Below, one piece after another: positions 1 through 64,000 of a DNA stretch of 64,000 nt. A program made the translations under genes and the position numbers. The stretch covers positions 1,259 to 65,258 of the forward strand of contig CAMCUY010000003.1 in the NCBI GenBank assembly GCA_945879075.1. Direction: 5' to 3'. How positions within the stretch are numbered: the stretch's first letter is position 1; every line of letters begins with the position of its first letter. The notes beneath the pieces are model-generated. The model had not been told where the DNA came from. It searched no databases and worked only from the letters and a program-made list of their open reading frames with translations. This DNA is from Akkermansia muciniphila. GTDB lineage: Bacteria > Verrucomicrobiota > Verrucomicrobiia > Verrucomicrobiales > Akkermansiaceae.

Positions 1-1
1 G

Positions 2-148
2 GAACTCCTCGACGACCTGTCAACCGACCCCGAGCTCGCCGCAATCGATCTCCGCGAGGCCTTGGACGCGCTCGGCGAAATCCCCGGAAAAGTCGATACC
101 GAGGACCTGCTGGGCGTGATTTTCAGCAGCTTCTGCATCGGGAAATAG
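2..148 (+). CDS. mnmE: tRNA modification GTPase MnmE, 3' end only (gene starts before the window)
   Basis: Frame 2 reads ...[39 protein letters not shown], ending in the conserved FCIGK motif. Confidence 0.95.
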
Positions 149-153
149 ACCAC

Positions 154-369
154 TCATTCCGCACCACCGAGGATGCGCGCCTGGTCGAAATCATAAGCCG
201 TCAACTCGAGCACGACGCGCTCGCCGGTGGCGAAGCCGGCTTTCGCCTCGGTCAGCGGCTTCGAGAGATGGGCGAGGATTTTTTTCCCGTTCGGCAAGGC
301 CACCCGGTAGAGGACGGGGTTGAGGTTTTCCAAAATCTCTCCGACGGCGTGAATCGTGGCATCTGGCAT
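154..369 (-). CDS. Translation initiation factor IF-1-like S1/OB-fold protein (divergent paralog)
   Basis: MPDATIHAVGEILENLNPVLYRVALPNGKKILAHLSK...GERVVLELTAYDFDQARI follows the IF-1 pattern (VE.LPN..F.V.L.NG..ILAH.S...GD.V.VELSPYDL..GRI); ATG at 369. Confidence 0.75.
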   Translation of the reverse strand: MPDATIHAVGEILENLNPVLYRVALPNGKKILAHLSKPLTEAKAGFATGERVVLELTAYDFDQARILGGAE

Positions 370-559
370 GGCGTGCCTGAGTCTCAGCCGGAAACCCACT
401 TGCCGACAAGCCCCGCCCGTGCCAAATTTCACAACCGATTCCGAGGAAGAATGATGACCTTGCTTGACGGAAAGCTCAGGAAGACCATCATCTCGCCCGA
501 CGTATCACTCCGCTTTTCCGACATTTTTCATTCCCAAACATTCTCTCTCCCACACCATC

Positions 560-1009
560 ATGAACCTTCGTTTTCTTTCCGGATTTGCCGCACTCGGATG
601 CGTTTTGTTCGCTTCCTGCACGCCTTACAACGAGCAACAAAACAAGAAGCCAACTCGCAAGCCGGCCCAAAAAGCCGCCACCACCGCGGAACAACAGAAG
701 ATCCAGGAACAACGGGATCTCATGCAACAAAAGGAAGAGCTCGCGACGAAGGAAGCGCCCGCGACCCCACCCCCCGTGACTCCGGCCAACACCGCCGCTC
801 CAACCACTCCGCCCACCCAAACACCTACCCCGCCGGTCGAGGAAAAGCGCGCGGAATACAAGTTCGCCAACAAGGTTCCCGGCAAGGACGGCTTCGTCTT
901 CAGCCCTTACAACAACAAGGTGATCGATGTTAAGGGCATTCCCAGCGGCACTCTGGTCCAGGACCCGACCTACACCGGCGCGGGCAAAGGCTACTTCCGC
1001 GTGCCTTGA
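560..1009 (+). CDS. Hypothetical lipoprotein with Gln/Lys-rich helix, Pro/Thr linker and small C-terminal domain
   Basis: Signal peptide with lipobox FASC; PATPPPVTPANTAAPTTPPTQTPTPP linker; ATG at 560 preferred over the ORF-track start. Confidence 0.8.
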   Translation: MNLRFLSGFAALGCVLFASCTPYNEQQNKKPTRKPAQKAATTAEQQKIQEQRDLMQQKEELATKEAPATPPPVTPANTAAPTTPPTQTPTPPVEEKRAEYKFANKVPGKDGFVFSPYNNKVIDVKGIPSGTLVQDPTYTGAGKGYFRVP

Positions 1010-1048
1010 GATTTTTCTGATTCCCGGTAAACCTGCTTAGGAAAACCG

Positions 1049-1080
1049 ACCGGGTCCGGCGCACTGGACCCGGTTTTTTT
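1049..1080 (+). terminator. Rho-independent terminator after the lipoprotein gene
   Basis: Perfect stem accgggtcc/ggacccggt (1049-1057/1066-1074), 8-nt loop, followed by a T run to 1080. Confidence 0.75.
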
Positions 1081-1087
1081 GTTTTTG

Positions 1088-1951
1088 ATGAAGACCGATT
1101 TTCAAAACATCACCATCCTCGGCGGCGGCTTGCTCGGCGGTTCGCTGGCGCTTGCGCTCGGTGCGTTGGAGAACCCGCCGAAAGTCCGGCTCTGGGCGCG
1201 CAAACAGGAAACCGTCGGAGCCGCGCGCGATCTTGGCATCGCCGGTGCCACCGGCGATCTTGGCGAAGCGGTTCGAGACTCAGATCTAATCGTTCTCGCC
1301 GTTCCGGTCGGTTCCATGGCCGCCCTGGTTTCATCCGCCCTCGACGCGGGCTTGCGCGACGGCTGCCTCGTTACCGACGTCGGCAGCGTCAAGCGCGTGC
1401 CGCACCGGGAGATCGGGCCGTTGCTCGACGGCAGTGAAATCCACTTCATCGGCAGCCATCCGATGGCCGGCTCCGAGCGCAACGGACTCGCCGCCGTCAC
1501 TGCGAATTTATTTCAAAACGCCGCCTGCCTGCTCACTAACGACGACGGTGCCCCAGTCGAACTCACCGCCGCGTTGGAGCGTTTTTGGCAAACCATCGGC
1601 TGCCGCACTTCGTGGATGAGCGCTGCGGTCCACGACGAGCTCGTCGCCCGCATCAGCCACCTGCCGCACCTCATCGCCGCCAGCGCTGCCCGCGTTTGTT
1701 TGAAGGATCCGTCGGAAGGCCGCTTCGGCGGCGGCGGCCTGCGCGACACCACCCGCGTCGCCGCCGGAAACCCCGCGATGTGGGCGGAAATCGTCACCGA
1801 AAACCGCGAGGCGCTCATCGGCCCGCTCCGGGAAACCCTCGCCGATCTGCGTGAAATCCTTGCCTGTCTTGAAAGCGGCGACCAAGAACAAGCCCGCGAG
1901 TGGCTCATCACCGCCAAACAACGGCGCGATCCGTTGAACCCACCCCAATAG
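1088..1951 (+). CDS. tyrA: Prephenate/arogenate dehydrogenase
   Basis: GGGLLGGSLA Rossmann motif, TDVGSVK, SHPMAGSE, SHLPH, RDTTRVAAGNPAMW. Confidence 0.92.
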   Translation: MKTDFQNITILGGGLLGGSLALALGALENPPKVRLWARKQETVGAARDLGIAGATGDLGEAVRDSDLIVLAVPVGSMAALVSSALDAGLRDGCLVTDVGSVKRVPHREIGPLLDGSEIHFIGSHPMAGSERNGLAAVTANLFQNAACLLTNDDGAPVELTAALERFWQTIGCRTSWMSAAVHDELVARISHLPHLIAASAARVCLKDPSEGRFGGGGLRDTTRVAAGNPAMWAEIVTENREALIGPLRETLADLREILACLESGDQEQAREWLITAKQRRDPLNPPQ

Positions 1952-1971
1952 TCCTTTTTTTGCCATTTCTC

Positions 1972-3324
1972 ATGTCGGAATTTCGAGTCAAAGCCATTTC
2001 AAAACTGCACGCCGAGTTCAGCGTCCCGGGCGACAAAAGCATGTCCCACCGCGCCGCCATCCTCGGCGGACTATCCAACGGCACCTGCACCATCCGTAAC
2101 TTCCTCCCCAGCGAGGACTGCATCAACACGCTCAACGCCATGAAGGCGCTCGGCGCTTCCTACGAGGTCCTCGACGAACTCGAAGGCTACGGCCCGATCA
2201 ACCTGCGCATTCACGGCCAGTCGCTGAAACTCCGCGCGCCCGCCGCGCCCATCGACTGCGGCAACGCCGGCACCGGCATGCGTCTTCTAGCAGGCCTTCT
2301 CGCCGGACAATGCTTCTCCACCGAGCTCTTCGGCGACGCCTCGCTTTCCTCCCGGCCGATGGGCCGGATCACCATCCCACTTGGCCAGATGGGCGCTCAC
2401 ATCGAGACCCTCGGCGAAAAACCCGGCTGCGCCCCCCTGCTCATTCACGCCGCCAAGCTGCATCCCGTTACTTACGACATGCCGGTCGCCAGCGCCCAAG
2501 TGAAGAGCGCGGTCCTTCTAGCAGGACTTTTCGCCGAGGGTCAAACCACCGTCATCCAGCCTGCCGAAACCCGCGACCACACCGAGCGGATGATGGCCTC
2601 CTTCGGCGTCGCCTCCCGCCGCGAAGGCAATGCGATCTCCATCGATGGCGGACAAATCCCCCAGGCCTGCGACTTCACCGTGCCTGGCGACATTTCCAGC
2701 GCCGCCTTCTGGCTCGTCGCCGCGGCCGCCATCCCCGGTTCGCGCCTGCTCATCAAAGACGTCGGCCTCAACCCGACCCGCACCGCGATTCTCAAAGTGC
2801 TCGGCCGCATGGGCGCTCACATGTCAGAAATCGTCCATGAGTCCGATGGCGAGCCCATCGGCAACATCGAGCTCCACGGCGCCTCTCTAACCGGCACCAC
2901 GATCTTCATCGATGAAGTCCCTAACCTGATCGATGAGATTCCCGTCATCGCCGTCGCCGCCGCGCTGGCCCAAGGCCGCACGATCATCCGCAACGCCAAG
3001 GAACTCCGCGTCAAGGAATCCGACCGCATCTCCACCGTCGTCAACCACCTCCGCGCCATGGGAGCCGAGGTCGATGAGTTCGAGGACGGCATGGAAATCG
3101 AAGGCGGCAAGCCGCTGCACGCCGCCGTGATCGATAGCCACGGCGACCACCGCATCGCCATGGCCTTCGCCATCGCCGGGCTTTTCGCGGAAGGCGAAAC
3201 CGTCATCCAAAACACGGACTGCGTGAATACTTCCTATCCGGGATTCGCCCATCACCTCGACGCCATCCTTCACGAGCGCTCGCAAGCCGCCGACTTCACC
3301 CTGCCCACCATTTCCCGCGCATGA
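1972..3324 (+). CDS. aroA: 3-phosphoshikimate 1-carboxyvinyltransferase (EPSP synthase)
   Basis: PGDKSMSHRA, CGNAGT, SSRPM, ASAQVKSA, RDHTE, LRVKESDRI, HGDHRIAMAF. Confidence 0.97.
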   Translation: MSEFRVKAISKLHAEFSVPGDKSMSHRAAILGGLSNGTCTIRNFLPSEDCINTLNAMKALGASYEVLDELEGYGPINLRIHGQSLKLRAPAAPIDCGNAGTGMRLLAGLLAGQCFSTELFGDASLSSRPMGRITIPLGQMGAHIETLGEKPGCAPLLIHAAKLHPVTYDMPVASAQVKSAVLLAGLFAEGQTTVIQPAETRDHTERMMASFGVASRREGNAISIDGGQIPQACDFTVPGDISSAAFWLVAAAAIPGSRLLIKDVGLNPTRTAILKVLGRMGAHMSEIVHESDGEPIGNIELHGASLTGTTIFIDEVPNLIDEIPVIAVAAALAQGRTIIRNAKELRVKESDRISTVVNHLRAMGAEVDEFEDGMEIEGGKPLHAAVIDSHGDHRIAMAFAIAGLFAEGETVIQNTDCVNTSYPGFAHHLDAILHERSQAADFTLPTISRA

Positions 3325-3980
3325 CCGCCACGCCCCGCTTCGCCATCGCCATCGACGGACCTGCCGCCTCCGGCAAGAGCACGCTCGCCCGCAAACTCGC
3401 GGAGCGCCTCGGCCTCGTCATGGTCAACTCCGGCGCCATGTATCGCGCCGTCACCTGGAAGGCGCTCCGGGAAAACATCGATCCGTCCGACACCGCCGCG
3501 GTGATCGATCTGTTAAACCGCATCGACATCCATTGCGGCGAAGAAGGAATGACCTCCACCTGCACCATCGACGGCGTCGATCCGGGCGACGAACTCCGCA
3601 GCGAGACGATCAATTCCAACGTCTCCGCCATTTCCGCCATTCCCGAAGTCCGCGACAAGCTGGTCGCCCTCCAGCGCGGCTACCTCGACCACACCAGCAT
3701 TGTCATGGAAGGCCGCGACATCGGCTCCGTGGTGTTTCCGGACACGCCCTATAAAATCTACGTCGATGCCAGCGAAGAGGTCCGCGCCGCCCGCCGGATC
3801 GCGGACGGCGAGGTCGATTCCGTGGCCAAGCGCGATGCAGCCGACAGCGAGCGCGCCACCGCTCCGCTGAAAATCGCCGATGGCGCCGTAGTCCTCGACA
3901 CCTCGCATCACAGCATCGAAAGCGGCGTCGATGCCGCCATTGAAATCCTCAAACAACAGGGTCTGCCCACGCTCCCATGA
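3321..3980 (+). CDS. cmk: Cytidylate kinase
   Basis: AIDGPAASGKST, SGAMYRA, VMEGRDIGSVVFPD; ATGA overlap with aroA. Confidence 0.96.
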   Translation: MTATPRFAIAIDGPAASGKSTLARKLAERLGLVMVNSGAMYRAVTWKALRENIDPSDTAAVIDLLNRIDIHCGEEGMTSTCTIDGVDPGDELRSETINSNVSAISAIPEVRDKLVALQRGYLDHTSIVMEGRDIGSVVFPDTPYKIYVDASEEVRAARRIADGEVDSVAKRDAADSERATAPLKIADGAVVLDTSHHSIESGVDAAIEILKQQGLPTLP

Positions 3981-4600
3981 ATCCGGAAACTCCCATGCGC
4001 TGGGTCTATTGGTTAGGCTGGATGTCATTCGGCGCCGCCTTCCGCACGCTCTTCGGTCTTAAAATCGTCGGCGAGGAAAACCTGATTTCGGAAGGCCCGG
4101 TCCTCATCGCTTCCAATCACCAGAGCTTCCTCGACCCGCCGCTCATCGGAAACCTCTACAAGACCGAGATGACTTACCTCGCCCGCAAAACGCTGTTTGT
4201 GGGATTCGGCAAATGGCTCTATCCGCAGTGGAACGCGATTCCGGTGGACCAGGACCGCCCGGACATGGGCAGCCTCAAGACCATCATCCGCAAGCTCAAG
4301 GAAGGCGAACGCGTGCTCGTCTTCCCCGAAGGCGAGCGAACGCTAAACGGCGACATCGGCGAAGCTGCCCCCGGCATCGGCCTCATCGCTGTAAAATCCG
4401 GCGCCATGATCCAGCCGGTTAAAATCTCGGGCGCCCGCGAGGCCCTCCCGCGCGGTTCCGGAAAAATCCGTTTCGCCCGCATCACCGTCACCGTCGGCAA
4501 GCCTATCCGACTGACGCCAGAAGAACTCAAGGCGGCCAAAGGCAAGGATGACTACGACCGCATCGCCAAGCGGATCATGAGCGCCATCCGCGAGCTTTGA
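3977..4600 (+). CDS. plsC: 1-acyl-sn-glycerol-3-phosphate acyltransferase
   Basis: NHQSFLD (HxxxxD) and FPEGER motifs; typical position after cmk. Confidence 0.9.
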   Translation: MNPETPMRWVYWLGWMSFGAAFRTLFGLKIVGEENLISEGPVLIASNHQSFLDPPLIGNLYKTEMTYLARKTLFVGFGKWLYPQWNAIPVDQDRPDMGSLKTIIRKLKEGERVLVFPEGERTLNGDIGEAAPGIGLIAVKSGAMIQPVKISGAREALPRGSGKIRFARITVTVGKPIRLTPEELKAAKGKDDYDRIAKRIMSAIREL

Positions 4601-4723
4601 TTTTAAAGGAGATGGCGGTTTCCAAGTATCACGGCCCGGTATTCAGCGACCGCCGCCCATGGTTCCAGAGAATTTTATGCGTGTCATCCGCTGCCACCCT
4701 GCTTCACTGCCGCCCCCGCCTCG

Positions 4724-6109
4724 ATGCCTGAAAACGCCTCAGAAGACACCCTGCTGCTCGTCGATCCCGATCTAGATTTCCTGGATTGGGCCACCAAACA
4801 CCTTTACGCCAAAGACTTGCGGGTGCTGCGCTGTGACAATGCCGCCAATGCCGTCAAGGTGATCGAAAAAACGCGGGTCAGCGTGGTGGTGGCGGCAATG
4901 GAGTTAGAACCCTTCGACGGCATGGAATTGCTCGGACGGATTCTCCAGCAGAGTCCGCAAACGCTGGTGATTCTCACCGCCGGCTTTCCGACCACCGGCC
5001 AGATCATCGAGGCCACCCAGCGCGGCGCACACGATGTCCTGCGCAAGGAATCGCTGGCTTTTGAGCTTCGTCCGGTGGTCGAATCCGCGCTACAAACGCA
5101 GGATGACCGCCGCAGCGCCGGCAAACCGGAAGCGGAAATGCCCAAGCACGACGGGCGGGTGAAAATGATCGGCATTTCGCGCGCGCTGCAGGAAGTTTTC
5201 AAACTTGTCGGCCGCGTCGCCCGCTCGGACGCGCCGGTTTTGATCGCCGGCGAGAGCGGCACCGGCAAGGAGCTCGTCGCCAAGGCGGTGCACGAATACA
5301 GCCCGCGGCGGCAGAAGGAGATGATCACCATCAACTGCGGCGCCATTCCTGAAAACCTGTTGGAGAGCGAACTTTTCGGTCACGAAAAAGGCTCGTTCAC
5401 CGGCGCCATCGCGCGCCGCGCGGGACGCTTCGAGCAGGCGGACGGCGGCACGCTTTTCCTCGACGAGATCGGCGACATGCCGCTTTCCATCCAAGTGAAG
5501 CTCCTGCGGGTGCTGCAGGACGGCTCGTTTTCCCGCGTGGGGGCCAACGAGATGCTGACCACCGACGTGCGGATCGTGGCAGCGACGCACAAGAATCTAT
5601 CCGACGAAGTCGCCGCCGGCCGCTTCCGTGAGGATCTCTACTATCGACTCAACGTGGTGGAGATCAAGATTCCCGCGCTGCGCGAGCGGTTGGAGGACAT
5701 CCCGCTGCTGGCGGAGTATTTCCTCCAGCGCATCACCCGCAAGAACGGCATGGCGCGCATCCGCATCTCGGCGGAAGCCATCGCCATCTTGCAGACGCAC
5801 AACTGGCCGGGCAACGTCCGCGAGCTGGAAAACACCATCGCCCGCGCCTGCGCGCTCGCCTCGTCGCAAATCCTCCTGCCCGCCGACATTCCGCTCGCTT
5901 CCGCGCCGCGCAAATCGCCGGCCGGTTTCGCCGCCGCGATGGACCAGTTGATCAACGCCGCCCCGACCGGCGAGGACCTGCTCGACTGGCTCAACGCCGA
6001 AATCGCGGCGCGGGTGCTCGAGCGCTCCGACGGCGACCTCAAGGAAGCGTCCAACATGTTGAACGTTCCCCTCGCCGAACTCAGGAAACTGCTAGCCCGG
6101 AAAGAATAA
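4724..6109 (+). CDS. Sigma54-dependent enhancer-binding protein (NtrC family) with atypical receiver domain
   Basis: GESGTGKE Walker [32 protein letters not shown] Walker [22 protein letters not shown]. Confidence 0.93.
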
Positions 6110-6110
6110 C

Positions 6111-6734
6111 ATGCTCCACACCGTCGAACACCCGCTGATCGCCGAGGAGTTGACGAAGCTGCGTGATCCGGAGTGCCCATCGCCCGAATTCCGCCAGAGG
6201 GTCCGTCGGATCGCCTCGTTGATGGTCGCGACCGTCACCGCGAATTTCGAAACCACGGTCGTCGCCTGCAGCACGCCGCTGGAAATCACCTCCGGCGTCA
6301 AAGTGTCCCGCGGCATCATCCTCGTCCCCATTTTACGAGCGGGGCTGGGCTTCCTCGATGGCTTCCTCGACCTGATCCCCCAGGCGTCCGTGGCGCACAT
6401 CGGTTTGGCGCGGAATGAAAAAACCCTGCTGGCCGAGCCCTACTATTTGAAACACCCGCCGAACTTGGAAGAGGACGAAATCATCATTCTCGACCCGATG
6501 TTAGCCACCGGCGGATCAGCCATCGAGGCGGTCCGCAGCCTGCGGGAAGCCGGCGCGCGGCACATCCGTTTCGCCTGCCTGGTGGCGGCGCCGGAGGGGG
6601 TTTCCGCGTTGGAACAGGCATTTCCGGACCTCGCGATTTACGCCGCCTGCCTCGACCGCTGCCTCAATTCCTGCGGCTACATCCTGCCCGGTCTCGGCGA
6701 CGCCGGCGACCGGCTTTTCGGGACCTGCCGCTGA
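6111..6734 (+). CDS. upp: Uracil phosphoribosyltransferase
   Basis: VPILRAGLG, DPMLATGGS, YILPGLGDAGDRLFG. Confidence 0.96.
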   Translation: MLHTVEHPLIAEELTKLRDPECPSPEFRQRVRRIASLMVATVTANFETTVVACSTPLEITSGVKVSRGIILVPILRAGLGFLDGFLDLIPQASVAHIGLARNEKTLLAEPYYLKHPPNLEEDEIIILDPMLATGGSAIEAVRSLREAGARHIRFACLVAAPEGVSALEQAFPDLAIYAACLDRCLNSCGYILPGLGDAGDRLFGTCR

Positions 6735-6799
6735 GCCGCGGATTTTCAATGATCCGGGCTGGCAAAGGCGCGCATCCCCTTTTAGCCTCCACCCGTCCG

Positions 6800-9385
6800 A
6801 TGAAGTTGTGGCCTCTTTTCCCGCTATTCCTGCTCGCCCAGCAGCCTTCCCTGTTTGGCCAGGGTCTTGCCGCGCTCACGCGGCAAGGGGACGAGGCCCT
6901 GAGCGGAGGATTGTGGGAAGTGGCCGAACTGCATTTCCGCGAGTGCCTCGCCGACCGCTCGCTCACCGCCGAGGCGAAATCGACGATTCTGGTCCGCCTC
7001 GCCGAATCCCTGATCCGCGCGGGAAATCCCACGGAAGCACTGGAGTTGCTGGGGCAGTCGGCGGTGACAAACCATCCGGAGAACCCGTTTTGGAGAGCGC
7101 AGGCGCTGGCCGGGCAGAATCACTTTTCCGAGGCCGCCGGAATTTTTTTCGAGCTGCTGGCGAATCCCGCCTCGCCGCACCGCATCGAGACAGGATTCAC
7201 CTTGGCGAGCCTGCAAATGGCGCTCGGACAAGCCGACGCCGCGCTCGGCTCGCTTGCCAAGATCATCCCGGAAGCGGATGCCGCGACGCTGGCGGAAATC
7301 CAGATCTATCGGGTGGAAATCCTGCTCGATCTCAAGCGCGTGGCGGATGCCCGCCAAGCCATGCCAAGCGCGCAAGCCATCGCCGTGCCAGACCGCCCGC
7401 TCGCCGCGTTTCTCGAGGCCCAGCTGCTGCTCCATGAAGGACGCCACGCCGACGCGGAAGCCGGCTTTCAAGCGCTCGTCAACCACCCCCAAGGTCAATC
7501 CCTCACCCGCCACCACTTGGCCGCCATCGGTCTGGCAGATGCCATCGCCGCGCAGGGAAGTCCCGATGCCGCCGCGAAATCCCTGCTCGCCTTCTTGGAA
7601 GGGCACACTGACTCCCCGGTCCTCGACGCCATTTTTCAACGACTTCTCCAGTGGCTGCCCGAAAAGCCCGCCGCCACCGATCCGATCCTCGAACAGGTCG
7701 GCCAATGGATCACGCCACCGGTCTTGCCCGTCACCGGCCCCATCGCCACGGCTCCGACGGACACCGGCTCGGCCGCAGCCGGCGCTTGGCCCACCTACAC
7801 CGCGCCTAACGAGCTGACAGACCTGCTCGCCTTCTCAATTCACACCCGCGCGGTCGGGCTCCACCGCACCGCCACTCCCGAATCCCGGGGCGAGGCCAAG
7901 CTCTTGTTGCACCGCCTGCTGGTGGAAAATCCCGGCCACCCGGCCGCAGGCCGCGGGCTCTATCAACTTGCACGCTGGTTTCTCGACACCGGCTCCATCG
8001 ACCAGGCATTCTCGATTCTCGACACCTTCAGGGACACCGCGAAGTCCCCTGCCCTCCAAGGCGAGGCCGCGTTTCTCAAGGCCCGCGTCGCCTGCCTGAA
8101 CGGGGACTCCAAACATGCCATCCAGCTTTTCGACGAGGCCGCACTCGCACTAACCGGTGATCAGGCGCGATCCGCGAAGCTGCAAGCCGCCATCGCGCGA
8201 CTCCGCAGCGGGGACCTCAAGGGAACCACCCTCATCCAGCAGCAGGGCGGCCCTCCGGACACGGCGCTTGAGGCGGACATCGAACTGGAAAGGGCGCTTT
8301 CCGCCACACCCGCGAGCGCCGCCCGGTCGGCGCTTGAAGAATTCCTTACTCGTTTTCCGGATCATGCCAGAGCGCCTGAAGCGCGCCTTGCCGCAATGGA
8401 AGCGGCCCTGGCAAGCATCCCTCCCGACATCGCGTTCGCCAAGGCGCAGTCGGAAATTCTATCCGCCGCGGCGGAAAAGTCCGTCGCGCTGCCCGATCCG
8501 CAGCTCGCCTTGGCACGGCTTCACCTCTCCGATCTATCGAACGACTCCGCCTCCGCCATCGCCGCCGCCCAATCCATCATCGACACTTATCCGGCGGACC
8601 CCGCCGCGGCCGAAGCCGCGCTCACGCTCGGACGGAATCTCTTCCAAACCGGCAGTTACAATCCGGCCCGGTTGGTTCTCGAAAAACTCGCGGCGGCGGA
8701 TACCAACCCCGCCCGCGCCCAAGCCGCCTGGCTGCTGGCCGGGCGCGCCGCGGCGCTCGGCGGCACCCCGCAATCCAAGGAAGAGGCGCTGATTCTTTTC
8801 GACAAGGCGATCGAGACCCAAGGCCCGATCAGCTCCATTGCCGCACTCGAAAAAGCCCGCCACCTCATCGACATCTACCGCCTCGCGGAAGCCTCGGCGT
8901 TTCTCGCAAAGTGGACCAAAACCCTGCCCGCGGACGATCCGCTCCACCTACCCGCCGGCCTGCTGCTAGGCGAGGCGCTTTACGCCCAGGGCAGCGGCAA
9001 CCCCGCATCGCTGGTGGAGGCGCTTGCGGTTTATGACAAGCTCCTCGCCCACGCCAAAACCCAACCCGCCCTGTTCAACCGCCTGCAATACCTCCGCGGC
9101 ACCACGCTCGAACAATTGCCGGACGAAAAGGACCCGGCCAAAAAGCGCGAGAAACAAGCATTCCAAGCCTATCACTCCGTGCTCGAAACCACCACGCCGC
9201 CCGCGGAGTGGGAGTATTTCGAACGCTGCGGCTTCCGCGCGCTCGCCCTGCTCGAAAAAGCCGAACGCTGGCCGGTCGCCATTACAGTTGCCAAAAAAAT
9301 CGCTTCATTCAAAGGTCCGCGCGCCGAAGAAGCCGCCACCCGCGCCAGCCAACTCCAGCTTAAACACATGATCTGGGAGGACTGA
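6800..9385 (+). CDS. Large exported TPR-like all-helical protein
   Basis: Signal peptide MKLWPLFPLFLLAQ; repeated Ala/Leu-rich helical pairs (e.g. EAALTLGRNLFQTGSYNPARLVLEKL, FP.H.RAPEA). Confidence 0.75.
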   Translation: MKLWPLFPLFLLAQQPSLFGQGLAALTRQGDEALSGGLWEVAELHFRECLADRSLTAEAKSTILVRLAESLIRAGNPTEALELLGQSAVTNHPENPFWRAQALAGQNHFSEAAGIFFELLANPASPHRIETGFTLASLQMALGQADAALGSLAKIIPEADAATLAEIQIYRVEILLDLKRVADARQAMPSAQAIAVPDRPLAAFLEAQLLLHEGRHADAEAGFQALVNHPQGQSLTRHHLAAIGLADAIAAQGSPDAAAKSLLAFLEGHTDSPVLDAIFQRLLQWLPEKPAATDPILEQVGQWITPPVLPVTGPIATAPTDTGSAAAGAWPTYTAPNELTDLLAFSIHTRAVGLHRTATPESRGEAKLLLHRLLVENPGHPAAGRGLYQLARWFLDTGSIDQAFSILDTFRDTAKSPALQGEAAFLKARVACLNGDSKHAIQLFDEAALALTGDQARSAKLQAAIARLRSGDLKGTTLIQQQGGPPDTALEADIELERALSATPASAARSALEEFLTRFPDHARAPEARLAAMEAALASIPPDIAFAKAQSEILSAAAEKSVALPDPQLALARLHLSDLSNDSASAIAAAQSIIDTYPADPAAAEAALTLGRNLFQTGSYNPARLVLEKLAAADTNPARAQAAWLLAGRAAALGGTPQSKEEALILFDKAIETQGPISSIAALEKARHLIDIYRLAEASAFLAKWTKTLPADDPLHLPAGLLLGEALYAQGSGNPASLVEALAVYDKLLAHAKTQPALFNRLQYLRGTTLEQLPDEKDPAKKREKQAFQAYHSVLETTTPPAEWEYFERCGFRALALLEKAERWPVAITVAKKIASFKGPRAEEAATRASQLQLKHMIWED

Positions 9386-9423
9386 TCGGGTAAACGCTGA
9401 AAACTGAAATACTGAAATTTCTT

Positions 9424-10158
9424 ATGCCAAACCTCCTCGTCACTGGAAAATCCGGCCGCATGGGCCAAGCCGTCATCGAAGCCGCCGCCCAAGCGCAGGT
9501 CCCCGTCGCCGCCACCCATGACGCCGGCGAAGATCTGGAATCCGCGATTTCCAAAGCCAACTGCGCCATCGATTTCACGATCCATTCCTTCACCACCACC
9601 CTCGTCGAGGCGGCCGTCAAACACGGCACCAGCCTGGTCATCGGCACCACCGGCCACAGCGACGCCGAGCGCGTCGTCATTTACGAGGCCGCCAAATCCA
9701 TCCGCATCGTCTATGCCGCGAATTACTCCGTCGGCGTGAACACCCTCTTCTGGCTCAGCCGCCACGCCGCCCGCATCCTCACCCAGGACCGCTTCGACAT
9801 CGAGGTCACCGAGATGCACCACAAGCACAAGATCGACGCGCCCTCCGGCACCGCCCGCCGCATTCTCGAAATCCTCAACGAGGAAACCGGCACGTCCTAT
9901 CAGGACGACGTCGCCCACGGCCGCTTCGGCAACATTGGCCCGCGCAAGCCGCGAGAAATCGGCATGCACACCCTCCGCGGCGGCGACGTGGTGGGCGACC
10001 ACACCGTGCTCTTCGCCGCCGACGGCGAGCGCGTCGAGCTCACCCACAAGGCGTCCTCCCGCATGACCTTCGCTGCCGGCGCGGTCCGCGCGGCCAGCTG
10101 GCTGGAAGGCCAACCGGTCGGCCTCTACGACATGCAGGACGTGCTCGGCCTCGTCTAA
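9424..10158 (+). CDS. dapB: 4-hydroxy-tetrahydrodipicolinate reductase
   Basis: GKSGRMG, VIGTTG, AANYSVG, EMHHKHKIDAPSGTA, LRGGDVVGDH. Confidence 0.97.
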   Translation: MPNLLVTGKSGRMGQAVIEAAAQAQVPVAATHDAGEDLESAISKANCAIDFTIHSFTTTLVEAAVKHGTSLVIGTTGHSDAERVVIYEAAKSIRIVYAANYSVGVNTLFWLSRHAARILTQDRFDIEVTEMHHKHKIDAPSGTARRILEILNEETGTSYQDDVAHGRFGNIGPRKPREIGMHTLRGGDVVGDHTVLFAADGERVELTHKASSRMTFAAGAVRAASWLEGQPVGLYDMQDVLGLV

Positions 10159-10192
10159 TCGATTGATCCGTCAGATTTCAAAACTCCCGTTT

Positions 10193-11719
10193 ATGCGCCC
10201 CATACACACGCTTCCCCTGCTGTTCGTCCTCACCGCCTGCGAGCCGCGGAAATCCGAACCCGCCGCCCAAGCACCCGCAGCCCCCGCGGAAGCCCCCGCC
10301 CCGCCCCGCGCGGACCTCAAGGCCTCCGTGGTCCGCATCAACGCCACCCAGCAATCCTGGAATCCCGGCCAGCCTTGGGAGAAAAACCCGCCTAACCAAC
10401 GCCGCGCCCTCGCCGCCATCGTCGGTCCGCAGCGCGTCATCACCACCTCCGAACTCGTCGCGGACGCCACCTACCTCGAATTCGAATCGCCCGACGGCAC
10501 CCATTTCTCGCAGGCCAAAGTCATCGCCGTGGACTACGAAGCGAATCTCGCCCTGCTAGGTCCGGCCGACGAAACGGAAGGAAAGCTCCTGTTCGAAAAA
10601 ACCACCCCCTTGGAAATCACCGCGCCCCCGAAAATCGGCCAAGCCCTGGAAATCCTACAAATCGAGGAAAACGGCCAGACGCTCCTCACCCCCGGCAGCC
10701 TCCAGAGCATCGACGTCACCTCCAATTTCCTCCCCGGACACGGCTTCCTCACCTACCTCGTCAAGGCGTCCATGCAGAGCGCCGCTAGCAGTTATTCGCT
10801 GCCCGTCGTCCACGATGGGAAACTCACGGGCGTACTCATCAGCTATAATTCCAAGGACCAGATCTGCGACGTCGCCTCCACCGACATCATCTCCCGCTTC
10901 CTCCAGGAAAGCGCGGACGACGACTATCAGGGTTTCCCCAGCCTCGGGATTTCCATCGCCCGCACCGAGGACGCATCTCTCCGGCAATGGCTGAAACTCG
11001 CCGACGACCAGGGCGGAATCTACATCCAGACCGTCCGCAAAGGCGGCGCCGCCGAGACCGCCGGCGTCAAGAAAGGCGACGTCCTGCTCGCCATCGACGG
11101 CCAGGCGATCGACCGCCGCGGATACTATCAGCACCCGCACTACGGCAGCCTGTTCTGGGGCCACCTCATCCGCGGGGAGAAGTCCACTGGCGAGTCCGTC
11201 ACCCTCTCGCTGTTGCGCGAAGGACAGCCGCTGGAACTCAAACCCGTCCTCACGCGCGAGGAGGAAAGCGCACGCCTGGTCCCCGGCTATAATTTTGACA
11301 AGGCCCCTAACTTCCTGATCAAGGGCGGCCTCGTCTTCCAGGAACTTTCCCGCCCGCTGATGGAAGCCTACGGCGAAAACTGGCAGAGCCGCGCGCCGCT
11401 CAATTTCCTCGACGCGATGGAGAATCCCGAGAAATACGAGAACCAGATGAACCGCGTCGTTTTCCTGAGCGGCTCCATCCCCACCCCCGCCACCGTCGGC
11501 TACGAAAGCCTGCGCAACCTCATCGTCCGCAAGGTGAACGGCAAGGAAATCAAGGACATGAAGACCCTCATCGCCGCGTTCAAGGGCAACCTGAACGAGC
11601 GCCATTCCATCGAGTTCGTCGAGGAAGACTTCACCGTCTATCTGGACGACGCGGTCGCCACCGGCGTGGACGCCCAACTTCTCCAGCGCGGCATCACCCG
11701 CCTGTCCCGCGCGGAGTGA
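10193..11719 (+). CDS. Deg2/HtrA-like lipoprotein (trypsin fold plus two PDZ domains), probably catalytically inactive
   Basis: Lipobox LTAC; Deg2-like layout (VVRINATQQSWN..QPW, FPSLGI..., GDVLLAIDG) but TTSE, EANLALL and AASSY at the triad positions. Confidence 0.8.
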   Translation: MRPIHTLPLLFVLTACEPRKSEPAAQAPAAPAEAPAPPRADLKASVVRINATQQSWNPGQPWEKNPPNQRRALAAIVGPQRVITTSELVADATYLEFESPDGTHFSQAKVIAVDYEANLALLGPADETEGKLLFEKTTPLEITAPPKIGQALEILQIEENGQTLLTPGSLQSIDVTSNFLPGHGFLTYLVKASMQSAASSYSLPVVHDGKLTGVLISYNSKDQICDVASTDIISRFLQESADDDYQGFPSLGISIARTEDASLRQWLKLADDQGGIYIQTVRKGGAAETAGVKKGDVLLAIDGQAIDRRGYYQHPHYGSLFWGHLIRGEKSTGESVTLSLLREGQPLELKPVLTREEESARLVPGYNFDKAPNFLIKGGLVFQELSRPLMEAYGENWQSRAPLNFLDAMENPEKYENQMNRVVFLSGSIPTPATVGYESLRNLIVRKVNGKEIKDMKTLIAAFKGNLNERHSIEFVEEDFTVYLDDAVATGVDAQLLQRGITRLSRAE

Positions 11720-11794
11720 CCGGTCAAGCTCGGCGGGCGCGAATTCGCCGCGCTGGAAACATTTCACCAAGGCTTCAGGGGAGGGCATTGGCCG

Positions 11795-11824
11795 CTTGAC
11801 TGACAACTTGACTTACGCTTGACT
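11795..11824 (+). promoter_or_regulatory. Three CTTGACT direct repeats upstream of the Fic gene (candidate operator or -35 region)
   Basis: CTTGACT at 11795, 11807 and 11818, ending 7 nt before the ATG. Confidence 0.5.
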
Positions 11825-11831
11825 CATTTCA

Positions 11832-12839
11832 ATGGCCTACGAACCGCAATTCACGATCAGCCCTCGCCTGCTCTCGCTGGTCGAGATGATCGCCGCGTTG
11901 CGCGAGCGGATTCAGGGCGCAGCGGTGGAGCTATCGTGGATTCCCGCGCTGCAAAAAGACACGCGCACCCGAAACGTCCACGCGTCCACTGCCATCGAGG
12001 GAAACCCGCTGACTCTGGAGCAAGTGCGGGCCTTGGAGGAAGGTCGTGATCTCGTCGCCTCCGATGGTCGCTCCAGCCGCGAGGTTTTGAACTACTTCGC
12101 CGGCCTGCGCTACGTGGAAAAACACGCCATGAAGAAGTCCATCCGCCACGAGGATCTCTTCGAGCTGCACCGAATTCTGGCAGACACCGTGATGGATCAA
12201 GGAACCGCGGGAAGCTACCGGACCATTTCCGTGCGAGTGGGCAATCACTTCCCGCCGGCCGCCCTCGATGTCTCGGGGTTGATGTTCGAGCTGTTGGACT
12301 GGTGGAACAAGAAGTCCGTCGAGTTATCCCCGGTGCTCAGTTCCGCCATCCTGCACTATCGTTTCGAACACATCCATCCGTTCGCCGATGGCAACGGGCG
12401 GACGGGCCGGGCATTGGCACTCTGGGAGCTCTATCGAAGGGGATTCGACAGTCATCACATTTTCTCAGTGGACGAATATTATTGGGAAGACCGTCCCGGT
12501 TACTATGCCGCACTGGACGCCGTGCGCGTCGCGGGCGAGGACCTCACCGGCTGGCTGGAATACTCCGCCGAGGGAATCAGACAGACGCTGGAACGCGTGT
12601 GGCTGCGTGTGCAGACTTACAAAGTGAAGTCTCCGGAGAAGCTTGTTCTGCGTCCCAAGCAGGAACACCTGCTCAAACTTCTGCGCGACCACGGCAGCAT
12701 GTCGCCAGCCGAAATATGGGAGACACTCGCCGTTTCAAAACAAGGAGCGATGGATCTGATACGCCCGCTCCTGGAAGCCGGACTCTTGGAAAAAATAGGC
12801 ACCAAAAAAGCAGGACGATACTCCCTCAAACCATCATGA
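11832..12839 (+). CDS. Fic-domain protein (class II-like) with C-terminal winged HTH
   Basis: HPFADGNGRTGR Fic motif; N-terminal STAIEGN inhibitory-type motif; C-terminal LLKLLRDHGSMSPAEIWETLAVSKQG. Confidence 0.93.
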   Translation: MAYEPQFTISPRLLSLVEMIAALRERIQGAAVELSWIPALQKDTRTRNVHASTAIEGNPLTLEQVRALEEGRDLVASDGRSSREVLNYFAGLRYVEKHAMKKSIRHEDLFELHRILADTVMDQGTAGSYRTISVRVGNHFPPAALDVSGLMFELLDWWNKKSVELSPVLSSAILHYRFEHIHPFADGNGRTGRALALWELYRRGFDSHHIFSVDEYYWEDRPGYYAALDAVRVAGEDLTGWLEYSAEGIRQTLERVWLRVQTYKVKSPEKLVLRPKQEHLLKLLRDHGSMSPAEIWETLAVSKQGAMDLIRPLLEAGLLEKIGTKKAGRYSLKPS

Positions 12840-13969
12840 GCCAAGACGTTGTTTCCCTTCTCCAGCAGCTTGTCCGCATTCCCTCGGTCAATCCCGACAA
12901 CGCCCCGGGCACCGAACAGACCGGCGAGGAGACGCTCGCCATCTTTCTGGCAGGCTGGCTGGAATCCATCGGCGCGGAGGTGGTGCTTGAGGAAATCAAG
13001 CCCGGCCGGCCGAACCTGATCGCCCGCTTCGCGCCGCTCGACGGGCGGCCGCGGATTCTGCTGGGACCGCACCTCGACACGGTCGGCGTCGGCGGGATGA
13101 CCGTCGAGCCCTTCGGCGGCGAGATCCGCGACGGCAAGCTCTGGGGCCGCGGCGCGTCGGACACGAAAGGCCCGATGGCGGCGATGTTGTGGGCGCTGCA
13201 CGACCATCAGGACGTGTTGGCGGATTTGCCGGTGGCAGTGGATTTCGTCGCGTTCATGGGCGAGGAATCCGGCCAGTGGGGATCGAAGCATTTCGTGAAA
13301 CGGCACGGCAAGGATTACAGTTTCGCGCTGGTCGGCGAGCCGACGTCGATGCAGGTCGTCCACGTGACGAAAGGCTCGCTGTGGGCGACTTTGCGCGCCA
13401 CCGGCAAGGCGGCGCACAGCTCGCAGCCGGAGCGCGGGGAGAACGCGATTCTCAAACTCACCCGCGCGCTTGACCAGCTCGACCACCACCTCGGCGGCCA
13501 GCTCGCCATCTTCACCCACCCGGTGCTCGGCCGCTCGACGATGAACGTCGGCATGATCCGCGGCGGCGCGCGGCCGAACATCGTGCCGGATCTGGCAGAA
13601 GCGGAAATCGACATCCGCATCACTCCCGCGCTCGCGGCGGCGGGCGGCGCGCTGAAGCTGCTCACGGAAACCCTCGCGTTTTTCGACCTGCCGATCGGCA
13701 TTGTGAATCCGCACGAGAATCCGCCGATGGAAACGGCGGCGGATCACCCGATGATCCAAGCGCTGCTCGCCACCGACCCGGCCACCGGACTGGCCGGCGC
13801 GCCGTGGTTTTCCGACGCCGCGCATCTGTCCAGCGGAGGGATTCCCAGCATCTGCATCGGCCCGGGCTCAATCGACCAAGCGCACACGGTGGACGAGTTC
13901 ATTGAAATCTCCGCGCTCGAACAAGGAGCCGCGTTTTTCTCCGCCTTCATCGGCGGCTTGCAACGGTAG
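12836..13969 (+). CDS. M20 family metallopeptidase (ArgE/DapE-like deacylase)
   Basis: GPHLDTV, GRGASDTKG, MGEES, GEPT, GKAAHSS, GPGSIDQAH; ATGA overlap with the Fic stop. Confidence 0.9.
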   Translation: MSQDVVSLLQQLVRIPSVNPDNAPGTEQTGEETLAIFLAGWLESIGAEVVLEEIKPGRPNLIARFAPLDGRPRILLGPHLDTVGVGGMTVEPFGGEIRDGKLWGRGASDTKGPMAAMLWALHDHQDVLADLPVAVDFVAFMGEESGQWGSKHFVKRHGKDYSFALVGEPTSMQVVHVTKGSLWATLRATGKAAHSSQPERGENAILKLTRALDQLDHHLGGQLAIFTHPVLGRSTMNVGMIRGGARPNIVPDLAEAEIDIRITPALAAAGGALKLLTETLAFFDLPIGIVNPHENPPMETAADHPMIQALLATDPATGLAGAPWFSDAAHLSSGGIPSICIGPGSIDQAHTVDEFIEISALEQGAAFFSAFIGGLQR

Positions 13970-13981
13970 CCAAACCGCGGG

Positions 13982-14010
13982 TTGCGCGGGAAAAAAATGC
14001 CGTTTACGAT
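13982..14010 (+). promoter_or_regulatory. Sigma70-type promoter, probably giving a leaderless mRNA
   Basis: TTGCGC-17 nt-TACGAT; ATG at 14016 is 6 nt after the -10 box. Confidence 0.6.
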
Positions 14011-14015
14011 GCGCC

Positions 14016-14975
14016 ATGTCTTTTGCCTGTGAGAATGGCCGCTGCAAGACTCCCTGCTGGATGCGGAGAGTGCTGCTGGCCGCCGGATTCTATCATCTAC
14101 TGTTCGCCGTCTGGGCGAATTGCTGGCCGCACCTGTGGTTCGACTGGATCGGCATGGAGCAGCCAAACCATCCTATCCTCTGGCAGGCCGTCGGCTTCCT
14201 GATGGGATTCATGGGGCTCGGTTTGGTGCTCGCAGCGAAAGATCCGGTCAAGCACTGGGTCATGGTCCTCGTCGGGTTCACCAAATTCACCCTCGGTATC
14301 ATCGCATTCGGCGTCGGTCTGTTTCAAGGAGACATTCCTCTGCGTTCGATCTGGATGGTGATGGTGGCCGACGTCATCTGGTGGGCTCCTTTCGCGGGCA
14401 TTCTCTGGGCTTCGCTGCGGGCTCACGCGGGGGTTCCGCCGATGCGGTCCGAGCCGCTGAGCATCGCCGAGGCGGCTGCAAGCTACTCGCTTTCCAACGG
14501 AAAAACGCTGGCGCAGGCATCCGAGTCCAAGCTGCTCGTCCTCGTTTTCCTCCGCCACTTCGGCTGCACCTTCACCCGCCAGATCCTCCGCGGCCTTGAG
14601 AATATCCAGAAGGAAGCCCATGCCCACGGGGCCGAACTGGTGCTCGTCCACATGCTGCAAAACGGCAAGGAAACCCGCTACCTCGGCGAGCGCAGCGGCG
14701 TCGCCCGCATCGCCGACCCGCGCTGCGAGCTTTACCGCGCCTTCGGTCTTGGAAAAGGCGGCTTCATCGAGCTCTTCGGCCCGCACGTCTGGTGGCGCGG
14801 CGCGCTGGCGATTTTCAAAGGCTGTGGTGTGGGCCACCTCGCGGGAGACGGTTTGCAAATGCCCGGTGCCTTCCTTTTCCGCGACGGCCAAATTATTTCG
14901 TCGCAGCCGGCCCGCTCGGCGGCGGACCTCCCGGATTTGTCAGAGCTCTTCAAATCATTGCCCGCGCCCGCATGA
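14016..14975 (+). CDS. Membrane-anchored AhpC/TSA-2 (PRXL2/SelL-related) thioredoxin-fold protein
   Basis: N-terminal four hydrophobic helices, then LVFLRHFGCTFT, IADPRCELYRAFGL, GDGLQMPGAF. Confidence 0.75.
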   Translation: MSFACENGRCKTPCWMRRVLLAAGFYHLLFAVWANCWPHLWFDWIGMEQPNHPILWQAVGFLMGFMGLGLVLAAKDPVKHWVMVLVGFTKFTLGIIAFGVGLFQGDIPLRSIWMVMVADVIWWAPFAGILWASLRAHAGVPPMRSEPLSIAEAAASYSLSNGKTLAQASESKLLVLVFLRHFGCTFTRQILRGLENIQKEAHAHGAELVLVHMLQNGKETRYLGERSGVARIADPRCELYRAFGLGKGGFIELFGPHVWWRGALAIFKGCGVGHLAGDGLQMPGAFLFRDGQIISSQPARSAADLPDLSELFKSLPAPA

Positions 14976-15676
14976 CATCGCTGCAAGGGAAAACCCTGCT
15001 CGTCACCGGCGCGTCCAGCGGCATCGGCCAGGCACTTTGTGAACTCCTCGTCGAGCGCGGGGCCAACGTCCTCGGCGTCACCCGCCGACCGTCCTCCCTC
15101 TCCGCAGACGTCTCGCCGATTCTCGCGGATCTGACCCAGCGCGAGCAGGTTTCCTCCATTTTCCAAGGCTTGGGGAAAATCGACGGGCTGGTGAACTGCG
15201 CGGGCACCGCCTACCTCTCGCGGATCATCGACGGCAACCCCGCCGACTGGGAGGAAATGTGGCGCGTCAACGTGATGGCGCTAACACTCTGCTGCCAACT
15301 CTCGCTCAAACACTTCCCCGCCAGCGGCGGGCGCATCGTCAACGTCTCGTCGATGAGCGGCCACCGCGTGCCACCCTCCGGCGGATTCTACGCGCCGACC
15401 AAATTCGCGGTCAGGGCCATCACCGACGCGCTGCGCGCCGAGCTCAAGGCCGTGAAATCGCCGATCCAGGTCGCCTGCGTTTCCCCTGGCTACGTCGATA
15501 CGCCGCTGTTGGATTCCTATTTTCTCGGCCGCGAGCAATCGCTGGCGCAGACCCGCGCCGCGATGAAAATGCTCGAGCCCGCCGATGTGGCGTGGGCGAT
15601 CCTCACCATCCTCGAAGCGCCCGCGCACGTTGAGATTGGGGACATCCTGATGCGCAGCGCGGAGCAGCAGATGTGA
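14972..15676 (+). CDS. Short-chain dehydrogenase/reductase
   Basis: [26 protein letters not shown] (YxxxK). Confidence 0.92.
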
Positions 15677-16185
15677 ACGCGGTGGAAAAACTGGACAGCC
15701 CGAACCAGCCGTTTCACGGTCTGCACATGGATTTCAAAAACATTTTCGCCCCGCGGGGTGTCAAGGCAGCCGTCGAGGAAGGCGCGGATTTCTCCCCGAA
15801 ATTCGACGCCGACGGCTTGGTCCCGGCGCTGGCGATGGACGCGACGACCCTCGAACCACTGATGCTCGCCTACATGAACGAGGAGTCACTGCGGCGGACG
15901 CTGGAAATAGGCGAGGCGGTTTACTGGTCGCGCTCGCGGCAGGAATTCTGGCACAAAGGCGCGACCTCCGGCCACATCCAGCGGATCGTGGAAATCCGCA
16001 CGGATTGCGATCAGGACGCGTTGATTCTCATGGTCGAGCAAATCGGTGCGGGAGCCTGCCACACCGGCCGGAATTCGTGCTTCTACCGCAAGGTGGTGGC
16101 GGCCGTGAGCGGCGAGACAACGAAATTGGAGCTCATCGGCCCCGGAAAGTCGTTCGATCCGGCGGCGGTTTATGGAAAACCATGA
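15673..16185 (+). CDS. hisI: Phosphoribosyl-AMP cyclohydrolase (alternative start 15727)
   Basis: [40 protein letters not shown]. Confidence 0.95.
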
Positions 16186-16204
16186 ATTTCGAGTGATTTC
16201 GCGG

Positions 16205-16233
16205 TTGCAATCCACAAACTGATCCAGTAGCTC
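16205..16233 (+). promoter_or_regulatory. Putative sigma70 promoter of rplS
   Basis: TTGCAA-17 nt-TAGCTC; AGGAGG ribosome-binding site before the ATG at 16307. Confidence 0.4.
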
Positions 16234-16306
16234 TGCCGCCCCGCGCGTCAGGCACACCGCAACGACACCCGCAGGCAGCACATTATTTTCCGCGAAGGAG
16301 GACCCC

Positions 16307-16657
16307 ATGCACATCATTAAGAAGATCGAATCAGAGCAATTGAAGCAAGACGTCACCGAGTTCAACGTCGGCGACACCGTGAAGGTCCATTGCCGGGTTG
16401 TTGAAGGTGGCAAAGAGCGCGTCCAGATCTTCGCTGGCATCGTTCTGGCCCGTGGCGGTTCCGGCGTGAACGCCGCGTTCACTGTCCGCAAGATTTCCTA
16501 CGGCGAAGGCGTCGAGCGCGTTTTCCCGCTCCACACCCCGCGGATCGCGAAAATCGAAGTCACCAACCGTGGCAAAGTCCGCCGCGCCAAGTTGCACTAT
16601 CTCCGCGAGCGGGTCGGCAAGCGCGCCCTCCTCGTCAAGAGCGCCGGCAACAACTGA
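16307..16657 (+). CDS. rplS: 50S ribosomal protein L19
   Basis: [47 protein letters not shown]. Confidence 0.98.
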
Positions 16658-16681
16658 TACGGCCAATTTGGTTTTTCTCTC

Positions 16682-16722
16682 AAAACGCTCCACCGGGTTT
16701 CCGGGCGGGGCGTTTTGTTTTT
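16682..16722 (+). terminator. Rho-independent terminator after rplS
   Basis: aaaacgctcc-a-ccgg/gttt/ccgg-gc-ggggcgtttt hairpin followed by gttttt. Confidence 0.6.
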
Positions 16723-16778
16723 AGCGCGGCGTGAGATTTCCGCTTTCCGGCTGCGGAAGTCCGCGCCACCTTGCCGCC

Positions 16779-17729
16779 GTGCGCGTCCCCATTCCAGTGG
16801 TCATCTTCCTCGTCCTCGCCGTCGCCGGGGGGACGTGGTGGGGCAACACCCGCCAGATGGATTTCGTGACGCCGCCGTCCGAGGCGAAACTGGCGGCGAC
16901 CCGGGTGAAAATCGAGTCGTCGCTGCCGCAGACCGACCAAGTGGACGATGCGATTTCCGTCCCCGCAACGGCTCCGCCCCCGCCGCCGGTCGAGCCCCCC
17001 AAACCGGTCGTTGAACTGGGCGATTTGACGATTCCACCGAGCTTGCAAGACTACCGCGTGCGGTCTAAGGAGGGCTCCGCCCATCTCATCGAACTGGCGA
17101 CGCTGCTTGAGGAAAAAGAGGAATTCCAACGCGCCTTGCTGGCTTGGGAGCGGGTCATCGATCTGACCCATCCCGACGAAGGCCAAGCCGCCAACGCCAT
17201 TTCCGCGATCAAACGCCTGCGCCCGACCCTGCCGGATTGGAACGCCAAACCCGAAACCGCCATCACCCTCTCTCTACGTGCCGGAACTGCGAAAAATGGC
17301 GCGAAAACCCTCACTTCCACCCTCGAAGGCGTCGCCCGTGATTTGGAACGCGCGTCCTCGGGCATCGTGAAAATCAAAACCACGGTCACCGCCGGCAAGA
17401 TCAGCAGCATCACCCAGGGTCCCGCGCCCGTCGCCATTTGGCTCGCCGGCCCGGAGAAAAAATCGGTCTTCACGGAAGTGCGCTCGTTCACAACAGATTC
17501 GCCCGACACCCTCCGCGACGATATTTTGAAGACGGTTTTCCTGCTCATCCAGAGCCATCTGGGCCGCGCCACCGCCTACACGCCGCCCGCCGGTCTGGCG
17601 GCTGGCGAAAGCCCGCAGGACGCGCTCAGCTTCCGCGTCACCCGCCTGTGCTGGAGCGAATTCGCCACCACCCTGAATCAGCCGCCGAAAAAAACCGCAG
17701 CCCCCGAAAACGGTTCTAAGATTCGCTGA
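16779..17729 (+). CDS. Hypothetical membrane-anchored protein with Pro-rich linker and TPR-like helix pair
   Basis: GTG start, N-terminal hydrophobic anchor (PIPVVIFLVLAVAGGTWW), PPPPPVEPPKP, LIELATLLEEKEEFQRALLAWERV. Confidence 0.7.
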   Translation: MRVPIPVVIFLVLAVAGGTWWGNTRQMDFVTPPSEAKLAATRVKIESSLPQTDQVDDAISVPATAPPPPPVEPPKPVVELGDLTIPPSLQDYRVRSKEGSAHLIELATLLEEKEEFQRALLAWERVIDLTHPDEGQAANAISAIKRLRPTLPDWNAKPETAITLSLRAGTAKNGAKTLTSTLEGVARDLERASSGIVKIKTTVTAGKISSITQGPAPVAIWLAGPEKKSVFTEVRSFTTDSPDTLRDDILKTVFLLIQSHLGRATAYTPPAGLAAGESPQDALSFRVTRLCWSEFATTLNQPPKKTAAPENGSKIR

Positions 17730-17763
17730 CGCCCGGGCGTTTCACCAGACAGACAATTTCAAA

Positions 17764-18495
17764 ATGCTTTTCCGTAGCCTCATCCTTGTCCCGATTTGTG
17801 CATCGTTGGCGCTGGCCCAAGACAGCGCGCCCATCGCGGAGCCAGTCAACCCCTCGGTGGTCAAACTCAGCGAGACAAAATACCAAATCGGCGCGGTGAC
17901 TTTCGACCAAAAGACCCGGGAAATCCGCTTCCCCGCGAAGGTGAACATGGAGGAAGGACTTATCGAATACCTCATCGTCCTCGCCCAAGGCAAAGTCCAC
18001 GAAGCGCTGCTGATCACCGAAATTTCACCCACCCACCTCAATCTCGCCTTCTCCCTGCTGCGCTTCACCGCCTCGCGCGAGCTTTTCGTGATCCCCGACG
18101 AGGACGGTCGCCTGACGGACAAATATCCCGATGTGCCCGCCGCCATCAAAGCCGGTGCCCGCATCGCCATCGATGTGGAATGGGATGACCAAGGCCGCAC
18201 CCGCCGCGTCCCGATCAACGACTGGATCCAACATGCTGTGAAAACCACCGCCATGGACGCGGGACCGTGGGTTTACAGCGGCTCGGATTTCAACGAAGGC
18301 AAATACGTCCCGGAAATGACCGGCGACATCGCCTCGATCCTCATCTCTCCGGCCGCGATCATCAACTATCCCGGCACCGACAATCAGGACGATACCGCAT
18401 GGGTCGCCTTTCCCAAAAGGGTGCCGCCGCCAGAAACAAATGTCACCGTGATCATCGCTCCTTACTCGAACACTACCCCTCTCCCGAAACCATGA
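17764..18495 (+). CDS. Exported YdjY-domain-like protein
   Basis: Signal peptide; REIRFPAKVNMEEGLIEYLIV..GKVHEALL and WVYSGS resemble the YdjY-domain family (recalled). Confidence 0.65.
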   Translation: MLFRSLILVPICASLALAQDSAPIAEPVNPSVVKLSETKYQIGAVTFDQKTREIRFPAKVNMEEGLIEYLIVLAQGKVHEALLITEISPTHLNLAFSLLRFTASRELFVIPDEDGRLTDKYPDVPAAIKAGARIAIDVEWDDQGRTRRVPINDWIQHAVKTTAMDAGPWVYSGSDFNEGKYVPEMTGDIASILISPAAIINYPGTDNQDDTAWVAFPKRVPPPETNVTVIIAPYSNTTPLPKP

Positions 18496-19640
18496 AATTC
18501 CTTTCCTCCTTGCTCATCCTCGGCACGGCCATCGGCAGCGCCGCGGGAAAAGCCCCCGGCCGCCACGAGTCCCTCAAACAGGAAATCCGCCAGTCGATCG
18601 CCCGCGGCAACGCCTGGCTCAAGACCCAGCAGAAACCCGACGGCAACTGGGACGACGGCGAACTGCCCGCCTTCACCGCGCTCGCGCTCACCGCCCTCGC
18701 CCGTGACCCGAGCCTGGACCGCAAGGCCCCGTTTCCCGAACCCGTCGAGAAAGGCTTCACCTGGCTGCTCGCCCAACAGAAAGAAGACGGCGGCATCTAC
18801 AACCGCGGCCTGTCGGTTTACAACACCGCCACCGCCGTGACCGCCTTCGTCGCCGCCGGCCGCGAGAGCTACGAGCCCGCCATCGTCAAGGCCCGCAAGC
18901 ATCTCATCGCCAACCAATGGGACATCGACAAGGCCAAGGAAACCGACAACCCGAACGACGGCGGCGTCGGCTACGGCTCCAAAAACGACCGCGCCGACAT
19001 GTCCAACACCTACCTCGCCATCGAGGCGCTCGCGCTTTCGAAAAAGGTCATCGAAGACGGCAAACATGGCGACCAACCGGACCTCGACTGGGGTGCCGCC
19101 GTCACCTTCCTCTCGCGCTGCCAGAACCTCGAGGAAACCAACGACCGCGAATGGGCGTCCAACGACCCGAACAACAAAGGCGGATTCATCTACGGACCTA
19201 ACGAAACCAAAGCCGGCGAAGAGAAGCTCCCCAACGGCCGCACCGCGCTCCGCTCCTACGGCTCCATGTCGTATGCCGGGCTCCTGTCATTCATCTACGC
19301 CAAGGTCAGCGCCACCGATCCGCGGGTCCTCGCGGTCAAGGAATGGCTCGGCAAAAACTACACCCTCACCGAAAACCCCGGCATGGGAACCCAGGGTATC
19401 TACTATTATTATCAGACCATGTCCAAGGCGCTCACCGCCGCCAACGTGGACAACCTCAAACTCGCCGACGGCAGCGAAGCCGACTGGCGCAACGACCTCG
19501 GCCACAAGATCCTCACCGCCCAGCGCGAGAACGGCTCTTGGATTAATGACAATGGCCGCTGGATGGAGTCCAACCCCGTCCTTGTCACCGCCTACACCGT
19601 GCTCTCGCTGGAGCAAATTTACGACTCGATCCCGGAGTGA
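18492..19640 (+). CDS. Exported prenyltransferase/squalene-cyclase-repeat (alpha/alpha barrel) protein
   Basis: QW-type repeats WLKTQQKPDGNW, WLLAQQKEDGGI, AQRENGSW; DMSNT; YGSMSYAGL; ATGA overlap with the upstream gene. Confidence 0.85.
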   Translation: MKFLSSLLILGTAIGSAAGKAPGRHESLKQEIRQSIARGNAWLKTQQKPDGNWDDGELPAFTALALTALARDPSLDRKAPFPEPVEKGFTWLLAQQKEDGGIYNRGLSVYNTATAVTAFVAAGRESYEPAIVKARKHLIANQWDIDKAKETDNPNDGGVGYGSKNDRADMSNTYLAIEALALSKKVIEDGKHGDQPDLDWGAAVTFLSRCQNLEETNDREWASNDPNNKGGFIYGPNETKAGEEKLPNGRTALRSYGSMSYAGLLSFIYAKVSATDPRVLAVKEWLGKNYTLTENPGMGTQGIYYYYQTMSKALTAANVDNLKLADGSEADWRNDLGHKILTAQRENGSWINDNGRWMESNPVLVTAYTVLSLEQIYDSIPE

Positions 19641-19682
19641 TCCTTTCTTGATTCCACGCGCTGGAATTCCGAATGTCCTCAA

Positions 19683-20612
19683 GTGACCACCCACACCGCG
19701 CCGCTCACTCCCGCCCAGGCGGAAACCCTCCGCCATGTGTTGGAGCGGCAGGGCTATGATTTTGAAACAAAGCCCTACGCCCTGTTCGCCGCGCGCAAGG
19801 GCAAGCTCAACGTGACGGTTTACGAAAAGGGCCCCAAGGTCCTGATCCAGGGCAAGGACACGGAAGACTTCATCCGCTTCACGCTCGAGCCCGAGGTCAC
19901 CGGCGTGGCCAAGTTAGACTACGAGGAAATTCTCGAACCCGACAAATTCGAGCCACACTTCGGCATCGATGAAAGCGGTAAGGGCGACTACTTCGGCCCG
20001 CTCGTCATCGCCGGTGCCTACACGGACGCCATCATCGCCCGCCGCCTGATCGCCGCCGGGATCATGGACTCGAAGCGCGTCACCAGCCCCGCCCGCATCC
20101 GCCAGCTCGCCGCGATCATCCGCGAGACGCCCGGCTGCACCACCGCCGTCGTGTCAATCGGGCCAGAGCGTTACAACACGATGCATGCGTCGTTCAAAAA
20201 CCTCAACCGCCTGCTGGCGTGGGGTCATGCCCGCGTCATCGAAACCCTCGCCGCCGCCCGCCCGGACTGCCCGCGCACGCTCAGCGACCAGTTCGCCCGC
20301 CCCGAGATCCTGCAGCGCGCGCTCAAGGAAAAAGGCCTCACCCTCCAACTCGAGCAACGCACCAAGGGCGAGTCCGACACCGCCGTCGCCGCCGCCTCCA
20401 TCCTTGCCCGCGAGCGATTCATCGACTGGATGGACAAAACCTCCGCCGCCGCCGACATCAAACTGCCGCTCGGGGCATCCGCCGCCGTGGTCCAAGCCGC
20501 CCGCGAACTCGTCGCCCGCGACGGGCCGGAAGTCCTCGGCAAGGTCGCCAAACTCCACTTCAAAACCACCCACGCCGTGCTCGGAACCACTCCGCCGGAT
20601 CCGTGCGATTAG
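19683..20612 (+). CDS. rnhC: Ribonuclease HIII
   Basis: GIDESGKGDYFGPLVIA, IMDSK, DQF, AVAAASILAR, KLHFKT, plus N-terminal TBP-like domain. Confidence 0.93.
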   Translation: MTTHTAPLTPAQAETLRHVLERQGYDFETKPYALFAARKGKLNVTVYEKGPKVLIQGKDTEDFIRFTLEPEVTGVAKLDYEEILEPDKFEPHFGIDESGKGDYFGPLVIAGAYTDAIIARRLIAAGIMDSKRVTSPARIRQLAAIIRETPGCTTAVVSIGPERYNTMHASFKNLNRLLAWGHARVIETLAAARPDCPRTLSDQFARPEILQRALKEKGLTLQLEQRTKGESDTAVAAASILARERFIDWMDKTSAAADIKLPLGASAAVVQAARELVARDGPEVLGKVAKLHFKTTHAVLGTTPPDPCD

Positions 20613-20668
20613 ACATTCCGGTAGAGTCGGTTGCGAATCATTCGCCGGTTTTGCAATTTGTTCCCGCG

Positions 20669-20685
20669 CTGGCACGGAAAGCGCA
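20669..20685 (+). promoter_or_regulatory. Possible sigma54 -24/-12 element upstream of HU
   Basis: CTGGCACGGAAAGCGCA versus consensus YTGGCACGRNNNTTGCW; GG and GC correctly spaced, TT replaced by GC. Confidence 0.35.
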
Positions 20686-20774
20686 TTGAATTAAACGATT
20701 TTTGAGGAGACAAAACCGCATCGCTCGTAGTTTAATCAGCTCGCATCGCTAACCATCAACACTTTCCCACTCCC

Positions 20775-21107
20775 ATGGCCACCATCACCAAACGCGAACT
20801 CGTCATCAAAATCACCGACCACCTCGGCGCCAAGGGACTTGAAATCACCCAGCAAGATGTGCTCGAAGTCGTGCAAGCCCTCATCGATGAAATCACCGAC
20901 TCGCTCGCCCACGGCGACACCGTCGTGATGCGGAATTTCGGCGCGTTCCAAGTCCGGGAGATGAAAGCCAAGATCGGCCGCAACCCGAAAGATCCCGCCA
21001 AGGACGTGCCGATCCCCGCCCGCGCCGCCGTGAAATTCAAGCCGGGCAAGGAGATGAAGGAAAAGGTCGCCACCACCCTCCAAGTCATCCGCGAGCGCAA
21101 GTCGTGA
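20775..21107 (+). CDS. HU/IHF family DNA-binding protein
   Basis: TITKRELV, VVMRNFGAF, GRNPK, IPARAAVKFKPGKEMKE. Confidence 0.95.
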   Translation: MATITKRELVIKITDHLGAKGLEITQQDVLEVVQALIDEITDSLAHGDTVVMRNFGAFQVREMKAKIGRNPKDPAKDVPIPARAAVKFKPGKEMKEKVATTLQVIRERKS

Positions 21108-21622
21108 CCTGCCGCCGCCTGAAAAACCCGTCGCTCCACCTCGCCACAGCTTGCAGCGTGGCGGTTTTTGTTTTCACCTCCTGCGGCGGCTACCGCGGCT
21201 ACATGACGCGCTCCTACAACGAACGCGGCCAGCACTATCAGCCGATGAGCGTCGATGCGGCGCTCGACTACGAGGAGACCGGCACCTGCTCCTGGTATAA
21301 CGAATCCAAGTTCTTCGGCCTGAAGCGCGGCAACACCTCGATCGGCGAGAAAGTGACGCCCTTTGACGTCATCGGAGCCCACAAGACACTGCCCCTGCCC
21401 TGCGTCGTCAAGGTCACCAACGTGGAAAGCGGCAAGTCCACCAAAGTCCGCATCAACGACCGGGGACCTTTCATTCCCGGCCGATTCCTCGACGTCTCGC
21501 CCCGCGCCGCCAAACAACTCGGCTTCTACAGCGAGGGTCTCGCCACCGTGCATCTGAAGGTGATTTCCGTCGGCGACGGCTCCTACAAGCGTAAGAAACG
21601 CAGTTGGTTCTTTTTCTTCTGA
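21104..21622 (+). CDS. rlpA: Septal-ring lytic transglycosylase RlpA family lipoprotein
   Basis: Lipobox FTSC; GTCSWY, AHKTLPLP, VRINDRGPF, LDVSPRAAKQLG. Confidence 0.88.
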   Translation: MTCRRLKNPSLHLATACSVAVFVFTSCGGYRGYMTRSYNERGQHYQPMSVDAALDYEETGTCSWYNESKFFGLKRGNTSIGEKVTPFDVIGAHKTLPLPCVVKVTNVESGKSTKVRINDRGPFIPGRFLDVSPRAAKQLGFYSEGLATVHLKVISVGDGSYKRKKRSWFFFF

Positions 21623-21707
21623 CCGATCACGCGCTCAAAAGTTTCCGGGCTTGAACAACCCGGAGTTCCGCCCGCAAACTCCGCCCGCTCCCCGCGAGCG
21701 CCTCCTT

Positions 21708-22649
21708 ATGTCCAACTCTCCTGAAATTCGCGTGTTCGCCCCCGCCACCGTGGCCAACGTCGCCTGCGGTTACGACGTCCTCGGTTTCGCCATCGACTCA
21801 CCCGGCGATGAGATCGTCGTGCGCTTCAGCGACAAGCCCGGCCTGCACATCACCAAGATCACCGGCGACAACGGTAAGCTCCCGAAAAACCCCGAGCAAA
21901 ACTGCGCCGGCGTCGCCGCGCTCGACCTGCTCAAGCATCTCGGCATGTCCGACCGCGGCATCGAGATGGAGATCCACAAGAAAATGCCCTTCGGCTCCGG
22001 CCTCGGGTCCTCCTCCGCCTCGTCCGTCGCCGGCGCTTTCGCCGTGAACCAACTGATCGGCAACCCGCTCAGTAAAAAACAACTGCTCCCCTTCGCCATG
22101 GCCGGCGAGGCTTCCGCCGACGGTGCCTGGCACGCCGACAACGTCGCACCGTGCCTCTTCGGCGGCATCGTTTTCATCCGCTCCAACGACGAGCTCGACT
22201 TCGCGCAGATCCCCGCGCCCAAAAACCTGTGGGCCGCCGTCGTCCACCCCGACATCGAGATCCTCACCAAAGTCGCCCGCGAGATCCTGCCCAAGGAAAT
22301 CCCGCTCGAAAACGCCACCCAGCAGATCGGCAACCTCGGTGGCCTTCTCTGCGGCCTCATTCAGGAAGACTACGGCCTCATCTCCCGCTCTATCCACGAC
22401 GTCATCGCTGAGCCGCGCCGCCAGAAACTCATCCCCGAGTTCTATCGGGCCAAGCGTGCCGCCCTTGCCGCCGGAGCCCTCGGCTTTTCCATCTCCGGTG
22501 CCGGCCCCTCCGTTTTCGCGCTTTGCGAAGGCGAGGAAACCGCCCGCAAAGTCGCCGACGCCGTCAGCAAAGTCTTCTCCGCGATCCCCATCGAAAACCA
22601 AGCCTACGTCTCGCGGATCAATCCGCACGGCGTACATGTCATCGAGTAA
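21708..22649 (+). CDS. thrB: Homoserine kinase (GHMP family)
   Basis: APATVANVACGYDVLG, PFGSGLGSSSAS, HADNVAP, ISGAGPS. Confidence 0.95.
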   Translation: MSNSPEIRVFAPATVANVACGYDVLGFAIDSPGDEIVVRFSDKPGLHITKITGDNGKLPKNPEQNCAGVAALDLLKHLGMSDRGIEMEIHKKMPFGSGLGSSSASSVAGAFAVNQLIGNPLSKKQLLPFAMAGEASADGAWHADNVAPCLFGGIVFIRSNDELDFAQIPAPKNLWAAVVHPDIEILTKVAREILPKEIPLENATQQIGNLGGLLCGLIQEDYGLISRSIHDVIAEPRRQKLIPEFYRAKRAALAAGALGFSISGAGPSVFALCEGEETARKVADAVSKVFSAIPIENQAYVSRINPHGVHVIE

Positions 22650-22686
22650 TCAGGGTGTCAGCCTTCATCGCTTCCTCGAAGCTGAT

Positions 22687-22770
22687 GGTTTTGCCTTGGC
22701 TGTCCCCCTCTCGTTGATGATCCTGCTGACGGTGACTGCCGTGGGCTTGCTGAGCCTCCCGGCGGTATCA
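22687..22770 (+). pseudogene. Remnant of a PilX/pilin-like N-terminal helix gene (Verrucomicrobia type)
   Basis: Reads GFALAVPLSLMILLTVTAVGLLSL with no in-frame ATG upstream and no downstream body. Confidence 0.55.
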
Positions 22771-24246
22771 GTCCTTCCGTTTCAGTAGCGGAAACAACAC
22801 CACGTCGCGGATGGTCGGCGCGCCGGTTAGCATCATGCAGAGCCGGTCCAGGCCGATGCCGATACCGCCGGCGGGCGGCATGCCGCATTCGAGGGTTTCG
22901 ATGAAATCATAGTCGATCTTCTGAGTTTCCTCGCCAGACTGGGCTTCAAGGCGCTGCCGCTGGACGTCGGGGTCGTTGAGCTCGGAGTAGCCGGGGGAAA
23001 TTTCCTGACCGTTGATGATGAGCTCGTAAACCTCGACGGTCTGGCCGTCGGGGCTGATCTTGGCGAGTGGCACCAGCTCGCTGGAGACGCGAGTGACGAA
23101 GCACGGGTCGAAGGTTTTCTCTTCCACCAGCTTTTCAAATACCTGTTGGATGACTTCGTGATCTTCCATGTTTTCGGAAATCTGCACGCCTTTTTCCTCG
23201 CAGCGGGCGCGGCGGCCGGCGGCGTCGATCTCGAAGAAATCCTCACCGGCGGCGAGCTTGATGAGGTCGTGATAGCTGGCGCGCTTCCACGGGCGGGCGA
23301 GGTTGATGGTGCGGGTGAGATTGCCGTCCTCGTCCTTGTGCTCGATCTGCAAGCCGCCGCAGAATTTTTCGGCGAGGTGGCAGGTCAGTTCCTCGACGAG
23401 GTCGGCCATCTCCTCGAAATCGGAGAACGCCCAATATGCCTCAAGCATCGTGAACTCCGGATTGTGTCGGCGGGAAATCCCCTCGTTGCGGAAGCTGCGG
23501 TTGAGTTCGAAAATCTTGGTGAAGCCGCCGACTAACAATCGCTTGAGGAAAAGCTCCGGCGCGATCCGCAGGGTCAGCGGCATGCCGAGCGCATTGTGAT
23601 AGGTCTCGAACGGCCGCGCCGCTGCTCCGCCGGCGACGTCCTGGAGCATCGGGGTTTCCACTTCGAGGAAGCCACGGTCTTGGAGAAAGCGGCGGATTTC
23701 CGCGATCATCAGCGAGCGCTTCACGAACAGCGCCGCGCTATCAGGATTCCCCATCAGGTCGAGGTGGCGCTTGCGGTATTTGATCTCGCGGTCCGCCACG
23801 CCGTGCCACTTGTCGGGCATCGGCCGCAGCGATTTGGAGAGCACGGTGAATTTCTCCATCTTGATCGTCGGCTCGCCGGTCTTGGTGAGAAAGGTCTCGC
23901 CCTCGATGCCGATCCAGTCGCCGCGGTCGAGGCACTTCCAGGCGGCCACTCCGGTTTCATCGAGCGCCTTGACGTTCATATAGCCCTGGATGCTGCCGTG
24001 GACGTCGGAGAGCGCGAAAAAACAGGATTTACCCATGTCGCGCAGCGCGGTGATGCGACCGGCCACTTTCACTTGCAGGCCTTCGGCGAAATTCGCGCGA
24101 AGATCGGCGGGCGTGGTCGAAACTTCAAAACGCGCGCCGAACGGATCGATCCCGAGTTCGCGGAGTTTGGCGAGCTTCTCGCGGCGGATGGCGATCAGGT
24201 CTGCTTCGGTGGATTGCGGCTGCTGCGGGGTGACGGCTTCACTCAT
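22768..24246 (-). CDS. lysS: Lysine--tRNA ligase (class II)
   Basis: RDMGKSCF, FLEVETPML, LRIAPELFLKRLLVGG, FRNEG, HNPEFTMLE, GIGLDRL; ATG at 24246. Confidence 0.98.
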   Translation of the reverse strand: MSEAVTPQQPQSTEADLIAIRREKLAKLRELGIDPFGARFEVSTTPADLRANFAEGLQVKVAGRITALRDMGKSCFFALSDVHGSIQGYMNVKALDETGVAAWKCLDRGDWIGIEGETFLTKTGEPTIKMEKFTVLSKSLRPMPDKWHGVADREIKYRKRHLDLMGNPDSAALFVKRSLMIAEIRRFLQDRGFLEVETPMLQDVAGGAAARPFETYHNALGMPLTLRIAPELFLKRLLVGGFTKIFELNRSFRNEGISRRHNPEFTMLEAYWAFSDFEEMADLVEELTCHLAEKFCGGLQIEHKDEDGNLTRTINLARPWKRASYHDLIKLAAGEDFFEIDAAGRRARCEEKGVQISENMEDHEVIQQVFEKLVEEKTFDPCFVTRVSSELVPLAKISPDGQTVEVYELIINGQEISPGYSELNDPDVQRQRLEAQSGEETQKIDYDFIETLECGMPPAGGIGIGLDRLCMMLTGAPTIRDVVLFPLLKRKD

Positions 24247-24796
24247 GTCGGGCACCGGAGTAGGCGGCGGGCGGGTGACCCGCAAGAGTTGAAACGGGAT
24301 CGCCGCGATAATTCTCATTCCGGTGCGATTATTTCGCACGGGACAACATGGCGGTTTCGCCCCGGACAAGCTGCCGGATGCCTTATTTTCAGGGATTTCA
24401 CGACCCGCCGGCTACTGAAGGAACCGAGTCGTGGCGGCTGTGCGAATGCATGGAAGGCTGGACCGCCCGGTTGATCGCGGCCGGGGCGCTCTTGCTCCGT
24501 TTCGGCTACGCCGTGATACTGCCGCTTTACGATGCGGGAGTCATCGAGTGTGTCTCGTCGGCGGGTTACTGCCACAGCAGCGCCACCGCATTTCATCGAT
24601 GGCGATTTCCTCGCCGCCATCGGCCCGGCCGGGATCAACCTGACTTACGCGCTGCCGCTCACATTCGGCCTCGCCGGGACCGTCCGGGGCTCATAGGGCC
24701 ACGAGTGCTGGCTGAAAGAGGAAACCCGCTGAACGACCGCGGCCGCTAGAAATTTCGCATGGTCGAAAGCGGGCATCGGTGCTACCTGTCCCGCGG

Positions 24797-26098
24797 ATGT
24801 TTGAAGTCAGAGAAAAGCCGGACATGATCGAGCGCGCCTTGCTGGTGCGCTTCTATTTCGAGACGCACGAGGCGACCGAGGCGGAATCCCTGCTCGAAGA
24901 ACTCGGCGAACTCGTCAAAACCCTCGGCGTCGAAGTCGTCGAGTCGGTGCTCTGCCGCAGCCGCGAGAAGCACAGGAAATTCCTCTGCGGCACCGGCAAA
25001 GCCGCCGAAATGGTCGAGCTCGCCCGCGCCCACGAGTGCGACGTCATCGTCATCGACAACGGCCTCGCTCCCTCCCAACAGCGCGAGTGGGAAAAACTCG
25101 CCGACCTCTGCGTGATCGACCGCGAGGAAGTCATCCTCGATATTTTCGCCAAGCGCGCCCAGACCCGGGAAGCCCGCCTCCAGGTCGAGCTCGCCCGCAT
25201 GCAATACGCCCTCCCCCGCCTCGCACGGATGTGGGGCCACCTCGACCGCGAATCCGCCGGCTCCGGCGGCGGTGCGGGCGGCGGCGCGTCCCGCGGCATG
25301 GGCGAGAAGCAGATCGAGGTGGACCGCCGTCTCGCCTATCAGGTCATCGACCGCGCCAAGCGCGAAATCGAAGTCGTCCGCAAGCAGCGCAAGACCCAGC
25401 GCAAGGAGCGCGAGAAATTCGAGACCCCGCACGCCGCCATCGTCGGCTACACCAACGCCGGGAAATCGACGATGCTCAACATTCTCAGCGGTGCCGACGT
25501 GATGGCCAAGGACATGCTCTTTGCCACCCTCGACACCACCACCCGCCGCATCGAGCTGCCGGATGGCCAGCCGCTCCTCATCACCGACACCGTCGGATTC
25601 GTTAGGAACCTCCCCCACCGCCTCATCGAGGCGTTCAAGGCCACGCTCGAAGAAGCCGCCCTCGCGGATTTCCTCATCCACGTGCTCGACGCCACCTCGC
25701 CGGAAATCGACCGGCTCCACGACACCACGCTCGAAGTCCTCGCAGAGCTCGGGGCCGGGGACAAGCCTACCATCACCGTCCTCAACAAAATCGACCGAGT
25801 CACCGATTCGTTCGTGCTCATCGCGCTGGACAAGAAATTTCCCGGCGCACTCCACGCCTCCGCCGTCACCGGACTCGGCTTGGAAGAACTGCTCAAAATT
25901 TGCAGCCAGGTCCTCGCCGACCGCGTCCGCCACCAGGAATACCGCATTCCTCAAAGCCGCGCCGACCTCGTCAGCCTGCTCCACCGCGAGGCCAAGGTGC
26001 TCTCCACCGACTACGACGGGGACGACATCCTCGTCAGTGCCGTCGTTCCCGCCGCCATCGCCGGGCGGCTTGAATCCTTCGCCGCCGTCCCCGCCTAA
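24797..26098 (+). CDS. hflX: GTPase HflX
   Basis: QVELARMQY, GYTNAGKS, LFATLDTT, DTVGF, NKID. Confidence 0.97.
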   Translation: MFEVREKPDMIERALLVRFYFETHEATEAESLLEELGELVKTLGVEVVESVLCRSREKHRKFLCGTGKAAEMVELARAHECDVIVIDNGLAPSQQREWEKLADLCVIDREEVILDIFAKRAQTREARLQVELARMQYALPRLARMWGHLDRESAGSGGGAGGGASRGMGEKQIEVDRRLAYQVIDRAKREIEVVRKQRKTQRKEREKFETPHAAIVGYTNAGKSTMLNILSGADVMAKDMLFATLDTTTRRIELPDGQPLLITDTVGFVRNLPHRLIEAFKATLEEAALADFLIHVLDATSPEIDRLHDTTLEVLAELGAGDKPTITVLNKIDRVTDSFVLIALDKKFPGALHASAVTGLGLEELLKICSQVLADRVRHQEYRIPQSRADLVSLLHREAKVLSTDYDGDDILVSAVVPAAIAGRLESFAAVPA

Positions 26099-26118
26099 TT
26101 TCCATCCGAGTCCATTCC

Positions 26119-27315
26119 ATGTTCCGCTTCATTCTTCCGACCTTCATGGCGCTCACCACGCTCGTTCCAGCCCAACAAACCCCGCCGACCGCGCGCCCGG
26201 TCCTCCGCGCCCTGCCACTCGGCGGCGACGACGACCTCAATTCCCAACCGCCCCCCACGGCCGATCCGGTGGCGCCCACCGCGGCACCCGTCATCGTTAG
26301 ACCCGCGCCTCCGGTCGCCCAGGCGAGCCCCATCGAAACCGTTTCCACGCCCTCGCCGCTGGAGGTGAAACCCATCGGCGACGATGCCGTGCGCCTCCAG
26401 ATTTTCCTCGATGAGGCGAAATTCGGCCCCGGCGTCATCGACGGCAGACCCGGTCAATTCACCGAACTCGCCGTGCAATCCTGGAACGAGGTCAACGGCT
26501 ATCCGATTTCCGACTGGGTCGCCATCAACACGGCCGCCCGCAAAGCCGTCCCGAATCCGCTCGCCATCGCCATCGTCCCCGACATCTCGACCGCCTGGGT
26601 GGACACGTCCCTGCCGACGAAGAAAGCCCTGCAGGCCACCCGCAAACGCATGAGCTACCGCAGCCACGCCGAATTCATGTCCGAGCGCTACCACACCGAC
26701 ATCCCCTACCTCACCGTCCTCAACGGCAGTTCGAAAATCAACAATCTCAAACCGCGCGACACCATCATCGTGCCGAACGTGCGCCCCTTCATCATCGAGA
26801 ACCTAACCGGGGCCGGCTACAAAACCGACGAATCCATGAGCCAGCGCCACGCCGTCGTGGACACCAAGATCAACCAGGTCCGCATCTTCGAAGCGGCGCC
26901 CGCCGCCCTCGTCGTGGCGGAGCCCGGCACCACCACCATTTCCACGGCCACCCGACCTAACCGCGGGCTCATCGCCTCGTTTCCCATCACTCCGGGCAAA
27001 CCCCAGTTTATCAAATTCGGCACCTGGGAGGTTAGGAATTCCGTCGAGCTCCCGCACTGGCGCTATGACCAGAAACTCCTCGACACCGGAAAACGCAGCT
27101 CCGACTCCGAAGCGCTCAACATCCCGCCCGGCCCCAACAGCCCGGTCGGCATCTTCTGGTGCGGCCTTAGCAAGCCCGGCATCGGCCTCCACGGCACCTC
27201 CGATCCGGAGACCATCGGCCGCGCCCGCAGCTCCGGCTGCATCCGCCTCGCCAACTGGGACGCCATCCGCCTGCCCACGCTCATCCGCCCCGGCACCACG
27301 GTGGAAATCCGCTAG
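26119..27315 (+). CDS. L,D-transpeptidase (YkuD family) with PG-binding-like and LysM-like segments
   Basis: Signal peptide; LQIFLD..FGPGVIDG; IGLHGT...SSGCIRLANWD catalytic motif. Confidence 0.9.
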   Translation: MFRFILPTFMALTTLVPAQQTPPTARPVLRALPLGGDDDLNSQPPPTADPVAPTAAPVIVRPAPPVAQASPIETVSTPSPLEVKPIGDDAVRLQIFLDEAKFGPGVIDGRPGQFTELAVQSWNEVNGYPISDWVAINTAARKAVPNPLAIAIVPDISTAWVDTSLPTKKALQATRKRMSYRSHAEFMSERYHTDIPYLTVLNGSSKINNLKPRDTIIVPNVRPFIIENLTGAGYKTDESMSQRHAVVDTKINQVRIFEAAPAALVVAEPGTTTISTATRPNRGLIASFPITPGKPQFIKFGTWEVRNSVELPHWRYDQKLLDTGKRSSDSEALNIPPGPNSPVGIFWCGLSKPGIGLHGTSDPETIGRARSSGCIRLANWDAIRLPTLIRPGTTVEIR

Positions 27316-27338
27316 CAGCGCACCACCCTTGCCAACGA

Positions 27339-27640
27339 TCAGTTGGCGGGGATGTACTTGACGTCCTCGGGGAGCTTCGCGATCAGATAGGCGGTGACTT
27401 CGGCGATCTGCTTGGGATTGAGCGTCTGGCCCCAGGCTTGCATCTTCGCGCCGTTGTGGCCGGTGCTTTCCGGCGGCGAGCCTTCATTGATGAGCTTGAA
27501 GATCTCCATCGGTTTGCCGCCGAATTTCCACTGCTTATCGTTGAGCGGCAGGCCGGGGAGCGGGATCTTGTTAGCACCGACGATCATTGCGCCACTCAAG
27601 TCGGCGGCGTGGCAGGCGGAGCAGTTGGTGAGGCAGGTCG
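27339..27640 (-). pseudogene. 5'-truncated c-type cytochrome (cbb3 CcoP-like C-terminal domain)
   Basis: CSACH at 27609-27623, LNDKQWKFGG, distal Met in KMQAWG; no signal peptide or membrane anchor upstream. Confidence 0.7.
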
Positions 27641-27990
27641 CCTCGTGGGTGGTGTCGAGGAGTGCCGGATTCTGCTGCATGAATGAATTCATATCACTCA
27701 AGATCAACACTTTGCAGTGGTTTTTTATTCCTCAGTAAATTGAGCGAATGGCTGATAGCTATCTGATAAATACAGGTATAGAAAGCGGAGTTGCCCTTGA
27801 ACTTTCTGAGCGACTGATAAGCCGCGGGCGAAGATATCCTGAAGCAAATCATGCGTGCCCTCATTGTGGGAGGTCATGTTGTAGACGAAGCCGCATAGCT
27901 TGTCGTCGTACTTGAGGATCAGGGCGTCGAAAGCGCGCGTATCTCCCTGTTGGGCACGCGTGCCAAGGCCCTCTTCAGGGCCGGGGGGCT
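27641..27990 (-). pseudogene. Frameshifted ECF sigma factor, 5' half
   Basis: RAQQGDTRAFDALILKY...HDLLQDIFAR, then one extra base (~27823), then AYQSLRKFKGNSAFYTCIYQIAISHSLNLLR (sigma region 2). Confidence 0.8.
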
Positions 27991-28154
27991 TGACTGACGT
28001 AACATGAAGGGGGGTGGGGTAAACAGCGGAATCAGTCCACACCGCCGCCGCATGATGTAAAGAAGCGTGAAAACAACGGCTTGAAATTCCGGATTCCCCC
28101 CGTCGAAATGAACGTTCGCCTTTTCCGTTCCGTATGATTTTCTCGGTGGCAGCC

Positions 28155-28496
28155 ATGGCCACCTTCACCGCAAACGCCGACTACGAGGACAAGGACAGCA
28201 ATCCCATCCATTTGAAACCCGGAGACGAAGTCACCGTCGGCCTCGCCGACCGAGCGTGGCCCGGCTGGGTGTGGGCGACCGACAATGAGGGCAACGACGG
28301 CTACGTTCCGGAGGAAATCCTCGAACCGCTCGGCGAGGGACGTTACGCCACCCTTGAAACCTACGATCCCACCGTGCTCACCATCAAGCGCGGCGACCGC
28401 CTGAAATCGCTCCGCCACATCCACGGCTGGCACTGGTGCAGGAACGAGCGCGGAGAGGAAGGCTGGGTCGGCGGGTATTTGCTCAAGCCGGCATGA
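28155..28496 (+). CDS. Small protein with two tandem SH3-like domains
   Basis: ADY...LKPGDEV...WPGWVW...GYVP and YDPTVLTIKRGD...GWHWC...GWV; no signal peptide. Confidence 0.8.
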   Translation: MATFTANADYEDKDSNPIHLKPGDEVTVGLADRAWPGWVWATDNEGNDGYVPEEILEPLGEGRYATLETYDPTVLTIKRGDRLKSLRHIHGWHWCRNERGEEGWVGGYLLKPA

Positions 28497-28506
28497 AATT
28501 TCCAGT

Positions 28507-30621
28507 ATGGACGATTCCAAAAAACGCCTGATCGAAGCGGCGGTGCGGCCGTTTTCCGACAACGCGGAGATGAGACTCTCCGCTGCCGATTTCCTCGGGC
28601 AGCGGGGCACGGCCAATGACGACGCCGCCGCCGCGATGTTGGATCGTTGGAATGAAGTGGATGGCCGGAAGCAAAAATCCTTCTGGCACATCGGCCTCTG
28701 GGTGATGGTCGCAGTGGCCTCGATGGCCACGGTTTACTTGGACTTCGACGAAATTTCCCGGCTTGGAAGGTGGGGGAAATGGATCTCCGGAGGATCGATA
28801 TTCGCACCTCTGCCCGATACCACGCAACGCGTCGCTAGCAAGCTCAGCGAGACCGACAAGCTGCTGCTGTTCGGAGACCTCGCCAAGGACAGCAAAAGCG
28901 AGCGCAAGGAGGCGCTCTGGCGGAGCGAACCGGAGAATCCCGCGAATTTTGCGGACTACGCCGGGGCGTTCATCTCAGACAACGACAAGCTGCCGCCGGA
29001 TTTTCTGGAAACCGCCAGACGCATCGATCCCACCAACGCTTGGTTCACCTACCTGGCCGCCGCAGTCGAGGCGAGGGACGCGGTGAAAAGCAAGTCCCGC
29101 AAGAGCAAGCGGGTGGAGGGCAAGCTCGTCTTTGAAAGCCCGCGCGAATGGGAAATCCTCGATCAGGCGCGTTTGGATCGCGCCATGGAGCTGGTGCGGG
29201 AAGCTAGGAATCAGCCAAAATACAACGACTACAGCATTGAGCTCCTGCGGAAACGGCTGCCTCTGTTGCCACAGGTAACCAGTATTGAGCAGCTCGACTC
29301 GATCAGCTGTCTGGTTGCGATCTCCACATTTTCCAACCTCCGGCAGAGGACACTGGCCGACGCTATTTCCGCGAAGGCATGGAGTTTGGGTGAATCAAGC
29401 GATGCTTCGGGGTTTCGTGAAATTTCCAGCGATGGGGATCAGTTTCTCCGCAGGATTTGCAGCGCTGAAAGCGGAACTCTCGTGGACGAACTGGTGAAGT
29501 CGGTGTCTGCCAAAAGCATCACGGAGAGTTTCGGACAAGCGGCGGAAAAGCTGAGACTCGCGAACGACGCCGCGCATTGGAAGGCCATCACGAAACGGCT
29601 CATCGACCGGCAGGAGGGACGGAATTCCCGCGAATTCATCGTTGATGGCAAAGCAGTGGAGCCCGGGACGCGCACTGGCGGATTCATGACCGGCTCTCTC
29701 GAAACGGTGGCCAAACAAGCGGAAACCCAGCCGCCACTGACAGCCGCGGATTTGAAGCCGATGCGTTTGCATGACCATGAGTTTCTATCATGGATTTTCG
29801 GTTACGGATCGCGGCTCGTGATTGCGTTATGTCTTGGGCTTGTCGCGAGCTATCGGTTCCGGGTGGCGGTCTTGTCCCGGCGTCTGGCGCGGCGGATGGA
29901 GGATCTGCTTCGTCCGTCCGACTGGGGATGGATCATCGCTGTGGGAGTAATGCTGCCGTTTGCATTCGTGATGGCCGTCAACCGCCTGACTCCGCTGGGC
30001 GGGCGGGAATTCGGGATTCAGGGCACGGCGCTCATGATGCCTGCCGGACATTTCCTCGGGCTGTGGGCCTTGTGGCTGATCCTGCCGGCGCAGATCGTCC
30101 GCTGGCGCTTGGAAAAACGTGCGGGCGGATTCGGTTTTACCGGACCGTCGTGGATGGGCTGGCTCGCCGTTGCTTGCGCGGCAGCGGCTGTGCCGATGGC
30201 TGGCTGGGCGGCGATTTCCGGTTCATACGAGGTATTCTGGCTGCATTGGGTCCACTCGATAGGAATCGATTCCCCGATAAATCCAGAGACCTCGTGGGCA
30301 TTCCGGCTAGCGGCGGCACTGTTGGGCACCTCCGTGCTTTGGCTCGTGGTGTCGATTTCCATCGCGCTCTTGAGCCGCGCTGAGCGGCAACTTTACAGAG
30401 CGACAGCCTCACGGGTGTTGGTCAGGGTTTATTTGGCGGCCCTGCTGGTCAGCGCGCTGGCCACCATCGGCTTCAAGGCCTCACAGCAGTATTGGTTTAC
30501 GCAGGATACGCTCACAAAATTCGACGTTTCCGGTCCCGGTTGGACACGCTACGAGTCCAAAGTCGCTGCCCAGATGATAAACGAACTCCGGCAAATTTTA
30601 GGATATGACAGACGCCCCTGA
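28507..30621 (+). CDS. Hypothetical multi-pass membrane protein, paralog A
   Basis: 704-aa ORF; one TM near residues 62-80, long helical domain, several C-terminal TM helices; motifs shared with the next gene. Confidence 0.8.
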   Translation: MDDSKKRLIEAAVRPFSDNAEMRLSAADFLGQRGTANDDAAAAMLDRWNEVDGRKQKSFWHIGLWVMVAVASMATVYLDFDEISRLGRWGKWISGGSIFAPLPDTTQRVASKLSETDKLLLFGDLAKDSKSERKEALWRSEPENPANFADYAGAFISDNDKLPPDFLETARRIDPTNAWFTYLAAAVEARDAVKSKSRKSKRVEGKLVFESPREWEILDQARLDRAMELVREARNQPKYNDYSIELLRKRLPLLPQVTSIEQLDSISCLVAISTFSNLRQRTLADAISAKAWSLGESSDASGFREISSDGDQFLRRICSAESGTLVDELVKSVSAKSITESFGQAAEKLRLANDAAHWKAITKRLIDRQEGRNSREFIVDGKAVEPGTRTGGFMTGSLETVAKQAETQPPLTAADLKPMRLHDHEFLSWIFGYGSRLVIALCLGLVASYRFRVAVLSRRLARRMEDLLRPSDWGWIIAVGVMLPFAFVMAVNRLTPLGGREFGIQGTALMMPAGHFLGLWALWLILPAQIVRWRLEKRAGGFGFTGPSWMGWLAVACAAAAVPMAGWAAISGSYEVFWLHWVHSIGIDSPINPETSWAFRLAAALLGTSVLWLVVSISIALLSRAERQLYRATASRVLVRVYLAALLVSALATIGFKASQQYWFTQDTLTKFDVSGPGWTRYESKVAAQMINELRQILGYDRRP

Positions 30622-32639
30622 TCCACTCATCACGGCCGCGCTGCGCCCCTTGTCCGGGGATGCGGAGTCGAGGTCTTCCGCGCGAATGCTGTTGGAGACG
30701 CTGCGGGAGGAGCATACCGATCAGGCACAAGACGCGCTGAAACGGTGGGATGCTCACGATAAAAAAAAGCGCAGGCTGTCGTGGCGAGCGGTTTTCATGA
30801 TCCTCGCGGCGGTAATCTCTGCGGTCATGCTGTCTCCCGGGGTGCTGGATTTCATGGACTACCGCCGGATTTTGCGGGCGGCGTCGGGCTACGAATTCGA
30901 TGACGCCGCGAAAGTATTCGACCTCACGCGCTTCACCACTCGGGACAAACAGTTGCTGAAAATCAGCGATGCCCGCCAGTCGCCGCTCGAACTGGCGAAG
31001 GCCTTGCGGGAAAGCGATCCCGCCAACGCCGCATATTTCTGTGATTACTGCGCGACGTATTTCTCGGACAACCACGAAACACTCCCTCCGTACTTCCTGG
31101 CGCAAGCCGGCCGCATCGCTCCGGACAACGCCTTTTTCCCCTATTGGGCGGCGGGAGTCGAAGCCAAGGATGCGGCCAAAATACGCTCGCTCTCCAAGGC
31201 CGCGCGCATCCGGCGCAGCCCCGGAGTGGGATGTGATCGATGAATCCAAGATCGACCGGGCTTTGGCCATCCTGCGTGGAAGCAACGATCTGCCAGACCA
31301 TGAGAGCTATGAAATCCAGTTGATGAGAGAACGAATTCCCCTGCTCCCCCAGAAAAATCCATCAGGATACCATAGCGCCGTTTCCTATCTGGCGATGACC
31401 ACCTCCGTGCCTTCCTTTTCCCGGGCCTTGCCCAATGCGATCGCGGCCAAAGCCTGGTTGTTCGGCGAGCGCGGCGACGCCGGCGGACTGCTCGCGTTGA
31501 AAGCCGATGCGGATGCGTATCTGCGAAACATTTCCCGCAGCGAGCCCGGATTTCTCATCCAGGACCTCATCATCGAGTCGTGGGCCAAATCCATCCTTAA
31601 TAACCTGACAGCATCCGCGAAAAAACTCGGACTTGTCGCCGAGGCGGCGGAAACCCAACGAAAACTCGACCACCTCGACAAGCTCACCACCGACCGCGAG
31701 GCCGTCATGTTTGAAATCGATGGCAAGGACGCGCGTCAGAAACTCAGCGCGCTCAAACGGTATTCCATGCCCTACCTCGCAAAACGCACGCTGCATCCGC
31801 CGGTGCTCCGCGACAGCGACGTGAAGCCCGGCCGGATGACCGAGCACGAAATCCTCGCGCAGCTTTGCACCTACGCGACGTGGGCGCTGCTCGGGATCGC
31901 CAGCGGCCTAGCCGCGCTCTATCGGCTCCGGTCGCCGCGCCTGGTCCGGAGCCTGGCGGCGCGGATGGAACTGTTGCTGCGGCCCGCGGACTGGGCGTGG
32001 TTGTTCGTGGCCGGCATTCCGCCGTTCATCTATCTGATGTTAATCACGCGTTTCACGGACTTGGGTGGCTCGGAGCTGAACATCCTCTCCCTGTCCATCG
32101 ACCTTCCTTACTACGACAGCCTGCCGCTGCCGATGGCGCAATTCGTCGGCATGCTCCTCATGGCACTGATCCTGCCGGTCCTCGTCGCCAGGTGGCGGAT
32201 CGGGAAACGAGCGGCGTTTTTCGGATTTGGAAAAACCCGTTCGTGGGCAGGCTGGCTGGCACTCGTCAGCGCGGCGGCCTTCATTCCGGTGCTCGGCTGG
32301 GCCGTCACCACTGGGTCCGATACCGGGCTCAAAATCGCTTGGGCGCTGTTTGTCATTCCGCTGGGATGGATTCTCGCCGTCGTGATCCGGGCCATGACCA
32401 CGGGAATGGGCCATCTGCTCCACCTCAACACCATCTCGCGAATCCTCGTCCCGTCCTACTTGGCCGCCGCGGTCGTCCTGCTGCTCGCCACGCCGTATTT
32501 CAAATGGGCCCGGCAACACTGGTTTGAGCAAGACCCGATGGCGCGGCTGGATGTGAACTATCCGTCGTTGACGAAATTCGAATACGAAATCTCGGTGGCC
32601 GCCCGCAAGGAAGTCCGCGAGGCACTGGGATACGAGTGA
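30605..32639 (+). CDS. Hypothetical multi-pass membrane protein, paralog B, split across two frames
   Basis: N-terminal part is ORF 30605..31243 and the remainder lies in ORF 30969..32639; similarity to paralog A switches frame at about 31200-31230 (KAARIRR / APEWDVIDESKIDRAL), implying a frameshift. Confidence 0.7.
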
Positions 32640-32826
32640 TGAGCGGATTCAAAATGGAGTCGAGGCTTCGCTCGATCCACTTCGCCAGCACTTCGGAACC
32701 GATCAAATCGCCACCCATTGCTAACAACCCGCGCGGCGCGGCGGCCTTGTGGCGCACTTTCGCAAAGCTGATCCATAGGATCTCCACGCCGGCAAAACAT
32801 GCGGAGCGCGTCGTTATTTAGGCGTT

Positions 32827-32846
32827 GGACTGAAGTCCTGGACTAC
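32827..32846. repeat. Isolated REP half-arm identical to the RAYT-flanking REPs
   Basis: ggactgaagtcctggactac, exact 20-nt match to 48119-48138 and 48848-48867. Confidence 0.85.
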
Positions 32847-32851
32847 TTATT

Positions 32852-35422
32852 TCAGGCCTCCTTCGTCTTCGCGGCTTTCTTGGCGGCGACCTTTTTCACG
32901 GGGCGCGGCGGGAAGTCGAAGCCGATCTTGCCGTCCTTCACGTCGAAGGTGAGGTGGGCGTCGAACTTGCGCTTGGTGCGGTTGGAGACGAAGCCTTTGA
33001 GCACGTCGGTCTTACCGGTGGAAATGAGCTTGAGCATCTGGTCCTGCGGGATTTCGCACTGGAGGATGGACTTGCCGATGCGGATGCCGTGCGGGTCCTT
33101 CTTGGTGATGATTTCCGGGACGTGATAGGCCTTGTCGGTGGCGTAAACCTTGTAGGATTTGCCTTCTTCGGTTTTCGCCTCGCCGATGAGTTGCTCTTCG
33201 GTCAGCTCGGGCGGGCCGTCACGGTCGTCGTTTTCGAAGACGAAGTTGATCTTGAATTTCGCGTCTAACTCAAGGGCGGCGTCGAAGGGTTTGTTGAACT
33301 TCGAGCGGAAGCCGGTGAGCGGGCCGACGTGCTTGGTGGTGAAGAGTTGGATCGCTTCTTCCTCGGTGAGCAGGCGGCCGGCGATGTGTTTCTTCGCCTT
33401 GAATTTGCACTCGGGCTCGCGGCACTCATAGGTGGCCTCGGTTTGTTTGAGGCTCGGCGCGCCGCACATCGGGCAGGTGACCTTGAGATCGGGGAATACT
33501 TCGCTTTTCGCGAGATCGGCGGCGGAGCGGGCTTTGGTGCAGATCTCGTCGGTGTAAGCGATGATCTCCTTCATGAAATCGCCACGCTTAAGATTCCCCT
33601 GCTCCATCTGGCGGAGCTTAAACTCCCAATCACCGGTGAGTTTGGGCGAATAGAGTCCTTCGATTTCCATCTCGCGGACGAGATTGATGAGGCGCATGCC
33701 GGCTCCGGAGACGAAAAGCTCGCGGCCTTCGCGGGCGAGGTATTTCTGGGAAATCAGGCCTTCGATCGTGGCCGCGCGGGTGGCGGGCGTGCCGAGACCG
33801 CGCTCGGCCATGGCTTCGCGGAGTGCTTCGTCGTCGATGAGTTTGCCGGCGCCTTCCATCGCGGAAAGCAGCGTCGACTCGGTCATCCGGGCGGGCGGCT
33901 TGGTTTCCTCGGCGAGGACTTCAACGGATTCGGTGTGGGCAGGTTCACCGACGCTGACCGGGCAGAGCTCGTCTTTTCCGGCGGCGACACCGGGGCGGCG
34001 GCCGTAGACTTCGAGCCAGCCGGGTTTCACCAGGATGCGGCCTTCGGTCTTGAAGGTGTCTGAAGAAACAGGCGAGACGCCTGTGCCCCTTTCGCCACTC
34101 TCGATGCGGGTAAGGCGCGTCGTCTGCTCGAACTCGGCGGACGGATAGAAGACGGCGATGAAGCGCTTCACGATCATGTCGTAAAGCTTCTGCTCGGCCT
34201 CGCTGAGTTTGGCGAACTTGCCGGTCGGGATGATGGCAAAGTGATCGGAGACTTTCTTGCTGTCGAAGACGCGGCGCGATTTGTGCAGGCGCGGGCCTTT
34301 TTCATCGCTGCCGGAGAGCACGGCTTTGGCGTATTTCGCCACGTCGAGGCCGCTGTTGCCGACGTCCGCCATCGTCTCGCGGACGTTGCCGGTGTAATCT
34401 TCCGGCAGATACCGCGAATCGGTCCGCGGGTAGGTGATCATCTTGTGCTTTTCATAAAGCGCTTGGGCGATCTGGAGCGTGCCCTTGGCGGAAAACGGTG
34501 CCTCGCGCTGGAGCGTGGTGAGGTCGTAAAGCTGCGGGGAAATCTGCGAGTTCGCCTTTTTCTCCTCGGTGACCTTGCCGGTCTTGCCTTGGCAACGCGC
34601 TTGAATGGCCTCGGCCGTCAGCTTGTCCCAAATGCGCTCGGGCTTGGAGAGCGGGGCGTTTTCGTCCTTTTTCCAAGCTTCATCGATCCACTTGCCGAGG
34701 TATTCACCGGCCTGCACGCCGAAGGTGGCGTGGACTTCGAAATACGGCGTCGGACGGAAGGCTTGGATCTCGGCCTCGCGCTGGGCGAGGATCGCGAGCG
34801 TCGGCGTCTGGACCCGGCCGGCGGCGGTGATGTTGAATCCGCCGTGGCGGGAATTAAAGCAAGTCAGCGCGCGGGTGGCGTTGAGCCCGACCAGCCAATC
34901 CGATTCGGAGCGGCACTTCGCGGCGTCGGCGAGTGGCTTCATCGATTCGCCGGAGCGGAGGTTTTTCCACGCTTCGAGGATCGAGTCGTTGGTCATCGAC
35001 TGCATCCACAGCCGCTTGACCGGCTTGTCGATGCCGCCGATTTCCATGATATAGCGGAAGATGAGTTCACCTTCGCGGCCGGCGTCGCAGGCATTGACGA
35101 TGAGGTCGATGTCCTTGCGCTTGGCGAGCTTGAGTACCTGCTTGAGGCGGGCTTCGGAATCGGGAATCGGGTCGAGATCGAACTTTTCCGGGATGGCGGG
35201 AAGGACGCTGAAATTCCACGGCAGTTTCTTGCCGTTGGGGCCCATCGGCATCCGCAACTCGACGAGGTGGCCGACGGCGGAAGTGATGACTGCGTTTTCG
35301 TTTTCGAAAAACACATCGCGGCCGGAGCCGGACTTTTCGAACTTGCCGAGCTCCTTGGCGAGCACGCGGCTGAGGTCGGTCATGACGCTCGGTTTCTCGG
35401 CAATGATGAGTGTTTTTCCCAT
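32852..35422 (-). CDS. topB: DNA topoisomerase III
   Basis: [38 protein letters not shown] (active Tyr), [13 protein letters not shown] zinc ribbon, basic tail. Confidence 0.95.
34068..34084. repeat. REP-like palindrome within the topB coding sequence
   Basis: acaggcg-aga-cgcctgt perfect hairpin encoding TGVSPV; resembles the intergenic ACAGGC..GCCTGT elements. Confidence 0.6.
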
Positions 35423-35611
35423 GGTGAAATCCGGCCGTTAACCGGGGCTGGATTGAGGGACTAGGCTTACGGAGCGGGTTTTGGCAAGCCGATTGGTAAA
35501 TTTTTAAGATTCGGCTGAGACGGCCGGTGCTCTTTCCTGATTGGAAAATCCCCGACCCTTTCCACCGGAAAATCAGTTGCGACAACATCAAAGGGCCGTA
35601 AACATTCCCCC

Positions 35612-36352
35612 ATGAATTTGGAAATGCTCTCGCTCGCCCAAGTCGGCCTGGCCCCCGGCGGTTTTTCGATGACCTACATCGTCATCATCGGCGTTTCCAT
35701 GCTGGCGAGCTTCCTCATCAGCGGCACGCTCAAGCGCCGTTTCAAAGAATACTCACAAATCCCGATCCGCATGACCGGCGCGCAGATCGCCGAGGCCATG
35801 CTCCGCCAGCACGGGATCAACGACGTCCAGGTCATTTGCACGCCCGGCCACCTCACCGACCACTACGACCCGACGAAAAAGACCGTCAATCTCAGTGAAT
35901 CGGTCTATTCGGTCAACTCCGTGGCCGCCGCCGCCGTCGCCGCCCACGAATGCGGCCACGCCGTCCAGCACCAGCAGGCTTACCATTGGCTCGGACTCCG
36001 CTCGAAGCTCGTGCCTGCCGTCGAGTTCTCCAGCAAGATGCTGAACTGGTTGATGATCATCGGCATCCTCGGCATCGGCGTGGCCCACAGCCCGATGATG
36101 CTGTGGGCGTGGGTTGCGCTTTTCGGAGTCACCACGATTTTCTCAGTCGTCACGCTGCCCGTCGAGTTCGACGCCAGCCGCCGCGCGCTTGCCTGGATGG
36201 AAAGCAGCGGAGTCGCCGCCAGCATGGAGCACGAAAAAGCCAAGAACGCGCTGTTTTGGGCGGCCATGACTTACTTCGCCGCCGCTGTCGGCTCCATCGC
36301 CCAGCTCGCTTATTTCCTGATGATGGCCCTCGGCGGTCGCCGGAATGAGTGA
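35612..36352 (+). CDS. Putative neutral zinc metallopeptidase (Zn_peptidase_2/YugP-like), membrane
   Basis: LTDHYDP, AVAAHECGHAVQH (HExxH), TLPVEFDASRRA, WAAMTY. Confidence 0.9.
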   Translation: MNLEMLSLAQVGLAPGGFSMTYIVIIGVSMLASFLISGTLKRRFKEYSQIPIRMTGAQIAEAMLRQHGINDVQVICTPGHLTDHYDPTKKTVNLSESVYSVNSVAAAAVAAHECGHAVQHQQAYHWLGLRSKLVPAVEFSSKMLNWLMIIGILGIGVAHSPMMLWAWVALFGVTTIFSVVTLPVEFDASRRALAWMESSGVAASMEHEKAKNALFWAAMTYFAAAVGSIAQLAYFLMMALGGRRNE

Positions 36353-36378
36353 CGTGATTTAGGCAGGATGGTAGAAGA

Positions 36379-36402
36379 ACAGGCAGGAATGCCCACATCA
36401 CG
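36379..36402. repeat. Short REP-like element, family 2, copy 1
   Basis: acaggcaggaatgcccacatcacg; 21/24 identical to 51499-51522. Confidence 0.7.
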
Positions 36403-36444
36403 CTTGCCCGCGGGCGGAGCGGCGGGACATGGTCAGTGCAGGCC

Positions 36445-37656
36445 ATGAAGGAACTCATCGAAGAACTCGAACGCTGGGGAGCGGATGTGATTTTCGGGCG
36501 CGCCAAAGGCTTGCGGGCGGCGCTGATGCGGTTCGCGATGCGGGCGCTGTCCGGGGTTTTCCGGATCATCGTGCAAATCCGGCTCTGGCGCTATCGCAGC
36601 GGCTGGCGGGCGCAGCATTATTTGGGAGCGCAGGTGGTGGCTATCGGAAATATCACGGTGGGCGGCACGGGAAAAACGCCGGTGGTCGAGCTGCTGGCGA
36701 AATCCCTGCGCGACCGCGGAAGGCGGGTGGCGATTCTTTCCCGCGGCTACAAGAGCAAGAAGCTCGACCGGCCGCAGAAGTGGCTGGATTCGAATGGCTG
36801 CGCGATTCGGGAGGAAAAGATGCCCAAAGTGGTCTCGACCGGCAGCGCGCTGTTGCTGGATTCGAAATACGCGGGCGACGAGCCGTTCATGCTCGCCCGG
36901 AATCTTGACGGCGTGGCGGTGGTGGTGGACAAGAACCGGGTGAAAGGCGGGCTTTTCGCCGTCGGCCAGCTCGCCGCGGACACGCTACTGCTCGACGACG
37001 GGATGCAATATCTCGATCTCGCGCACTCGATCGACATCGTGCTGGTGGACGCCGGCTCGCCGTTCGGCACGGAGGCGCTGCTGCCGCGGGGAACGCTGCG
37101 CGAACCGCCGAAAAACCTGCGCCGCGCGAGTTACATTCTCATCACCAAATGCACCGGCAGCCCGAACGACGCGCTGGTTTCCCGCATCCGGAAATATAAC
37201 AAGACGGCGGAAATCATCGAGTGCACGCACGGGCCGATCTATCTGGAAAACGTCTTCACGCGCGAGCGGCAGCCGCTGGAGTTTCTGAGGGACAAGTGGG
37301 TCGGGGCGATCAGCGCGATCGCGGTGCCCGAGGCGTTCGAAGGTTCGCTGGCGAAACTCGGCGCGCGGGTGGAAATCCAGCGGCGGTTTTCCGACCACTA
37401 TCGGTTTTCGCGCAGCGAAGTGGAGCATTTCATGCAGCGCTGCGTGGAACGGGACATGGAGTTGATCGTGACCACGGAAAAAGACGCGGTACGCTTTCCG
37501 AAACCAGCCTCGATCGACGTGCCGGTCTATTTCCTGCGGATCGAGGTGGAGATTTTGAAAGGCCAGGAAATCTGGGACGATCTGGTCACGCGGATTTGCA
37601 ACCCGCCGCCGGTGTTCCAGTCGGTGCTGCGGAACCGGCATGCATACCGGCCGTGA
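36445..37656 (+). CDS. lpxK: Tetraacyldisaccharide 4'-kinase
   Basis: IGNITVGGTGKTP, ILSRGYK, GDEPFML, LLDDGMQ, LLPRGTLREP, FSDHYRF, TTEKDAVR. Confidence 0.95.
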   Translation: MKELIEELERWGADVIFGRAKGLRAALMRFAMRALSGVFRIIVQIRLWRYRSGWRAQHYLGAQVVAIGNITVGGTGKTPVVELLAKSLRDRGRRVAILSRGYKSKKLDRPQKWLDSNGCAIREEKMPKVVSTGSALLLDSKYAGDEPFMLARNLDGVAVVVDKNRVKGGLFAVGQLAADTLLLDDGMQYLDLAHSIDIVLVDAGSPFGTEALLPRGTLREPPKNLRRASYILITKCTGSPNDALVSRIRKYNKTAEIIECTHGPIYLENVFTRERQPLEFLRDKWVGAISAIAVPEAFEGSLAKLGARVEIQRRFSDHYRFSRSEVEHFMQRCVERDMELIVTTEKDAVRFPKPASIDVPVYFLRIEVEILKGQEIWDDLVTRICNPPPVFQSVLRNRHAYRP

Positions 37657-37685
37657 GCCGTCACAAAAAAATCCCCTTTTTCGGA

Positions 37686-37714
37686 TTGCCAGCGGGAAAA
37701 GCCGTCCCTAGCTT
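37686..37714 (+). promoter_or_regulatory. Sigma70-type promoter of the small basic protein gene
   Basis: TTGCCA-17 nt-TAGCTT. Confidence 0.55.
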
Positions 37715-37746
37715 CCGCCTCCCGCGATCTTTAACCTCATTCCGAG

Positions 37747-37902
37747 ATGTCCAAGCACAACAGCCTCAAGTCCAGCGCCACCGTCGGCGGCAAACGTTCC
37801 GTTCTCAAGCGCTTCGAGCGCGTCAAACTCCTCAAGGAGCGCGGCGAGTGGAAAGACGGTAAGTCCCCCGTCGGACTTCCCAAGACCAAGCACGAGGGTT
37901 AA
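37747..37902 (+). CDS. PVC-superphylum small basic protein (signature protein), 51 aa; absent from the ORF track
   Basis: MSKHNSLKSSATVGGKRSVLKRFERVKLLKERGEWKDGKSPVGLPKTKHEG; pattern H.SLK..R.VLKR.ERI..L..G.W..S..GLPK. Confidence 0.9.
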   Translation: MSKHNSLKSSATVGGKRSVLKRFERVKLLKERGEWKDGKSPVGLPKTKHEG

Positions 37903-37931
37903 TCCCTCTGGCTCTCAACACTTTCTAAAAC

Positions 37932-37962
37932 GCGCGGGCCCCACCGGGTTTCGCGCCTTTTT
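37932..37962 (+). terminator. Possible terminator after the small basic protein gene
   Basis: gcgcgggccc/cacc/gggtttcgcgc hairpin followed by cttttt. Confidence 0.45.
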
Positions 37963-37973
37963 CATTTATTCCC

Positions 37974-38738
37974 ATGGCAACCCACGACGGCACCCGCCTT
38001 AACAAATACCTCGCCTCCTGCGCGGTCGGCTCGCGCCGCGCCTGCGACGAGCTCATCAAGGGCGGCCGCGTGGAGGTGAACGGCAGCCCGTGCATCAACA
38101 TGGGAACCCGCATCAATTCCGGCGACCACGTCAAGGTGGACGGCAAGCGGGTGGCGCCGCGCGAGACGATGATCGTCGCCTTCCACAAACCCCGCGGCTT
38201 CGTCTGCACCCGCGAGGACGAACTTGGCCGCGACACGATTTACTCGATGCTGCCCGCCTCGCTCCACTCGCTGCACCACGTCGGGCGGCTGGACATGGAC
38301 TCGGAAGGACTGCTGATTCTGACCAACGACGGTGATCTCTCGCAGCAGCTGATGCACCCGTCGAAATCCATCGAGAAGGAATATCTTGTCACCTCGAACC
38401 AAGCGTTCGAAAACGCCCACCTCGACCAGTTTCTCGAAGGCGTCTTCACCACCGAAGGGAAATTGAAGGCAAAATCCATCGAGCGGCTCTCGTCCCGCCG
38501 CCTCAAGGTGGTGCTCGACCACGGCGCGAAACGCCAGATCCGCGTGATGTTTGACACCCTCGGCTATCAGGTGACCAAGCTGTTGCGTGTCCGCATCGGC
38601 GCGCTGTGGCTCGGCGATTTGGAGCCCGGCGCCTGGGCGGCTTTGAACTCGGTGGAAATCCAGATGCTGCTGGGAAACCCAAAACCCGCGAAGAAGCGCG
38701 AGGCCTCGGACGAGCCCCGTAAAAAAAGACCCAACTAA
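37974..38738 (+). CDS. rRNA pseudouridine synthase (RsuA/RluB family)
   Basis: S4-like RLNKYLASCAVGSRR, HKPRG, VGRLDMDSEGLL, KRQIRVM. Confidence 0.93.
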   Translation: MATHDGTRLNKYLASCAVGSRRACDELIKGGRVEVNGSPCINMGTRINSGDHVKVDGKRVAPRETMIVAFHKPRGFVCTREDELGRDTIYSMLPASLHSLHHVGRLDMDSEGLLILTNDGDLSQQLMHPSKSIEKEYLVTSNQAFENAHLDQFLEGVFTTEGKLKAKSIERLSSRRLKVVLDHGAKRQIRVMFDTLGYQVTKLLRVRIGALWLGDLEPGAWAALNSVEIQMLLGNPKPAKKREASDEPRKKRPN

Positions 38739-38752
38739 GGCGTTCTCAGGAC

Positions 38753-38781
38753 TTGCCGCAGGCACAATGATTTCCTAGTTT
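38753..38781 (+). promoter_or_regulatory. Sigma70-type promoter of acs
   Basis: TTGCCG-17 nt-TAGTTT. Confidence 0.5.
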
Positions 38782-38830
38782 CCGCCCGCGACGCGTCCAT
38801 GCATTGTCCCGCCTGAAAATTTGAGAGCCC

Positions 38831-40786
38831 ATGAGCGACAAAAAATCCATTTCCAATCACGATCTGGACACCGTGCACAAGCCGTCCAAGGAATTTTCCG
38901 CGAAGGCCCGCATCCCATCGATGGCGGCCTACAAAAAGCTCTATAAGGAATCCATCGACCAGCCCGACAAGTTCTGGGCGCGTGAGGCAAAGGAACTGGT
39001 TTGGCAAAAACCGTGGTCCAAAGTGCTCGATTGGAAGCCCCCGCACGCGAAATGGTTCGACGGCGGCAAGCTCAACGTCTGTGAAAACTGCGTGGACCGC
39101 CACGCCGCCGGCCCCCGCAAAAACAAGGCCGCCATCATCTGGGAGGGCGAGCCCGGCGACAAACGCGTCATCACCTACGGCCAGCTTCAGAAGGACGTCT
39201 GCCGCTTCGCCAACGTGCTCCTCAAAAACGGCGTCAAGGCCAAGGACCGCGTGCTCATTTACATGCCGATGATTCCGGAAGCCGCCATCGCGATGCTCGC
39301 CTGCGCGCGCATCGGCGCGGTGCACAATGTGGTCTTCGGCGGCTTCGCCTCGGAGGCCATCGTCGATCGCCTCGAGGACTCCGGCGCCACCACCATCGTC
39401 ACCGCCGACGGCGGCTGGCGGCGCGGCAAGGTCGTCGCCCTCAAGCCGGTGGTCGATGAGGCGCTCGCGAAATACGACAAGGTCAAGCGCGTCATCGTCG
39501 TCAAACGCTGCGCAAACGAAATCTCGATGGACGCCAAGCGCGACGCGTGGTGGCACGACGAAGTGGCCAGCGTTTCCTCGAAACACGTCGCCAAGGGCTT
39601 CGACTCCGAGCACCCGCTTTTCGTCCTCTACACGTCCGGCTCGACCGGCAAACCGAAGGGAATCCTCCACACCTCCGGCGGCTACCTCACCGGCACCTAC
39701 TCGACCTGCAAATACATTTTCGACATGCGCGACGAGGATGTTTACTGGTGCACCGCCGACGTCGGCTGGATCACCGGGCACTCCTACATCGTTTACGGCC
39801 CGCTGGCTAACGGCGTCACCCAGGTGATGTATGAAGGCGCGCCGAACGCACCGGACTTCGGCCGCTTCTGGAAAATGGTCGAGGATTACGGCGTCACGAT
39901 TTTCTACACCGCGCCGACCGCGATCCGCGCCTTCATCAAGGCGGGAGACCATTTCCCGAAGGCCCACGACCTCTCCTCGCTGCGCCTGCTAGGTTCTGTT
40001 GGCGAGCCGATCAACCCGGAAGCCTGGAACTGGTATCACAAACACATCGGCGGCGGCAGATGCCCGATCGTCGACACTTGGTGGCAGACCGAGACGGGCG
40101 CGATCCTGATTTCCCCGCTGCCCGGCGCCACGCCCTGCAAGCCCGGCACCGCCACGCTGCCGTTCTTCGGCATCGACGCCGCGATCCTCGACGACGCGGG
40201 CAAGGAATGCAAAAACGGCCAAGACGGACGCCTCGTCATCCGCAAGCCATGGCCGTCGATGATCCGCTCGATTTACGGCGACAAGGAGCGCTACAAGACC
40301 GCCTACTGGTCGGATTACCCCGGCGGCATCTACACGGCGGGCGACGGCGCGCGCCGCGACAAGGACGGCAATTTCTGGATCATCGGCCGCCTCGACGACG
40401 TGCTCAACGTCTCCGGTCACCGTCTCGGCACGGCGGAAATCGAGAGCGCGCTCGTCTCCCATCCCGCGGTTGCGGAAGCCGCAGTGGTCGGCCGCCCGGA
40501 CGAGATGAAGGGCCAGGCCGTCGCCGCCTTCGTCACCCTGAAGGGGAATTACGAGGAATCGGAAGCTCTCCGCATCGAGTTGCGCAACCACGTCGGCAAA
40601 GTCATCGGTGCGATCGCCAAACCGGACGATCTCCACTTCGCTCCGGGCCTGCCGAAAACCCGTTCCGGGAAAATCATGCGCCGCCTCTTGAAAGAACTCG
40701 TTTCCACCGGTAAAATCTCCGGCAACGTGACGACTCTTGAAGACTTCTCCGTCATCGAGAGCCTGCAACGCAAAATTGCCAAATAA
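38831..40786 (+). CDS. acs: Acetyl-CoA synthetase
   Basis: [53 protein letters not shown]. Confidence 0.97.
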
Positions 40787-40803
40787 GCCAATCGGCCTTT
40801 TCC

Positions 40804-41688
40804 ATGACTTCTTCCCGCTATCTCATCGCCCGCGTTGCGCAGACCTTCGGTTATTTCCGAAGGAACCAGCGCATGGCGGATGCCGCAAGTGAAATGCACC
40901 TTTTGCGTGAGGCCGAGGCGCAGCTCGGGATGGCGATCTGGCAGAAGGTCGAGGAGATCGAGGAACTTTCCGTCGAATACTGGAACCTCCGGAAATTCAT
41001 CAAGGAGAAGGAGCTGATCCGGAAAAAAATCGGGGACTGCCAGATCGAACTCGACAGGGCTCACGAAGAGCGCGCCAGCAGGCTCAACAACACTCCGGAA
41101 GTCCATCAGGAGCTGATGAACCAACGCATCCTGCTTCTCACCGACCTCGAAACCCTCGCCCAGCGGCGCGATGAAATCGTCGCCGAAGCCCGCGAAGTCC
41201 GCCGTACCTACGAGGGTTTAAAGATGAAACTCGAGGTGCTCACCAACGAGTTGAAAGGCCCGGAGGCAGGCGAAGAGGAAATCGCCGAGGTCAAAACCCG
41301 CCTTGCCGACCTCAAGCTTAAATTTTCCGACCTTAAAAAACAACGCCTCCTCATCGGCGTAGAAATCAAAGCGGAAGACGCCAAGATTGACCTCGTGGAC
41401 GAGCAACTCAACGAGAAGAAAAATAACCGGAGGCTCCACGTCTCCGAAGTCTTCCAAGTGATCAGCGACGGCAACAAGGATATCTCCATCCTGCGGGCCG
41501 AAAACGGTTTGCTAGACACCCAGATGCGCCAGCTCTACGCTGAAATCGGCCGTTTCGTCAGCCGCAACACCCACCGAAATCCGGCCTGCGCCGCTGCCGC
41601 TGCGTCGTCCCATCAAGGACTGGTCGATGTGATGCGCGCCCTCCGCCGATCGATCGCGCTCAACCACCGCCTCGCCGGCACAGCCTGA
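40804..41688 (+). CDS. Hypothetical coiled-coil protein
   Basis: 294-aa Glu/Lys/Leu-rich heptad pattern; starts 17 nt after acs. Confidence 0.75.
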   Translation: MTSSRYLIARVAQTFGYFRRNQRMADAASEMHLLREAEAQLGMAIWQKVEEIEELSVEYWNLRKFIKEKELIRKKIGDCQIELDRAHEERASRLNNTPEVHQELMNQRILLLTDLETLAQRRDEIVAEAREVRRTYEGLKMKLEVLTNELKGPEAGEEEIAEVKTRLADLKLKFSDLKKQRLLIGVEIKAEDAKIDLVDEQLNEKKNNRRLHVSEVFQVISDGNKDISILRAENGLLDTQMRQLYAEIGRFVSRNTHRNPACAAAAASSHQGLVDVMRALRRSIALNHRLAGTA

Positions 41689-41791
41689 GCCAATTGTCAG
41701 GCTTCAAGGGCTTGTCATGGAGACCAATCCCCTGCCCCATGCGTGACTTTTTTGATTTGCTCCACCGCGACTTTCGAGCCCTTTGCCCCTC

Positions 41792-41917
41792 ATGAAGACA
41801 CTCACCCGAATCGCTCCCATCGCAGCTCTCGTTTGCAGCGGCGCCAAGGGCGCGATCGGACTCCAGCACCACGGCGCGGCAGTCGATTTCGCGAATCTCT
41901 GGATCAAGACCCCGTGA
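41792..41917 (+). pseudogene. Internally deleted DUF1080 (3-keto-disaccharide hydrolase family) minigene; absent from the ORF track
   Basis: MKTLTRIAPIAALVCS (signal-peptide-like) joined to GAKGAIGLQHHGAAVDFANLWIKTP*, matching the DUF1080 C-terminal G.IGLQ.HG..V.F.N.WIK. Confidence 0.7.
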
Positions 41918-41932
41918 ATTGACCGCGTCACC

Positions 41933-43144
41933 ATGCGCTACCGAGAAGCCATCGATTGGTTGTTTGCCACCCAGATGTTTGGAATCAAGCTGGGACTCGA
42001 CGGGCCGCGCCAGTTGCTCAAGGAGTTCCTCGCCTATCCCGCGCACGGAGTGCAAGTCGTCCACGTCGCCGGAACCAACGGCAAGGGCAGCACCTGCGCG
42101 ATGATCGACAGCATCGCCCGCGCCTGCGGCCGGCGCTGCGGGCTTTTCACCTCGCCGCACCTCATCGACTACCGCGAGCGGATCAAGGTGAACGGCGAGG
42201 AAATCGCGGAAGACGCCTGCGCCGCGATGCTCACCGAGCTGCGCGCCTTGTGCGAGCCGATGGAAACGCATCCGACGTTTTTTGAAATCACGCTGGCCTT
42301 GGCGATGCGCTGGTTCCGGCTCCGCGAGTGCGAGATCATCGTGCTCGAAACCGGCATGGGCGGACGGCTCGACGCGACCACCGCGGTGCCGGCGGATGTC
42401 TGTGTGATCACCCCGGTCGGCATGGATCACATGCAGCATCTGGGAAATTCCATCGAGGAAATCGCCGCGGAAAAAGCCGGGATTTTTGTGCGTGGGAAAC
42501 CCGCGATTTCCGCCCCTCAGGTCCCCGCGGTGCGCCGGGTGTTGGAAAAGGAGGCGAATGAAAAACGCTCTCCGCTCGAGTTCGTGGAGGAACCGCTGCT
42601 CGGCTATCCGATGGCGCTGGCGGGCGAGCATCAGGCATGGAATGCCGCGCTCGCGGTGGCCGCGCTGCATCGTCTTGGCATTCCTCTCAGCTCCGACAGC
42701 GTCGGCTACGGCCTCCGCAACGTCAGTTGGCCCGGGCGTTTTGAAATCATCCGGCCCGGCGTCATTCTGGACGGCGCACACAATCCCCACTCCGCGGAAG
42801 TTCTCGCAGAAACCTGGCGGCGCAGCTTCCCCGGCAAGCAGGCCGCGCTCGTCTTCAGCGCGGTGGGCGGCAAGGACATCGCCGGCATCCTGGAAATCCT
42901 CGCCCCGCTCGCCTCGCGGATTTTTCTCTGCCCCGTCGATACGCCGAGGGCAGTTTCTCCCGAAGAGCTCGCGGAGAAACTGCCAGCGGACGCGCCGCCG
43001 CACGAGACGTTCGGGAGCTTTGAAAACGCCTTCGCCGCGGCGAGTTCGCACGGCGAACCCGTCCTCGTGGCGGGCTCGCTCTTTCTCGTCGGCGAGGCGC
43101 GGGCCTTTTTAACATCCGGGAAGTTCCGGCCAAGCTCGCAGTAA
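41933..43144 (+). CDS. folC: Folylpolyglutamate synthase / dihydrofolate synthase
   Basis: HVAGTNGKGST, FTSPHL..YRERI, TFFE, ETGMGGRLDATT, WPGRFE, LDGAHNP, AGSLFLVGE. Confidence 0.96.
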   Translation: MRYREAIDWLFATQMFGIKLGLDGPRQLLKEFLAYPAHGVQVVHVAGTNGKGSTCAMIDSIARACGRRCGLFTSPHLIDYRERIKVNGEEIAEDACAAMLTELRALCEPMETHPTFFEITLALAMRWFRLRECEIIVLETGMGGRLDATTAVPADVCVITPVGMDHMQHLGNSIEEIAAEKAGIFVRGKPAISAPQVPAVRRVLEKEANEKRSPLEFVEEPLLGYPMALAGEHQAWNAALAVAALHRLGIPLSSDSVGYGLRNVSWPGRFEIIRPGVILDGAHNPHSAEVLAETWRRSFPGKQAALVFSAVGGKDIAGILEILAPLASRIFLCPVDTPRAVSPEELAEKLPADAPPHETFGSFENAFAAASSHGEPVLVAGSLFLVGEARAFLTSGKFRPSSQ

Positions 43145-43343
43145 TTTGAATAACCGCCGGCGCGCGGATTTACGCCGGGTAATCCGGGAAAGTCGCGATT
43201 GGGTTAGGGACGGTGGCGCTGGTGTCGGTGAAACGCAAATCGCCAACGATTTACCTTCCGTCGTCGGAATCACTGTCAAAACGGACTACGACGGATTTCA
43301 TCTCGCGGTAGCCGCAGGCGTCAATGGCCGATGTGGGATGGGC

Positions 43344-44048
43344 TTACTTCGCTGTCGTCGCGGGCTTTCCGGTCAGCGCGGTGAACGCGGCCTTGGCCAT
43401 TTCGCCGGCACCTGCGGTGTTGGGGTGGACGCGGTCGGGGAGGAGTTCGGGCTTGTCGGCGAGGGCGGCGTGCATGTCGATGACGCCGATTTTCATTTTC
43501 ACGGCGAGGGTGTCGATGCGCGGGATCTGCTCTTGGACTCCGGCTTCGTTGATACCGAAGTTGCCGGGTTCGGGCACCGGACAGGGGCGGCAGACATAGA
43601 CGCGCGGCTTGCTTTCGAGGGCTTGGAAGGATTTCACCAGCTCGGTGTAGTCGGCGACGAATTCCGCCTCGTGTTGCCAATTCTGCGGTTTGGTGTCGTT
43701 GGTGCCGAGCATGATGACGACGACATCCGGCTTGAAGGTGAGAGCCTTCTGATAGGCAGCCTCGTTCCAGTAGGGGTGGTCGCCTTTTTTGAGCAGCGTG
43801 CGGCCGCTGACGCCGAAATTCCCGACCACCCACGACTCACCGAGCAATCCCTGGAGTTGGGTTGGATAGGACATTCCTTTTCCCGCGCCGGAGCCTTGCG
43901 TGATGCTGTCACCGACGCAGGCGACGCGGACGGGGGCCTTGAAAGACCCCGCGTCGATGGGCGGCAGCCGCTCGGCAGCCATCGCGGCTGGCATGAGGAA
44001 GCTGGCGAGAACGAACGGGAGACCGCGGATCAGGGTCTTGGTGGGCAT
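43344..44048 (-). CDS. Exported SGNH/GDSL esterase
   Basis: Signal peptide; CVGDSIT, NFGVSG, MLGTND, DRVHP. Confidence 0.9.
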   Translation of the reverse strand: MPTKTLIRGLPFVLASFLMPAAMAAERLPPIDAGSFKAPVRVACVGDSITQGSGAGKGMSYPTQLQGLLGESWVVGNFGVSGRTLLKKGDHPYWNEAAYQKALTFKPDVVVIMLGTNDTKPQNWQHEAEFVADYTELVKSFQALESKPRVYVCRPCPVPEPGNFGINEAGVQEQIPRIDTLAVKMKIGVIDMHAALADKPELLPDRVHPNTAGAGEMAKAAFTALTGKPATTAK

Positions 44049-44262
44049 GAGCGTGGCGGCATTGAAATGGAAACATGGCGGCGAGTAAACGTCTCATTTC
44101 CGGCCCGGGTTGCGACTCGGAGAGCTGCTCGCGTCCAAGGGGTGCCGGGTGTTAGCTCCTGCGGCGGGTGGATTTGGGAAACGCGGGTCCGGCTGGAAAA
44201 ATCCTGATTTTACGTGAAGCGCCTGTTGCCATTTTCCGGGAATGCTGGTAACCGTTTTTGCG

Positions 44263-44853
44263 ATGGGCCGAAACACGCCGCAACTTGAATTCCGCTGGAC
44301 CTCGTGGTTCCGCGTTTTGAAGACCCCGGAAGCCCCGAAAGCGCCGCCCTCGCGGGATGACAGCGGGCTAACGGCGTGGTGCGCGGAGGCCTCGAAATCG
44401 CTCTTCCTCAACGAGCTGGCGCGCAAAGTCCGCGTTTCCTGGAACCCGCGGATGCAGACGACGGCGGGCCGCGCTTGGTGGCCGGACCGGTCGATCGAGC
44501 TCAACCCGAAGCTCAAGGACTGCGAGCCGGAGGAACTCTGGCGCACGCTCAAGCACGAGCTCGCGCACCTCGTCGCTTACGAACGCTGCAGCCGACGCCG
44601 GATCGATCCGCACGGACCGGAGTGGCAGGCGGCTTGCGTGGATCTCGGAATCGCGGGCGAGCAGCCCTTTCACACCCTGCCTTTCAAGCGCCGCAGGATG
44701 AAGCGCAACCACGCCTACATCTGCTCCAACTGCTTCTCCGTCATCCACCGCGTGAAGCCGATCAAGCGGGCGGTCGCCTGTTATGACTGCTGCCGGAAAT
44801 TCAGCGACGGCGCGTATCACGACCGTTTCCGCCTGATCAAGCACACGCCGTGA
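44263..44853 (+). CDS. SprT-like zinc metalloprotease
   Basis: WNPRMQTTAGRA, HELAH (HExxH), HGPEW, C-terminal CSNC..CYDC zinc ribbon. Confidence 0.88.
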   Translation: MGRNTPQLEFRWTSWFRVLKTPEAPKAPPSRDDSGLTAWCAEASKSLFLNELARKVRVSWNPRMQTTAGRAWWPDRSIELNPKLKDCEPEELWRTLKHELAHLVAYERCSRRRIDPHGPEWQAACVDLGIAGEQPFHTLPFKRRRMKRNHAYICSNCFSVIHRVKPIKRAVACYDCCRKFSDGAYHDRFRLIKHTP

Positions 44854-45522
44854 TCACTCGCGGTCCGCGACGAAGAGCGTGTGGGTGAAGCGTTTCGCTT
44901 TCGGATAGGCTTTCGCACTGATGCATTCGACGTGCTTGAAAGTGCCTTGCAGCGACTTCGCGAAGGACTTGTCCGGATGCGCGGACCAGAAAATCACGCG
45001 GCCTTCCGGCTCCAGCGCGTTCTTGATGCGGGTGATGCCTTTCTGGGCATAAAGCCGCTCGTTGCCCTTCTGCACGAAAGGGTCCGGGCCGTTGTCCACG
45101 TCGAGCAGGATGGCGTGGTAGCGGTCGTTGCCGCAGCGGTCGATGAGGTCGTAAACATCGCCGACGTGGATGCGCACCCGCGGGTCATCGAGCAGTTTGC
45201 CGTTCACCTCGTGGAGAAACTCGCGATTCCACGCGACGACTTCGGGCAGGAGCTCGGCGACATCGACGACAGCGTCCGGGCCAGTTAGGGCGAGCACCCG
45301 CTTGAGAGTGAAGCCGAAGCCGAGCCCACCGATGAGGACGCGCGGCCGGGCCGGGAGGTGGGCGCAGGAGAGTTCCGCCATTTGTTCCTCGGAGGACGAG
45401 GCGGTGGTGCTCATCAGCTGCAGCCCGGCGACTTTGAGGAAATGGTGGCCGTCGTGCTCGTGGAGGGTGAGGCGGGCGCCATCGGGCGTTTTACAGGTCG
45501 CGAGGGTGCGGGTGATTTTCAT
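44854..45522 (-). CDS. Spermidine synthase-like SAM-dependent methyltransferase
   Basis: LIGGLGFGFTL, VAEL, VGDV, AILLDVDNGP; ATG at 45522. Confidence 0.8.
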   Translation of the reverse strand: MKITRTLATCKTPDGARLTLHEHDGHHFLKVAGLQLMSTTASSSEEQMAELSCAHLPARPRVLIGGLGFGFTLKRVLALTGPDAVVDVAELLPEVVAWNREFLHEVNGKLLDDPRVRIHVGDVYDLIDRCGNDRYHAILLDVDNGPDPFVQKGNERLYAQKGITRIKNALEPEGRVIFWSAHPDKSFAKSLQGTFKHVECISAKAYPKAKRFTHTLFVADRE

Positions 45523-45736
45523 GGGAAAGATGGAGGCGCCGCGGAGTCTCACCCGTGATTTTCTCCGGAGCAAATCATTCGCGCCGCCAAGCCTGTCGAA
45601 AGTGAAATCGATTTTCCCCAGCGCCTGCCGGGAGCTTCCTGCCGACGGGGCAAGTCCCTTATCTGGAGCGAAATGAGCAAGATCATCATGAGGCTTGCGT
45701 GGTCGCGCGTCACCCGCCAAGCTCCGCTTTCAAATT

Positions 45737-46984
45737 ATGAGCGAACGACGCGTCGTCATCACCGGCATTGGCTGTATCACCCCACTCGGCAACGACCTGA
45801 CCACCACCTGGGATGGTCTCAAGGAGGGGCGTAGTGGTATCGGAACCATCACTCAGTTCGATGCATCACCGTTCGATTGCAAAATCGCGGGCGAGGTTAA
45901 AAATTTCAACGCCGACGATTATTTCAACGTCCCTAAGGACGCCCGCCGCTCGGACCGCTACGTCCAGCTTGCCGTCGCCGCGTCGAAGATGGCGATGGAT
46001 GACTCGGGAGTGGATGTTTCCACCATCGACTCACGGCGTTTCGGCGTGATGGTCGGCAGCGGCATCGGCGGTCTGGCCACGCTGGAACGCGAGCACTCGA
46101 CGTATTTGAACAAGGGAGCCAAGCGCGTCTCGCCGTTCACGATCCCGATGATGATTTCCAACATCGCCAGCGGCATCATCTCGATGGAATACGGCCTGCA
46201 CGGACCTAACATGGTCATCGTCACCGCCTGCGCGACTTCCAACCACAACATCGGCGAAGCCTGGCGCATCATCAAGTTCGGCGACGCGGACGCCTTCGTC
46301 TGCGGCGGCGCGGAAGCCGCGATCCTGCCGATGGGCCTTGCCGGATTCGCCAGCATGAAGGCGCTCAGCACCCGCAACGACGAGCCCGGGCGCGCCTCGC
46401 GGCCGTTCGACAAAAACCGCGACGGCTTCGTGATGGGCGAAGGCGCCGGGGTCATCGTCATCGAGGAGCTCGAACACGCCCGCAAGCGCGGCGCGAAGAT
46501 TTACGCCGAGCTCATCGGCTACGGCGTCAGCGCGGATGCCTATCATCTCAGCGCTCCCTCGCCTGACGGCAGCGGCCCGGCTTACGCCATCGGCATGGCG
46601 CTCAAGCACGGCAAGAAGAATCCCGAGGACGTCGATTATCTCAACGCCCACGCCACCTCCACCGGCCTTGGCGACGTGGCGGAAACGAAGGCGATCAAGC
46701 TCGCGTTCGGCAATTACGCCACCAACGGACTGGTGGTGAGTTCCACCAAGTCGATGACCGGCCACATGCTCGGCGCGGCCGGCGGCGTGGAGCTCATCGC
46801 GAGCGTGATGGCCATCAAGGACGGCGTCATTCCGCCGACGATCAACATCGAGGAACTGGATCCCGAGTGCGACTTGGACGTCTGCCCGAACGTCGCCCGC
46901 GAGGTACCCGTCACGGTCGCCCTCAGTAACAGCTTCGGCTTCGGCGGTCACAACGCGTCGGTGCTCGTCAGCAAGTTCGAGTGA
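45737..46984 (+). CDS. fabF: Beta-ketoacyl-ACP synthase II
   Basis: RRVVITGIG, TACAT (Cys), DAYHLSAP, NAHATST, KSMTGHMLGAAG, SNSFGFGGHN. Confidence 0.97.
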   Translation: MSERRVVITGIGCITPLGNDLTTTWDGLKEGRSGIGTITQFDASPFDCKIAGEVKNFNADDYFNVPKDARRSDRYVQLAVAASKMAMDDSGVDVSTIDSRRFGVMVGSGIGGLATLEREHSTYLNKGAKRVSPFTIPMMISNIASGIISMEYGLHGPNMVIVTACATSNHNIGEAWRIIKFGDADAFVCGGAEAAILPMGLAGFASMKALSTRNDEPGRASRPFDKNRDGFVMGEGAGVIVIEELEHARKRGAKIYAELIGYGVSADAYHLSAPSPDGSGPAYAIGMALKHGKKNPEDVDYLNAHATSTGLGDVAETKAIKLAFGNYATNGLVVSSTKSMTGHMLGAAGGVELIASVMAIKDGVIPPTINIEELDPECDLDVCPNVAREVPVTVALSNSFGFGGHNASVLVSKFE

Positions 46985-47385
46985 GTCGGGCCATGGAAAA
47001 TCCAGTGCATCGGCAGGCGGGGGAAATCGCGTTCGGCGATACCGACGCCAGCGGTTGGATGCACTTTCCGAATGTTTTCAAATACGCTGAGGAGGCGGAG
47101 CATGCGTTTTTACGTGCGCGAGGCGTGTTGGTTTTCGACCGGGAAAAAGGCGGCTGGCCGCGGGTGAAAGTGGCCTGCGATTTCAAACGGCCGTTCCAAT
47201 GCGGTGATCGCTTCGAGGTTCTGCTCGCCATCTCCAATATCGGCTCGTCATCAATTTCATGGGATTTCGAGATCATTAACGCCGCCGGGGAAATCGCCGC
47301 CTTCGGCAGCATGACCAATGTCCGTGTGGATCACGAAGGTCGCCCGAAGCCGATCAGCGAGGATGAGCGCGCCGCACTCATTTGA
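46981..47385 (+). CDS. Acyl-CoA thioesterase (4HBT hot-dog fold); alternative start 46993
   Basis: FGDTDASGWMHFPNVFKYAEEAE, CDFKRP. Confidence 0.85.
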   Translation: MSRAMENPVHRQAGEIAFGDTDASGWMHFPNVFKYAEEAEHAFLRARGVLVFDREKGGWPRVKVACDFKRPFQCGDRFEVLLAISNIGSSSISWDFEIINAAGEIAAFGSMTNVRVDHEGRPKPISEDERAALI

Positions 47386-47386
47386 T

Positions 47387-48082
47387 ATGGAATCCACTCC
47401 CGAAATTTCCGGCCGCGTCGTCCTTGTCCCGACTCCCATCGGCAACATGAGCGACATCACGCTCCGTGCTTTGGAAATTCTCCGCGGCGCGGACCGCATC
47501 GCCTGTGAGGACACCCGCCACTCCGGCCAATTGTTAGCGCATCACGGCATCTCCGGAAAGCCGCTCGTCTCGCTCCACGAGCACAACGAAGCCCGCCGCG
47601 CACCGGACCTCATCGCCGCTGCGAGGGCAGGCGAAACCATCGCCGTCATCAGCGACGCCGGCATGCCCGGCATCTCGGACCCCGGCTACCGGCTCGTCCA
47701 GGCCTGCATCGAATCCGGCACGCCGCTTGAAGTCCTGCCCGGTCCGTCGGCGGTCATCACCGCGCTGATCGGCTCCGGCTTTCCCTGCCACGCCTTCCAC
47801 TTCGGAGGCTTCCTCTCGGTGAAATCCGGCAAGCGCCGCAGCGCGCTGAGCGCCGCGCTGGAGTCCGGAGAAACCGGCATCTTCTTCGAGTCGCCTCACC
47901 GCATCATCTCCACCTTGGAAATCCTAGCGGAAATCGATCCGCTCGCCCGCACCTGCGTCGCCCGCGAGCTGACGAAGAAATTCGAGACCTACCACCGCGG
48001 CACGGCGGCGGAAGTGCTCGCGCATTTCCAAAGCCACCCGCCGAAGGGTGAGATCGTGCTGCTGGTCCACTCTGAAAAGTAG
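47387..48082 (+). CDS. rsmI: 16S rRNA C1402 2'-O-methyltransferase
   Basis: VPTPIGNMSDITLRA, ACEDTR, SDAGMPGISDPG, FFESPHR, RELTKKFE, KGEIV. Confidence 0.96.
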   Translation: MESTPEISGRVVLVPTPIGNMSDITLRALEILRGADRIACEDTRHSGQLLAHHGISGKPLVSLHEHNEARRAPDLIAAARAGETIAVISDAGMPGISDPGYRLVQACIESGTPLEVLPGPSAVITALIGSGFPCHAFHFGGFLSVKSGKRRSALSAALESGETGIFFESPHRIISTLEILAEIDPLARTCVARELTKKFETYHRGTAAEVLAHFQSHPPKGEIVLLVHSEK

Positions 48083-48138
48083 TCCAGGACTTCAGTCCGT
48101 TCTTCAACCCGGAAGAACGGACTGAAGTCCTGGACTAC
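48079..48138. repeat. GTAG-type REP hairpin with 27-bp perfect stem
   Basis: gtagtccaggacttcagtccgttcttc / aacccg / gaagaacggactgaagtcctggactac. Confidence 0.95.
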
Positions 48139-48803
48139 GGTTTCAAGACCTCTTCAGCCGTGATTCCCGCGCGGTCTCCGAGTCCCAGAACATACCCATC
48201 CGCCAATCCCGCCTTGCCGGGATTTCCCGCGATGTAACGGCGGTAGTGATCAAACTGGGCCTCGCTGCGCACGATGTGATCGAACGTCTCCGCCTGCCAG
48301 AGAGTGCCGGATCGTCTGAGAGTCTGGTTGATCATCCGCGCGCTGGCACCCTTCCACCGTTGGAGAATGGTTCCCAAAGTATGCTTTTCCAGTGGCTCTA
48401 TCAGAGCGTGGATGTGGTTGGGCATGATCACCCATGCGCCGATCTGATAACCTTTGCCGTGGCCTGACATGAGTTGTATGGCGAGGATTTCTGCGATCTG
48501 CGGACGAGCGAGGAGGGATTCGCCATGACCTGTGTCCAACAGTTCGTGAAACCGCGCGGTGAACTCTCTATGGAATGCGGTTCGTTCTGTTTCGGGGAGG
48601 TCGTCGGCACAGCCGTCGGGTGGCAGGCCGTGATCAGTTAGCCAGAGTGCGCGTTGTGCTTTCCATCGCTCCATGACAGTGCGGGGGACCGAATCCGCGA
48701 GGCGGGTGGTGATGAAATAGGTGCGACGCCATTGGCGCCAGTGAGGGAGATTAAGATGATGCCGGTGAACGGATTCATTCCCGTTGTAAGGGGTGAAGGG
48801 CAT
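48135..48803 (-). mobile_element. REP-associated tyrosine transposase (RAYT, HUH Y1 family)
   Basis: LPHW, TYFITTRL, WVIMPNHIHAL (HUH), WQAETFDHIVR, YIAGNP (Tyr); flanked by REPs on both sides. Confidence 0.92.
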
Positions 48804-48812
48804 GTCTGAAAT

Positions 48813-48867
48813 GTAGTGGAGGACTTTAGTCCGGAGCAATTCAGAACGGACTGAAGTCCTGGACTAC
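48813..48867. repeat. Second GTAG-type REP hairpin (left arm degenerate)
   Basis: gtagtggaggactttagtccg (18/21 to the consensus arm) ... gaacggactgaagtcctggactac (exact). Confidence 0.9.
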
Positions 48868-48871
48868 ATTT

Positions 48872-49630
48872 TCAAGCCAGCGTGATCCCCACCGGACAAT
48901 GATCCGAGCCCGTGACGTGCGGCAGGATCTCCGCGTCTTTCACGCGGCTCATGAACGGCGAGGAAACGCCGAAGTAGTCGATCCTCCAGCCGACATTCCG
49001 CTCCCGCGCGCCGCCGCGGAAGGACCACCACGAGTAGGCGTCCTTCTTGTCCGGATAGAAATGGCGGAAGGTGTCGGTGAAGCCGGCGTCGAGCAGCCCG
49101 CCGAAGCCGGCCCGCTCCTCGTCGGAAAATCCCGCGGAAAAGCGGTTGTCCTTCGGCCGGGCGAGGTCGATTTCCTGATGGGCGACGTTGAGATCGCCGC
49201 AGAAAACGACGGGCTTGGTTTTCGCCAGTTCGGCGACATGGCGGCGGAACGCCTGGTCCCAGGTCATCCGATAGGGAAGCCGCCGGAGTCCGTCCTGCGA
49301 GTTCGGCGTGTAAACATTCACGAGGTGGAAGTCCGGATATTCCAGCGTGAGCACGCGGCCTTCCTGGTCATGCTCGTCGATGCCGAGGCCCGTCCGGAAA
49401 TCGATCGGCTTTTCGCGGGTGAACACCGCGACGCCGGAGTAACCGGGTTTTTGCGCGGAATCCCAGTAGCCATGATAGCCGCCGAGTTCCAACGGCAGCT
49501 GCACTTGCTCCGGCCGCGCCTTGGTTTCCTGCAGGCAGAGGATGTCCGGCTTTTCCGCCGTCACAAAATCTCCCAAGCCTTTGCCAATCGTGGCGCGGAT
49601 GCCGTTTACGTTCCATGAAATGAGTTTCAT
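48872..49630 (-). CDS. xth: Exodeoxyribonuclease III / AP endonuclease
   Basis: MKLISWNVNGIRA, LCLQETK, GDLNVAH, YSWWS, WRIDY, GSDHCP. Confidence 0.96.
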   Translation of the reverse strand: MKLISWNVNGIRATIGKGLGDFVTAEKPDILCLQETKARPEQVQLPLELGGYHGYWDSAQKPGYSGVAVFTREKPIDFRTGLGIDEHDQEGRVLTLEYPDFHLVNVYTPNSQDGLRRLPYRMTWDQAFRRHVAELAKTKPVVFCGDLNVAHQEIDLARPKDNRFSAGFSDEERAGFGGLLDAGFTDTFRHFYPDKKDAYSWWSFRGGARERNVGWRIDYFGVSSPFMSRVKDAEILPHVTGSDHCPVGITLA

Positions 49631-49648
49631 CGGCACGGAGTTTTCACC

Positions 49649-50626
49649 TCACACCAGCAACATGCAATCCCCGTAGCTGAAAAACCGGTACCGTTCTTCC
49701 ACGGCTTTACGATACGCTTCCATCACCAGCCCCTGTCCGGCGAACGCGCTCACCAGCATGATCAGCGTGCTTTGCGGCAGGTGGAAATTCGTCAGCAAGC
49801 CGCCGACCACGCCAAACTGATAGGGCGGATGGATGAAGATATCCGTCTCGCCGCGCTGCTCGCGGAGCGGCCTGCCAAGGGATTCAAGCACCCGCGTCAC
49901 CGTCGTGCCCACGGCGACGACGCGGCCGGCGGCGCTGACTCTTTCCGCAGTCTCCGCAGTCACCACGTAGCGCTCGGAGTGCATGATGTGGTCCGCGACG
50001 ACCTCCGCGCTGACCGGGCGGAAGGTGCCGACGCCGACGTGCAGCGTGAGGAAGGCATGCGGGATTTTTTCCAACAACTCCGGCGTGAAATGCAGCCCGG
50101 CGGTTGGCGCGGCGATGGCTCCCTCCTCGCGGGCGAACACGGTCTGATAGCGGTCGCGGTCGGCAGGATCGTCGTCGCGGCCCATGTAGTGCGGCAGGGC
50201 GAGGTGGCCGTGTTTTTCCAAATCAACGGGCGCATCCCAGCGGATGAGGCGGTCGCCATTTTCGAAGACTTCCGTCACGGTTCCGGTGATACCGCCGACG
50301 CTCACGCAGCGGCCGGGTTTCATGCGTTTTCCGGGCCTAACGAGGCAACGCCAGTCCAGCGGGGAAAGCCGGTCGAGGCAGAGCAACTCGGTGCGGCCGT
50401 CGTCCGAGAAGACCCGCGCGGGGATGACTTTGGTGTCGTTGAGCACGAGCAGATCATCCGGTCGCAGGTAGTCGGGGAAATCGCGGAACATGCGGTGCTC
50501 GATCTCGCCACTGTCCTTGTGGACGACCAACATCCGGGAAGCGGCGCGTTCGGCGAGCGGCCGCGCGGCGATCAATTCCTCGGGCAGGTGATAGTCGAAA
50601 TCTTTCGTCAGCAGCGGCATCGCCAA
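49649..50626 (-). CDS. queA: S-adenosylmethionine:tRNA ribosyltransferase-isomerase
   Basis: FDYHLPEELIA, NDTKVIPAR, YQTVFA, AAPTAGLHF, HVGVGTFRP, TNFHLP, RFFSYGD. Confidence 0.97.
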   Translation of the reverse strand: MAMPLLTKDFDYHLPEELIAARPLAERAASRMLVVHKDSGEIEHRMFRDFPDYLRPDDLLVLNDTKVIPARVFSDDGRTELLCLDRLSPLDWRCLVRPGKRMKPGRCVSVGGITGTVTEVFENGDRLIRWDAPVDLEKHGHLALPHYMGRDDDPADRDRYQTVFAREEGAIAAPTAGLHFTPELLEKIPHAFLTLHVGVGTFRPVSAEVVADHIMHSERYVVTAETAERVSAAGRVVAVGTTVTRVLESLGRPLREQRGETDIFIHPPYQFGVVGGLLTNFHLPQSTLIMLVSAFAGQGLVMEAYRKAVEERYRFFSYGDCMLLV

Positions 50627-50691
50627 TCCCTAGGCGACCCACCGCAAAGCCGCAAGGCAACAAGGGGATGGGATTTCTCGCCCCCTTGTTT

Positions 50692-51480
50692 TCAAACGCT
50701 GCAGATCTCCACCCCTTGGCGGAGGCTGGCGAGGGGGACTTTTCCCAGCGGGATGAACTCATGGCCGACATGGCCTTGGTACCCGGTATCCGCGATGGCG
50801 CGCATGATGGCGGGGTAGAAAAGTTCCTGCGCGGCGTCGATTTCATTCCGGCCGGGGCAGCCGCCGGTATGATAGTGGGTGAACCAGCGGTGGTTGTCGC
50901 GGATGGTGCGGATGACGTCGCCCTCCATGACCTGCATGTGATAGATGTCGTAGAGCAGGCCGAAATTCTCGCTGCCGAGCGTCTCGCAAAGTTTCACGCC
51001 CCAGGCGCTGCGGTCGCACTGGTAGTCCGGGTGGTCGATCTTGCTGTTGAGCAGCTCCATGACGAGGGTGAGGCCGAGTTCTTCGGCGAGCGGGAGCAGG
51101 CGGCGGAGGCCGGTGGCGCAGTTTTGAAGGCCTTCCTCGTCGGACAGGCCATCGCGGTTGCCGGAGAAAACGATGACGTTTTTCGCTCCGGCGGCGGCCG
51201 CCGCTTTCAGATGGGGCTGGTAGATTTCCACGAGCGTGTCGTGGTGCTCGATGCAGTTGAAGGCTTTTTCGATGAGCCCGACTTCGGCGCCATCGGGAGT
51301 TTTGCCGACGGGGAAGCTGATCATGGCACAGCTGAGGCCGTGTTTTTCCAAGACCGGCATGTCGTCGGGCATGACGAGTTCGATGGAGGAGATGCCGATA
51401 TCCTTGGCAGCGATGCAGAGATCTTCGAGCGGGATGCTGCCGTAACACCAGCGGCAGACGGAGTGATTGATGCGGGACAT
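50692..51480 (-). CDS. Hydroxypyruvate isomerase family TIM-barrel protein
   Basis: INHSVCRWC, VFSGNR, ELLNSKIDHPDY, LLYDIYHMQVMEGD, GRNEI, VGHEF; ATG at 51480. Confidence 0.88.
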   Translation of the reverse strand: MSRINHSVCRWCYGSIPLEDLCIAAKDIGISSIELVMPDDMPVLEKHGLSCAMISFPVGKTPDGAEVGLIEKAFNCIEHHDTLVEIYQPHLKAAAAAGAKNVIVFSGNRDGLSDEEGLQNCATGLRRLLPLAEELGLTLVMELLNSKIDHPDYQCDRSAWGVKLCETLGSENFGLLYDIYHMQVMEGDVIRTIRDNHRWFTHYHTGGCPGRNEIDAAQELFYPAIMRAIADTGYQGHVGHEFIPLGKVPLASLRQGVEICSV

Positions 51481-51498
51481 TTTTAGGGAAAATGAAGC

Positions 51499-51522
51499 AC
51501 AGGCAGGAATGCCTGTATCACG
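51499..51522. repeat. Short REP-like element, family 2, copy 2
   Basis: acaggca-ggaa-tgcctgt perfect hairpin followed by atcacg. Confidence 0.75.
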
Positions 51523-51523
51523 A

Positions 51524-51991
51524 TCAGCAGTTGAGGCGCTCCCGGAGTTCGGGCGTCCAGAGGCGGGCGACGATGCTTTCCTGCGCGGCTTCCATGGTGG
51601 CGCGCTCGGCGGCGTCCTCGTCTTCGTGGCCGGCGAGGTGGAGGAGGCCGTGGACCATGTAACGCAAAATTTCGCGGGCGAGCGGCTCGTCGTATTCGGC
51701 TGCCTGGCGCTCGGCGACTTCAGCCCCGATGACGATCTCGCCATGGTGGAAGGTGATCACGTCGGTGGGTCCTTCGATGTCCATGAAATCGCGATGGACC
51801 TGGTCGCTGGTGGCGTCGTCCACCATGGCAATTTCCAGAGTGGCGAGATGAAACAACGGGGATTCGTCCTCGGCGGCGTTTTCCAAGGCGAGGCGGGCGG
51901 CTTCGTGGGCGACGCTTTCGAGGGCGGTGAGCCAGCTTTCCGGAATTTCGGTGGCTTCCTGATTGTTGCCGATGATGACTTCGAGCGACAT
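51524..51991 (-). CDS. ybeY: rRNA maturation endoribonuclease YbeY
   Basis: PTDVITF, GEIVIG, HGLLHLAGHED. Confidence 0.93.
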   Translation of the reverse strand: MSLEVIIGNNQEATEIPESWLTALESVAHEAARLALENAAEDESPLFHLATLEIAMVDDATSDQVHRDFMDIEGPTDVITFHHGEIVIGAEVAERQAAEYDEPLAREILRYMVHGLLHLAGHEDEDAAERATMEAAQESIVARLWTPELRERLNC

Positions 51992-52011
51992 GGCGGTGCG
52001 GGGTTGGAGAA

Positions 52012-53658
52012 TCAGGCGCGCTTGGGCATGGGGATGACGCGGCCGTCCTGGGTGGCGTCGCTGGACGGGCGCTTGGTGGTGGCGGTGGTGGCGTCGTCCT
52101 TCGGGTAGTCGATACGGCTGTGAAGCATACTGCGGAGAGTACCGGTGAAGCTTTCCTTGACGATGGCGAGGTCGCGGAGGGTGAGCGGGCAGTCGTCGAG
52201 CTGGCCGTCGTTGATCTTGGCGTTGACGAGGTCATCGACCATGGCGCGGATTTTGGTGGGGCTGGGTTTTTTGAGCGACCGCGAGGCGCTCTCGACGGTG
52301 TCGGCGAGGGCAATGATGCCGCTCTCGCGCGAGCTCGGACGGGGGCCGGGGTAGCGGAAATTTTTCTCATCCACGGCGGGCAGGTCCTCGGGATTTTCGA
52401 GGCGCCGATCGACTTTTTCCATCTCGGCCTTCTTCTGTTCCTGGGCGCGGCGGTAGAAATAATAGACCAGCGAATCGCCGTGGTGTTCCTGGATGACGTC
52501 GATGATCCGGGGGTTGAGCTTGTGCTTCACGGCCAGATCAACGCCGTCCTTGACGTGGGCGACGATGATCAGCGAACTCATCGTGGGAGTGAGCGCGTCG
52601 TGGGGATTTTCCCCGCCGTCGTGCTGGTTTTCGATGAAATAGCCGGGCTTCTTGAGTTTTCCCACATCGTGAAAATAGGAACAAACGCGGCACATCGGGG
52701 CGTTGGCGCCGATTTTCTCGGCGGCGGCTTCCGACAAGGCGGCGACGACGAGACTATGGTGGAAGGTGCCGGGCACTTCGAGCTGCATCTGGCGGAGCAA
52801 CTTGTGATTCAAATCGCTGAGTTCCAGCCAGCTGATGTCGGTGGTGAGGTGGAAAGCACCTTCAAACAGCGGAAGCAGTCCGCTGATGAGCAGCGCGGTC
52901 ACGACGGCGGTGCCGAACGCGGTGGCGCTGCCGGAGCCGAGAAGTTGCAGGTGTCCCATCGAATCCGGCCCGAAAATCGCGGGGACGTCCAAGCGCCCGA
53001 GAACCATGCCGATGACCAAGGTGACCGCTCCGACGTAGATGCCTGCTTGCAGGAGTTGGAGCCGCTTGCGGACTTGATAGGCGAGCAAGACGCTGGTCAT
53101 GCCGCAGACCAGACTGAGGATCATGTATGGAAGAACCTCGCCTCGTGGAACGAGCAGACAGCCGATCAAGGTGACATAGACGACGGAAAACGAAGCAACC
53201 GCGCGGCCGAGCAGCACGCCGTGGAGCATGGGCGCGAGGGCGAATGGCACGGCGAAAAAGCGGAAGATTTCCGGGATCGAGCCGACATCGACCAAGCTCA
53301 TCACCGCGCGGACCATCAACAGGTGGCCGACCAAGCCTCCGAGCACGAGGACAACGCGACTGTTGCGGCGGCAACGGTCTTGCAAGCTGACTTGAAACAT
53401 CACGATGGCCGTGACGGCGATGATGAATCCGCAGGACGCACCCTTGAAAGGATCTGCGGCGAAGGCCGTGCCGACGGACGATTTGAGAACGAGCACGGCA
53501 CTGCCGACCGCGAAGACGGCGTAGAGCGCGAGCTTGACCCAAAAGCTATCCTCCAGCGCCTGAATGACCGGATTTTCGCTGTGCACCCGGCGCTTTTTCC
53601 CCGACGAAAGTCCCTCTCGGGTCAAGCGCCAGCGTTTAATGGCATCCAAAAATCCCAC
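52012..53658 (-). CDS. 7TM-HD (HDIG) phosphohydrolase, PgpH-like
   Basis: Several TM helices, then PGTFHHS, YFHDVGK, HVKDG, EHHG, LADTVE; GTG start at 53658; next to ybeY. Confidence 0.88.
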   Translation of the reverse strand: MGFLDAIKRWRLTREGLSSGKKRRVHSENPVIQALEDSFWVKLALYAVFAVGSAVLVLKSSVGTAFAADPFKGASCGFIIAVTAIVMFQVSLQDRCRRNSRVVLVLGGLVGHLLMVRAVMSLVDVGSIPEIFRFFAVPFALAPMLHGVLLGRAVASFSVVYVTLIGCLLVPRGEVLPYMILSLVCGMTSVLLAYQVRKRLQLLQAGIYVGAVTLVIGMVLGRLDVPAIFGPDSMGHLQLLGSGSATAFGTAVVTALLISGLLPLFEGAFHLTTDISWLELSDLNHKLLRQMQLEVPGTFHHSLVVAALSEAAAEKIGANAPMCRVCSYFHDVGKLKKPGYFIENQHDGGENPHDALTPTMSSLIIVAHVKDGVDLAVKHKLNPRIIDVIQEHHGDSLVYYFYRRAQEQKKAEMEKVDRRLENPEDLPAVDEKNFRYPGPRPSSRESGIIALADTVESASRSLKKPSPTKIRAMVDDLVNAKINDGQLDDCPLTLRDLAIVKESFTGTLRSMLHSRIDYPKDDATTATTKRPSSDATQDGRVIPMPKRA

Positions 53659-53823
53659 TGCGGTGTCGTATTCGGTTGGTCGCAAGAGCACCAAGGGTGG
53701 TGGCCTGCGGGGGAGGTGAACCTAAGCGCGCTCAGGGCTGTTGGCAATCCGCAAATCCTGTGTGTGCGCAGGTTGATTTTTGCAGTTTCCGCAGGCGAAT
53801 CTGGGCCTTAACCTCGACGGGTG

Positions 53824-54774
53824 ATGAAGAACTCGGGAGGAATGCTGGTGGCTGCGCCGGAGCGCTGGGACGAGGCGTGTTTCGCCGTGCCGGCGCTGCG
53901 TGCGCTGGTGGCTTCGGGCTTGGGCGCGGGGGTGCTTTGCACGGCGGGGCAGCGGGAATTTTGGGAAACCGTGGAAGGGCTCACGGTGATCGATTTTCCC
54001 GTGAAGGCGAGGGCGAGGGGCGTGGCGGCGGGGATTTCAGGAAATTGGGAGGCGTCGCTGGCGTGGGAATCCGGCTTGGCGGCGGAGGCTTTCAATATCG
54101 CGGCGATCCCGCGTCGGCTTGGCGCGGACGATCGGAAATTGGCCAAACTGCTGACGCATCCGCTCGGATTCGCAGCGGAGCCACTGGAACACCGGGTGCG
54201 GCATTATCTGGCGGCGGTGGAGGCAGTGGGGATCGAGACCGGGCGGGCGGAGTTTTTCTTGCCAGCCGCGCTGGGTATCAAGCCGGCGCCGCAATCGGTG
54301 TTGCTTTGCCCGGATTCGGATTTCGGGCCGGGCCACGAATGGCCGGTCGAGCGGTGGGTGGAAATCGGGCGAAAGTTGATTGAAAGCGGAAGACGCGTCA
54401 CGGTCACCAGCGTGGACAGCGGGCGGGGACGAGGGGGGGGGGTAGCGCAGAATCTCGGTGAACACGTCGAGTTTTTCCATGCCTCGCCACTTGCCGGGAC
54501 TTTGCCGTTGCTGGCGGTCCACGGCTTGGTCGTCGCCGCGGACGGCTCACTGCCCCATCTGGCCGCACACGCCGGAGCAACCTGTGTCACGCTCTTCGGC
54601 CCGAACGATCCGGCGTGGAAACGCCCGCTCGGTCGCCGCCATTCCGTGGTCCGGCGGCACGTGGAATGCGCGCCGTGCTTGCTGGCAAAATGTCCGCTCG
54701 ACCTGCGCTGCCAGCACGAGCTGGAAACCGACCGCGTCTGGCAAGCAGTCCGTGAAAAGCTGGATCTAGCTTGA
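53824..54774 (+). CDS. Glycosyltransferase family 9 (heptosyltransferase-like, divergent)
   Basis: LCPDSDFGPGHEWP, VAADGSLPHLAAHAGATCVTLFGPNDP, CAPCLLAKCP. Confidence 0.8.
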   Translation: MKNSGGMLVAAPERWDEACFAVPALRALVASGLGAGVLCTAGQREFWETVEGLTVIDFPVKARARGVAAGISGNWEASLAWESGLAAEAFNIAAIPRRLGADDRKLAKLLTHPLGFAAEPLEHRVRHYLAAVEAVGIETGRAEFFLPAALGIKPAPQSVLLCPDSDFGPGHEWPVERWVEIGRKLIESGRRVTVTSVDSGRGRGGGVAQNLGEHVEFFHASPLAGTLPLLAVHGLVVAADGSLPHLAAHAGATCVTLFGPNDPAWKRPLGRRHSVVRRHVECAPCLLAKCPLDLRCQHELETDRVWQAVREKLDLA

Positions 54775-54808
54775 TTCGCTTTTCCCCGGCTCCAGTAACA
54801 GCAACGCC

Positions 54809-55150
54809 GAAATCGCCTCGCGCGGCGAAAAAGCCCTCGTCTTCACCCAGTTCCGCGAACTCACCGATCCGCTGGAATCCTGCCTCGCCACCGTCTTCCG
54901 CCGACGCGGCCTCGTCCTCCACGCTCCACGGCGGCAATCCCGTCAAGAAGCGCCGGATCATGGCCCAGAAATTCCTGCGCGATGACTGCCCGCCCTCCTT
55001 CGTCGTTTCGCTCAAGGCCGGCGGCACCGGCCTCACTCTAACCGCCGCCACCATCCTAACCGGCGGAGCCGAAAAATTCCCCCACCGAGATGAACAACGC
55101 CCCCCCGACTTCATCCGCTTCGACCTCCAAACTGCTTCAACGTCAGCCGT
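54809..55150 (+). pseudogene. SNF2-family helicase C-terminal remnant with frameshift and internal deletion
   Basis: GEKALVFTQFRELTDPL...GLVLH, 7-nt duplication ctccacg (54917-54930), GGNPVKKR...SLKAGGTGLTLTAA, then ILTGGAEK..TEMNN..DFIRFDL. Confidence 0.85.
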
Positions 55151-55316
55151 TGGCGGGAACCGATTGCGCTGGCCGCTTGAATCCGCCGGTCTTAAAGTCG
55201 AAGGTCACAGAGAAAGAGTTGCCGCAACGGCTTCTGCTCTTCTCCACGTCTTTCAGACCTTCCGACGCCGCAGGCTCTTCCTCTTCTCTACGACTTTCGG
55301 ACCGCCAGGCGATTCA

Positions 55317-55544
55317 TCAGAAGAACTCCATCGTCCGCTTGACGCGGGCTGGCGGCAACTGACGCGAGTCGCTTTCGAAAATGACCTCCCATTCGTCGAT
55401 CACCTTTTGCAGCTCTCGCGCCACCTTGAGGGGATCGTCGCCGTGGACGCCTCCGAGGAACAAATCCGGGCAGCGGCCGATGTAGGTTTGATCCTCCTCC
55501 GACCAAGCCACCCAACGAAGGTAGATGTCTGTTTTGCGTCTCAT
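55317..55544 (-). CDS. HicB-like antitoxin family protein (orphan)
   Basis: YLRWVAWSEEDQTYIGRCPDLFLGGVHGDD...LQKVIDEW, HicB N-terminal fold pattern; 75 aa. Confidence 0.7.
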   Translation of the reverse strand: MRRKTDIYLRWVAWSEEDQTYIGRCPDLFLGGVHGDDPLKVARELQKVIDEWEVIFESDSRQLPPARVKRTMEFF

Positions 55545-55751
55545 TGGCCTTTCGCTCTCCTGATGGCGAATAGCAGGTACTTTGAGCGGCGGGTCACGCC
55601 GAGGATCGTGCGCCCGTCCAGATCCGCGATGTCCGGGGAAATCGGTTGGCGCAGATCGTAGCGGCGGATGATCAGTTCGGCGATTTTGACACCTGCGACG
55701 TGCGGCTCGATGCCGCGGCAACCCCTTTTTCCTCACCTCCGGTCCGGCCAC
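55541..55751 (-). pseudogene. mutM: 5' remnant of formamidopyrimidine-DNA glycosylase (MutM/Fpg)
   Basis: RGIEPHVAGVKIAELIIRRYDLRQPI..DLDGRTILGVTRRSKYLLF then stop; PEV motif in a shifted frame upstream. Confidence 0.75.
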
Positions 55752-55816
55752 CGGCTCGTTCTAGAGCCTTCACCCCAAAAGCAATTCCTTAGCCATATCC
55801 GAACCGTTGGGTCGGT

Positions 55817-56278
55817 TGGCTTTCCGGCAAGTCGATCATGGGCGCGCTGCCCGATGGCTGGCTCGGCGTGGAGATCGCAAAGAAGACACTCGGCTACCGC
55901 GAAAGCACGGGCGACCGGTTCGCGATGCTGCTGCCAGTGCCACTGATTCTCGGGCGGATCGGCTGCCTGTCGGCCGGGTGTTGCGGCGGGATCGTGTATG
56001 CGTTCGGCACTTGGCCGTCGGTGCCGGTGGAGATCGGATTTCAGCTCGTGGCGATGATTGCCCTGTGGCGGATGCGGCGGAAGCATTGGCAACCGGGCCA
56101 GCATTTCCACCTCTACCTCATCGGCTACGGCTTGTTCCGCTTCGGCCATGAATTCCTCCGCGCCACGCCGAAGCCGTTCCTCGGCTTGTCAGGCTATCAG
56201 CTCCTAGGACTGGCGACGGCACTTGCGGCCACGCTCGCCTATCAGCGCCGCGCGCTTGGAGAAAAACCATCCGCTTAG
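55817..56278 (+). pseudogene. 5'-truncated prolipoprotein diacylglyceryl transferase (Lgt)-like gene
   Basis: GKSIMGAL..GWLGVEIAKK..STGD..GRIGCLSAGCCG..YGLFRFGHEFLR; in-frame TAG at 55790-55792 upstream. Confidence 0.7.
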
Positions 56279-56307
56279 AAAAAACGCCCGGACTTGCGTC
56301 CGGGCGT
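56279..56307 (-). terminator. Rho-independent terminator of the rpsM-K-D operon
   Basis: Minus strand: acgcccggac-GCAA-gtccgggcgt followed by a T run. Confidence 0.85.
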
Positions 56308-56339
56308 CTTGTGAAAACTTCTTTCGGAACGAACCGAAA

Positions 56340-56951
56340 TCAGCGGGAGTAAAGCTCGACGATGAGCTGCTCGTTGACGAGCGGATCGATGTCTTCGCGA
56401 TCCGGAATGCGGGAAACCGTGGCTTCGAGCTTGTCCTTGTCCACTGTGAGCCAGTCCTTGACGGACATGGCCTGCGTGAGGTCGGTCATGCGGTTCACGA
56501 GTTGTTGCGAGGAAGGACGGGCACCGACTTTGATCACGTCGCCCGGTTTCACTTGGAAGCTGGCGATGTCAACGGTGCGGCCATTCACAAGGATGTGACC
56601 GTGGTTGACGGCTTGACGCGCGGCCTGGCGGCTGTTGCCGAAACCAGCGCGGTAAACCACGTTGTCGAGACGGCACTCGAGGAGTTGGAGAAGGATCACA
56701 CCGGTGATGCCACGGCGGCGGGAAGCTTCTTCGTAGTAACCGCGGAATTGCTTTTCGAGCACACCGTATTGGAAACGAAGCTTCTGCTTTTCGCCGAGGG
56801 CGACGGAGTATTCACTCTTCTTCTTACGACCGGCACGGACGCCGTGCTGGCCGGGTGGGAAGTTGCGGCGTTCAAATGCCTTGGAAGGGCCAAAGAGAGA
56901 GACACCGAAACGGCGGCTGATCTTTGCGCGTGGACCTGTATAACGTGCCAT
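56340..56951 (-). CDS. rpsD: 30S ribosomal protein S4
   Basis: MARYTGP, PPGQHG, EKQKLRFQYG, LECRLDNVVYRAG, ELYSR. Confidence 0.98.
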   Translation of the reverse strand: MARYTGPRAKISRRFGVSLFGPSKAFERRNFPPGQHGVRAGRKKKSEYSVALGEKQKLRFQYGVLEKQFRGYYEEASRRRGITGVILLQLLECRLDNVVYRAGFGNSRQAARQAVNHGHILVNGRTVDIASFQVKPGDVIKVGARPSSQQLVNRMTDLTQAMSVKDWLTVDKDKLEATVSRIPDREDIDPLVNEQLIVELYSR

Positions 56952-56975
56952 ATAAGAATTTCTAAAAAGGTTGGA

Positions 56976-57530
56976 TTAGACGCGGCGGGCCTTTTTAGGG
57001 CGGCAACCGTTGTGAGGGATCGGAGTCACGTCGCGGATCGAGAGAATTTCAAGACCGAGACCCTGGACGGCGCGCACAGCGGATTCCCGGCCGGAGCCTG
57101 GACCCTTCACGCGGACATCCACTTCCTTGAGACCGTGTCCCATGGCTTGGCGGCAGGCGTCTTGCGAAACCACTTGCGCGGCGTAAGCCGTGCTCTTGCG
57201 GGAACCCTTGAAGCCCATCTTGCCGGCGCTCGACCAACCAATGGCATTGCCACTTGGATCCGTCACGCTGACGAGGGTGTTGTTGAAAGTCGCAGTCACG
57301 TGAACAATGCCGCGGGTGACATTCTTCGAGCCTTTGGCTTTGTGAATCTTGATTTCCTCTTCGCCTCCGCCGATTTCGGCGAAGATGTCGCGCTTGACGT
57401 CCTTTTTCGGTGCCTCTCCAATTGGAGTGGAGGCGGCCGCTTCAGGAGCAGGAGTGGTGGCGGGTGCTGGAGCTGCTACGGGCTCAACCGCCGGAATTTC
57501 GGCGGAATTTTGGTTGGTTTCTTCAGACAT
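56976..57530 (-). CDS. rpsK: 30S ribosomal protein S11 with acidic/Pro-Ala N-terminal extension
   Basis: [44 protein letters not shown]. Confidence 0.98.
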
Positions 57531-57542
57531 GATTACAAAAAA

Positions 57543-57911
57543 TTACTTCTTCACGCCGACCGTCTTCTTCTTGCCCTTGCGGGTGCGGGCGTTGGTGCGG
57601 GTGCGCTGGCCACGGACGGGCAATCCACGCTTGTGGCGGATGCCACGATAGCAGTTGATGGATGTCAGACGCTTGAGCTGGGATTGGCGCTCACGGCGAA
57701 GGTCGCCTTCGACGATGATCGACTCGGACGTGATCACCTGCGCGATGCGGACCAATTGGTCCTCGCTGAGCTGTCCGGTGCGGATGTTGGGGTCGACTCC
57801 TGCGTGCTCGAGGATCTTGGCCGCCGTAGGGCGACCGATGCCAAACATGTAGGGCAGAGAAGCTTCGATGCGCTTCTCATTGGGAATTTCAATGCCTAGG
57901 ATACGTGCCAT
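57543..57911 (-). CDS. rpsM: 30S ribosomal protein S13
   Basis: [39 protein letters not shown]. Confidence 0.98.
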
Positions 57912-57978
57912 GATGTGCGTGATTTCGCGTGACCACGTGAGAACGTCCAGACTGCTCTGGCGGCTCCGCGGGGCGGGT

Positions 57979-58006
57979 GATTTAGCAGACCGCCGGGGGC
58001 TGGCAA
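57979..58006 (-). promoter_or_regulatory. Putative promoter of rpsM-K-D
   Basis: TTGCCA-16 nt-TAAATC with TGn extended -10 on the minus strand. Confidence 0.4.
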
Positions 58007-58081
58007 GCGGGAAATGGAAAATTTCTCGGTTTTACTCCAAAGCGGCGTGGCGGCGATCACCGGTCGCCGCGAGATCCTTTC

Positions 58082-58109
58082 TGGACAAAGCCAAGGCAGC
58101 TCTTAGTTT
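58082..58109 (+). promoter_or_regulatory. Putative promoter of the MoxR operon
   Basis: TGGACA-16 nt-TAGTTT. Confidence 0.4.
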
Positions 58110-58130
58110 TCACGCACTTACATTGCACCC

Positions 58131-59153
58131 ATGGAATTCCCAAACGACTTGAGCACTCAACTTCCCCCCGACGACGTCGCCGCCATCGATGAACTCGGAA
58201 AAACCTTCCAAGCCTTCCGCGCCGAACTCAGCAAAGCCATCGTCGGCCAGGACCAAGTCATCGAGCAGCTCGCAATCTGCCTTTTCGCCCGCGGCCACGC
58301 GCTGCTGATGGGAGTTCCCGGCCTCGCCAAAACCCTGCTGGTTTCCTCCGTCGCCCAGACTTTCGACCTCTCCTTCAACCGGATCCAGTTCACGCCCGAC
58401 CTGATGCCCGCCGACATCACCGGCACCGACATCATCCAGGAATCCGGCGTCGGCGGACGGCGCGAGTTCCAATTCATCAAAGGGCCGGTCTTCGCCAACA
58501 TCGTGCTCGCCGATGAAATCAACCGCTCCCCTGCCAAAACCCAGTCCGCCATGCTCGAGGCGATGCAGGAAAACAAAGTCACCGTCCTCGGCAACACCTA
58601 CACCTTGCAACCTCCGTTTTTCGTCCTCGCCACCCAGAATCCGATCGAGCAGGAAGGCACCTACCCGCTGCCGGAAGCCCAGCTCGACCGATTCATGTTT
58701 CTCATCGAAGTCGGCTACCCCTCGTCCAGCGAGGAAAAGGAAATCGCCCGCGCCACCACCGGCACCGCCCGCCAAGTCCTCAATCACCTGCTCGACGGGG
58801 AAAAAGTCATCGCCTACCAGCAACTCGTCCGCCGCGTCCCGGTCCCAGAACATTTATATGACTACGCGGTGAAAATCGTCCGCAAAACCCGCCCCGGCGA
58901 ACCCGAGTCGCCGCAATGGATCAAGGACACCGTCGGCTGGGGCGCCGGCCCGCGCGCCGTGCAGTATCTCATCCTCGGCGCGAAATCCCGCGCCGCCCTC
59001 CGCGGGGCTTACATGGCGTCGCTCGAAGACCTCGAAGCCATCGCCTCGTCGGTCCTCACCCACCGCGTCATCACGAATTTCTCCGCAGAATCACAGGGCA
59101 TGACCTCCAAGAAAATCGTCGAGCGGCTGATCAAGGAAATGCGGGAGGAGTGA
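58131..59153 (+). CDS. moxR: MoxR family AAA+ ATPase
   Basis: GVPGLAKT, RIQFTPDLMPADITG, LADEINR, ATQNPIEQEGTYPLPEAQLDRF. Confidence 0.95.
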   Translation: MEFPNDLSTQLPPDDVAAIDELGKTFQAFRAELSKAIVGQDQVIEQLAICLFARGHALLMGVPGLAKTLLVSSVAQTFDLSFNRIQFTPDLMPADITGTDIIQESGVGGRREFQFIKGPVFANIVLADEINRSPAKTQSAMLEAMQENKVTVLGNTYTLQPPFFVLATQNPIEQEGTYPLPEAQLDRFMFLIEVGYPSSSEEKEIARATTGTARQVLNHLLDGEKVIAYQQLVRRVPVPEHLYDYAVKIVRKTRPGEPESPQWIKDTVGWGAGPRAVQYLILGAKSRAALRGAYMASLEDLEAIASSVLTHRVITNFSAESQGMTSKKIVERLIKEMREE

Positions 59154-59164
59154 TAGCCAATAAA

Positions 59165-59494
59165 ATGGAAATAAACAACCCTGTAGCAAGCTGGACATTG
59201 TGGTGTCGACGAGACGATTTGCTCATCGAATTCAAACTTGCGGTTGCCACACCTCATCAAGACGCAGATTCATGGATCTGCGAATGGTCCATGGGAAATT
59301 CGTTTCCTCATTCCCTTGCTCCTGCCATTGGCGTGAGTTCGATGCATTCCTTGGTTTGTGCCTTCATTGGATTGAGGACTTTTCTCAATGGCAGAGGAGA
59401 ACTTGGTGACAAATTCTACTGCGGGAGCAGCTCTGAGGAAAACTTAGTTGAGCGCATAGAAGACCTTTTCTGGTCGTCCAGTCCCGCCCTATGA
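59165..59494 (+). CDS. Small AT-rich hypothetical protein (109 aa)
   Basis: ATG at 59165; many A/T-ending codons; its TGA overlaps the KilA-N ATG. Confidence 0.55.
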   Translation: MEINNPVASWTLWCRRDDLLIEFKLAVATPHQDADSWICEWSMGNSFPHSLAPAIGVSSMHSLVCAFIGLRTFLNGRGELGDKFYCGSSSEENLVERIEDLFWSSSPAL

Positions 59495-60321
59495 AAAAGC
59501 CGGTCAAAGCCAGCATTGAGGTCCAAGGGACCGTCGTGAGCATCCTTGCGGAGAAGCACGAAGATTACATCTGCTTGACCGACATCGCCCGTCACCGAAA
59601 CCCGGAAGGAACAGACGACCTCATTCGGAACTGGCTCAGAAACCGCAATACGGTCGAATTCCTTGGAATCTGGGAGCAGCTCCACAACCCCGATTTTAAT
59701 CCCGTCGAATTCGACGGGATTAAAATGCAGGCTGGTCTGAATAGTTTCACCCTTACCCCGAAACAATGGCTCGAACGCACCCGGGCCATCGGTCTTGTTT
59801 CGAAAGCCGGACGCTACGGTGGGACCTATGCCCACAAGGACATCGCCTTTGAATTCGCCTCCTGGATTTCCGTCGAGTTCAAGCTCTACCTCATCAAGGA
59901 ATTCCAACGCCTCAAGGACGACGAAAACCTCCGCCTTTCCCTCGCTTGGAACCTCAACCGCACCCTTTCCAAACTCAACTACCGCATCCACACCGACGCG
60001 ATCAAATCCAACCTGATCCCGCCCGAAATCACGCCCGCCCAAGCCGCCATCACCTACGCCTCCGAAGCGGACCTCCTCAACGTCGCACTCTTCGGACACA
60101 CCGCCAAACAATGGCGCGACTCCAATCCCAAACTCGATGGCAACATGCGCGACCACGCCACCATCGAACAACTGCTCGTGCTCGCCAATCTGGAAAGCCT
60201 CAACGCCGAGTTCATCCACATGCATCTCGCCCCGGCTGAGCGCCTGATCAAACTCAACGCCATCGCCATCCGCCAGATGAACACACTCACGGCCAGCACT
60301 ACCCGACTTTTGGAGCCATGA
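59491..60321 (+). CDS. KilA-N domain DNA-binding protein
   Basis: DYICLTDIA, IRNWLRNRNTVEFLGIWE, GRYGGTYAHKDIAFEFASWIS. Confidence 0.92.
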   Translation: MKKPVKASIEVQGTVVSILAEKHEDYICLTDIARHRNPEGTDDLIRNWLRNRNTVEFLGIWEQLHNPDFNPVEFDGIKMQAGLNSFTLTPKQWLERTRAIGLVSKAGRYGGTYAHKDIAFEFASWISVEFKLYLIKEFQRLKDDENLRLSLAWNLNRTLSKLNYRIHTDAIKSNLIPPEITPAQAAITYASEADLLNVALFGHTAKQWRDSNPKLDGNMRDHATIEQLLVLANLESLNAEFIHMHLAPAERLIKLNAIAIRQMNTLTASTTRLLEP

Positions 60322-61211
60322 GCCACTCCTTCATCGACAACGTGCTGCTCTCCCGCCTCGGCTCGCTGCCCATCGAGTCGCACGCGCCGATGCTCGGAAA
60401 TGTCGCGGGCAAGCACCGTTCGCCCCACCGGGGATCATCCGTCGAATTCGCCGAATACCGGAAATACGTCGCCGGCGATGACACCCGCCGCCTCGATTGG
60501 AAGGCCTTCGCCCGCTCGGACCGATTCTACATCAAGGAGTTCGAAGCCGATACCAACCTCCGCGCCTACTTCGTCGTCGATGCCTCCGGCTCCATGAATT
60601 TCACCGGCGCCGGCGAGTCGAAAATCCAAGTCGCCCGCCGCATCGCCGCATCGCTCGCCTATCTGCTCGTCAACCAAGGCGACGCCGCCGGGCTCTCGAT
60701 CTGCACCGACAAGCTTCACCTCGAAGTCCCGCCCAGCCGCCGCGCCGCCCATCTCGAACGTTTTTTCTCCACCCTCAGCAAAGTCCAGCCATTCGGCGAA
60801 ACCGGCCTCATCCAGGCCCTCCACACCCTCGCCGAGAAAATCGGCCAGCGCGCTTTCGTCGTCATCCTATCCGACCTTTTCACCGACACCGCGGCCCTCG
60901 GCGACGCCCTCCAGCACCTTCGCTACCGCAAGCACGACATCTCCGTCTTCCACCTGATGGACCCGCTCGAACTCGGCTTCGAGTTCGACCGCCCGCACCG
61001 CTTTGTCGATCTTGAAGACGGCACCTCCATCGTCGCCGAGCCCAACCTCATCGCCGACGAATACAAGTCCGCACTCCGGGATTTCCTCACCGCCGTCCGC
61101 GCCAAGTGCCACGACGCCTCCGCCGACTATCAGCTCGTCACCACCGACACCCCGCTCGAACCGCTGCTTCGTGATTTCCTCACCGCACGCCTTCCTAAAT
61201 CAAAACACTAA
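60318..61211 (+). CDS. DUF58 protein (vWA-like MoxR partner)
   Basis: GKHRS..RGSSVEFAEYRKY..GDD.RRLDWK, VDASGSM, SDL. Confidence 0.92.
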   Translation: MSHSFIDNVLLSRLGSLPIESHAPMLGNVAGKHRSPHRGSSVEFAEYRKYVAGDDTRRLDWKAFARSDRFYIKEFEADTNLRAYFVVDASGSMNFTGAGESKIQVARRIAASLAYLLVNQGDAAGLSICTDKLHLEVPPSRRAAHLERFFSTLSKVQPFGETGLIQALHTLAEKIGQRAFVVILSDLFTDTAALGDALQHLRYRKHDISVFHLMDPLELGFEFDRPHRFVDLEDGTSIVAEPNLIADEYKSALRDFLTAVRAKCHDASADYQLVTTDTPLEPLLRDFLTARLPKSKH

Positions 61212-61257
61212 CCTTGCTATTTCATCCGTTTCGTCCATTTTAGATCAAATTGAAGTC

Positions 61258-61527
61258 ATGAAAACCGTCACCGCCAACACCGCGAAGCAACAGCTCGGCC
61301 AAGTCCTCGACAGCGCCCGCACCGGTCCCGTTTCCATCACTAAACACGGTCGCCCGGCCTTCGTCCTCACTTCCAAAGAGGACTATGATTCCTTGGTGGA
61401 GCTAAAATTCGAGCACTTGAAACGCGAAGTTCAGACAGGTTTTGATGCGTTGGACCGGGAAGAGTTTTCCGACAAAACCTTCGAGCAAATCGCCGCGGAA
61501 GTCATGTCGGAATTCAAACAAAGCTGA
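61258..61527 (+). CDS. Phd/YefM-type antitoxin
   Basis: VTANTAKQQLGQVLD..PVSITKHGRP; ATG at 61258. Confidence 0.88.
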   Translation: MKTVTANTAKQQLGQVLDSARTGPVSITKHGRPAFVLTSKEDYDSLVELKFEHLKREVQTGFDALDREEFSDKTFEQIAAEVMSEFKQS

Positions 61528-61531
61528 TTCC

Positions 61532-61846
61532 GTGGGCAGCTACCGGCTATCGAAATTCGCAGAGCGGGACCTTGCTGGAACCCTTCGCTACACCATCAAA
61601 ACTTGGGGAATGAAACAAGGAACCGCTTACTTTCAACTCCTTAGGGTCGCCAGAACCCGCATCGTGAACGACCCATTCCTCCCCGGCAGCAAAACCAGAG
61701 ACGATCTAGCCAATGGGTGCCGTGCCTTCCGGGTCGCCAAGCACTTGATCTTTTATCGAGTGAAGGGGGACAGCGTTGAAATCGCCCGCATCCTTCACGA
61801 GTGCATGGACTTTTCCCGACACGTCGGCGAGGAAACCTTCCCGTAA
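61532..61846 (+). CDS. parE: ParE/RelE family toxin
   Basis: YRLSKFAERDL, YTIKTWG, HLIFYRV, EIARILHECMD; GTG at 61532. Confidence 0.88.
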   Translation: MGSYRLSKFAERDLAGTLRYTIKTWGMKQGTAYFQLLRVARTRIVNDPFLPGSKTRDDLANGCRAFRVAKHLIFYRVKGDSVEIARILHECMDFSRHVGEETFP

Positions 61847-61929
61847 CCACCATTTCTATGCCAATCCACCTAGCATCCTCTTCGCGGCACTTTGCGACCT
61901 CAGCGTCTTTGCGGTAAATCCAATAACCC

Positions 61930-63909
61930 ATGCTTTTTCTCAATCCATTCCTGCTCTGGGGCCTGCTCGCCGCCGCCGTCCCCATCGCGATCCACCTTCT
62001 GAATCGTCGCCGCCACAAGACCATTCAGTGGGCCGCCATGCAGTTCCTGCTCAAGGCCACCCGCGAATCCCGCGGCAAGAAAAAACTCCGTCACATCCTC
62101 ATCCTCACCTGTCGCGCGCTTGCCATCGCCGCGCTCGCCTGCGCCGCCGCGCGCCCCGTCGTTTCCGGCCTCATCGGCTGGGGCGGCGGCTCCATCGACA
62201 CCGTCGTCCTCCTGCTAGACCGCTCGGCCTCCATGGAAACCAAGCCAGGCGACGGCTTGGCCCCGCGCCGCCAGATCATCATCGAAAAAGTCCGCGACAC
62301 CATGAAGACACTGGGTGCCACCCGCCTCGTCCTCATCGACAGCGCCAGCGGAAAGCCCCAGGAAATCCCATCGCCCGACGTCCTCTCGGAAATCGCCCCC
62401 ACCGCCCCCACCGACACCGCCGCCGACTTCCCCACCCTGCTCGCCCGCGCCGCCGAATTTCTGGCAGACACCACCGGCCGCTCGGAAGTCTGGCTCGCCT
62501 CCGACCTCCAAGCCTCCAACTGGCGCCCCGATGACGAACGCTGGGCCGCCGCCCGCACCAGCCTCGCCGCGCTGCCTCAAAAGCCCGCCGTCCGCGTCCT
62601 CTCCCTCACCGGGCCGTCCGCGCCTAACACCGCCATCCGCGGCCTCGGCTCCCACCGCTCCGGCGACGAGATGCTCTTCGATCTCGAAATCCTCCGCGCC
62701 GCGGACGCCCGCGGCAGCGCCCCCCTCCCGCTCACCACCCAGCTCAATGGCACCCGCACCACCGAGACGCTAACAATCGCCGGCCAGTCCCTGCGCTTTC
62801 AAAAACGCGTCACCCTCCCCAGCGCCACCGGCTCCGGCTCCGGCTGGCTCTCCATCCCCGCCGACGGAAACTCCCGCGACAACTCCACCTTCTTCGCCTA
62901 CGGCCCCGCCCGCCCGGTCAAATCCGTCATCGTCGCAGCCGCAGGCGAAGCCGCCGACTACCTCGCGCTCGCCGCCGCGCCTCCGGGCTTCGGAAATCAA
63001 GCCACCCAGCGCATCGATCCCGCCAGCGCCGCCACCCTCGCCACCGGAGACGTCGCCGCCATCCTCTGGGCAGCGCCCCTTCCCACCGGTTCGGCCCATG
63101 AAGCGGTCTCCCGCTTCCTAACTTCCGGCGGCCACGTCATCTTCTTCCCGCCCGCCACTTCCTCGGACAATGCGTTCCTCGAACTGAAATGGTCGAACCC
63201 CACCGAAGCCCCCGCCGGAAAATTTTTCATCCTCAAGGACTGGAATCGCAGCGACGGTCCGCTCCGTGACGGAATCGACGGCACCCCCATCCCCGCCGAG
63301 CGGCTCAAGGCCATCCGCCGCCAAGTCCCGTTAGGCGACGCCCCCGCCCTCGCCCGCTGGGAAGACGGCGAACCTCTCATCACCCGCCGCATCGTGGATC
63401 ACGGCACCGCTTGGTTCGTCGGCTCCCTGCCGGACTATACTTGGTCTAACTTGGGCGACGCCGACGTTCTGCTACCCACCGTCCAGCGCGTCATCGCCGC
63501 CGGAGCCGACCGCTTCGATGCCTCCTACCTCACCACCGTCGGCAGCGCCGCCGCCCAGCCACTTCCCGGTGAAACCCGCACCCGCCTCGACGACTACGGC
63601 ACTCAAGATCCCGCCAACGCGGCCCACGAATCCGGCATCTTCCTCCTCGGCGAGCGCCTCCTCGCCGTCAACCGCCCCGCCCAAGAAGACAACCCGGAAA
63701 TCCTCACCCGCGAGCAACTGGACCAAGCCCTCGAAGGCACCCGTTACACCCTCCTCGACCAGGCCGGCCAAGCCGACGACCCCTCGCTCTCCCGCGACGT
63801 CTGGCGCGCCTTTCTCATCGCCGTGCTTTTCTTCCTGATCTCCGAGGCCATCCTCTGCCTGCCGAAGAAAACGCATCCGCAGGTTCTTCCAACAAAAGCC
63901 GTCGCCTGA
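61930..63909 (+). CDS. BatA-domain / vWA membrane protein
   Basis: FLNP..LWGL....PIAIHLLNRRR...WAAMQFL (BatA N-terminus), LLLDRSASM, C-terminal TM helix. Confidence 0.9.
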   Translation: MLFLNPFLLWGLLAAAVPIAIHLLNRRRHKTIQWAAMQFLLKATRESRGKKKLRHILILTCRALAIAALACAAARPVVSGLIGWGGGSIDTVVLLLDRSASMETKPGDGLAPRRQIIIEKVRDTMKTLGATRLVLIDSASGKPQEIPSPDVLSEIAPTAPTDTAADFPTLLARAAEFLADTTGRSEVWLASDLQASNWRPDDERWAAARTSLAALPQKPAVRVLSLTGPSAPNTAIRGLGSHRSGDEMLFDLEILRAADARGSAPLPLTTQLNGTRTTETLTIAGQSLRFQKRVTLPSATGSGSGWLSIPADGNSRDNSTFFAYGPARPVKSVIVAAAGEAADYLALAAAPPGFGNQATQRIDPASAATLATGDVAAILWAAPLPTGSAHEAVSRFLTSGGHVIFFPPATSSDNAFLELKWSNPTEAPAGKFFILKDWNRSDGPLRDGIDGTPIPAERLKAIRRQVPLGDAPALARWEDGEPLITRRIVDHGTAWFVGSLPDYTWSNLGDADVLLPTVQRVIAAGADRFDASYLTTVGSAAAQPLPGETRTRLDDYGTQDPANAAHESGIFLLGERLLAVNRPAQEDNPEILTREQLDQALEGTRYTLLDQAGQADDPSLSRDVWRAFLIAVLFFLISEAILCLPKKTHPQVLPTKAVA

Positions 63910-64000
63910 CTCAAATACATAGGTCCTATAAAACCTATATGACCTATACTTTTCCATCCCCTTGCTCCACCTCTCCCCCACTCCCCTGACCCTCTGGATC

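Follow-up and report, generated by a model that had tools for sequence, protein, structure and literature searches.

The window, a stretch of DNA of 64,000 nucleotides that was analyzed as a whole, contained at positions 32852-35422 of the minus strand the topB gene for a DNA topoisomerase III of 856 amino acids, which was assigned from its ORF and from Pfam and NCBIfam matches and was the intact host of the insert described here. The product carried the Pfam domains Topoisom_bac, Toprim and Toprim_Crpt, and it scored 1039 bits against the NCBIfam model NF006032 (DNA topoisomerase III), just below the curated cut-off of 1058, since the insert lowered the score of a genuine topB. In the alignment to PDB 1D6M/1I7D, E. 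coli Topo III was the best solved relative of the product with 257 bits, Topo I reaching 86 bits. The active-site Tyr331 of the TYPR motif was conserved and aligned with Tyr328 of the E. coli enzyme. The equivalent of the decatenation loop was likewise conserved and aligned with residues 502-519 of E. coli Topo III; the invariant columns were read from an alignment of 35 sequences. Judged by its sequence, the ORF is a topoisomerase III in every respect considered: it has the type IA core, the tyrosine and the equivalent of the decatenation loop, and it matches TopB better than TopA.

The gene contained an in-frame insert, AGTGGCGAAAGGGGCACAGGCGTCTCGCCTGTTTCTTCA, of 39 nt at positions 34061-34099 of the minus strand, which was delimited by protein and DNA alignments of the orthologs and encoded 13 residues, S442-S454. 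The insert replaced a single CAR (Gln) codon of the empty-site relatives, which resulted in a net gain of 36 nt and 12 amino acids, and the reading frame stayed open across it. Within the insert lay a REP-like unit of 32 nt, GAAAGGGGC-ACAGGCG-TCT-CGCCTGT-TTCTTC (34062-34093, minus strand), which was defined from its eight genomic copies and is referred to as family A. The perfect hairpin reported by the first-pass annotation was present at 34068-34084 and read ACAGGCG-AGA-CGCCTGT on the plus strand, with a stem of 7 bp and a loop of 3 nt; it was presumed to be the recognition structure for a transposase. Folded as single-stranded DNA, the family A hairpin had an energy of -7.3 kcal/mol (z -2.1). 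The rarity of the insert codons in the remaining topB, which had also been pointed out, was borne out by the counts, as AGT (0/42), AGG (0/49), TCT (0/42) and TCA (0/42) were absent and ACA (1/53), CCT (1/44) and GTT (2/43) occurred once or twice. The GC3 value was 0.46 for the 13 codons of the insert against 0.82 for the remaining gene.

The loop length at this site was variable across the family (2, 6 or more residues), as would be the case for an ordinary variable loop in which the palindrome had arisen by chance. That explanation, as well as a mis-assembly, was regarded as already refuted. The window contained two matches to the pattern ACAGGC-N5-6-GCCTGT, where 100 dinucleotide-preserving shuffles gave an expectation of 0.01. 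The genome of 2.39 Mb contained 15 matches, and any 7-mer stem occurred at most 3 times in its base shuffles. About 30 identical nucleotides were common to copies in other genes, the topB copy being matched over ~30 nt by the copy in pheT (C100:1721). Additionally, related MAGs carried the same insert, as did 13 independent protein clusters that came from several metagenome sources, and it was unchanged across 13 within-species protein variants that were 98-100% identical.

The genome contained eight copies of family A and seven copies of a sister subfamily, family B, spread over 14 contigs. The family B copy of the window was intergenic (51494-51521; GTGAT-ACAGGCA-TTCC-TGCCTGT-GCTTC on the minus strand). 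Its palindrome at 51499-51516, ACAGGCA-GGAA-TGCCTGT, had the ACAGGC stem core in common with the topB hairpin, as the first-pass annotation had noticed, and a loop of 4 nt. The scan of coding sequences for the hairpin and for TGVSPV-like peptides, which had been suggested as a check, placed seven of the eight family A copies in frame in Pfam-verified housekeeping genes, namely topB, thiC, a nuoG-like gene, pheT, a DUF3516 gene and leuS (two copies). The peptide predicted from such copies was (G)TGV(S/L)PV, or TGETPVP when the opposite strand was read, and the same peptide was seen in the unrelated enzymes ThiC, PheT, IDH, UvrA, PolA and Fmt. At the nuoG-like site it was GTGILPV in this genome and SVGVSPT, of the GTGGGCG type, in G001 and G004. 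Of the 12 distinct intragenic sites that were verified, 11 used the ACA|GGC register. This register was not exclusive, since other registers were used by one verified copy, located in a ClpX-like gene of G023, and by the second hairpin of the doublets of the G001 type.

Like the REPs, family A was a short (20-40 nt) palindrome forming a stem-loop and was dispersed in multiple copies, yet the copy number was low compared with the classical REPs and the location was mostly intragenic (7/8) rather than extragenic. The foot of the stem was GGGGC-ACAG-GCG and not the GTAG of classical REPs; GTGG stood at the foot in variants of the relatives (G001, G007), and a GTAG start was present in other REP families within this genome.

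A candidate enzyme for the repeat was found in leuS on contig C109, where an in-frame segment of ~215 amino acids was a domain of a REP-associated tyrosine transposase, or RAYT (Pfam Y1_Tnp, E 1.5e-7; NCBIfam REP_Tyr_transpos, E 1e-18). This domain was bracketed by two inverted family A copies, C109:416-432 and C109:1049-1065, and the hairpin and the left arm of the topB copy were those of the flanking copies. The HxH and Y motifs of the segment were retained in five species. Family A has the organization of a REPtron, in which a Y1/HUH transposase lies between inverted copies of its own repeat. The label "REP-like" of the first-pass annotation therefore has a firmer basis than was apparent to its reader, as a RAYT domain of this genome is bracketed by the same unit. 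The genome carried several RAYT paralogs, each with its own hairpin family, and four of the six copies examined lay in frame inside housekeeping genes (leuS, alaS, metH and ispG); no description of RAYT genes nested in housekeeping genes was found in the literature. A free-standing RAYT gene was located in the window itself, at 48195-48770 of the minus strand (G000:C3:49453-50028; NCBIfam REP_Tyr_transpos, E 3e-22). Its flanking hairpins (GTAGTCCAGGACTTCAGTCC...) were different. This gene is not cognate to the topB repeat but demonstrates that several REP/RAYT systems are present in the genome.

The distribution of family A was followed in a sample of 31 genomes of the genus. The hairpin was found in five of them (G000, which is this genome, G001, G014, G017 and G023) and was not found by the pattern scan in 23; G007, G019 and G046 gave a few pattern matches only, with different centres in nearly all. 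The leuS cassette with ACAGGCG flanks was present in four of the five family A genomes (G000, G014, G017 and G023), and no RAYT was found in leuS of the six family-A-free genomes examined (G004, G005, G012, G013, G018 and G019). The pairing of enzyme and repeat was not one-to-one, since G001 kept family A copies when its leuS RAYT was lost; the two REPs remaining in its leuS were of the GTGGGCG type. The cassette stems were GTGGGCG/CGCCCAC in G007 and TCGGGCG/CGCCCGA in G010. Among 24 position-defined copies, four of the seven stem pairs changed on both sides and 99.4% of the stem cells were paired, with no G-U intermediates. The stem changes are compensatory, and the conservation of the hairpin is explained by the constraint of the repeat family itself.

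Overall, the palindrome was concluded, with a probability of about 0.85, to be a copy of a small mobile repeat of the REP type (family A, ~32 nt) belonging to a REP/RAYT system of this Akkermansiaceae/'Luteolibacter' lineage.

The gap that the first-pass annotation had proposed to look for in an alignment of TopB orthologs was evident. The TopB of the window had 14 residues at the site, and most of ~230 TopB orthologs and protein clusters had 2 or 6. The residues EQ or AQ were seen in L005-L007 and in most of 80 further species and 120 protein clusters, and the nearest empty-site relatives were 92-95% identical to the window TopB. The empty-site topB sequence around the insertion point was ...CGCATCGAGCAGGATACCTTC..., and in L103 a clean insertion of 36 nt had CAG on one side and GAC on the other. 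Hence the central proposal of a repeat-derived, in-frame loop insertion in topoisomerase III held, the segment being a dispersed repeat that was absent from close orthologs.

Further, REP inserts were found at the same topB loop in at least ten related species, the protein relatives used for the allele diversity being all at least 80% identical. The junctions differed (E+SGERG.., E+GS.., E+SN.., E+GVKQGG.., D+GMKEGG.., VTEERG.. and AQ+EERG..), and in L074 the loop was formed by a family B doublet read in another frame. In a gene tree of 45 topB sequences, from which the loop was left out, 10 REP-bearing alleles corresponded to 10 state changes, each with an empty-site sister, and a single clade of nine family A alleles was rejected (delta lnL 791, p-AU 1e-94). 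Judging from these alleles, the same topB loop was independently hit in about ten related species.

The other possibility considered was that a single ancient topB insertion passed between species as a short patch exchanged through homologous recombination, or was precisely lost many times. Seamless excision, as carried out by the Y1 enzymes of IS200/IS605, would allow such precise loss. The allele P0067 had exactly the junction of the window at an overall identity of only 86%, and the residue after the Asp following the insert was never Cys in the filled alleles but was Cys in 14 of 60 two-residue alleles (Fisher p 0.03), which may reflect hitch-hiking of a flanking codon. A single origin was nevertheless considered unlikely, as the junctions differed and one allele belonged to a different subfamily and another frame. 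Within ±60 to ±240 nt, the filled alleles were no nearer to each other than to the empty ones, and no signal of a shared recombined patch around them was obtained by a test that resolves patches of at least ~60 nt. Moreover, the ancestral Gln codon was present in all empty alleles and missing from most filled ones, so that repeated precise loss would have to recreate this codon.

No target-site duplication was detected at nine pairs of filled and empty junctions, and no common target motif was found among the empty sites of topB, thiC and leuS. In the window topB the insert took the place of the Gln codon rather than merely interrupting the sequence, which speaks against a straightforward insertion chemistry. 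The identity of a MITE was dismissed, since there was no target duplication and the unit was one short hairpin with asymmetric flanks in place of terminal inverted repeats of 15-30 bp.

For the REP/RAYT reading, the mechanism was modeled on TnpA-REP and the IS200/IS605 enzymes. The RAYT would bind the hairpin in single-stranded DNA, cut adjacent to it and rejoin the ends, and this cutting and rejoining would copy or move the unit with no target duplication. We inferred the binding and cleavage of single-stranded repeat DNA from the HxH and Tyr motifs kept in five species and from the co-variation of the flanking and the dispersed copies; the movement by the RAYT is suggested by analogy. It was also considered that the copies arose by templated repair or gene conversion, in which microhomology-mediated repair from other REP loci would copy short units into loops or overwrite older, decayed copies, the RAYT being incidental for the solo copies. 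This fits the missing target duplication and the missing common target motif, and the linkers of relatives at the pheT, DUF3516 and nuoG-like sites were of near-equal length and resembled decayed or different REPs, which looks more like rewriting than insertion. However, Y1/HUH transposition likewise predicts no target duplication, the repeat occurred only in genomes that have the matching RAYT cassette or had it until recently, and the dispersed stems co-varied with the flanking hairpins of the cassette. Templated repair was therefore judged decidedly unlikely.

The structural mapping that had been called for placed the insert on a beta-hairpin turn. It aligned with the turn of E. coli Topo III between the strands ...VIEL and DIAKGKFVAKA..., at about residues 428-433. 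An AF2 model gave strands at 436-441 and 454-459 with an intervening coil of pLDDT below 50; the model was poor (pLDDT 63.7, pTM 0.34), being built from a shallow alignment of 35 sequences that shared at least 77% identity, and only the local secondary structure was used. According to the alignment and this model, the insert would sit on a surface loop that forms the tip of a domain II beta-hairpin, away from the decatenation loop and from both the catalytic Tyr and the Toprim site. The insert was neither the decatenation loop nor the acidic loop, which in E. coli Topo III lie within domain IV (residues 502-519) and the first segment of domain II, respectively (bioRxiv 10.1101/706986).

We proposed that the copy survived in topB because the net addition of 36 nt keeps the frame, because all six frames of the family A unit are free of stop codons, because the ACA|GGC register gives a peptide rich in Gly, Thr, Ser and Pro (GTGVSPVSS) and because the site is the tip of a beta-hairpin away from the active parts. 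The TopB with an extra floppy loop of 12 residues most likely works as before, which was assumed from the conservation of the gene. After the decay of the hairpins, the loops would remain as ordinary, freely evolving protein sequence.

Alternatively, the loop or the hairpin could be kept as useful, by modulating Topo III (partner binding, gate dynamics), the topB mRNA or the local DNA topology. The filling of the same loop in at least ten species and many more protein clusters, the invariance of the insert within the species, the maintenance of the hairpin through compensatory change and the binding of gyrase by E. coli REPs (as cited in PMC3733652) agree with such a role. It was held to be highly improbable, as the closest relatives thrive with no loop, filled and empty sisters occur throughout the tree, and the same peptide is carried by the unrelated ThiC, PheT, IDH, UvrA, PolA and Fmt. 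The mRNA context of the insert folded no better than shuffles (z -0.02), the constraint of the repeat family already explained the conserved hairpin, and alleles such as DSSKEGGRDVPPVF and EGLKEAGPGVPPVS looked, at the peptide level only, like decay of the motif.

Among the closest known systems are the intragenic GTAG/CGTC REPs described by Di Nocera et al. (2013; PMC3733652). Those of the GTAG type were most numerous in Opitutus terrae, a verrucomicrobium and hence of the same phylum as the topB host. In both cases, short RAYT-linked stem-loops lie in frame in known genes as single units or dimers and add about 10-30 residues. The published intragenic REPs are strikingly frequent in genes for repair and replication and for tRNA synthetases (PMC3733652), and such hosts are matched here by TopB, UvrA, PolA, LeuRS, PheT and Fmt; the main text and the available supplementary text of that paper name no topoisomerase III host. 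The foot of the stem is GTAG in those REPs and ACAG in family A, GTGG-type degeneration having been noted in O. terrae (PMC3733652). Unlike those REPs, family A was nearly all intragenic in this genome (7/8) and its RAYT sits inside a housekeeping gene, and the Di Nocera paper describes no case in which a single codon position was hit independently and repeatedly in different species.

The analogy with the Rickettsia palindromic elements (RPE) drawn by the first-pass annotation was valid only in part. Palindromic repeats in frame in unrelated housekeeping genes, with extra peptides at positions predicted to be compatible with the fold, are common to both, the frame being open in topB and six other copies. 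Membership in that family did not stand, since RPE-1 is ~100-150 bp long, encodes 30-50 residues (Ogata et al. 2000, as summarised in PMC10969869 and PMC3733652), has no known dedicated transposase and is found in Alphaproteobacteria with reduced genomes (PMC10969869, PMC3733652), whereas family A is 32-39 nt long, encodes 12-13 amino acids and has no sequence relationship to it.

In E. coli, Pseudomonas and Stenotrophomonas, the REPtrons (Nunvar 2010; Bertels and Rainey 2011, PMC3116915; structure of TnpA-REP, PDB 4ER8) likewise have a Y1/HUH gene between inverted repeats, several RAYT paralogs with hairpin families of their own and compensatory stem evolution. Their repeats are extragenic and number hundreds, in contrast to about 5-15 mostly coding copies per family here, and their RAYTs are free-standing single genes and not in-frame segments. 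With IS200/IS605 (IS608, ISDra2) the system has the enzyme superfamily in common and, as modeled here, the recognition of a hairpin in single-stranded DNA, seamless excision and the lack of target duplication. Those elements are autonomous and integrate on the 3' side of a specific tetra- or pentanucleotide, and no such motif was seen at the topB, thiC and leuS sites.

The topB insert adds a clear example to the already published but rarely documented gain of loops by in-frame REPs. The strengths of the case are the empty-site outgroup, the ~10 independent hits at a single codon position, the compensatory stems and the candidate transposase. It extends the addition of loops to core enzymes by selfish hairpin repeats beyond Rickettsia to free-living bacteria, here a freshwater verrucomicrobium. 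The unusual parts are the repeatedly hit "landing pad" in topB and the protein-embedded RAYT cassettes in leuS, alaS, metH and ispG. The recurrence at one topB site indicates either strong targeting or strong filtering of the insertions. The REP system is a natural experiment on the insertion-tolerant loops of Topo III and other enzymes, which is useful for protein engineering. The nested RAYT domains yield "over-long" proteins in annotation, and proteins of this kind were dismissed in earlier surveys as being fusions or errors (PMC6006769). Should the nested cassettes prove active, a DNA-cutting enzyme would be carried by an aminoacyl-tRNA synthetase that is itself essential.

It was tentatively proposed, at somewhat less than even odds, that essential proteins contain a fixed set of landing pads, the topB loop among them, that are repeatedly re-targeted by a coding-adapted REP/RAYT system, the transposases of which reside as non-splicing in-frame modules within essential genes. 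The candidate pads are TopB, ThiC, PheT, the NuoG-like protein, UvrA, PolA, IDH, Fmt and LeuRS, with repeated hits demonstrated only for TopB. If this is true, the transposases would be expressed only within their host proteins and shielded from deletion. Protein-embedded REPtrons with site-selective solo hairpins would then represent a distinct lifestyle of mobile DNA and a recurrent generator of new surface loops for core enzymes.

The topB open reading frame (window 32852-35422, minus strand, 856 aa) was assigned from its translation to the type IA DNA topoisomerase III. This assignment was based on Pfam matches to Topoisom_bac, Toprim and two Toprim_Crpt repeats, on the top NCBIfam model 'DNA topoisomerase III' (1039 bits, just under the cut-off of 1058) and on the nearest solved relative, E. 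coli Topo III (257 bits, versus 86 bits for Topo I). In the alignment with the E. coli enzyme, Tyr331 matched the catalytic Tyr328 and an equivalent of the decatenation loop was present. The 12-residue insert described here may by itself suffice to drop a genuine topB under the NCBIfam equivalog naming threshold.

The insert comprised residues 442-454 (window 34061-34099, minus strand, coding stretch) and contained a perfect hairpin, ACAGGCG-TCT-CGCCTGT on the coding strand, at 34068-34084. The first-pass annotation had proposed a REP-like palindrome with codons rare elsewhere in the gene and a stem common to an intergenic element at 51499, and both features were confirmed. The codons AGT, AGG, TCT and TCA were absent from topB outside the insert, ACA and CCT occurred once each and GTT twice, and GC3 was 0.46 in the insert versus 0.82 in the rest of the gene. 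The pattern ACAGGC-N5-6-GCCTGT was found twice in the window (34068 and 51499) versus 0.01 expected. As single-stranded DNA the hairpin was modestly stable (-7.3 kcal/mol, z -2.1), and no excess folding was detected in its mRNA context (z -0.02).

Alignment of orthologs identified the loop as an insertion. Among 30 orthologs from relatives, a long loop between ...TRLTRI(E) and D(T)FKTEGR... was present only in the window and three other species, while the topB genes of three related genomes (G004, G013, G005), 89-93% identical and as close as the filled ones, carried only 'Q' there. In 80 further species and 120 protein clusters the loop mostly had two residues (EQ, AQ, EA), or six in a deeper group (xHPSLT). 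The cleanest event was seen at locus L103, where a 36-nt block lay between CAG (Gln) and GAC (Asp); in the window a 39-nt block stood in place of the Gln codon and lengthened the protein by 12 residues net. An identical insert was found in 13 of 13 within-species variants (98-100% identical, several sources). Hence, an assembly artefact was ruled out, and the insert is fixed in the species.

The insert was aligned to the turn between two E. coli Topo III strands (...CVIEL / DIAKGKFVAKARF..., about residues 424-438). In the Sulfolobus enzyme, domain II consists of residues 220-277 and 408-474 (bioRxiv 10.1101/706986), and by homology the insert would lie in the second segment of this domain. 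It is neither the acidic loop, which belongs to the first segment, nor the decatenation loop, which is in domain IV (residues 502-519) and is conserved in the window topB. The AlphaFold model, poor overall (pLDDT 63.7, pTM 0.34), placed the insert as a coil (442-453, pLDDT <50 over 443-452) between strands 436-441 and 454-459.

The genome, a 2.39-Mb, 90%-complete MAG of 135 contigs and 61.6% G+C, contained 15 ACAGGC...GCCTGT hairpins in two subfamilies, these copy counts being lower bounds because of the incompleteness. Family A, to which the topB copy belongs, had eight copies with a 3-nt loop (consensus GAAAGGGGC-ACAGGCG-TCT-CGCCTGT-TTCTTC), and family B had seven with a 4-nt loop (GTGAT-ACAGGCA-TTCC-TGCCTGT), the intergenic element at window 51499 among them. 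When the genome was shuffled by base, no 7-mer stem recurred more than three times. At C14:9149-9200 an intergenic tandem directly after a TAA stop joined a family-A unit to a GTGGGCG-TCT-CGCCCAC unit, the variant known from the leuS cassette flanks of G007 and G001, so both stem types coexist in one genome. At least four more low-copy hairpin families (GTGGACA, GCGGACA, ATGGACG and CCGGCTG; 6-11 copies each) were also observed, on many contigs (for example at C4:388, C4:467, C91:465 and C62:1047) and with the common layout ..TAAGGGG-NN-stem-loop-stem... Most of them followed a stop codon immediately, which is the classical site of extragenic REPs.

Seven of the eight family-A copies sat in frame within Pfam-verified genes, namely topB, thiC, a nuoG-like gene, a DUF3516 protein gene, pheT and leuS (two copies). 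The peptides, (G)TGV(S/L)PV in six and TGETPVP in one (other strand), represent one palindrome register, ACA|GGC. In four relatives the unit was in frame in monomeric IDH, UvrA (two species), PolA and Fmt, and also in topB, thiC, pheT and leuS. This register was used at 11 of 12 distinct verified sites, the exception being a ClpX-like gene; in the G001-type doublet (...STGVPPVSENGRPACS...) the second hairpin was also read in a different register. Since the unit has no stop codon in any of the six frames, the bias most likely arises because proteins tolerate some of the peptides and not others.

The REP-bearing topB alleles differed at their junctions: ESGERG.. in the window, EGS.. in L073, EGS..SENGRLACS (a doublet) in L072, ESN.. 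in L075, EGVKQGG.. in L080, DGMKEGG.. in L082, VTEERG.. in L089, AQEERG.. in L103 and IHGT.. in L140. L074 carried a family-B doublet in another reading frame (SDAGIPACSDSSPTGKNACIT). In a tree of 45 sequences computed without the loop, 10 state changes were needed to explain the 10 filled alleles and every filled allele adjoined an empty one, although this is a single-gene tree of the kind that recombination can blur. No shared recombined patch around the site was found down to about ±60 nt, and placing the nine family-A alleles in one clade cost 791 log-likelihood units (p-AU 1e-94). Repeated precise loss could also scatter filled alleles; however, the ancestral Gln codon was kept uniformly by empty alleles and was missing in most filled ones, which makes repeated gain more economical. 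The analysis showed the loop to have been hit repeatedly. Targeting and filtering are the alternatives for why one codon position was occupied so often.

The Asp behind the loop (window 34058-34060, Asp455-Thr456 codons immediately 3' of the insert) was followed by Cys in 0 of 18 long-loop alleles versus 14 of 60 two-residue ones (Fisher p 0.03, the alleles being non-independent); target preference, selection against Cys near a floppy loop or a hitch-hiking codon could account for this. L009 and L115 carried inserts with no recognisable hairpin (SHSSLPAPSSPLI). The L140 insert, which starts with a family-A hairpin (IHGTTGVPPVWDDSRPGGQSSATPPAS), has 27 residues. Additions of at least this length are thus tolerated in the loop. 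Refilling or rewriting was also seen at the nuoG-like site (an ACAGGCA-type unit in the window's own genome, GTGGGCG-type in G001 and G004), and the thiC site was filled with different junctions in the own genome and G001 and empty in G005, G012 and G013.

A complete cassette of a REP-associated tyrosine transposase (RAYT, Y1/HUH type) was found in the essential gene leuS of the same genome, outside the window (contig C109:1-2364), where two inverted family-A units lay 633 nt apart. The segment between them (~215 aa) had the RAYT motifs RRNLPHW, MPNHVHVV and ISYVEENP, and it matched Pfam Y1_Tnp (E 1.5e-7) and NCBIfam REP_Tyr_transpos (E 1e-18, 67.5 bits, cut-off 80). It was in frame inside leuS, between ...DLPIRQVV and LEEAFTETGTAINSGFLDG.... 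The same continuous frame with ACAGGCG hairpins was present in G014:C119, G017:C189 and G023:C33, and in G007:C75 and G010:C72 the flanks had changed on both arms (GTGGGCG/CGCCCAC; TCGGGCG/CGCCCGA or ACGGGCG/CGCCCGT). The open frames spanned 951-1138 aa, with conserved HxH and Tyr motifs. No Met codon was present in the peptide immediately preceding the RAYT domain; the RAYT is therefore probably produced solely as part of LeuRS. In G001 leuS the RAYT was lost and the two hairpins were kept, with 22 nt between the end of one stem and the start of the next (SVGVSPTSS-MASKL-VGETPTLLE), and in G005, G012 and G013 a short unrelated linker occupied the site.

Family-A hairpins were found in the window's own genome, G001, G014, G017 and G023, and 23 of the 31 genomes sampled from the genus had none; in G007, G019 and G046 the pattern matched only a few times, nearly always with a different centre. 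The distribution of the repeat therefore follows that of the leuS cassette, G001 being a partial exception. In 24 position-defined copies, taken from leuS flanks and topB alleles, both partners had changed at four of the seven stem pairs (17 cells); pairing held in 99.4% of cells and no G-U intermediates occurred. These two-sided changes and the pairing suggest that the hairpin is under selection as nucleic acid, and the lack of G-U is weakly compatible with a DNA hairpin.

In the own genome, four of six RAYT copies examined were nested in essential genes. Three more housekeeping genes had an in-frame Y1_Tnp domain, each flanked by its own hairpin family: alaS (C87:4486-7965, ACACGCG-GCCC-CGCGTGT), metH (C6:17612-21154, GTAGCGGCGATCACCGGTCGCCGC) and ispG/gcpE (C87:3-2429, TGGGACT-TCC-AGTCCCA). 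A solo in-frame hairpin of the ispG-cassette family, TGGGACT-TCC-AGTCCCA, was also observed at C26:12505 in a purL-like gene (1260-aa frame, FGAR-amidotransferase domains), read as ..GEIVAGTSSPSQIP...

REPs within genes have been reported by Di Nocera et al. (PMC3733652), and in-frame REPs inside RAYT genes by Quentin et al. (PMC6006769), who set aside Y1 proteins that were 'unexpectedly long', taking them for fusions or errors. With Rickettsia palindromic elements as the classical analogue (PMC10969869), the topB insert hence belongs to a known kind. UvrA and DNA polymerase I are REP hosts both in the window's relatives and in Opitutus terrae and others (PMC3733652), suggesting that tolerant sites in repair proteins are conserved. 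In-frame REP units or doublets were observed in uvrA-like genes (G001:C81, G017:C146) and in polA (G001:C112). The literature searched gave no description of topB as a REP host, of about ten independent hits on one loop or of RAYT cassettes lying in frame within essential genes.

The topB unit was shown to be an insertion and a repeat-family member, with REPtron association, co-occurrence with the cassette and compensatory stem changes. TnpA-REP and IS608 TnpA recognise a hairpin on single-stranded DNA and cut and rejoin alongside it. It was proposed that the Y1/HUH enzyme of the cassette would likewise bind the hairpin on single-stranded DNA and cut and rejoin beside it, and that the unit would thereby be moved or copied with no target duplication; none was seen at the insert junctions. 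Selection would afterwards purge every copy that is not in frame, read in a benign register and placed in a tolerant loop.

Many further topB protein clusters had related loops, some keeping the full motif. At the peptide level, some resembled compensated stem variants (..SAGVSPASS.., compare GCAGGCG/CGCCTGC in G017) and others looked like a decaying motif (DSSKEGGRDVPPVF, EGLKEAGPGVPPVS). If these readings are correct, they support the earlier suggestion of a route to new protein sequence, and the loop would outlive the hairpin.

Follow-up and report, generated by a model that had tools for sequence, protein, structure and literature searches.

The closest described systems are the REPtron of E. 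coli, formed by TnpAREP (YafM) and its repeats (PDB 4ER8; Nunvar 2010, PMC2817692; Messing 2012, PMC3479197), and the REPIN-RAYT pairs of Pseudomonas (Bertels & Rainey 2011, PMC3116915), which belong to subclass 2.5 of Quentin 2018 (PMC6006769). Structure 4ER8 represents TnpAREP bound to a REP hairpin (Messing 2012, PMC3479197). In the E. coli protein, GTAG is contacted by W94, Q95, E100, H101, and R104, and Y115 and N119 are also present (PMC6006769). The signature Y...NP defines class 2, whereas class 1 (IS200) has Y...Q (PMC6006769). According to the same work, subclasses 2.4 and 2.7 occur in 'various phyla', and 'double-foot' hairpins can derive from an inverted REP dimer. GTAG REPs were previously reported in Verrucomicrobia, for O. 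terrae (Di Nocera 2013, PMC3733652), and homologues of the protein studied here bear the JGI name 'REP element-mobilizing transposase RayT'. GTAG REPs and RAYTs of Verrucomicrobia are already published, and both sources precede the novelty implied in the initial annotation of this DNA, which called such systems best studied in Proteobacteria.

We analyzed a window of 64,000 nt (the whole stretch of DNA) from a verrucomicrobium. The region is very probably a REPtron, in which a domesticated Y1 HUH transposase of RAYT/TnpAREP type, present in one copy, lies between two cognate repeats. Its features are listed below.

47318–48082, plus strand: rsmI, 16S rRNA 2'-O-methyltransferase type, with a TP_methylase domain (Pfam)
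48079–48138, no strand assigned: REPIN A (hairpin A), a doublet made of two inverted REP arms, with a 27-bp perfect stem and a 6-nt loop
48135–48803, minus strand: RAYT gene, predicted class-2 TnpAREP-like Y1 HUH transposase, 222 aa plus stop, ORF intact
48810–48839, minus strand: candidate promoter in REPIN B, with -35-like TTGCTC (48839–48834), an 18-nt spacer, and -10-like TACATT (48815–48810)
48813–48867, no strand assigned: REPIN B (hairpin B), another inverted doublet of REPs, located between the xth gene and the start of RAYT
48872–49636, minus strand: xth, exodeoxyribonuclease III type, the immediate upstream neighbour of REPIN B and of RAYT, with which it shares the strand
32827–32846, plus strand: lone REP arm of the same family, intergenic, elsewhere in the window

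As the initial annotation had proposed, the locus contains an intact HUH/Tyr transposase in the gap between the convergent genes rsmI (+) and xth (-), oriented like xth and more AT-rich than its neighbours (GC 58.1% vs. 64.4% for rsmI and 62.4% for xth). The 222-aa ORF carries the HUH motif H130-I-H132 and the catalytic tyrosine Y190 within the motifs NHIH (129–132), WQ..DH..R, and YIAGNP (190–195). Among 37 RAYT homologues, H130, H132, W169, D175, H176, R179, Y190, and N194 were invariant, and Q170 was conserved in at least 90%. RAYT is under purifying selection (dN/dS 0.12–0.20). In the AlphaFold model (pLDDT 85), additional helices separated strand 1 from the HUH strand, and the protein was ~55 residues longer than E. 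coli TnpAREP. The gene is single-copy, the nearest paralogue in the genome being 42% identical. A search of PHROGs yielded weak transposase-type matches alone for RAYT and no phage link.

The NCBIfam model REP_Tyr_transpos scored 78.6 bits, 1.4 below its curated cut-off of 80, and the NCBIfam IS200 model scored 28 bits vs. a cut-off of 55. Judged by these profiles, the protein is clearly closer to RAYT than to IS200, yet formally it stays below the equivalog threshold. Structure 4ER8 was the top PDB match in the sequence comparison (E 3e-5) as well as in the fold comparison (E 3.2e-6, with a TM of 0.55 on the target). Residues W169, Q170, D175, H176, and R179 aligned with W94, Q95, E100, H101, and R104, and the HUH motif and Y190/N194 aligned with the HUH motif and Y115/N119 of TnpAREP. 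In a phylogenetic tree that used fragments of 4ER8 and 2F4F, the RAYT orthogroup received a support of 100, but the tree did not resolve the deep branches relative to 4ER8 and IS200, which carried long-branch warnings; RAYT was accordingly placed in its class by profiles, motifs, and fold.

The locus could also be read as an autonomous IS200/IS605-type insertion sequence, with the hairpins as its left and right subterminal ends. Pfam assigns the protein to Y1_Tnp ('Transposase IS200 like', 38.8 bits), hairpins stand on both sides of the gene, and the next fold matches were the TnpAs of IS200, IS608, and ISDra2 (E 4.5e-4 and weaker). The TnpAs of the IS200/IS605 family (IS608, ISDra2) have the same catalytic fold and the same logic of a single-stranded DNA hairpin with a guide tetranucleotide. 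However, they are characterized by Y...Q, dimers, multiple copies, left and right ends that differ from each other, and in many cases tnpB, none of which was seen here. The tyrosine motif was Y...NP, only one copy was present, no tnpB was adjacent, both ends were the same palindrome, and the same hairpin occurred at ~17 loci without any transposase. With the low IS200 score added to these differences, the IS200/IS605 identity was rejected as highly improbable. Neither clustering with IS200/IS605 TnpAs nor absence of the repeats elsewhere was found.

The GTAG-starting inverted repeats that the initial annotation had placed on both sides of the gene correspond to hairpins A and B. The 27-nt arms of hairpin A (48079–48105 and 48112–48138) were 100% complementary, in agreement with the perfect 27-bp stem and 6-nt loop described earlier, and the hairpin folded as single-stranded DNA with -35.7 kcal/mol (z = -10.9 vs. 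shuffles). Its feet were GTAG at the 5' and CTAC at the 3' end, and the repeated unit reached over 48071–48147 (TCTGAAAA ... GGTTTCAAG). The arms of hairpin B (48809–48833 and 48847–48871) were 88% complementary with a 13-nt loop and folded with -19.5 kcal/mol (z = -6.6 vs. shuffles). The internal palindrome GGACTTCAGTCC, already seen in the earlier reading, was found in every arm. The long hairpins are two REPs placed back to back in inverted orientation (REPIN or 'double-foot' REP). Hairpin A, formerly taken for unusually long, is such a doublet, and its length is ordinary for REPINs and BIMEs and of the published 'double-foot' type (PMC6006769). Matches of the perfect hairpin to Rfam miRNA precursor models were far below threshold and were dismissed as chance.

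The distal arm of REPIN B (48848–48867) equals the consensus. The gene-proximal left arm (48813–48832) departs from the core at 3/20 positions and ends 9 nt ahead of the ATG at 48803; its conserved TGG / T variant gives a C-C/C-C internal loop. This arm had been regarded as decayed. Its divergence and its position just upstream of the ATG were confirmed, but the change is not random decay, since the same GTAGTGGAGGACTT variant is kept in four syntenic orthologous loci (G023, L051, L052, and L053). Conserved bases weakly suggest that a promoter may be built into REPIN B: the candidate -10-like TACATT sits 6 nt ahead of the ATG of RAYT, and at the candidate -35 position the syntenic orthologues have TTGATA, TTGATC, or TTGATG. 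A scan for sigma-70 consensus promoters found none.

The REP unit was ~27 nt long and had the composition (TGAAA-N)-GTAG-TC-NN-GGACT-TC-AGTCC-GTTCTTC, with the GTAG guide tetranucleotide followed by four spacer bases and a mini-palindrome of 5 bp, the apex of which is invariably CT-TY-AG. Its 20-nt core occurred five times in the window vs. 0.01 expected, and no REP insertion was found inside the RAYT gene. The genome-wide census was performed on a 90%-complete assembly of 2.39 Mb (G000) with at most three mismatches allowed per arm. It yielded 29 arms at 19 loci (10 doublets and nine singlets); 11 of the arms matched the master 20-mer exactly, and the REP was the second most abundant 16-mer family of the genome. 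All inspected copies were intergenic or just upstream of genes. Other RAYT paralogues of the genome carried different REP types. More than 100 REPs are typical for Proteobacteria, and the ~19 loci found here are modest by comparison.

Co-occurrence was assessed in 41 related genomes, with orthologues defined by at least 60% identity. All five carriers of a RAYT orthologue contained 17–59 REP arms, and 33 of the 36 genomes without an orthologue contained 0–2. The five carriers were among the eight genomes with at least six arms (p ~7e-5 by a hypergeometric hand calculation in which relatedness was ignored). G001 and G004 had REPs without a RAYT orthologue. In G001, the closest relative, 24 arms were found in a 95%-complete assembly, so either REPs can outlast the gene or the gene went unassembled.

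Across 29 orthologous loci of Verrucomicrobiales (53–87% identity), RAYT was always a stand-alone gene with GTA-tagged REP arms in its flanks. Under a stricter definition, which required a GTA foot and a stem of 14 bp or more, a long hairpin was present on one or both sides in 20 of them. Within the REP foot, G1, T2, and A3 were invariant and position 4 was mostly G, with C or A in some Prosthecobacter-type loci. The covariation test was made with arms taken solely from long hairpins. The mini-palindrome changes via compensatory pairs, with the variants GGACT/AGTCC, GAGCT/AGCTC, GCGCT/AGCGC, and others. Pairs 10–19 were GC in 24 and AU in 21 cases and pairs 11–18 AU in 25 and GC in 20, none being unpaired, and the covariation score was reached by 0/500 shuffles. 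A palindrome with such covariation would fit a duplex site bound by a dimer just as well as a hairpin. REP sequence and RAYT co-diverge across Verrucomicrobiales. The census, the co-occurrence, and the orthologous flanks agree with the initial proposal of a RAYT with cognate GTAG REPs in a verrucomicrobium.

At least 8 of 16 REP loci in G001, the sister genome, were located at the same places in G000, and no two REPINs of the genome had the same loop, except for a resemblance between hairpin A and the REPIN at G000:C46. As loci are common to both species and loops are not shared between REPINs, the REP population is mostly old. In inner stem and loop, hairpin A differed from its counterparts at the syntenic orthologues and resembled G000:C46, which indicates that this copy was renewed in the lineage. 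One independent REPIN locus, G000:C15, was occupied in G000, G001, and G023, and G017 had a clean empty site in its place. By comparison with G017, the only clean empty site, the insertion had gone into a terminator's T-tract, immediately ahead of TTTTCAAAC; TTTCA often followed CTAC at other REP copies. One clean empty site is too few to claim a target-motif rule for REP insertion. Some REP loci of G001 coincided with rearrangement or indel junctions, and at C9, C36, and C96 segments of G000 of 1.4–2.2 kb were replaced by a REP in G001. The suggestion that the pair is recent or active is only partly supported: the intact protein, purifying selection, and the renewed REPIN A speak for it, but the REP loci are for the most part old and also occur in the sister species.

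Another reading is that the hairpins are kept mainly for the host, as terminators, mRNA stabilizers, or donors of stop codons, and that the Y1 protein no longer moves them. The GTAG feet of REPIN A hold the stop codons of both adjacent genes: the rsmI stop is the TAG of the left GTAG, with the terminal residues SEK encoded by the REPIN A flank, and the RAYT stop TAG (48135–48137, minus strand) lies within the GTAG foot of the right arm. On the minus strand, REPIN A is followed by a T-rich tail and gives a terminator-like match for RAYT, placed between convergent genes. Many REP loci are conserved between species, and G001 retains its 24 arms without the RAYT gene. Nevertheless, RAYT is under purifying selection, all its catalytic residues are invariant, the REP sequence follows RAYT in its divergence across the order, the inner part of REPIN A was renewed, and filled/empty polymorphism exists (G000:C15). 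We consider a purely host-related role of this kind unlikely.

The contents of the rsmI/xth gap differed between relatives. The REPtron arrangement of G000 was found on both sides in G023 (where the xth side is represented by a 105-nt fragment only) and in L051–L053 and on the rsmI side in G024. The empty-site comparison proposed earlier revealed an empty gap in G005, a scar in G004 in the form of a 15-nt collapsed palindrome GTAATCCAGGACTAC, and a PIN/Phd toxin-antitoxin pair in G001; G007 contained an insert with the size and layout of this pair. The C-terminus of rsmI was HSEK* or HSEM* where a REP is or formerly was present, and HAAEVRNS*, HAAG*, or HAPD* without a REP.

Such variation might mean that REPIN, gene, and REPIN together form a mobile element, moved or exchanged as one block from site to site between genes and from genome to genome, and not a fixed domesticated gene. 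The GC3 of RAYT was 65% vs. ~80% in its neighbours (82% for rsmI and 80% for xth), and its distribution in the genus was patchy (4/24 genomes). The orthologues in G018 and G019 lay in a different gene context, where REPINs again bracketed the gene, and in the closest relative a toxin-antitoxin pair was found at the same site. The outer arms of the two REPINs form a 29-nt inverted repeat (97% complementary, 739 nt apart), and the G004 scar looks like the loss of everything between them. However, RAYT was located at the 3' end of rsmI in all six readable loci of the subclade with 69–87% identity (G000, G023, G024, L051, L052, and L053), RAYT and Xth of G023 had matching divergence (87% identity each), and RAYT is single-copy. 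The constant position and the matched divergence fit vertical descent with losses, and movement of the unit as a block seems quite unlikely.

Under the REPtron reading, and by homology with E. coli TnpAREP, RAYT would bind the REP when it is folded in single-stranded DNA, which would probably occur at the replication fork. GTAG would be read through the WQ..DH..R segment, and cutting and rejoining would proceed via Tyr190 and the His130/His132 metal site. In this manner, RAYT would upkeep the REP/REPIN units and occasionally copy them to other intergenic sites (~19 loci). The gene itself would be stationary, anchored at the rsmI 3' end across the 69–87% identity subclade. The hairpins supply stop codons for rsmI and RAYT and probably serve as a two-way terminator. 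Binding to the REP, its cleavage, the choice of strand, and activity at the present day are inferred.

Four RAYT paralogues were observed in frame inside metH, ispG, leuS, and alaS of the same genome. They are hairpin-flanked cassettes with an LPHW...FRLADSLP N-terminus and are 35–42% identical to the stand-alone RAYT. We tentatively put forward, as a minor but real possibility, that the stand-alone RAYT may be the intergenic form of the LPHW...FRLADSLP subfamily, which would settle at gene ends or in protein loops, where REP arms would be read as stop codons, like those of rsmI and RAYT, or as linker peptides, and whose unit would occasionally relocate or be swapped as a block. Such relocation or exchange would account for an rsmI/xth gap that is empty or scarred or contains a toxin-antitoxin pair. 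The in-frame cassettes are more surprising than the stand-alone REPtron, which offers a comparator for them from the same subfamily and the same genome. The REPtron itself represents a clean reference case outside Proteobacteria, with a small repeat population (~19 loci), a clear cognate gene, and natural empty and scarred sites. The REP/RAYT pairs have co-diverged across Verrucomicrobiales, and their covarying mini-hairpins offer natural compensatory mutants for studying how a RAYT reads its hairpin.

With E. coli TnpAREP, the protein shares the Y1 HUH fold, the HUH motif, the WQ..(E/D)H..R GTAG-contact segment, and Y...NP. As in the E. coli REPtron, the gene is single-copy and has inverted pairs of its cognate GTAG-tagged REPs on its flanks, and further copies of these REPs lie dispersed between genes. 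The two proteins are ~16% identical over the fold alignment and differ in length (222 aa vs. 165 aa), in the LPHW motif at the N-terminus and the added helices ahead of the HUH strand, both in the protein described here, in the HUH context (NHIH vs. DHLH/EHMH), and in the D that replaces E100. There are ~19 REP loci vs. hundreds in E. coli, and the hairpin has a 5-bp mini-palindrome 4 nt from GTAG, whereas that of E. coli has a long bulged stem. Resemblance to the REPIN-RAYT systems of Pseudomonas is seen in the short REPs (foot plus stem of ~13 nt), which mostly form inverted doublets folding into one long hairpin, in the D at the E100 position, in several RAYT/REP pairs per genome, each with its own repeat, and in mainly vertical inheritance. 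The differences from Pseudomonas are the other phylum, the longer protein, the much smaller repeat populations, and the HUH context NHIH, which is that of subclasses 2.4 and 2.7. By its motifs NH[IFV]H, WQ, and YI..NP, the protein is similar to the TnpAY1 of these two subclasses, and its hairpins are similar to their long 'double-foot' REPs with 5' GT[AG]G and 3' C[TC]AC (Quentin 2018, PMC6006769).

The RAYT gene, encoding a TnpAREP-like Y1 HUH transposase, lies between the convergent genes rsmI (plus strand) and xth (minus strand), in the same direction as xth. The components of this REPtron (the gene with its flanking cognate REPs) and a further copy of its repeat family, REP-A, are as follows:

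48135-48803, minus strand: intact RAYT ORF of 222 codons, ATG start at 48803
48079-48105 and 48112-48138: arms of hairpin A on the 3' side of RAYT, perfect 27-bp stem, 6-nt loop
48813-48867: hairpin B on the 5' side of RAYT, gene-proximal arm with 3 differences from the 20-nt core
32827-32846: single REP-A arm elsewhere in the window, core-sequence match

Hairpin A supplies both stop codons: rsmI ends on the TAG within its left GTAG, and RAYT on the TAG within the GTAG of its right arm, on the opposite strand. The RAYT gene had a GC content of 58.1% and a GC3 of 65%, vs. a GC of ~63% and a GC3 of ~81% in rsmI and xth. ORF, repeat, and GC analyses thus bore out every element observed in the initial annotation: the intact gene, both hairpins, AT-richness, and the convergent gap. 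Folded as ssDNA, hairpins A and B reached -35.7 kcal/mol (z = -10.9 against shuffles) and -19.5 kcal/mol (z = -6.6), respectively; a lone REP-A arm folded weakly (-2.1 kcal/mol). The repeated unit also includes ~8 nt past each foot (TCTGAAA-N-GTAG ... CTAC-NN-TTTCAAG).

A genome-wide REP census with the 20-nt core (up to 3 mismatches) found 29 REP-A arms at 19 loci, 10 inverted doublets and 9 single arms, in the 2.39-Mb assembly (90% complete). The master sequence was matched exactly by 11 arms. REP-A ranked second in abundance among the 16-mer families of the genome, and the copies inspected were intergenic or directly upstream of genes. Inverted REP doublets forming long hairpins are known as REPINs or BIMEs (PMC3116915; PMC6006769), and REPs whose two feet are GTAG and CTAC as "double-foot" REPs (PMC6006769). 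Since the core repeats genome-wide and ten of its loci are inverted doublets, the long hairpin is a REPIN/BIME, and also a double-foot REP. The perfect stem noted in the initial annotation is present, but what was called unusually long is a REP doublet of a published type.

The RAYT gene and REP-A form a matched pair. In a survey of 41 genomes from the genus and order, RAYT orthologues (at least 60% identity) were detected only in the source genome (G000), G018, G019, G023, and G024, which contained 26, 59, 17, 39, and 25 REP arms, respectively. The genomes without an orthologue had 0-2 arms in 33 of 36 cases, the exceptions being the sister genome G001 (24), G004 (8), and G037 (6); a control with the reversed REP pattern gave 0-2 matches. 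Eight genomes had 6 or more arms, and these included all five orthologue carriers (hypergeometric p ~7e-5, calculated by hand and without correction for relatedness). The orthogroup extends across Verrucomicrobiales in public genomes, with identities to the window RAYT of 63-87% in Akkermansiaceae/Luteolibacter-type MAGs, 54-60% in Prosthecobacter, and 54% in Verrucomicrobium spinosum. The gene was stand-alone and flanked by GTA-tagged REP arms in all 29 orthologous loci examined; when a stem of 14 bp or more and a GTA foot were required, 20 of them had a long hairpin on at least one side.

At least 8 of the 16 REP loci of G001 were found at matching positions in the source genome. The REPIN on contig C15 was common to G000, G001, and G023 and cleanly absent from G017, where the flanks abut inside a terminator T-tract; the C46 REPIN was common to G000, G001, and G017. 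Loops of REP-A doublets varied from locus to locus. Because of these shared loci and divergent loops, we consider the REP-A population to be mostly old. In hairpin A, the inner stem plus loop (TCTTCAACCCGGAAGA) was unlike that of syntenic orthologues and showed 2 differences in 24 nt from the C46 REPIN. Hairpin A was replaced or converted within the G000 lineage, which also explains its perfection. The proposal that the pair is recent or active is therefore only partly supported: the renewal of hairpin A with a C46-like interior speaks for it, the mostly old REP-A population does not.

REPs also marked indel and rearrangement junctions between the sister genomes. The two flanks of a REPIN on contig C1 of G000 stand apart in G001, and G001 carries a REP-A copy (loci L160, L167, L170) exactly where G000 holds 1.4-2.2 kb of ordinary-looking genes, e.g., a sulfatase:

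C9:1132-3300, G000 segment opposite a G001 REP-A copy
C36:8267-9950, likewise
C96:3119-4545, likewise

Across orthologous loci, the arms followed the pattern GTA(G/C/A)-T-N3 and then a mini-palindrome with the invariant apex CT-TY-AG. Its three outer stem pairs co-varied (GGACT/AGTCC, GAGCT/AGCTC, GAACT/AGTTC, GCGCT/AGCGC, CGACT/AGTCG, GGGCT/AGCCC), and some loci had 7-bp mini-palindromes, e.g., GTGAGCT/AGCTCAC. For the covariation test, arms were drawn only from long hairpins, so the inner palindrome had no role in selection. Pairs 10-19 comprised 24 GC and 21 AU, and pairs 11-18 25 AU and 20 GC, with zero unpaired cells; these counts are sequences, not events, and at least five distinct stem variants still pair. 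The score was reached by 0 of 500 shuffles and collapsed in slid registers. The internal palindrome reported initially is thus real and covarying. It could be a duplex site for a dimer instead of a hairpin; the covariation agrees with a hairpin that the RAYT protein reads. With a span of 13 nt (GTAG, 4 nt, and a 5-bp stem), REP-A resembles the short REPs of subclass 2.5, in which "foot plus stem" spans 10-13 nt (PMC6006769).

The gene-proximal arm of hairpin B, previously described as decayed, does differ from the core, but the same variant is conserved in G023 and in the orthologous loci L051, L052, and L053. The arm and loop contain TTGAT(A/C/G) (TTGCTC in the window), followed after 17-18 nt by TAC(A/G)TT directly before the ATG. 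Together, the two motifs may act as a promoter that yields a near-leaderless mRNA; a consensus scan for a promoter at RAYT gave no match.

G023, G024, and L051-L053 (RAYTs 69-87% identical) share this layout, with rsmI likewise ending in VHSEK* or VHSEM*. The xth 3' end is still upstream of RAYT in L051-L053 and G023; in G023 it is merely a 105-nt fragment, with an intact xth at another place. Relatives also allowed the empty-site comparison. The 24-bp rsmI/xth gap of G004 (L025:2259-2284; rsmI end VHSEM*) contains TCTGAAATGTAATCCAGGACTACGTTTTCAGG, with a 15-nt palindrome, GTAATCCAGGACTAC, which corresponds to a stem cut down to its outer 7 bp, the whole interior being deleted. It looks like the collapse scar of a REPIN or REPtron. 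No REP trace was found in the 27-bp gap of G005. The closest relative, G001 (Xth 96%), has a ~700-bp insert with a PIN/Phd-YefM toxin-antitoxin pair in the gap (L022:792-1470), and no RAYT orthologue or fragment was found anywhere in its assembly. The insert of G007 (L046:760-1500) has the same size and layout. The site pattern is one of predominantly vertical inheritance, together with losses and replacement of alleles, and such a pattern has been described for RAYTs. Small selfish modules have repeatedly landed in the gap itself, which holds either the REPtron or the ~700-bp inserts of G001 and G007.

The genome (~2.4-2.6 Mb) has 13 Y1_Tnp matches, several further REP families, and six or more RAYT/REP pairs. 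Inside metH, ispG, leuS, and alaS, whose Pfam domains are split around the embedded Y1_Tnp, lie four in-frame paralogues (35-42% identical to the window RAYT), each with flanking palindromes. They are listed here with another, stand-alone paralogue and with the copies of other REP families in the window:

L006:1393-1989 (C6:18152-18748), minus strand: metH-embedded paralogue, 42% identical, inside the Met_synt_B12 activation domain
L003:771-1334 (C87), minus strand: ispG (GcpE)-embedded paralogue, host domains on both sides
L008:1501-1812 (C87:5902-6213): alaS-embedded paralogue, host domains on both sides
C109:463-1014: leuS-embedded paralogue, host domains on both sides
C91:552-1103: stand-alone paralogue, 39% identical, own flanking palindromes of GGCATGGACGTCTCGTCCATGC type (~15 arms in the genome)
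Window 34062-34089 (hairpin 34068-34084): leuS-cassette-family REP GAAGAAACAGGCGAGACGCCTGTGCCCC, in frame within a coding region
Window 58050-58070, 36377-36395, 51497-51515, and 35511-35527: copies of families B (GCGGCGATCACCGGTCGCCGC), C (GAACAGGCAGGAATGCCTG-like, two copies), and D (CCGGCTGAGACAGCCGG-like)

The metH cassette has one copy per side of the GTAGCGGCGATCACCGGTCGCCGC REP, the commonest repeat of the genome (~40 arms); the two copies are translated as ...CSGDHRSPR... and ...SRRPVIAAT.... Many relatives in the genus and order also have such long frames (800-1600 aa) around RAYT paralogues. A literature query found no account of RAYTs embedded in frame in this way.

The RAYT protein matched Pfam Y1_Tnp and, among NCBIfam profiles, scored 78.6 bits with REP_Tyr_transpos (just below the cut-off of 80) and 28 bits with IS200 (cut-off 55). 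Its dN/dS against orthologues was 0.12-0.20. By sequence, the closest solved structure was 4ER8, E. coli TnpAREP (E 3e-5), with aligned residues covering HUH, WQ..(E/D)H..R, and Y...NP. A fold search with an AlphaFold model built from 37 homologues (pLDDT 85, pTM 0.78) also placed 4ER8 on top (E 3.2e-6), followed by ISDra2, IS200, and IS608 transposases. H130, H132, W169, D175, H176, R179, Y190, and N194 were invariant across the 37 homologues, and Q170 was at least 90% conserved; the conserved HUH, WQ..DH..R, Y190, and N194 are counterparts of the catalytic and GTAG-reading residues of TnpAREP listed by Quentin et al. 2018 (PMC6006769).

Y...NP is the class 2 signature, and Y...Q that of IS200 (PMC6006769). 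The NHIH, WQ, and YI..NP of the window RAYT, with D replacing E100, resemble subclasses 2.4, 2.5, and 2.7 (PMC6006769). E. coli TnpAREP is shorter by ~55 residues; in the window RAYT, by contrast, an LPHW motif is conserved at the N-terminus and additional helices precede the HUH strand. GTAG REPs have been reported in O. terrae (Verrucomicrobia) and in Planctomycetes (PMC3733652). Published descriptions also cover double-foot REPs, REPINs, and the diversity of class 2 TnpAY1 (PMC6006769), and homologues at JGI already carry the RayT annotation. The window REPtron is, therefore, a well-supported further example of a known system.
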